Shown piece by piece: positions 1 to 64,000 of a stretch of 64,000 bases of DNA. Both the position numbers and the translations under genes were made by a program. This DNA is from Raja brachyura (lineage: Eukaryota): positions 20,894,001 through 20,958,000 of the forward strand of contig OY740794.1 in the NCBI GenBank assembly GCA_963514005.1, written 5' to 3'. The notes below the pieces were generated by a model, which worked only from the letters and a program-made list of their open reading frames with translations, had not been told where the DNA came from and searched no databases. Every line of letters starts with the position of its first letter. The first letter of the stretch is position 1.

Positions 1-49
1 CCTTGATTTTGTGGCACATATAGAAAATAAGCCCATGTTTGTACTTATT

Positions 50-372
50 TAATTTAGTTCAGTGATATAGCGTTGTTTCAGGCCATTCAGCCCACCGAGA
101 ATGCTGACAGTAGTTCACGCTAGTTCACACTAGTTCTATATTAACCTATTTTCTCATCCACTCCCTACACATTAGGGACAATTTTACGGAGGCCACTTAA
201 CCTACAAACACGTGCATCTTTGAGATGTGAGGGGATACTCAAGCACCTGGAGGAAACCCAAGCAACCACAGGGAGAATGTGCAAACTCCGTACCGACAGT
301 GCCCAAGATTGTGATTGAACCTGGGTCTCTGGTGTTGTGAAGCAGCAGTCTACCAGCTACACCACTATGCCA
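50..372 (-). mobile_element. tRNA-derived V-SINE (HE1-like elasmobranch SINE), near full length, diverged
   Basis: On the minus strand: A-box-like TGGTGTAGCTGG, B-box GGTTCAATC, V-domain GTTTGCACATTCTCCCTGTGG..GGGTTTCCTCC, then GTTTGTAGGTTAA and a LINE-like tail ending in ACTAAA. It is similar to the copies at 12530-12990. Confidence 0.8.
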
Positions 373-684
373 TCTTGGCATTCATTCATTGACTAAAGGA
401 ATGCTGGAACGTGCAAATTCAGTGGAAGAAACAGTGAAATAACTGTCTTCCCAACGTCCAAATAACAGAAGTTATGGGGGTTCAATAGTGATTAATTGTT
501 CCCACCATTATCATGACATATTAACACCAATTTTAGTGTTGCTCTTTGCTACTGTCATATGATGGAGCTCAGATCATGTCAGTACAGATAAAGAATCAGT
601 TGTGGTGTGATCTATCTCTCTGCTCAATTCCATTTAATGAATGATTCTGGAATAAACAACGTTACCCAAGACATTATCAGATCA

Positions 685-800
685 GTTCAGTTTAGTTTAT
701 TTTCACGTCAACCGAGGTACAGTGAAAAGCTTTTATTGTGTGCTATCCAGTCAGCATAAGGGCCATGCATGATTACAATCGAGCCATTTACAGTGTGTGA
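685..800 (-). mobile_element. 3' end fragment of a LINE-like repeat
   Basis: The minus strand ends in AATAAA plus a (CTAAA/CTGAA)n tail, and the body resembles an abundant skate repeat as I recall it. The family is not assignable without a library search. Confidence 0.5.
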
Positions 801-3800
801 TCATGGATTAACAATAAAGTTGAAAGGAAGTGAAGATATTGGAGATCATGACATACCAATGCAAGGCAACATTTGGTTATCGAGACCTTGCCAAAGCAGT
901 AAATTATATAACATGAGCCAATTGTGAAGTTATACATAAAAGCTCATTGGCAAAGTATCTTACTTTATATATTGAGCACTTTCACGTATGACACATTGCT
1001 GCTACTTAAATTATGTTGTTGCTTGAATATGTGTGGCATTGGATGGAACCGTATCAGTTTGTTATTAGGTTGGATGCTGCTGAGATCATTTCTAAGCAAT
1101 AGATTAATATTATTCTTTAGAATAACATTCTTAATAATTAATTACTCACAAGATATCGCACAACGGTGGCAAAACAAATTACTAAATGCACTCAATCAAA
1201 TGAAGAATTTGATTGGCTGCATCATTGCTTTTGAAACCATATTAAAAATCTATTTTCAAAAGATGACTACAATCTACAAAAGGAGTTAATGAATTTTCTG
1301 TCATGTTTGCTGCAGGAGCCAGAGCCTTTCAATGGATGGGAATTCTATGTGAAGCGTCCTCCATTGTACTATCTCTTGCCCCTATTCCAGCAGAAATTAT
1401 GTTGGATGGTTTATTGTTATCATTGGTAGATTGTGATAGTTTTATGGAAATTGGTGTTTTACAATGCATTCAAACCTGTGTTTGATTTTTTTCATATCAC
1501 AAATAAAATGAGTGAGAAAATTATTATTTCAGCCATTCTTCCAAGCAATATTTGTTACTAAAGGCATGTTTTCTAATGTCACTGTTTTGATTGGCCACTA
1601 AGTGTATCAGTCACTGCCACAATCTATGTATGCTGTTTACATTTTGACAACAGTATTGGTTTAAAGAGCACGCCCCATTGTTCACTCTGGTTACCTTCTA
1701 TGCAATTATTATTCCTAGAAAGATGAGCCAATATAATTAAGATGCTAATCAGTCACATTTTTTTTATTTTTCTACTTTCTGTCTTTGTATTTAACCCAAA
1801 ATTGGCATATTTATAGTAATGCATATTGTTCAATTGGACAAATATTACCTCCACATAAAGAAAACAAGACAAATAATTCAATGATCATTTTGCAAGCATT
1901 ATAGTAGCAGATATAAAATTTCCATTTTTTTAGGTATAATTATTACTGTATTTAAATGTAAATGAAAATCCATTGCAGAAAAACAGCAGACAAATTATTA
2001 GTGAGTCATCATTTATGGCATCATAAGATTTCAGACTGTCTTACATATTTCTAGATTGATAAGGATACTGACAACATATATTGTGAATGGTGATTGACAC
2101 TTAATAAAGCAAGAATGTTGAGTCAGATATAACGAACGGGTTAATCGATGTTGTTGAAATCTGATGATATACTCATTCTATTAATAATGTCAGTAGTAAG
2201 CAATGTGGGTTTTAAGGAGTAATGTAAGGCAGATTATTACAACGCAACATATTCAAATAAATTACAAACTGCAAATACCTTACCTAACCACTACACAACC
2301 AACTCAAACGGAATATTCCAAACAATATAAACTCTTTGACAAGTTGAATCGGGTATGGATGCTAAAACGCAACATGTAAACATGCATTCAGAGCAATGGC
2401 ATTTTTTTGATAATCTCCCAAAGATTGTTAAGACTTTTCACATTCCAGAGGCACATTGGAGAATCAGATAAAGGGCAAATAGTGTGCATTCACCAGAACA
2501 GAAAAAGTTCTCAAAGCCAAATGTGTTTCAAGGTATACATTACCTTGCGGTCAATAAACTTTAAATTTAATTGTCACTACGAAAAGTAATTAGAAACGGT
2601 GAACCATAGTTTACACTGCCGAAAGAAGGTTTTGCATTTTGCGACATTCTTCACATACCTCTCCTTTGATAACTGGACTTTGTTTTCCAATCATTTGCTG
2701 TGGAGCACATACCAGAGGCCGTGCTAAAAAATACAGAAAAAGTATTCCAACGCTGTAACTCATTCAAGCCACTTTTATTTTAAGAATTATTATGCCACAA
2801 ATGTATTCAAGCCTACACTTCCCATTGAAATTTGAATAGGTGAAGACACGTTTTTTTGTTGCGAAAGACGAGCGTTTGCACAGTTCTCTTGACAACGGCA
2901 AAAATTCAAAAGTCTTTCTAGCTTTTTTGTTGCTGCCCATATACAACACAAATCAATTGAATATGACTGAGTGCCAATCACCACGGGTTTATACCCATTC
3001 TAACCAGCACAATAGGACTATACTCAAAGAGAAAACGGAAGTTTTCCACATTTTGGATGCTAAAGAATCATTTCAGTGGTGCAAAGATGCTCAGAAATTC
3101 GGAGAAGGAATAGAAATCGGCACTTCATTACTTAGATATCATGAGAACAAGTAAATTAAAAGGGCCAGTAAAAGTACTTTAAATTATTTTTACATTTATA
3201 TTATTAGTTATAATGCTAGTTATAACATTTTAAATCTGCTTCTACTTTGACACAACTCAATGTGAAGGGTGGGTGGTTAAACCACTTTGCAACATTAAAT
3301 GTGGCCAACTTATATTAGGTTTATTATATCTAGTAGCATTTAGATTGTTTTAGATGCTACTAAATGTTATGAAGAAACATTCAAATATTGTGGTCAACTG
3401 TTTAGTTTCACTCGCGAATGAATGGATTAGGCATATGCTTTAGTTTATTTGTAAAATATTTGGTCTCTACAATGACTCATCTGTTTGTCTTAATCTTATT
3501 GCCAACTTTTCTTTCGCTTCTTCCTATATTTCACTACATTTTTTAAATAAAAACGAGGTCCTCTGGTTACAACTGAACAGCTTCTGTTCAACAAAAGCTG
3601 CTTTCCTCACTTTTTTTTTAGCAATCCGAATATCGGATTTGATGTTATTCGTAGCTGAAAAATTGGATATTAAAATTCTGAACACAGTATAGGCAACCCG
3701 CACTCTCCTGTTTTGAAATGCATTTCGTTTGTGTTCACGTTTCTGTCGCTACTTATGTTTTAGTGCATACTTGTGCCTTAAACAATCCATCAGACAACAG

Positions 3801-4861
3801 CTGGGCTGCCGTGTGGTCTAATGCTTATCATTGTCTACTTGTTTTTGTCTCTTTTTAACTAGCTTTTCATTCCTTTTTACTTCGTGTTTACCATTTATTC
3901 AATTTGAGTCAACTCCAGCAGCACAAGTGTTTTTGAAGAGCTGTAATTCAAAGCGTCCCGTGTAACCTTTCACAGTCATTTAAGCTTCCCTTAATTTTTC
4001 TGTCACCTAAATAAGCCATCAAGGCTTTTAAAAGCTCATGATCCTTGATTGAAATTGGTGTGGGTCCATGCTTGTTTTTTGTGTCATGATACTGCAACCA
4101 ACTTTCACAGAGACAACTTGGGACAAAAAGAACCACTGTTTAACAAGATAATTCTTGCCTCCCCTTTTACTTCTGTCTTTTACTTCCTTTCCTATTGTCC
4201 AGACCCGCCTTTCTTTTGGGGCTTTTATCAACTTGATTCTTTTCTCACCCTCTTTTTTTTTTGCTCAAAATCTATTCTGAAGCAGGCCATGCTTTTGTGA
4301 TTGTCAGAAAATGTCTGGAGTGTCATCCCTCCAAAAGAAATGGGGGAAAGGGAGGATTCTGGACCGCAATGTTGCCCATGCATGCAGAACATCCCAATCT
4401 GTTTTTGTGCATTCAGTTGGTAAGGTTCAGCAGGGATCTTCCACTTGGTCTCGTTCAGGACAATGGGAGGCTGGCCAGCTGCACAAGCACCACAAAGGGT
4501 TTAGACTTCTGTGAACCGTGTTTACTTAGGGCTCTCTTTCTGACCTGCAAGTAACACTTGTTTCTTATTCATACACTTATCCAACAGTGTTAAAATAAGA
4601 TATAGTATCCCTTGTCGGACTATCTGAACTGAACTAGAAATATACCATAAATTGTGTATAAAATAGNNNNNNNNNNNNNNNNNNNNNNNNNNNNNNNNNN
4701 NNNNNNNNNNNNNNNNNNNNNNNNNNNNNNNNNNNNNNNNNNNNNNNNNNNNNNNNNNNNNNNNNNNNNNNNNNNNNNNNNNNNNNNNNNNNNNNNNNNN
4801 NNNNNNNNNNNNNNNNNNNNNNNNNNNNNNNNNNNNNNNNNNNNNNNNNNNNNNNNNNNNN

Positions 4862-4960
4862 TATCTATCTTTTATCTAGCTATATCTACATCTATCTATC
4901 TATCTATCTATTTATCTATCTTTTAGCTATCTATCTACCTTTTAGCTATCAGTCTATCTC
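4862..4960. repeat. (TATC)n microsatellite adjoining N-run 4667-4861
   Basis: Degenerate TATC tandem units seen directly. Confidence 0.85.
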
Positions 4961-7269
4961 GCCATATATTATATTGAATGCCTAGATAAATACATGAAGT
5001 GTGCGTAATATATATTTATACACCCCTTTCGAAGTTTTCAGTAGTTGTTTGTGAAATCAGAAATATTCAATATATATATTATAAATCGTTTTATAAGAAT
5101 GGAAAACTGTATTTACATTTTTTTAATCAAATAATAACTATTTGTACCAATATAGATTCGATTTTAGATTAATATTTTAACTCTTCTGTCATTTGTCTCT
5201 CTTTCACTGGGACAGATGTTCTACTCCAGCAGAACGGCGCGTTATTGTTGTCCATCTTGGAATATTATTCGAGAACTTTTATTGGCTTTCGAATTTTATG
5301 GAATTTATCGACACTTGATTTTGCCAAACCTTTTTAGAAGTATGGATGGCAGCATATGGGCTGTTGTTACCACTCCGCTCTTTGAACCTTTCTATTTGAT
5401 AATGGCGTCTCATTTGTTTTCCACAACCCTCCGAAACTTTTATATTGTTGACATCATCCTGTCTGTAAGTTGTGGAAAACTGAATTTAGCCGAACAACGT
5501 GCATTGATTTTCTTTTATTCCCTTTTACAATTACTATAGCGAAACATGTTTTCTGCAAATATGAACTTTATTAAGATTCCTCCAGAATGTTCATATAATC
5601 TAGTCGTTGGTTATGCTTTCCCATATATAACTACTTCGCATAATACATCTTTTTGATTCAGATAACATAAGATTTCAAAGTACAATTTTGGTTGGTCACT
5701 GGGAATAACTATCGGCATTGCCCCAGCGCTTTGGTTTGATTTGGTCTTTGATTTATTTTTAAAAGCAACTCACATTAATGATTACTAAAGGTCGATACCG
5801 CGAGCTGTACTGCCAAGTATCTACCCTGGTTGCTACTGTGTTTTTGCAAACGATAGGGACATAAATTGTACTTACTCTTTTAAGTTACAGTTCTGTAATC
5901 TTGTTTATATATGTATGTATACATATTCTCTAATTGCAGTGGTATCTGGGAATTTGGCGTTGTGTTTGTTTTTCCTCCTCTTTGTCATTAATATGCATTT
6001 GCAGAACAAAGTGGTGATAATGCACGGGCTCTAACCACTGCTATTTGAATGTCATGCATGCACATTGGCTAGACTGATGCGATGTTCATGCCTTCATCAG
6101 CACCTGCTGAAGTGTTGGTTTTGACTGATTTGGGGGGTGAAATTTCGACAGCATTTCCCTTGAAATTGGGATTCAGACTTGAAATGAAGCCAAGCACTTT
6201 GGAGTCCACCTCGTACATCTTTGATTCAGAGCTGCATCTAACTCCCAGGAGCGCTCGCTTTGATCTCTTTGATTTTTCACCAGATCTGTTATGCAGTAAA
6301 TTCCTAGGTTTTCCATAGAAACATCTTCTTTCCTTTTGCGATATTGATGTTTTCTTCTTCGTAGGGGTTATGATATGGTGAATCAGATTTAGAAAAGCTT
6401 GGACAATGCCCGTATTCATGGTCTGTTTTTTTTTGTAACCCCCGAAATGAATCAAAATACTGTTTATTCTGTTGCTCTTTACTCTAGTCAGTTCAGCTGC
6501 CTTTCAACATTTTAAACTCTTTGTAACACCAGCAGGTTGCGTTGCCATGACAATCTACTGTATGGTGAGCCCGAAAGACAATGACTTTCAAGAGCTTGAA
6601 AAGTGAGTTTTCGCTTTCCATGCAACCACTTCCGATGGAGCAAGGCTTCTCTCGCGGCTTCTCTGAGAGATCGGCAGCTTGTCAGTCTAACAATGTACAT
6701 CTTCGGGTCGCCAACTTTTTTTTTCTTCCTTTTGATCTGCGATGCTAAAAAGGGGAAAGCAGTCAATGAAAAATAACCAAGGCGCTAACGAGACTGCCCA
6801 CCACCACCCTCAGTAACCCCCCCCCCCCCCCCCCCCCCGCCAACCCCTTCCCTTTTATCCGTAAGACACATTTAATGTCATAACTCAGTGAAGCTTCTTC
6901 AGCAAAATAACTTAGAAAAACTTTCTCTCAGCATAATTATCAAAACTTCTACCTGGAGTTTGCAAAAGCTATTGAGCACGTATATGCCTTATAGAAACAT
7001 TATGGTGGCGAAATGAAAATGAGAATACAATGTATTAATTAACTTTTTTTTTGCATTATGCCATAAAACGAGTGCATGTTTTTGGAGACGTGTTTCCAAG
7101 ATATTGCCCACACCCATATGGCTACCATCAAAGTCCACAGTCTTATTCAAATTTAATTTCAGAAATAAACTTTATTTGGAATATTAAAAAATATGCAATC
7201 CAAAAAGAGCACAGAACTTTTGATACATTCTTATTATTTAACATTGCTAGTGTCACACCCGTTAGCATC

Positions 7270-7700
7270 TCTCTTTATCTTTAAACGTAGCACCCCATTG
7301 TCGTTCGTGTGCCCCCCTGGGTTGATGTCTCTTCCCTTGTATGAGGGGTACTACCAGCAGATTCAGCCGCTCAAAGTCCACAGCCCTTTGCTGAAGTGCA
7401 ATGTTTGAGTTAGATGTTGACCCCTCGCTACCTTCTCCCTCCCGCCTCCCGCCTCCCTCCTCACCGCCTTTAACAAAGCCCGAGGCATGCCAAAATAAAC
7501 ACCGCTGGTCCTTTAATCGTCTTCAGTGCTCTCTTAAACTTGACTTTAGTTGCAACTTGAAATGGTCTTCCTTTCAACTACATCTTGTTTTAACATTAAA
7601 GCGGCGGGCTCGTGCTTAGGCTGTAACTCCCCGCTCTGCTTATCGATTAACAGATTCTTAACATTGTTTATTGGCCGAGGTCAGAGAACACAAAATAAAT
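7270..7700. promoter_or_regulatory. Candidate conserved enhancer (GC-elevated island)
   Basis: SOX-type CATTGT (7296, 7662), CCCCCCTGGG (7312), ATCGAT (7643) and ATTGG (7670) in a non-repetitive GC-elevated patch. This is motif evidence only. Confidence 0.35.
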
Positions 7701-10700
7701 GGGAGGGGAGGACTTTGAGGGGGGGGGGGGGAGCTGAGGAGTTGTGGGAAGGGAGAACATTAGTGAAGTTACTGCAGTTACTTGAAGCGCTTAGAACACT
7801 ATCTTTCCCTATTGCAATGTGCCCCGGTGACAGCACGCAATGCCCGGATACAAGTAAAAAGCTGTCGGTTCTATGCGGACATGTGCTACCTGGCATGCTG
7901 CAATGGCGTCTGAAGCTCGGTACAAAATGAAAAGAACCCTTTCATGTAACGGAATCTAATAAATCTTAACATTTCCGCACTAACTTTTTAGACATTCGTC
8001 AACCCTACCCCCACCGTCCATATTAAGAGGTCACCACAGACACGCATCGTGCTAGAATTTCTTTTAAAATGTTCCAATCAATTATTGAAGTCAATTCAAT
8101 CTTGATCCAAATCACTTGAAGTTTTGTTGGCGACTGACCTTATTGGGGTCAAGTGTGTCAGTGATTTTTAAAGCGAATATTAATCTTTTCAGGACTGTGA
8201 ATGCTCTATAAATGGAGTCATGATTCATGTGTCCTATACATAACTTAACCGCTTTGTACTCTGTAATGTTTTCTGTGTGCCTGTATACAAGAGAGAAAGT
8301 GTGGCAAATTGTTTCATTAAAATAAAACCCTTTTAGGCTTTGAAGAGCTAACACGTTGTGGGGAATTGTGTGATTCCCACTTGTTTTTTTTAAAAAAGAA
8401 TACAGCCATCGGTGTTTTCGATGGAAAATATTTTACTTTGGTGAAAATAAGCTGCAGAGCAGCAGCATTTATATTCTGATTGTTGATGATTCTTTGCTAT
8501 CTGAATCAAATTTGTTGGTTTTACTTGTGATGTTCAGATGAGATTTGCACAGGTGATATTTTGGACACGCACTGTTGCGCGAATAGTTTGATGCAAATGG
8601 GNNNNNNNNNNNNNNNNNNNNNNNNNNNNNNNNNNNNNNNNNNNNNNNNNNNNNNNNNNNNNNNNNNNNNNNNNNNNNNNNNNNNNNNNNNNNNNNNNNN
8701 NNNNNNNNNNNNNNNNNNNNNNNNNNNNNNNNNNNNNNNNNNNNNNNNNNNNTGTATGAGTGTACATGTATACTATTGTACTATATGAGAGGTATAATGA
8801 ATGGCTTGATTGATTAGAAACAGAGATGCTTTGCTTTATAGGCAACACAGTCTCTGCTCATTTTATAGCAACCATTTATTTTAAGTATAGGACTCTTCAC
8901 TCATTATCACTATCCTCAACACTACAGACGCTAATCTGTTATCTGCCCATCTCTCAGCTAGTCGAGCCATTTATGTGCTAAAGAAACTCATCAAGAAATC
9001 CTAGAGTGCCATTATTGTAAATATCGCCTTTTCCAGATTAATTAGTTCTCGTACTGTAGCAAACTTTCTATTCACTCCTGCTAAGTGTATATTACCACCA
9101 AGAACAATAAACAGAATGCAAAATAAAAATCTTTGCACTTAGCAGAAAAGAGCAACGTCGTTAGCATGGAACGCTCCTTGAGTATTTTGATGTGGCTTAG
9201 ACTAGAGTAACAAAACTTCACTTGACCTGTGAATGGTTGTAGCAGATTAAATTAGAAGACTAGATGATCGGTGTACAAACTAAATAAAGCTATGGGGAAT
9301 ATTTACGTGGAGGCGGTTGTACAAATCTCACCAAGTTTGTTCAAAACAGTAATTGTAAAAACCTTGATGGAGTATTTCCCAGATGCCAAAGAGTGTATAT
9401 AACTTGAACTTGGAGAAGATGATCACAGATATATTGTAAATGGATGTTTGATTTAACCGCTCTTTTTAAAACATTTTTGTTAAGATGATTGTATGGGTTC
9501 TTAAGGCGTCGCACAGAAATTAGTATTACATCATAATATTTCCAACTATAATTGAACATTACGCAAGCTCGTTATTCATGTTCTTCACCTGTTAGTACGT
9601 CTCGGAATTTGTAACAATCAATGCAGAAAATACAGTATATGTCCAAAGCTATTCAAAGTATGATATTCTCAGAAAAGACAGTCAGATAGCAATTGATCCC
9701 ACGACTATTCACTGGTTTGTTCAATTCCTTACTAATATTATGTTTATACTATTGATGGGCTGACGACTATAGTTCGACACCTTAAAATGAAAATTCAAGT
9801 ATATTCCACTGAAATTTTGAATACTTTTAAACCACGCCATTATTGTTTTACCTCAATTGTCGGTGATTAGATGAAGCGTACTGATTCTAATTTCAGGTGC
9901 AATTGAAATATATCCTCGGAAATCGGGATTTGTATACGCCAATGTTTTATTGAAGTATCTCAAATATTTGAGGTATACTAGATGGCTGGCATACAAAACG
10001 ATAGGAAATCAGTACTAATGGTCTGAATCAAGAGTTTATCAGCAAATGGTATATGGAAATCCAACTCTCAAAGTCCAATACATTTAATCCTAATTCCCTC
10101 AGAGCATCACTTGCATATGGGATGGATATGGGGACGGAAGTCAGAGAGAGCGATGGAAAAGGAGGGGGTGAGGGGGTTAGTGAGAGATGTTTAGCACGAT
10201 TGAAATGCAGAGTGCTTTTAAATAATTATAGGGAGAAGGGCATTGGGGCATTGGGGCATTGGGGAGATAGGAAACCAGAAGAACTATTGTAATTTTGCAA
10301 GCATAAATTAAATTAGCAGTAAACGTTTGTTTTTCTCACGACCGACGTNNNNNNNNNNNNNNNNNNNNNNNNNNNNNNNNNNNNNNNNNNNNNNNNNNNN
10401 NNNNNNNNNNNNNNNNNNNNNNNNNNNNNNNNNNNNNNNNNNNNNNNNNNNNNNNNNNNNNNNNNNNNNNNNNNNNNNNNNNNNNNNNNNNNNNNNNNTA
10501 TATATGTATAAACATATCAATATATATAAATATATATCTATATATATAAAACTCCACATCCACACAGAAAACTAGACCCGATTAAAAGGTATCTTTTAAA
10601 TGGCAGATATTTTCGCAATTAAATCATTGGGTGTGGTTAGCTATATTATGTAAATAGATTGTTTTGTATGTTATAAATGTATATACAAACAAGAAAACCA

Positions 10701-12529
10701 AAATTGTCCCGATGGACAGTCATTTATTGAGAGGAGAGAATGGTTCTTCTCCAATGTTTTGGTGAGAAGAAACCGGAGCCAGGTTTTATTCATTATGTTT
10801 ATTTTTATACGAGCAGTATTGTGTCAATCGGCCCTTCGAGTCAACTCCGCCATTCAATCATCGCTGATCTATCTGTCTTTCTCAGACCCATTCTCCTGCT
10901 TTCTCCCCATTTTAATGGATAGATCGAACACTATGATAATTTTATGAAACCGCAACTCGTACATTTCTCAATTTTCACTCTCCCTTCTACCATATATTCG
11001 CTTTAAACATCACTGTCACACTTGACTCCAAGAAGGTCAGTCGTCTCCAAAGCGTCAAGTGATTTGGATCAAGATTGACCCGCAACTCTGCCTTGCTTAC
11101 CTAAATTGNNNNNNNNNNNNNNNNNNNNNNNNNNNNNNNNNNNNNNNNNNNNNNNNNNNNNNNNNNNNNNNNNNNNNNNNNNNNNNNNNNNNNNNNNNNN
11201 NNNNNNNNNNNNNNNNNNNNNNNNNNNNNNNNNNNNNNNNNNNNNNNNNNNNNCTCACTCTCACTTAATATCGCTCTNNNNNNNNNNNNNNNNNNNNNNN
11301 NNNNNNNNNNNNNNNNNNNNNNNNNNNNNNNNNNNNNNNNNNNNNNNNNNNNNNNNNNNNNNNNNNNNNNNNNNNNNNNNNNNNNNNNNNNNNNNNNNNN
11401 NNNNNNNNNNNNNNNNNNNNNNNNNNNNNNNNNNNNNNNNNNNNNNNNNNNNNNNNNNNNNNNNNNNNNNNNNNNNNNNNNNNNNNNNNNNNNNNNNNNN
11501 NNNNTTTATCTATTCCTATTATCTAAAACATTCATTTGTTGTCGGTCTATGGATAATAGGGTTGTTGAAATCTCAACACCACACAGCATGGTGTGTGTGT
11601 GTGTGTGGGGGGGGGGGGGGTGGGGGGGGGGGGACACTGTCATGACCGAAAGTAGTTTAGGCAAACATTTGTGCAAACTAATCGATAAACTGGGGTCAAC
11701 TTCTATTCAGAACAATTGTTTGCTGGTTCAACTATCTAGTCATCTAGTTCGGGTTCAATGATCTGGACTACACATTTGCATTGACCTTATCTGGGGCCAT
11801 GTTTGCTTGCATTTCATATGCTTATTTATGTTCTTAATTAACATGGATGCCCCTTTCCCTCCCGCATCCTATCGAAAAAAGTGTAGAAAAGTGTAGGCTA
11901 ATTCGTGGAGTTACATCACCTACTCTTCCCAACCTCAAAACCAAGTCGATTTTTTTTCGACGTTCAGACTGGACCAGTCTGTAGGGTATTGTAAACATTT
12001 GACTTCCTTTTTAATAGTACCCAAGGGAGTGGGGCCGCATTTTCAACATTGGGGAAATGTAATGCCACATTAAGTTGCGCGTACTATTTAATAATTTGTA
12101 CTGTGATTATATAAGGAAGATTCGTGAATTTGGCGGTTAAAACCACATTCTATAGCACATAATCCCTTCATTAGCTGTGACCTAGATTAGTTCAGTACGA
12201 ATTTAAATATTTATTCTTGAAGTGTTTTAAGCAAAGAGTTATATTTACGTTGAATCCGTAAGTAAACACACCATGTCCTACATTTGGCTATCCACTAAAT
12301 CTCCTGTGGAAATTTTGAAGTATATCTTCATGTATTCTCTTCATTTAACATGTTTGTTTCAAAAGAAGGTAGTGCGTCGATGAGTGGATCTAAACTTTGC
12401 AAATAACTAATTCATTGATAAATTCCATTCATCGTTATTGGATTAGATTAGGTTTACATTAGAATAGTGCATTGTGAGTTTCATCCTTTTTTAAGTATCA
12501 TATCCTTCATTATTAATCTATACCATCCT

Positions 12530-12990
12530 ACGGTAGAACTGCTGCCTTACACAGCGCCGGTGGCACGAGTTCGACCCCGACTACGGGAGCTGTCTGTACG
12601 GAGTTTGTACGTCCCCCCCCCCGTGATCTGCGTGGGTTTTCTGCGAGATCTTCGGTTTCCTCCCGCAGTCCAAAGACGTACAGGTTTGTAGGTTAATTGG
12701 CTTGATAAATGTAAACATTGTCCAGTATAAAATTGTCCAACTTCCAGTATAGTCCCTGTTGGACTCTTCGGAAGGTATAAGGTACAAGGTACAAGGTATA
12801 GAGTTAGCACGTTCTCCCTGTGACCGTGTGGGTTTTCTCCGGGCGCTCCGGTTTTTCCCACTCTCCAAAAACGTGCAGGTTTGTAGGTTAATGGCTTCTA
12901 TAAATAGTGTTAGTACATGGGGAACGCTGGTCGGCGAGGACTCGGTGAACCGAATGGCCTGTTTCCGCACTGTATCTCTAAAAGTCTAAA
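12530..12990 (+). mobile_element. Composite (tandem) V-SINE: head plus V-domain, (AAGGTAY)4 linker, second V-domain plus 3' tail
   Basis: The B-box is GAGTTCGACC (~12568). The V-domain occurs twice (~12600-12700 and ~12802-12895), each ending CAGGTTTGTAGGTTAAT. The tail is GGCCTGTTTCCGCACTGTATCTCTAAA. Confidence 0.8.
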
Positions 12991-42243: not shown

Positions 42244-43390
42244 CTGTGTGAGTTCTTTTGTGGATCTTGAGATTTTCTGATCGAGCAAAGACTTTGCCGC
42301 AGCCGGGGAATGGGCAGGGAAAAGGTTTCTCGCCAGTGTGGACTCTGATGTGATTTACAAGTTTATATTTGGCTTTGAAAGGCTTTCCCTCTCTTGGACA
42401 CTCGTCCCAGAAACAGATATGGTTCGACTGCTCTGGTCCCCCTACGTGTTCCACAGTTACGTGAGTAACAAGTTCGTGCATCGTACTAAAAGTTTTTGAG
42501 CATGGTTTTTTAGTGACAGGGTCCGGCTCAGTCCACTTGCAGATCAGTTCCTGCTTGATAGGTTGCCTCATGTAGCGAAAGAAAGCACCTGGGCCGTGGT
42601 GGGCTGCTAGGTTCATGCCACCGTAGCTATGTAGAGGGGAAGAGGCAAAAGGATCACTCCTGGAACTTGCCACTTGGCTGTAGTGTTCAGACCTGGCGTA
42701 CATATCTCCAGGTAGCCCCAGTCTTAACTGTCCGTTCAGATGGTGTCCAGTTGGGGCTGGATGGGGAGTCTGATCATGGAGTCCTGGGAATAGAGAGTGG
42801 CTTCCAGCCTCGGGGTGACCATGGTGTCCGGGATAGCTACCTGTTGTTGATACAAACATTCCGTGGTGAGAACTCGTGCCAGGATATTGATCTGTGAGGC
42901 CAGGCATGACTGAGGATGTCAGATCTCTGCGGATGAGGAAGTCTCTACCTGCCGAGATAGCCTGGGCAGTATAGCTGGCGTGAGAGTGCGAGACCGAATA
43001 ACTGACTGCTGCTGCCGCCTGCGCTGGGCCATACGCTGCCGTTGGATTGGAGACAACATCAGCGTGGCCTGCCATATGATGGTGATGGTGGTGGTGGTGG
43101 TGGTGGTGGGGATGGGATGGGCTGAGTTTAAGTGCCGCGGCGGCTGCAGGGTGCCCCATGTGTTCAGGCCCGAATGGACTCGGCCCCAGGCGGGGTTCTC
43201 CAGTATTCTCCCCAGGGTGCGTGTGTGCCATTGAGTGGGGATGGCCGCTGAGCCCCGGGAAGCCTGTCATGCTCTGGGGGGGATGGTGATGATGATGATG
43301 GTGGTGCGCTCCTGCCAAGTCTACTAATCTCAGCGCTGGGTTTCGCTTGGCGAACGATGGGTCCACCATCGGACTCCCCAAAGCATCCAT
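42244..43390 (-). CDS. zic4: Zic4 coding exon 1: N-terminus with His tracts, ZF-NC region and C2H2 fingers 1-3
   Basis: The ORF runs [27 protein letters not shown]...[19 protein letters not shown]...HKRTHT and ends at a phase-1 donor G|GTCAGT (GT at 42243-42242). The N-terminus is of the Zic4/5 subgroup type, and head-to-head linkage with Zic1 identifies it as Zic4 rather than Zic5. The ORF-track tail (GQYLRR...) is intron read-through. Confidence 0.95.
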
Positions 43391-43445
43391 GCTTATAATG
43401 CCTGACTGCAGGAAAATAATAAAAGAAACTTTTTTTTTTCAAAAG

Positions 43446-43532
43446 TTACCGAACTTTGAAAACTCGCCCTTTGCCAACGTGGAAAGCCATTCGGTGTAGA
43501 GAGTGCAGACGGATGGCAGCAGCAGGAAGCAT
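43446..43532 (-). other. Zic4 upstream ORF (MLPAAAIRLHSLHRMAFHVGKGRVFKVR*)
   Basis: ATG at 43532, TAA at 43448-43446, ending 55 nt before the main ATG. Confidence 0.45.
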
Positions 43533-43534
43533 TG

Positions 43535-43775
43535 AGAAACTGAATTGAAATTCATGAACAGCTTTGTAGCCCGTCGGGCTCCGCGAGCAACACGCCATCT
43601 CATTGGTGAGTTCTCAATGATAGACAGTGCCAGTTACGGACCCCAGACGGGACACATGCGTATTACACCCGACCGATGTTTGATGGGGTGGCGGGGAGGG
43701 GGTGGGGGGCAGGGTAGGGCATTGGCAATGGGTAAGGGAGGGAGGGGGGGAGTTGAGGGGTGAATGGGAACATGG
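43535..43775 (-). promoter_or_regulatory. Probable Zic4 proximal promoter
   Basis: Minus-strand CCAAT boxes at 43606-43602 and 43725-43721, a YY1-like AGATGGCG (43600-43593), G-rich Sp/KLF-type tracts (43685-43770) and an Inr-like TCAGTT at 43543-43538. Confidence 0.6.
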
Positions 43776-46700
43776 AAAATTCTTTTTGGCTGAAGGGCGT
43801 GGGATTTTTCTGCTAGTTTCTTGAAACACACTAATTTTATTAAGGAAATCTGTAACCGTTTTCGTCTATTTCTGCTCTTCTAGGGGTAATCAGCTAAGGG
43901 AATAACAAAAGCTGTACATCTTTAAAAGTTGATCAGAGCGGGAGTTTTTTTTGTGAAAATATCATAAATAGCGAATATTTGCCGTTTGATACCTCCTTTC
44001 TGTGTTCACTTTTGCTAAAATCTGGTCGTTGCCGGGAGCTTTCGCCAACGATAAATTGAGAAGCATTTAGGATTCTGGTCTATATAAAGTATTCTCAACT
44101 ATGAAATTAAATTATGTGCGCTGATTATTAATCTGGATCTCACTTTAATTTAGAGAGATTAAAAGGGCAAATAAAGCAGGGATTCTGCATTGCTGCAGGA
44201 TTAAAAAAATAATAATATGAGGTGTTACAACTGTGTTTCTTTCACGGACAAATATACAGTTAGACGTGTAGGAAAGTTTACCCGGTGTCTGGGCCAGTCA
44301 AACACCAGTATCTGTTTTGCAATACCAAACACTGTGTCCCGCTCACCGCTGTACTGATCCACAGCAGATCCTGTGGTTTATGCAAGAATTTAGTTTTTGC
44401 GGGCAAGAAGGTTCGGCACTATACCTTAAAATGAGGTTATGGCCTGTTATACTCTGGCCGGATATTAGTTAGTGATTTTTTATCTTTCCTGACACTCGCA
44501 GACTGCCAGGCGTGTTATGTTTTTTTGACAAAATCAGACGGCTGGTGTTCTTAGCGGCACAGACGATCAAAGAGATTCCCAGTCAGAGGCATCTGTTAAC
44601 TTTTTTTTCTTCCCGAGACTGAGTATGAAACTTTCTCAGCATGTAATAACTTATTGAGTTCTCTTGCCCGCAGTCCCGGCTTGGTAATTCTGTAAGCTAG
44701 AGTCCAGGGAAAGTTTGGCTTTTCGAGGAGGATGTTGGATCGGACTTGAAGGTGGGAATGGGGGAGGGGGAGAGGGAATACTTCTATTTTCTTAGGCGTT
44801 GTATTTTTTTTAACCCCGGTCGGTACTGTTTTTCTACAGATTGGCAAGCGATTTGAATTACTGCCTACTTCACATGGATGCAAACGTGTTTCGTTTTAAA
44901 ACTAAACGTGTTTCCAATTCCAAAACTACAGCTTGCGAAGGCGATCCTAGACCGTGCTTCGAGATCCGCTTCACACAGCGTAATCCGCAAATAGGAAACC
45001 CGCATCGCTTGTGGTGGAAAAGAAAGTAAAGTGGAGAGTGTTGCGGGAGGCCCGCAGAAAGATAACGTGATGATAAATTACCGTGTGCTTGTATCTTTGC
45101 ACGGGCACACGTGAATGAAAGGCTTTTAAAGCGATCTCCCGTCTTCATATCAGCCTTACGATTTCATATATTTATTCTAATACCCGAACGCAATGCTGCT
45201 TACAATCCCTCCCCCAACATACAGTCTTATGCCTGCATCTGTAACTTGCTCTTAGTGCAGATCGTCTGTGTACGTCGCCTTGAGTACAGACGTCTGCCAT
45301 CTAAGTGAAAAGTAGTTTAGACTTTGATTTTTCAGAGAAGACCAGGGTGACAAAACGGGCTACTAACTCAAACATGTACGTTGTGGCTCCTCAGATTATT
45401 CACCAAGGGTACAAAAGGGGAACGGAAACCTAGTGCTGCGATATCCGTGGATTTAGGCCGTCGTTCTAAGCTGATCAACGGCAGGGCTTGAAGGCTGCAG
45501 TCTTGCTGCACACAGCAGACCTACAGTGCAAGAGAGAGAGAAAAAAAGGTAGGTTTTCAAAGGGAGGTGGGAGTTATAATGTGGAGAGAAATTTGTGGGG
45601 GCGGGGGTGGTGGTGGGAAGAAACAGAAATACCAAATTTAAGCTGGGAGAGAGATTAGAAGGAGAAAAGGCGTAAGCAACGTTATACGTGTTGGGAATGT
45701 ATCCAGAGAAACAAGGAAGAAAAAAATGGTTAAAAAGTATGATCAGATGAGAACACGTGGGGGAGGGATATAGGCATGGCGGTGGGGGGAAAAATCACAC
45801 AGTTGTTCAAACATTTCTCTTTAGTCATGGCAAATATGTTGAATATAATGAAAGATTTGCTCAATTTGTAAACACTAACCTTCAAAACGCAAGGAGGGCC
45901 AGGAAGATAATTCAGAAAAAAAATGTTATTAACGCATATTCACTGTCAAACAATGATTTCACATATGGGTATTAAAAGGCTTTGGAGTATCTCATGCAAT
46001 AATACTTGCACTACGGTGTATGCTTTATATTTATAAACAGCAAATATTTCAATAGTTGACGTTGTTATTTCTGTTAATTCACGTACTATTTGCATCTACC
46101 ATATTTTGACCATCAGGTGGAATCACAAAGCGGGTGAATAATCTATAGATTGTTGCGTGTTTTTATTTATCACCCAAAGAAAGCTCTGCTGTGCAACAGA
46201 GAAGGATGCAGTGTAGATCTGTGAATGCTGACACGTTTATACCTTAGCCTCTAGGGCTTCACACTGCAGGCTTAAAATGGGATTTGTACATGTGCGTCCG
46301 CATTACCTGATCGAGCCCCCACCTTAGTGTCCGTTTGCCTGCTGTCTTCCGAGCAATTGTTCAGCAGCAATTGTCAATTCCTAGAAAAGAATAGACTGCT
46401 TATGCATGTTTCAATATATAAATGTTTCCGTAAACGTAAATATACGAGAAACATACAAGTAAATTATAATGTTGAATTACATGTTCACATGTTGTCACTG
46501 TGGATACGTTATTCCACGTATGCATGCACTATTACACCTAAAGTATCGAGGGCTGCAAATTTTGCAGTATTGTTTCCTGTCTTTGAAGTAAAAAACACTA
46601 GACAGTAAGAATATTCCATTACGGTAGACTTTCAAATAAAAAAATAGTCAACGTGGGATATACTCTTCGCTAACGTTACTAATGCTACATAATAAATGCA

Positions 46701-49640
46701 TTTTAGCCAGATGAAACATTTTGTGCTTTACATTCAGTATAGGATATATTAGATATGGTGAGACGTGCACTCATACCTAACAATAAGGTTGAGGTGATTC
46801 AGTAATTCACTTTATTGTGTTATATCATTGATCCCTTCACACAATCATATGTTTTATTTCAAAAATAAAATGTAAACATCGCTAAATTATGTGAGATTTG
46901 CTTTTCTGGAAGAGAAGTGCAACATTTTCCCCAAATTGTCTAGAAATTAGAATGGTACTCTTATTTTCATTTCTTAGATTGTTTTCCAATGTGATTAAAA
47001 CATCACATAACAAAACGAGCTGGATTTTATATCCTCCTTATGATCGGCAGTTCACAGCTTCCTGTACCCCATTATAAACAGGAAATAATTTCAGAATTCC
47101 AGGTCTGTAGACTACAGGATCAACACTAAAGAAGTCCAACAGAGATGCCAAGGAACTTTGATTATACCTTTGTGTTGTATGAAAAACAGCGGAAAAAAGC
47201 ACTACGAGGAATGCAATAAATAGACATGGTACTCCGCATAGTTAAAACACAACTGAGCAGTGTAAATTCCAAATTATTTCCTCGCAGAATTGTATTTCGA
47301 AGAACACATTGGAAGGGAACAGATTAGGAAAATAATCTTTTTTGATAACATCTCGGTGGTGGCGTTATTTTGATGCAATTTGTTCATGTCCTTTTTGACC
47401 AAATTTGATATGAAAAGTAGCGAAAAATCTCGCTATTTTGGGTCCCAATATTCCATGCGTTATACTCATTTCTTTCAACCCATTCATTGAACGTTTAACG
47501 TAATGAAGAAGGAAATTCTTCATTCTCCTACAGTTTAATTCAGCTTGTTGCAAGTGCGTGAGTTGGTGCATGTTTGCAGTTTAAATCATAAGGTATAATC
47601 TAAGGATATCCTGATTGATATTGCCAATAAACACAATGGGCCCATTATATTTCTGGCAAAGGGCAATAGGTTGTGCATTAAATCACCCCCAAAAACTTAA
47701 AATCGAGCAACATGAAGCATTGGACAGCATTTTTAACAAGCAACATAATATGGGATAGTATGTCTAATAGCTAGGATTGACTGCGCACACTCAAGCTGTG
47801 AGTGGTTTACGTTAGTGATGTGCGGTGTTGGAATTCCGTGCCATTCTATCTTATCAAGATACATTTTGCAAATATTTAATTAAAGAAGTTTGATTATGAA
47901 GACGGGTATAACATGTTTTATGTGTAAAATATGCAAACTGTCCATGTTAAATAAAACCAGAATAATATTCCAGATTAATGAAAGTAGCAACTATAACATA
48001 CTGAATGATAGACACATCGTGGTTAATTAGCAACATCAGCGTGGTGCACTTTATACAGAAAGCAGAGTTACTTTTTTATCTTTGCTGCATTTTAAAATGA
48101 GATGTTTATCCTGTACTTGGCGTACATACGATGCTACATCCAGGCCCCACCCCCTTGTAACGGAGGATATTAATTTCATGTACCAATAAGTCTTAGACTT
48201 TTGTCTGGCTAATTATATTGTTGAAAATAATCTTCAAGCAGCACCAATTGATTGCATTGTTTGATTTTGCCTGAGCAATATATCAGTATCTCCGCCATAT
48301 CTGCTTTTCACGCGTCTTTTTGCAGACGTCCACTTTAAAAAAAACACAGTTAAACATTATCATAATACATTTCTTCTAATAACTGAAACAGTAAAAGCTA
48401 TAAAAGCAGAATCGAGGGAGTATAGTTGTTTTCGATGTATTTATAGACGAAAGAAAGCATTTGTTTCAAAATATGCTTTAGTTTCTCCGAAGGAGGCTAG
48501 GATGTAATAACAGGTTATCACCATGCTAGAGAAAAATGGGTGCTCTGTATACAGTTCTCATTACAGTTAAGATCACTAGTTGCACTTTTAATGTAGCTAC
48601 AATATAAACACACTACATATAAAATGCTAAATTATACGCGATTTTGAGAGAATTCAACATACTTTTCAATGTCGGAAACAGATACACGTGATTAGTTAAT
48701 TTACCCGCTGCGTTGACCGCGGAGAATAGATACCGTAGTCTATATCTCACCACAAGTTTATGACTGGAACTGATTAAGCAGCGATGGAAAGAAGCTAGAA
48801 ACCAGATAACTTGTACCATTACGATTGTATCTTTGTAAGCAAAGTTATACTATCTAAAGATATACCACACTTCCCATGTCTAAAATCGTCATCGCAATTC
48901 AGCAACTAATATCAGCACTCTTTTGCGAATTATATTGAAGTATTCCAAATTTATACCAAATTTAGAGAATCGATGCCTATGAATGTCTATAACTTGAAGG
49001 ATATACATTTTGGTATTGTTCTGAAAAATGTCCTTATACCTTTAACTGTAATCATGTCCACTAGCATTGCGTTGTATTCCTTTTTTGCAAACACAGAGCA
49101 ATTATGGAGAAAAAGATCTCCTCGTTCAAGTTGTTGCCGAATTACTGCTAACTTTACACTAAAAAATAGTCTTGGTGACACTAACCCGAAAATGCGTTTT
49201 GCTAACATTATCATTGTTAAATAGTGGTGATGCAGGAAAGCTTTATCTGGAATGAATCTGAGAATTATGGTTGTGGTTATACATTTATATGTAGATACCT
49301 GTAACGCCGATATTTAGGAAGATAGAAACCCACCAAGAAAACCAAAGCTCCACTCCAAAGATGGTCTAATATACTCTTCCAAATCACATTATATTCAAAT
49401 TATCCGTAAATGAACAAAATAATGCAACTGTCATGGAAAAATATGGAATCTACGTAGACTGGGTCGAAGGTTGTTGTTACAATACTATGGTCGTCAAATA
49501 TTAATACTGGTACTTTCAGGCAGGGTACATTGATCTACAGCAAACAGCTGCTTGCGGGATGTACTGTCACTAATTTATACAGTGAGCGACGACATAAAAC
49601 AATGTAAATGACCACGATTCAGACTGGAGGTCGAAAACGA

Positions 49641-50203
49641 NNNNNNNNNNNNNNNNNNNNNNNNNNNNNNNNNNNNNNNNNNNNNNNNNNNNNNNNNNNN
49701 NNNNNNNNNNNNNNNNNNNNNNNNNNNNNNNNNNNNNNNNNNNNNNNNNNNNNNNNNNNNNNNNNNNNNNNNNNNNNNNNNNNNNNNNNNNNNNNNNNNN
49801 NNNNNNNNNNNNNNNNNNNNNNNNNNNNNNNNNNNNNNNNNNNNNNNNNNNNNNNNNNNNNNNNNNNNNNNNNNNNNNNNNNNNNTGTTTTTTTNNNNNN
49901 NNNNNNNNNNNNNNNNNNNNNNNNNNNNNNNNNNNNNNNNNNNNNNNNNNNNNNNNNNNNNNNNNNNNNNNNNNNNNNNNNNNNNNNNNNNNNNNNNNNN
50001 NNNNNNNNNNNNNNNNNNNNNNNNNNNNNNNNNNNNNNNNNNNNNNNNNNNNNNNNNNNNNNNNNNNNNNNNNNNNNNNNNNNNNNNNNNNNNNNNNNNN
50101 NNNNNNNNNNNNNNNNNNNNNNNNNNNNNNNNNNNNNNNNNNNNNNNNNNNNNNNNNNNNNNNNNNNNNNNNNNNNNNNNNNNNNNNNNNNNNNNNNNNN
50201 NNN
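49641..50203. other. N-runs (masked simple repeats or gaps)
   Basis: N-runs lie at 4667-4861, 8602-8752, 10349-10498, 11109-11253, 11278-11504, 25148-25342, 26766-26924, 49641-49885 and 49895-50203. They vary in length and most abut TA, CA or TATC-like sequence. Confidence 0.8.
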
Positions 50204-53200
50204 CAGGCAACAGACAGACAGATTTGCGTTATGAGGACAACATTATTTTGTGTCAACAGCCTATCAAATGAACAAATTACTACTTAGTTTATTGTTGGTA
50301 TTTCATTGAAAGCGCGATAATACCAGAGAAAGATTTGAAAAATACCTTGATTAGTATAACACGCGGTTTCAATTGTAGTTATATTAATTCGAATTCTATG
50401 AATTATTCATTTTGCAAGCTTGCATCTTAGTGGCTCGGTTTCTATTTTTGATATAAGTTAGAAATTCGATGATGCTAAATGTCACGCCGGTACTGGAACT
50501 GGTTTTGTTCAGAGTTCGGCGTGTATTAAACAATGCCGAAGATATTCCACGAGCTGGCAATCATTGTTTTAAGTAAAGAACGTCAATTCAAAGGAAGTTT
50601 AAAAAAAAACTATGAGAAAATATCTATCATCTTTACAACATTTCGGGTTTTCTTTGGATGTCATTTCTTTCCACGTGTATGTAGGGGCGAGTAAAGGCGT
50701 GTATCAATTAAAAAAGTAACTAACCTGCAAAATGCTCATTGTCATATTTCGCCGTGAGTCTGCATTTCACTCCAAGGAGGAACCAGCAACTCTAGGGGAT
50801 GTTTTGACAACCAAATAAAAAGTCCAATCGTGGTAACTTTTTCTAACAAGGTTGCAGATAAATATATATTTATATTACTAAATAACTTTGCGGGCACGAA
50901 AGCTTCAATAAAGAAGTTAAGTTGAAACGTATAGGGCTGCATTTAGGGCTACAAGTGTTCATTCGGTAAATAATATTAGCAATGCATAATACACAGCGAA
51001 ATTACAGTTTGCCTTTCAATTTCTTTATGCCATTATTTTCTGCTACAACATTAGTATCGCAGTGGATATGATTGCTGAGCAAATGCAAGCTCCATTTGTT
51101 TTGAATAGTTCAAAAGCTACAAATGTAAAATGCATATTGCATACACATCTTTTTCCCCCCAAATAAATTATTTATCTACAAATTAGCACAGTGATCATAG
51201 CATATTGCTTATACCGTTATGATTTTAGGTATATATTGTTTATATATATATTAGGTATATATATATATTCTTTATATTAATAATCCTAACAACATCTTAT
51301 TTGCTACGTATATTTCAGTCAGTTCGTGTCGTAATTTCAATATCCTAGTGCTGAATAATCCTTACAATATCCTCCATAATGTCTACCCCTCCATTCACTC
51401 GTATTTCAAAAATGTTGGTAAATTTTCGGGAGCAACATAAAAGGATGTTGCGCCTTGTCGTGCATTAAGGTCATTTTTCAGTAACTATGAAAGATCGACA
51501 TCAACAAAGCGCACTGATTTCTAAAGTTATGTTTCCTTTCTATGTTCAAATACTCCAAACTCGCTCTTCTCGTAATTCAAGAATCTCCAGTTTTTAAGAC
51601 TTCGAGCACCCTTCAGCATCCATAGCTGAAGAATAAATTAAGAAAAAAAGGAAAGAATAAGTGATAAAGACCTGTTTTGTTTTTCAATCCCACATTGGAT
51701 TTTTTTAAAATCCCTTTGAATATCGTAATGTGAAATCCCTGTCTAATTGTAACTATACTAGAAATAATTCCAGAATATTGTAATAGATCTGCATGGACAA
51801 ATTATCCAATACACTTTTCGCACCTCCAACATCGATGCCATGCACAGATTTCAAGGCAGGCAGTCAGATAATGGGTAAAGCCAAGGGTGGCCTTCAAAGT
51901 TCTGCTTCCCGCCCCTAAACTAGCCCAGGCAACCTTCTGATAGCTGCAATTTTAATACAAAACTATCTGCTGAAAATCTCAATAACGTGGCCATTATCGA
52001 AAGTCTAATAACTCTGTCTAACTTCCAGCTTCTGGACGTTATTTTAAACAACAATTTGAAATTATATTGGACTTTACCCAGAAATCACCAGAATACCAGT
52101 TGAAAATTATCTTTGCTTTGATGACATTTTAGTTTAGTGCCAGTGTCCAAATCATACATATTTCCGGCTGCATGGTTATTAGTCTTTTTTTCCTCAAACA
52201 AAGCAAATAGATAGCAAGCAGATCACAGAAGCGCCAACGACTAAAATCCTGTTGTTTCGACTATTATGGATATACCTTATGCTAGTGTGGAAACATTAAA
52301 ACGTCAATGTGCATTCAATTTGATATTTTATATATAGAACAATTCCATATTGAACAATTGTTTTCCATTTCGACGTTTTAGTTCCAGGACAGCTAATATT
52401 TTTCGAAGGTATACATTATGTGGCATTGTGTGGCTTTGGCACATGTGGTCGGTCACGGGTCATGGGTCAAACGATATGGAATTTCAAAAGTCGGCGACTT
52501 CAGAGCTATCCTTGCGCGCAGAAGCCAACTGACTAACTTCATTTGAATCAGTTTTAATAGAGATAAGTATAATAAACGAAACGATAATACACTGGCTCAG
52601 GAATCAAACAATGCGATCAACTCGAAGAAATTCGGCCTCAGAAACATTCAAATTAACTTTGAAATAATTCTAATGTCCATTCCAATACTTGGAATATTTG
52701 CTTAGAGGAAGCAAGTAAACAATTATCAGTTCATTATCTTAGAATTCTAAAGCGTTTTGCTTGCAGGAAAAACACCGATAAATGACACGCGTTGACCGAC
52801 GCAATTGTTGAAGAGCTCTCTCACTTACTAGAACATACATTGGAACACAAAATAATTCTAGTTGCGAGTGTGGTTTATACGCGTAGCTGCGTTTTAAGGA
52901 CAGTAACAGTTAATACATGTTTGTCGCAAATAAGCGATTGAAAGATTAACTTCAAATTAGAAATCAAATTTCAGTTTTAAATTGAATTCATGGAATACAT
53001 CGAATTTTAAATCAAGTTAAAACAATTCCTTTTGTAAACTAGTACTTCAGCCTACAGACATATATCCCCCCCACCCCCGCTCCTCCCTTCATAGAACAAC
53101 CAAACGCTTTGCTATCCATCGACCGAAAACAATCCGAGGGATAATATCGGTACACACAAGTGCTTTCGAATGGAAATGCATAATTCAAAGCCACTCGCAC

Positions 53201-55509
53201 CTAGTTTTGCTTTTATTGGAACATGATGGCTCCTGACAAGGGCTATTCTGAGGAAACAAAAATCTGACTGATATCTCTATTCTCTTTTTAGTCAATTGCA
53301 TTTACATGAAAGATGATGGAAATTCAGGGGTCAGGAGTCGTTTAGTATAAGTCACTTGAATACACGTGCCTCTCTTACCGTCCGCCACCTGTTGAAGAAG
53401 ATGTCTTCGATCATTTAATTCAGGTAACTGAAGTTTAAAAAAAATCTACTTTGTAGCGGCAACTAGGTAGTCATTCTTCATTTCGCCTTTTCAAGGTTTC
53501 TGGAAGCAGTTAGGGAATGTATGATGAAGCAGAAATGAGCCGTCAGGATGATATTTTAATGGCTTATATGTCACGTCGGTGCATGCGGCTTTGAACTCAA
53601 GCAGCCTGCGTTTCCTGCGGAGAACGCCGCAAATCCCACTTGATAACTTCTACCATCCTTCAAATTTTAAAATCAGTCCTTCTTTGTATATTGGGAGAAG
53701 TAGTCTAAAGATAATGCTATGGGAAACGTTTACTTTTCATACTCCTAAAGTGTCCCTTTAGAATTTGCACACTCAATGAGCAGTAAATCTTTTTGAATCA
53801 AATTGCTCCAGCTTCTGCTTCTAGACTGCTGTGATTTTAATATCAATGTTATCAGTATATTGCATCATTTAAAGTAACGCTATGAGGCTAGCTATTGTAA
53901 TCACCCAGCAAGACAATATTATGTTCTACTTAAATCTTTAAGAACGCAGGATATCCAGTGCACAACCAAAGCAGATAAATAAGATTTCTTTTTGTGCACA
54001 AATATGGGACCTATCGCGTCAGAATAGTCAGTTTAACCACAATTAGTATCTTCTCATAAGGCAATTTTAGACCATTAAAGTACCTTAAAATTACACTAAT
54101 ACCCTATTCAATACCCACACCGGCCTCATGCTTTCAGCAAAGTAAGCACGTAGCCTCAAATTGTTGTAAATTGGAAACCCAAGTGGCATGCATTTTAATT
54201 TGTTTTTGCTATAAGCTCTTAGTGCGAACATTGTCGTCAGGCTCCTACCCCGTAATGATAAACATGCTTCCTTGAGCAACAGCGCTACTGTAAAATATCT
54301 ATAGAACTTCGCGGCCGAATAACGTCCTAAGGTGGTCAATTAAACGCCGGGCTTTCGCATACTCCATTACCTTCGCCCGAAATATTTTGTTCGAAGTTAA
54401 CCTCTTGTACTTTAACAGTGAATACTTTTTTTTTTAAGTGTTTGTTTGAAAAAAAAGCGAGCAAACGTGTTCGTGTAAACTGGGTAATCACAAAACAGAA
54501 TTGGAAAGAGCATAGATTGGGGGAAACAAGACAACTATTTGAAAGCAGTGCCCTTCCAAAGTGATGGTTTGCTAACGGAGATAATAGTTGAAGGATGCGG
54601 TAAGACCTCTTTGTTATAAAATAAGACTTTAACTCGGAGGTTTAGCTTCAAGGAAGTTCATTGAAGTGGTGAACAAAAGGTAAATTGAACGATTCCGATT
54701 CTTTGTTGGCTTTTTACGTTTCTATTACTTGAATGTAATTAGACTTAATGAATATGCAAACCGTTGGCCTCACTTTAAAAAAAAACTTTATAGGGACACA
54801 GTAAATAGACTTTCACAAATTTGGGGCAGCGGATCGGAAAGTGTAAACTAAAAGATGATGTGGTAAAAAGCTATATTTTCCTTTACTGACGATGTGCATA
54901 AACAATTTCCGCAGTCATTGTCCGCAATCAATGAAAAGCGCACCACTTTTTATACATAGAGGGGGAAATCCTTACTTCCAGCTATTCGGCGATTGTGTGA
55001 GGACCTATAGATATGTATAGAGCAATTCATCGTCACCGTAGTAAAAAAAAGGACCAAGCAAGATGTTTTCAATCGCCTTTTACATGTGGAAAGACAGGTT
55101 AATCAAGGGTTTCGTCTCGAAAACAACCGAGTGTTGTATGTTTGTACTGAATCCAAACATATGCATTTTCCTAACCCAATTCAATAGAGTGTTCTTTCTC
55201 TTTTTGCTCACTCATCTGGGTAAGTGAATTTTCACCGGCGATCAAAAAGCTACTGAACAACAAAGGAAGCCGCCCGCTTTTTTTCCTAGTCTGGAGTTGT
55301 GGCACATTAACGAATTTCAAACAGTCTGACAAGGGGTGACTGAATTGTGAAGTCGAAGAAGACAAGAGTTTTCTTCTGTTCTCTCTCCCACCCCCTTTCC
55401 CTCCTCCTCTTTCCATATTATATATATAAAAAAAAGGAGAGGGGAGAAAAAGAAAGAAAATGCGGACGGCAATAATTTATCAGGAGCGACTGTCACGGGT
55501 GCACAATAC

Positions 55510-55700
55510 CTGGGATTGATGAGGCGGGCGGGCCAATCAGGAGGCGGGATGTGCGCCCCAAGCTGGTGATTGGCACCAGGGCACAACGGGGCAGCGCCAG
55601 CCTGGCCAATGGGTGGAGACGCCGAGCGCCACGTGACTCCTCCCCCAACTCCCATTCATCAAGGGGACGGTGTTGTCTTTTCAATTCATTTATCTGCAGG
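55510..55700 (+). promoter_or_regulatory. Zic1 proximal promoter
   Basis: A GC/CpG-rich patch with GGCGGG boxes (~55523-55548), three CCAAT boxes (55533, reversed at 55569, 55606), the E-box CACGTGAC (55630) and an Inr-like TCATTT (55686), about 300-450 bp upstream of the ATG. Confidence 0.75.
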
Positions 55701-55701
55701 A

Positions 55702-55749
55702 ATGATTGCCGCTATCATTCTCGAGCTCACCGCCCGGCTGATGAGGTGA
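55702..55749 (+). other. Zic1 upstream ORF 1 (MIAAIILELTARLMR*)
   Basis: ATG at 55702 with G at -3, TGA at 55747-55749, out of frame with the main CDS. Translation is not shown. Confidence 0.55.
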
Positions 55750-55791
55750 AAGTTTCTCCCCAGGAAGATAAACCGCAAAAGACAATATTGC

Positions 55792-55830
55792 ATGATTTGC
55801 GTTTGCAGAGGGGGAAAATATCTTCAGTAA
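55792..55830 (+). other. Zic1 upstream ORF 2 (MICVCRGGKYLQ*)
   Basis: ATG at 55792 in weak context, TAA at 55828-55830, in the same frame as uORF1. Confidence 0.4.
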
Positions 55831-55993
55831 ATTCCCACACGCTGAAGAGAGAGAAGAGAGAAAAATAAGGAGTTTTTGCAAGTCCTGCAGACAGACTCAG
55901 AGACTATTTTATATTAAGCAAGTTTCGTTGTGAATTGTTTGTAGTTTGCCTTTCTATATATTATTATTCACTTTCTACCCCCATCGCCAGACG

Positions 55994-56969
55994 ATGCTTC
56001 TGGACGCTGGACCTCAATATCCTACTCTAGGAGTGACTACCTTCGGATCATCCCGACATCACTCAACAGGCGATGTCAACGACCGAGAAGTGGGACTGGG
56101 GATAAATCCTTTCGCTGACGGGATGGGTGCGTTTAAAATCAGCCCCAGCACTCACGATCTCGCATCGGGTCAAACTGCCTTCACGTCGCAGGCACCAGGC
56201 TACGCCGCGGCTCTGGGTCACCACCCCGGCCATGTGAGTTCGTACAGCAGCGCTGCTTTCAACTCGACCCGGGACTTCTTGTTTCGCAATCGGGGCTTTG
56301 GGGAAGCGGCGGCGGCAAGTGCCGGTCACAGCCTCTTCGCTTCGGCCGCGGCTGCGGGCAGTTTTGCCGGACCCCATGGACATACCGACGCTGCGGGGCA
56401 TCTACTCTTCCCGGGGCTTCACGAGCAGGCGACGACCCACGCTTCTCCAAATGCACATGTAATGAACGGGCAAATGCGCTTAGGCTTTTCTGGGGACATG
56501 TATGGCAGAGCAGACCAATACAGCCAGGTCACTAGTCCCAGATCGGACCACTACGCCTCGACCCAGCTACACAGTTATGGTCCCATGAACATGAACATGG
56601 CGGCCCACCATGGGGCCGGGGCCTTCTTTCGTTATATGAGGCAGCCCATAAAGCAAGAACTGATATGTAAATGGATAGAGCCCGAACAGTTGACGAATCC
56701 TAAAAAATCATGCAACAAAACTTTTAGCACGATGCACGAACTAGTTACTCACGTAACTGTGGAACACGTAGGGGGACCAGAACAGTCGAACCATATCTGC
56801 TTCTGGGAAGAGTGTTCAAGAGAGGGAAAGCCTTTCAAAGCCAAATATAAACTTGTAAATCACATCAGAGTCCACACTGGCGAGAAACCTTTTCCCTGCC
56901 CATTCCCCGGCTGCGGCAAAGTCTTTGCTCGATCAGAAAATCTCAAGATCCACAAAAGAACTCACACAG
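55994..56969 (+). CDS. zic1: Zic1 coding exon 1: ZOC box, ZF-NC region and fingers 1-3
   Basis: The ATG at 55994 gives [23 protein letters not shown]...[14 protein letters not shown]..., a typical ZIC1 N-terminus. The phase-1 donor is G|GTATGG at 56970. Confidence 0.97.
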
Positions 56970-58412
56970 GTATGGAGAATTATTTTAAAAAATCAAGAAG
57001 AAGTGAAATATTACCGAGCGTTTATAATCGTTTCTATCATATTAATAAACAGGTCTTCCAGATTATTTATTCAGTAACAATTTTAACAATACATATGCAA
57101 ATAAATATCATGTCAGAATAAAATTCACATGTTTAGCACTTTGATGTTCCTTAACTCTTGATGTTCCTTGTTGTGGCTGCGGTGCTTTAAACAATAAGAA
57201 AAATATATATTTACCGCGGTTCCACGTCATGAAATGCTATACTTAAAAATAAAATTCAAGTAGAATCAGTTTACCTAATATACGTCGTAGTAGAGTTTAT
57301 TTTTAATTTAATTGTCAATTTTATCTAAACATGATAATACATTTGGTTGCTTGGTTTCGTTGGAAATTCACACCCGAAAGAGCATATGCATGTTTTTTTT
57401 CACTCCCTTTAGTTTGGTTTCTTTATTGATAGTAATTATTTTACACATATATATGTTAGTGGATTACATAAAGCCTCGAAATCAACTTTCGTCGATACAA
57501 ACTTCTATTCATGTAAATATATTTGCACGTAAATATTATGTGCGTGTTTGTATATGTGTACGAGCGCGATCCGAGTATATATGGGTATAATATATTCCCA
57601 CTGTGATGCATACATATTGGGATCTTCCCGGGTTTATCGTCTTGTTAAAACTTGGTTTACAGTGTGTTTGTGAAAAAAAAAATGCACTCGACAACAATGT
57701 CCATGTTAGTGGCACATAATGGCGAGGTTGTTGTAAAGATTTAGCAAAGTCGAGATTTAACATTTTCTCGACTGCAAAACCACCAGGGGCACTTAACAAC
57801 AATTCACTTCACTGCATGAGATGTCCACTAACTCTTATTTTAAATAAACAGAAGTGGAAACGGTTTAATTAAAGCGAAAATGCAAATAGAATTAGCAAAT
57901 AATCATTTCCGTTGTCTGTTTAAAATGCTATTTCAGCATTTGCGTTCCAAAGGCTGTATTAGACTATTAGCGAAGCTCTGCTTGTGTCAGGGACAATCAA
58001 TGTTTTAAATAAGAATTTGAATCCAAAAACTAGTCAGGTACCTATTTTCAACTTTATTTGAGATATTATTGCAATTAAAACAAAACAATTACTCGTGGGC
58101 ATATATGCATGTAAGGCCGCTACGGCAGCTGCAATGTCTTGTAACTAGTCAGTGTCGATAATATAAATTAAGTAAACGATGAACATTATTAATCTGTGAT
58201 TCATCCGCCATAAAATTCTAAACAGTGAGGATGGGGACATAATCTAATCATGCTGCAGATATTTAGGAGACGTGAGGCATAGTTGAAAAAATCGTGAGGC
58301 AGGGGGATCCAAAATACGTATTTGTTTTCATGATGGCTGCTTTTCTTTGTTTTTTAAAAAATAAGTTTAGTACTTTTGTATGTACACTCACGCACATACC
58401 CGGTCACACAGG

Positions 58413-58457
58413 CACACACACACAGACACACACAGACACACACACACACACACACAT
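58413..58457. repeat. (CA)n microsatellite in Zic1 intron 1
   Basis: An interrupted CA repeat ~90 nt upstream of the exon 2 acceptor. Confidence 0.85.
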
Positions 58458-58510
58458 GTAACGTACACAATATATGTGTAAATAATGAATTTCCAAGAAA
58501 AAAAACCTAA

Positions 58511-58792
<282 letters not shown>

Positions 58793-59108
58793 TGACAGCT
58801 CCGTGCAGATTAAATTATGGAGCAAGATCCCTTTTGTAACCTTGTATGGTCAATATATTTTACTCTACCATAGGTCAAATTTAAATATCGCCTACAGTTA
58901 CGAAAAAAAATCTATCAAGCATTTTTGCTGCATTTGTTTACTTGGCAACTTTTGGCGATTACATTTTTGAAACTGAATTTTGCAAAGGTCTCATTGTGTT
59001 AAACGATATATTATATAGAAATACATTTTACATATTTAAGGGAAAGCCCTCACACAAACGCTATAGTTGTCTATAAGGCTATTTTTATATGGTGGATGGT
59101 TTTTGTAG

Positions 59109-59306
59109 GTCCACGAAGCAGCCTCTCAAGGGTCACAGCCTTCTCCTGCGGCAAGTTCTGGCTACGAATCCTCAACACCCCCTACCATCGTGTCGCCCTC
59201 TACAGAAAACCAGACCAACAGTTCAATGTCCCCGACATCATCTGCAGTTCACCACACATCCAACCACAGCACGCTCTCGTCGAACTTTAACGAATGGTAC
59301 GTTTAA
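59109..59306 (+). CDS. zic1: Zic1 coding exon 3: C-terminus ending NFNEWYV
   Basis: The acceptor is TTTTTGTAG|GTC CAC. Manual translation gives [65 protein letters not shown], a frame missed by the ORF track. The total CDS is 1338 nt, giving 445 aa. Confidence 0.96.
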
Positions 59307-59990
59307 GTAAACCTACATAAAAATACAAAAAAAAACTTTTCAAAAAAGACTCCAAAGTTACGATCGCGAGGAATCAAAGACAAAAAAAGCTGCCAATAGA
59401 CGCCGAAAGGAATAATAAAAGAAGAAACCAAAACATTTCAAAGGTTTAGTAGCGAATCTTAAAATGCATGTAGGACGATGCTATTTCTCTAGCCATTGCC
59501 AAGTGCTAGATATAGAGAACGATCTGATAAAGCTCTGAAATTGCATGTGTTCTATGGCAGCGGTCTTTTTATTTCCTTTTTGTAAATATAGATTTACTAG
59601 TTTAAGAGTCTAATGTTTGAATCCTGTACATAGACATATCACAGGGGATTTGTCAACGTGGTATTTGCATATCTGGGCGACGGTTGGAAAAAATGCAATT
59701 ATTTGTTTATGGATGGCAAAAAGTTACTATAGTCGATGTGTACCAAAATGTGAATTACTTTGTATTTGTCTCAACTGAGCGTCAGAAAGTTAGCAGATAC
59801 TATTGTTATTAATGTGCTTTTTGTATCCAGTGCAAACCTTTCGTCCCAAAGTCTAGTCAGAGTAGTGAAGTGTTCAAAGTGTTGCTTGTTATGTCAAAAA
59901 AATATCGTAGTGCAAGCTTGGAACTCCGTGTTAAAATGTAACTTTGTTTTATGTAAGACTTGATATTAAAGCAAAATAAGAAATTTATCT
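59307..59990 (+). promoter_or_regulatory. Zic1 3' UTR with Pumilio-type elements and candidate poly(A) signal
   Basis: TGTAAATA at 59581-59588, TGTACATA at 59625-59632 and ATTAAA at 59965-59970. Alternative AATAAA hexamers lie at 59414 and 60234, so the true 3' end is unknown. Confidence 0.5.
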
Positions 59991-62900
59991 GTCCATTGCC
60001 TTCGCAGTTGCGATAAATTTATGTATATATTCCCAATCTCCATATTTATCCGCATGTACGTAAATTACCGGTATTACGTGTTACAGATATTCGATATTTA
60101 TGAAAAATGCATTCGTATGTAAAACCTAGTTTACAAACTGTTCCATAACATTTCGTACAATATTAAAGATTCCAAAATCCAATTCGCTGCATTCAGTATT
60201 TTTATTCATACGGCAAATTATTGGACGTCACAGAATAAAATAATCGAGGAAACATGGGTAACTGAAATATATTTGCTGGAATCTTCTCTATCAAACGACA
60301 ACAAAAGTGCATTTGGAGATATAAAAAATGATGGACGTAAATATCCCTTCTGAGCACTTGAATTCACTTAATTAATATTCATACCGAATGTTTTGAAATC
60401 AAAATTTTGGACCATTGTATAAAAATAGTTTGTATTAACATTGCGATTAACATTATGAGCCATAAACTATTAGAGGCAATAAAAATAACCTAATTCAACG
60501 TAAATATTGGCGCAAGATATTATTTGTTGCGTAGTGTAAAAACAACCGCCTGACTTCACAGGAAGTTAGCGGAAGAATAATGTGTCCGTTTTGGACGCTG
60601 TTGTTTCTGGGAATACGTTGATAAATATTTCCATCAATGTTGCAATTTTTGAAAGGCATTTTAGTTTAAAAAGATCAACAATGATTACACATCCCTTTTA
60701 ACTATTCAATTATGACAGATTTCCCAAACTTTTTCTAAGGTAGGGGCAACGTGAGTGCATGGGTTTTGCAATTAACTAAGGCATTTGCAGCTTCATATCT
60801 TTGCGATTATAATCGTTAATAGCTGGCATTAATTGAAATAATTCTTAATTTATGTTCTTCACTGTGAATTATAACCAATGGTTCTAAACCCAACCACTTA
60901 GTGTAAAATTAAATCTACAAGAAGACAATTTATTTTATGTAATCTGATTTTCTTTGTACGTCTTTACTTATTTAATTCGCATCCAGTCTAAAAAAAAATC
61001 CGTTCCATTCGATGATGCTCTGATAGCAAATTACTAAATGAGGAAAAAATAAAAATCTAAATTACTTATGCTTAATGACTGTAGCCGAACGCCTGTTTCA
61101 CTAAATCAGATTGTCTTCTTTGCTATTTACTTTGATAGATTTGCAGGCTATATTGCTTCCACTAACTTAGCTACGCTTGTTGGAACTGTTAGGCTTTGTT
61201 CTTCATTGTAGCTTGCATGACCGCCCCATTAAGCAGACAACATATCAACAGACAACACAAATCATGATGCTAGCTAAAGTTACGAATTCCCGTGATGTCC
61301 ATGGAGTACACAACAGAAACTGACCTTCCGGGAGATGAGATTGATAGTTTCACTGTGTTTTTTTAAGAGTAGAGTTAGCTAGGCCAGGGCTATATGGTAA
61401 GTAGGCGGGTTTGACAGAAAATATAATTTCATATGGTCCAGGAACTGTAATGTAGCATTAAATGCTATTAGATTCATAAACATTAGTTCAGCAATCATAC
61501 TCTGAAATATGATGTTTCTATTTTATAACATCGTAATGAAATAGTCTTAACTTATTAATAGGCATTTCGCCGAATGCTGATTTTGCCCAGCGAAGATAAG
61601 CTTCATCCAATATTATTAGTAATTAATTAGCTTGCATACTAGTTTTTTTTTAAAGCGAGTGGCATGTTAATGAATAATAGCACTTTTGAAAATAATCTTT
61701 ACAGCAGCTGGTAACAGTCAGCCATAGCAGTGTTGAAAGTAAAATCAAATCATAGAGCGCCACCTTGCAGAGAGAAGGATTGCGAGATTTCTGAAGGCAG
61801 AGTGAGCAGCGAGTGGGTTGGAGCTTCACAGAGCAATAACATGAAAAAGGCCATTCACATCCAGGCACGTATATCTGCATCCCCCACCTCCCATTTGTGG
61901 ATCAGAGTGTTAGAAACATCAAAATCAGAATGTGGAATAAAAGTACACGAAAAAACCCACCTAACCCATTTAAAACAATTCAATGAATGTTTCGTGTAAG
62001 TATTTAATACGGGTTACGTAAATGCACAGCATTGCAATACCGCTCCCACCCCACCCCCTCTCCTCCTCCCCCAACTCCCAGCTATATCGTACAGGGGAGC
62101 TTACTGTTTGTAAACATTTTTGTTTTAACTGGTTCCACTGCCCGTTAATAGAAAGGACATTGCCACCACAAATTATAAGTGTTGTCCTAATAATTTCTGA
62201 CACATCAATAACAGAAGCAGATTCATTTTTGGCGCCCGTGTGAGGTTCACCACTGGCAAGAAAAACATTGCGGGAAAAAACGCAACGCGTTTTGGATCCG
62301 GCCTGAAGGTTGAGATATTGCCCTAACACGATAGCAGATTTCCAAGTTCCAGCTCGTGGTAACTGTGCAATGCACGTCCAGCTCACTCTATATACCCTTT
62401 TTTTTTGCAGTTGCAAATGCGAAATATAATATTCATTACGACGCTGTTCGAAACCAATTGGTATTTTGTCGAAGATTAGGACTGTAGGGCGAGTAGATTG
62501 AAACCAAAGTTTGGCAAGCGTAACTTATCCGAATAGAAATGAAGCACCAACAAATATATTTTCAATTTCAGGTTATTACGAACAACAGCCAAATAGCTGT
62601 TTTTAATTGTACGACATCTCTCAAATGGGCCTGGACGTTGAAGACCAATCGTAATGGCCAACTATATTAAACCTTCTTGCTTAAATTCTATAATGTACAT
62701 AAATATTTTTTGTTATCGTTTCACAATTTATCAACTATTAACGCCTATGAAGTATTGAGATAGAACGCACTGTGCCACATTATTTAGCCGAAACCGTAGA
62801 CCACGTTTTCAATAGTCTGCTAGAGAAATTATCAATCCTCTCCTATTTTTTGATATAGACGTAACTGGAACGTACTCGGTGCTTTTTACTTTTGCGGGGT

Positions 62901-64000
62901 GTTTTCATTTTCGGTGCTCTATTCATTTTCGGTTTTCCAAACACAACTATTTTTTTTTGTTATTGATATAAGACTGGAAAAGGGGAAATAACAAAAGGGT
63001 CAGGATTTCATCGAAAAACGTTTATCTATCTGCTCGCAGCGTTCTGCATACAGCGAATACGTTGGTGCTTCTAATTAACGAGTTCTATCCTTAATATGGT
63101 GGGGCGAAAAAACTGAAGGCATACTATAATAATAATTGCAATGTCCTAACCCTGTCTGTGCGGATTGATTAGCTTGTATAGTTTGGATCTAGGTGGGTTC
63201 GGGCTATCAGAAGTCTTTACTGGCTTATTATGTTGCTCCACTTGTTCCTATTTTAGCAGCTAGTATCTGTTATAGTGCCACAGTCACAAAAGCATCCTGT
63301 TTCATGTTGACGACTCGAATCAATGCAGGTAAATAAGATTATAGGTACGTATTTGTAAAATATAAAGATATCGCAGTGTACATTGTCACCTACAAATGAA
63401 GTGTATGCAAAATGTGTAAATAGCGACTGGCTTTTAAAACCGCACTTGGAACTTTTTGCCTTTTATATTTCCCTACTTGATCGAAGAAAGCAAATTGGCT
63501 GCCATGGGCTCCTGAGAGCTGTGCAATCCAATAACTAAAGAAACACGATCAGCCTGTGGAATATCGCTGCTATTTTTAACATGCAGCTGGAAGCTGTCAT
63601 CAATTTGTAATATTTATTCCATCGCACGGAGTTTCCAGATGACGCACTCTGCACAAAAAAAGAATTAAGTGGAATTAGTATCAAAAACATGCTACAATTC
63701 GCGTTTTAAATCCTGCCACGTTAACATTAACAGATTCGCCGACGCGATAGTTAAAGGAAAATAAATGGTTTGGCCGCTATATATACATTTTTTTTCTCGC
63801 GCTTTTTATCCCAAATGATTTTTGCCCCACAGAGAAATTTGCTTTAGTAAACCAAAATATATTTCTGGTACTTCTGTCTGGTGGAGTAACCGTGAGTTGT
63901 GGAACATGCGCAGTACGCTTGGCCAACTGTGCTGCACGTGCTGGTGAATATTTATTACAACCAGCATCTCCTGACCTTATAGCAAAGGCTGTCCACTGAT

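Follow-up and report, generated by a model that had tools for sequence, protein, structure and literature searches.

The closest described counterparts of the Zic1 and Zic4 elements analysed here are focused TATA-less promoters that combine a BBCA+1BW initiator with a CCAAT box for NF-Y. This initiator marks 40% of focused human start sites, with a higher frequency in promoters that lack a TATA box (PMC5287114), and start-site choice is fixed by NF-Y (PMC6624317). The Zic elements have the same initiator, a CCAAT box, no TATA box and, in teleost Zic4, the corresponding spacing, but they differ in that Zic1 and Zic4 also agree at bases outside the initiator consensus, and their start sites and NF-Y binding are predicted. 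Hyperconserved leaders provide a further parallel. Among 589 such mouse leaders, 93% were found to overlap a promoter (PMC9456764); an example is that of Hoxa9, a developmental gene with a USF E-box, where the 5' conservation was first interpreted as translational control. Zic1 resembles them in its extreme 5' conservation and in its CACGTG E-box, whereas no IRES is proposed here for Zic1 or Zic4, and Zic4 lacks the E-box. Zic5, and neither Zic1 nor Zic4, is named in the supplementary files of that paper that were searched.

Non-coding likeness between Zic paralogues has also been described, for a ZIC2/ZIC3 pair (PMC3595034) and for Zic3-ME and its Zic2 copy (PMC6175831). Those elements are distal, the catalogued pair is longer than 200 nt, and they stem from whole-genome duplication; the Zic1-Zic4 case, in contrast, concerns a 60-nt segment at the start site, would go back to an older tandem duplication, and is undetectable without an anchor. 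A fourth comparison is with the conserved inhibitory upstream open reading frames (uORFs) of Hox genes, of which the available part of PMC8892498 describes 13 mRNAs with suboptimal starts. The Zic uORFs are likewise short and out of frame, with a suboptimal start in the leader of a developmental transcription factor. The Hox uORFs, however, are conserved from mammal to fish and are backed by CAGE-defined leaders and ribosome footprints, whereas those of Zic are putative, and the first upstream ATG (uATG) of Zic4 is lost in one teleost copy. We found no paper on a shared Zic1/Zic4 core promoter or on a Zic1 uORF, in a search that lay mostly outside the subscription literature, to which the mouse and Xenopus studies of the Zic1 promoter cited in PMC6175831 belong.

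The window, a 64,000-nucleotide stretch of genomic DNA from Raja brachyura, contains the elasmobranch Zic4-Zic1 locus, with the two genes arranged head-to-head. A sequence-only reading had proposed that both genes carry the same decamer, preceded by a CCAAT box and shortly followed by an ATG, and all of these components were located (Table 1), with distances from CCAAT box to decamer, start to start, of 73 nt in Zic1 and 56 nt in Zic4. A third exact copy of the decamer is present in a Zic4 intron (40155, forward strand), with no CCAAT box in the 150 nt upstream and no likeness downstream. Given that acceptor-like sites immediately precede the main ATG of both genes and that a Callorhinchus Zic1 gene model uses an upstream exon, some Zic1 and Zic4 transcripts may skip the decamer regions. 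An intron in the Zic4 leader from 43449 to 43406 is unlikely at a length of only 44 nt.

Table 1 Features of the Zic1 and Zic4 5' regions (positions in the window)
Feature	Position	Strand	Remark
Zic1 GC-box cluster	55523..55548	+	Around distal CCAAT box (55533-55537); pattern scan, putative function
Zic1 reverse-strand CCAAT box	55569..55573	-	
Zic1 proximal CCAAT box	55606..55610	+	82 nt upstream of first initiator-like A
Zic1 E-box CACGTG	55630..55635	+	None in Zic4 counterpart
Match to mouse Zic1 ChIP-qPCR primer	55669..55689	+	19/21 bases, decamer intact; compared by eye
Zic1 decamer	55679..55688	+	
Zic1 BBCA+1BW initiator match	55685-55690	+	Includes decamer 3' end; candidate start A 55688
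Zic1 uORF	55702..55749	+	15 codons + stop; putative
Zic1 downstream block common to Zic4	55708..55722	+	10/15 nt identical
Second Zic1 initiator match, YYANWYY	55715-55721	+	Inside downstream block, 3' of uATG
Match to second mouse Zic1 primer (reverse complement)	55761..55781	+	21/21; compared by eye
Zic1 exon 1, coding part	55994..56969	+	
Zic4 proximal CCAAT box	43602..43606	-	65 nt upstream of initiator-like A
Zic4 decamer	43541..43550	-	
Zic4 BBCA+1BW initiator match	43544-43539	-	Includes decamer 3' end; candidate start A 43541
Zic4 uORF	43446..43532	-	28 codons + stop; putative
Zic4 downstream block common to Zic1	43506..43520	-	GCCAT at 43517-43513
Zic4 exon 1, coding part	42244..43390	-	

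The Zic1 and Zic4 elements are probably two conserved TATA-less CCAAT-initiator core promoters in which it is the DNA, and no peptide, that is under constraint. A BBCA+1BW match is present at both sites, no TATA match was found in either the Zic1 or the Zic4 region, and both regions are richer in GC and CpG than the flanking control. CCAAT boxes in proximal promoters usually lie at -60 to -100, and TFIID makes a downstream contact with DNA at about +20 to +35. As judged from its known function, NF-Y on the CCAAT box 65-82 nt upstream would keep the region open, and TFIID would read the initiator, which takes in the 3' end of the decamer, and would also contact the interval at about +20 to +35, the site of the second Zic1-Zic4 match. 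Transcription would then begin at or near 55688 in Zic1 and 43541 in Zic4, and the ATGs that follow, being cap-proximal and out of frame, may damp translation slightly while encoding no conserved peptide. The second initiator match of Zic1 counts against a single Zic1 start at 55688. The earlier suggestion of a core-promoter or translational-control element is supported for the core promoter, by this anatomy and by conservation in orthologues, but not for a conserved uORF peptide.

Each copy of the element is retained in orthologues, that of Zic1 in mouse and that of Zic4 in two teleost gene models, giving three species in total. The sequence-only reading had suggested a very similar segment in the human ZIC1 leader; the two mouse primers in Table 1 place the Zic1 stretch in a mammal, and the Zic1 element evolves very slowly. 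The primer pair targets the Tlx3 peak closest to the Zic1 transcription start site (TSS). The summit of this peak lies 52 bp from the annotated start, although its width of 980 bp gives no base-level position for the TSS. Should the summit fall close to the decamer, the annotated start in mouse would be tens of bases downstream, past the uATG, on the strand that we take to be that of mouse Zic1. Among 33 named of 36 Zic1/2/3 protein matches, two with a recognisable start were extended by at least 15 amino acids, and neither matched the module.

For Zic4, the teleost evidence consists of back-translated gene-model extensions, on the assumption of no intron there, and two of the five named extensions tested, from a mormyrid and a pipefish, were informative. 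A CCAAT box is codable at the matching place in both models, and the distance from CCAAT to TCA is 63 nt in the mormyrid and 66 nt in the pipefish, compared with 63 nt in Raja Zic4; mormyrid Zic4 has CCA at the same offset (90). In the decamer region of the mormyrid, 17 of 21 bases are compatible without gaps. The mormyrid extension was missed at rank by tblastn (E 43) and was recovered only by frameshift-aware scoring, over a stretch chosen after inspection. The exact decamer is not codable in either model (best, 8/10 and 9/10).

The sequence-only reading had cautioned that so short a match might arise by chance, and unanchored comparisons agree. A shared word of at least 10 nt occurred in 212 of 1000 dinucleotide shuffles of the 500 nt upstream of each main ATG. 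The module was the top local alignment in three of four scoring schemes, with P values, from 300 shuffles per scheme, of 0.24, 0.60, 0.37, and 0.68. In a plain alignment of the two 5' regions the decamers fell out of register, and whole-locus blastn returned coding exons and short chance-level matches, with the module absent among the best 40. Tests of one module against tiles of the window were mixed, with 4-52 of 356 and 12-45 of 228 tiles scoring as well. When the comparison was anchored on the initiator, the -10..+50 pair outscored 120 of 120 other sites with a CCAAT box and an initiator-like sequence as well as 1691 of 1691 BBCABW sites, and its score was reached by 19 of 50,000 shuffles. 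It was also reached by 19 of 10,878 TCAKTT site pairs, comprising the Zic1-Zic4 pair itself, seven overlapping windows, one zinc-finger coding paralogy, and 10 chance pairs. Correction for 9-16 candidate anchor pairs gives P of about 0.003-0.015, a value that takes both initiators, which are candidate positions, as the start sites and for which the anchor and window were picked after the match had been seen; random initiator-like null sites, moreover, understate likeness among real promoters. The segment downstream of the decamer is mildly alike by itself (P 0.011-0.059), and the likeness is confined to about -10..+50.

The initiator consensus accounts for part of the likeness between the two genes; what lies beyond it may be inherited from an ancestral Zic promoter or may reflect convergence and chance. 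Descent would make the -10..+50 segment a relic of the core promoter of one ancestral Zic gene, carried along when that gene was duplicated in tandem, before the genome duplications of vertebrates; this account is compatible with the core-promoter reading and adds an origin to it. We regard it as a tentative possibility, to which the anchored score, the mild similarity downstream of the decamer, and the very slow change of the Zic1 element all lend weight. Promoters also make up 12 of the 25 elements conserved across bilaterians in the available part of PMC10735318, which does not mention Zic. Descent is countered by the non-significant unanchored tests, by the post hoc choice of anchor and window, by the CCAAT-to-initiator spacers of Zic1 and Zic4, which are not alike, and by the inability of both teleost Zic4 models to code the exact decamer. 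The decamer is also absent from the 341-nt leader of mouse Zic5, the ohnologue of Zic4, and in the sheet of mouse hyperconserved leaders it occurs once, in the unrelated gene Mgat4c. An extension of descent, in which the two matching blocks would be separate initiation sites, about 27-29 nt apart on either side of the uATG, and start-site choice would toggle whether the mRNA carries a repressive uORF, seems improbable. It also appears improbable that the decamer was kept as a site for a homeodomain or other transcription factor, such as Tlx3, rather than as an initiator. The mouse Tlx3 ChIP-seq peak spans the Zic1 start, and the decamer falls within the qPCR amplicon, but the reported Tlx3 motif, TAATTA, does not occur in the decamer, the sole Zic4-assigned peak lies 288 kb from the Zic4 TSS, and teleost Zic4 does not keep the decamer intact. 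Open promoters, in addition, often yield ChIP signal.

A peptide of the form M..AAI.L, common to both genes and acting on the ribosome or in trans, is very improbable. The codons for AAIIL in Zic1 and AAIRL in Zic4 do show, as claimed, five differences of which three are synonymous, four of the five residues are identical in one frame, and the pipefish Zic4 model could code an ATG as well as AAAI at the corresponding place. The excess of synonymous changes is not significant, however (P = 0.167 that three or more of five mismatches share a codon position, rising to 0.50 when the best of the three frames is taken), and the proposed pattern fits neither gene: the gap between M and AAI is one residue in Zic1 and three in Zic4, so that aligning the DNA leaves the two ATGs out of register, and the ORFs encode 15 and 28 amino acids. 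CACCG does follow in both genes, as had been stated, but its phase relative to the uORF frame differs between them. Start and frame are not kept throughout the Zic4 orthologues: the mormyrid model cannot code the first uATG, the pipefish model cannot code R or L at the peptide positions, and the frame is interrupted by a net indel of 14 nt in the mormyrid and of 22 nt in the pipefish; for Zic4, the conserved peptide is largely refuted. The searched human, mouse, and zebrafish tables of the PhyloCSF catalogue PMC4568590, available in part, hold no row for a short ORF in the Zic1 5' untranslated region. The Zic1 uORF frame (46 amino acids) had no match among proteins of 82-2000 amino acids, and neither uORF frame had a usable match in the two atlas searches, results that weigh little. 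A peptide-independent, Hox-like inhibitory uORF, with the Zic1 uATG kept to lower or tune translation, could coexist with a promoter role, and we consider it unlikely, though less so than the peptide. Beyond the Hox precedent, it is favoured by the partly favourable context of the Zic1 uATG (G at -3, A at +4) and by an ORF in another frame than the main one, which ends 244 nt short of the main ATG. The frame offset is the same for all five uATGs of the two presumed leaders, two of them lying inside the same uORFs, and none combines a purine at -3 with G at +4. The first Zic4 uATG, on the other hand, which is uncodable in the mormyrid, has a poor context and lies 9 nt past the presumed cap site; it is common for an ATG to follow so closely, as at 44 of 148 initiator-like sites, and a start site downstream of the Zic1 uATG would exclude it from the mRNA. 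The Zic4 uORF contains a second in-frame ATG at 43490 and ends 55 nt before the main ATG.

Other candidates were rejected. Six Rfam matches, all far below the gathering score, were obtained, none on the module, and folding z scores of 0.56 and 0.01 were unremarkable, giving no indication of a structured cis-regulatory RNA. A shared YY1 site was dismissed with GCCAT present in Zic4 only, and a sigma-70 scan is irrelevant to a vertebrate. Nothing on Zic was found in PMC11057154 or in the 2026 NaP-TRAP preprint, no zic gene names appear in the readable supplements of PMC11685710, and the absence of ZIC rows from the supplements of PMC10032668 is uninformative, the short ORFs there having been discovered in heart.

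A conserved CCAAT-initiator promoter is in itself ordinary, and its value here is that it marks the probable start sites of Zic1 and Zic4 and that the bases of the element are worth checking in ZIC1 regulatory variants. If the descent account is true, the locus would be a rare example in which tandem paralogues that predate the genome duplications of vertebrates have retained core-promoter sequence in common, and this would suggest that the co-expressed genes Zic1 and Zic4 share a promoter type that answers the same enhancers.

Two zinc-finger genes lie head to head in the window. The minus-strand protein shared 95% identity with Scyliorhinus canicula Zic4 (first 200 residues) and the plus-strand protein 95% with Callorhinchus milii Zic1 (first 110 residues), and on protein sequence the genes are the elasmobranch Zic4–Zic1 pair. 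A head-to-head arrangement of Zic4 and Zic1, with 13 kb between them, has been described (PMC6175831). Named Zic4 proteins mostly begin two codons upstream of the Zic4 start; at this locus ATA occupies that position, and the ATG after it serves as start. N in the window total 1776, and one assembly gap falls between the two genes.

Both genes were confirmed to carry the decamer, CCAAT box, ATG and codons at the positions given by the sequence-only reading. The CCAAT boxes lie at −82 (Zic1) and −65 (Zic4) relative to the initiator-like A, and the 3′ end of the decamer forms part of an initiator match in both genes. A motif scan yielded no TATA match near the presumed Zic1 or Zic4 start; Zic1, unlike Zic4, has GC boxes and an E-box. 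The human ZIC1 leader presumably carries a segment very similar to the Zic1 module. A third exact decamer, antisense within the Zic4 intron and without the other module parts, behaves as a chance occurrence. The ATGs formed by the proximal CCAAT boxes lie upstream of the presumed start sites and open ORFs across the module.

Positions of features at the Zic4–Zic1 locus (strand in brackets)
Feature	Zic4 side	Zic1 side	Remark
Main ATG	43390 (−)	55994 (+)	Zic4 start context 43396–43390 (−)
Proximal CCAAT box	43606–43601 (−)	55606–55611 (+)	both read CCAATG
ORF from CCAATG	54 aa (−)	46 aa (+)	
Decamer	43550–43541 (−)	55679–55688 (+)	candidate start A at 3′ end
Third decamer	40155–40164 (+)		
uORF	43532–43446 (−)	55702–55749 (+)	28 and 15 codons
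uORF stop codon	43449 (−)	55747 (+)	
Second initiator match		55715–55721 (+)	
Acceptor-like site	43432–43406 (−)	55960–55990 (+)	pyrimidine tract ending CAG
Callorhinchus exon match		53306–53423 (+)	
Best non-coding blastn match	48276–48248 (−)	~52595–52620 (+)	29 nt, 86%, E 0.02
Mouse primer matches		55669–55689; 55761–55781	
Pipefish extension match	43606–43499		
Assembly gaps			11100–11500; 26760–26930; 49650–50200

The significance of the Zic1–Zic4 likeness hinges on whether position is set in advance. In the 500 nt before each ATG, three of four scoring schemes ranked the module as the top local alignment; the unanchored likeness gave P 0.24–0.68 over the four, and a common 10-mer arose in 212 of 1000 shuffles. 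With both initiator-like As fixed, the −10 to +50 segments outscored every one of 120 other CCAAT plus initiator-like sites and of 1691 BBCABW sites, and their score was reached in 19 of 50,000 shuffles; 10,878 TCAKTT site pairs yielded 10 true chance matches after removal of this pair itself, overlaps and coding paralogy. Anchored significance was ~0.003–0.015 with 9–16 candidate anchor pairs, window choice and the common bias of real promoters lying outside this correction. The signal weakened with larger windows (2 of 4000 shuffles for −10 to +30, 283 of 4000 for −90 to +50 and 306 of 4000 for −10 to +100). The best non-coding blastn match between the locus halves lies at distances from Zic1 and Zic4 that do not correspond.

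A text search with the decamer led to a mouse Zic1 ChIP-qPCR primer pair (PMC8117147). Compared by eye, one primer agrees with 55669–55689 at 19 of 21 bases, including the whole decamer, and the second with 55761–55781 at 21 of 21. The primers were designed on the peak closest to each TSS; the mouse Zic1 peak spans 980 bp, and 52 bp separate its summit from the annotated start. Given these matches and the TSS-nearest peak, the Zic1 element is conserved from shark to mouse, with its position at the start region. For Zic4, we used named gene models whose N-termini extend into the leader (81 of 84 matches, the 3 unnamed being excluded); two of the five tested were informative, from the pipefish Stigmatopora nigra and the mormyrid Brienomyrus brachyistius. 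The best whole-window tblastn match of the pipefish extension begins at the CCAAT box (E 0.20). Under frameshift-aware scoring, the mormyrid and pipefish extensions on the Zic4 leader outscored 60 and 59 of 60 control tiles, respectively; on the Zic1 promoter they did not exceed background, with 7 and 45 of 60 tiles, respectively, doing as well. By back-translation, assuming no introns, CCAAT-to-TCA spacing is 63 nt in the mormyrid, 66 nt in the pipefish and 63 nt here. The exact decamer is not codable in either model (at best 8/10 and 9/10), nor is an ATG at the uORF start in the mormyrid, nor R and L of AAIRL at matching positions in the pipefish. Landmark offsets imply net deletions of 14 nt (mormyrid) and 22 nt (pipefish) within the Zic4 uORF; the mormyrid gene could be a duplicate that has degenerated. 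What is conserved between orthologues is geometry, not reading frame.

The sequence-only reading had proposed an ancient element, possibly with a shared uORF peptide. Its M..AAI.L pattern matches neither gene, the M-to-AAI gap being one residue in one and three in the other, and the CACCG that it noted is present in both uORFs but in different phase. Three of the five mismatches fall at one codon position (P 0.167; best of three frames, P 0.50). The searched files of PMC4568590, a catalogue of PhyloCSF-supported ORFs of at least 27 nt, held no Zic1 5′UTR row for human, mouse or zebrafish, and their sole ZIC4 5′UTR row is a different 9-aa sequence. On these grounds the shared peptide fails, and a conserved-peptide uORF is very unlikely. 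PMC10032668 has no ZIC rows, which says little because that set was discovered in heart.

Descent of the common 60 nt from an ancestral Zic promoter is a real yet unproven possibility, which we regard as somewhat doubtful. The Zic history model cited in PMC6175831 places tandem duplication before genome quadruplication, and a module predating the former should persist in some of Zic2, 3, 5 and 6. The paralogue sequence examined was a leader of 341 nt from mouse Zic5 (supplementary sheet of PMC9456764), in which the decamer was not found despite several CCAAT boxes; the unrelated Mgat4c leader on the same sheet has one copy. The catalogued Zic paralogous element (PMC3595034) is distal and pairs ZIC2 with ZIC3, and 4 duplicated elements have been counted in the ZIC2 region (PMC2781166).

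About 2.3 kb before the Zic1 module, a segment matches the extra N-terminal exon of the Callorhinchus Zic1 model (tblastn E 4e-10), with a GT donor after it. Because stops interrupt its frame here, it is either an upstream exon without coding sequence or a conserved non-coding element. Splice-acceptor-like sites precede both main ATGs, and transcripts from upstream exons could bypass both leaders. Both uORF stop codons fall inside donor-like GT sites, and they do so in the same phase; the implied introns would measure 244 nt (Zic1) and only 44 nt (Zic4).

The Zic1 and Zic4 elements are probably both conserved core promoters of the CCAAT-initiator type, with predicted start sites. CCAAT-bound NF-Y, which fixes start-site choice (PMC6624317), would keep the region open and set that choice, and TFIID would initiate at the BBCA+1BW site, a consensus based on PMC5287114. 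The second common block, ~+20 to +35, may act as a second start site or else be a downstream promoter contact. The Zic1 block holds a perfect YYANWYY match, 29 nt past the first initiator match and on the 3′ side of the uATG. This match sits inside the AAIIL codons and, in the centroid structure, forms a 6-bp inverted repeat with a second arm that contains the uATG. Leaders from the first start sites would measure 306 nt (Zic1) and 151 nt (Zic4). The cap-to-uATG distances would then be 14 nt (Zic1) and 9 nt (Zic4), so that leaky scanning is expected. Peptide-independent damping by the Zic1 uORF, of the sort seen in Hox mRNAs (PMC8892498), is rather unlikely. Conserved CCAAT-initiator core promoters are an already known kind, and hyperconserved leaders of this type usually turn out to be promoters (PMC9456764).
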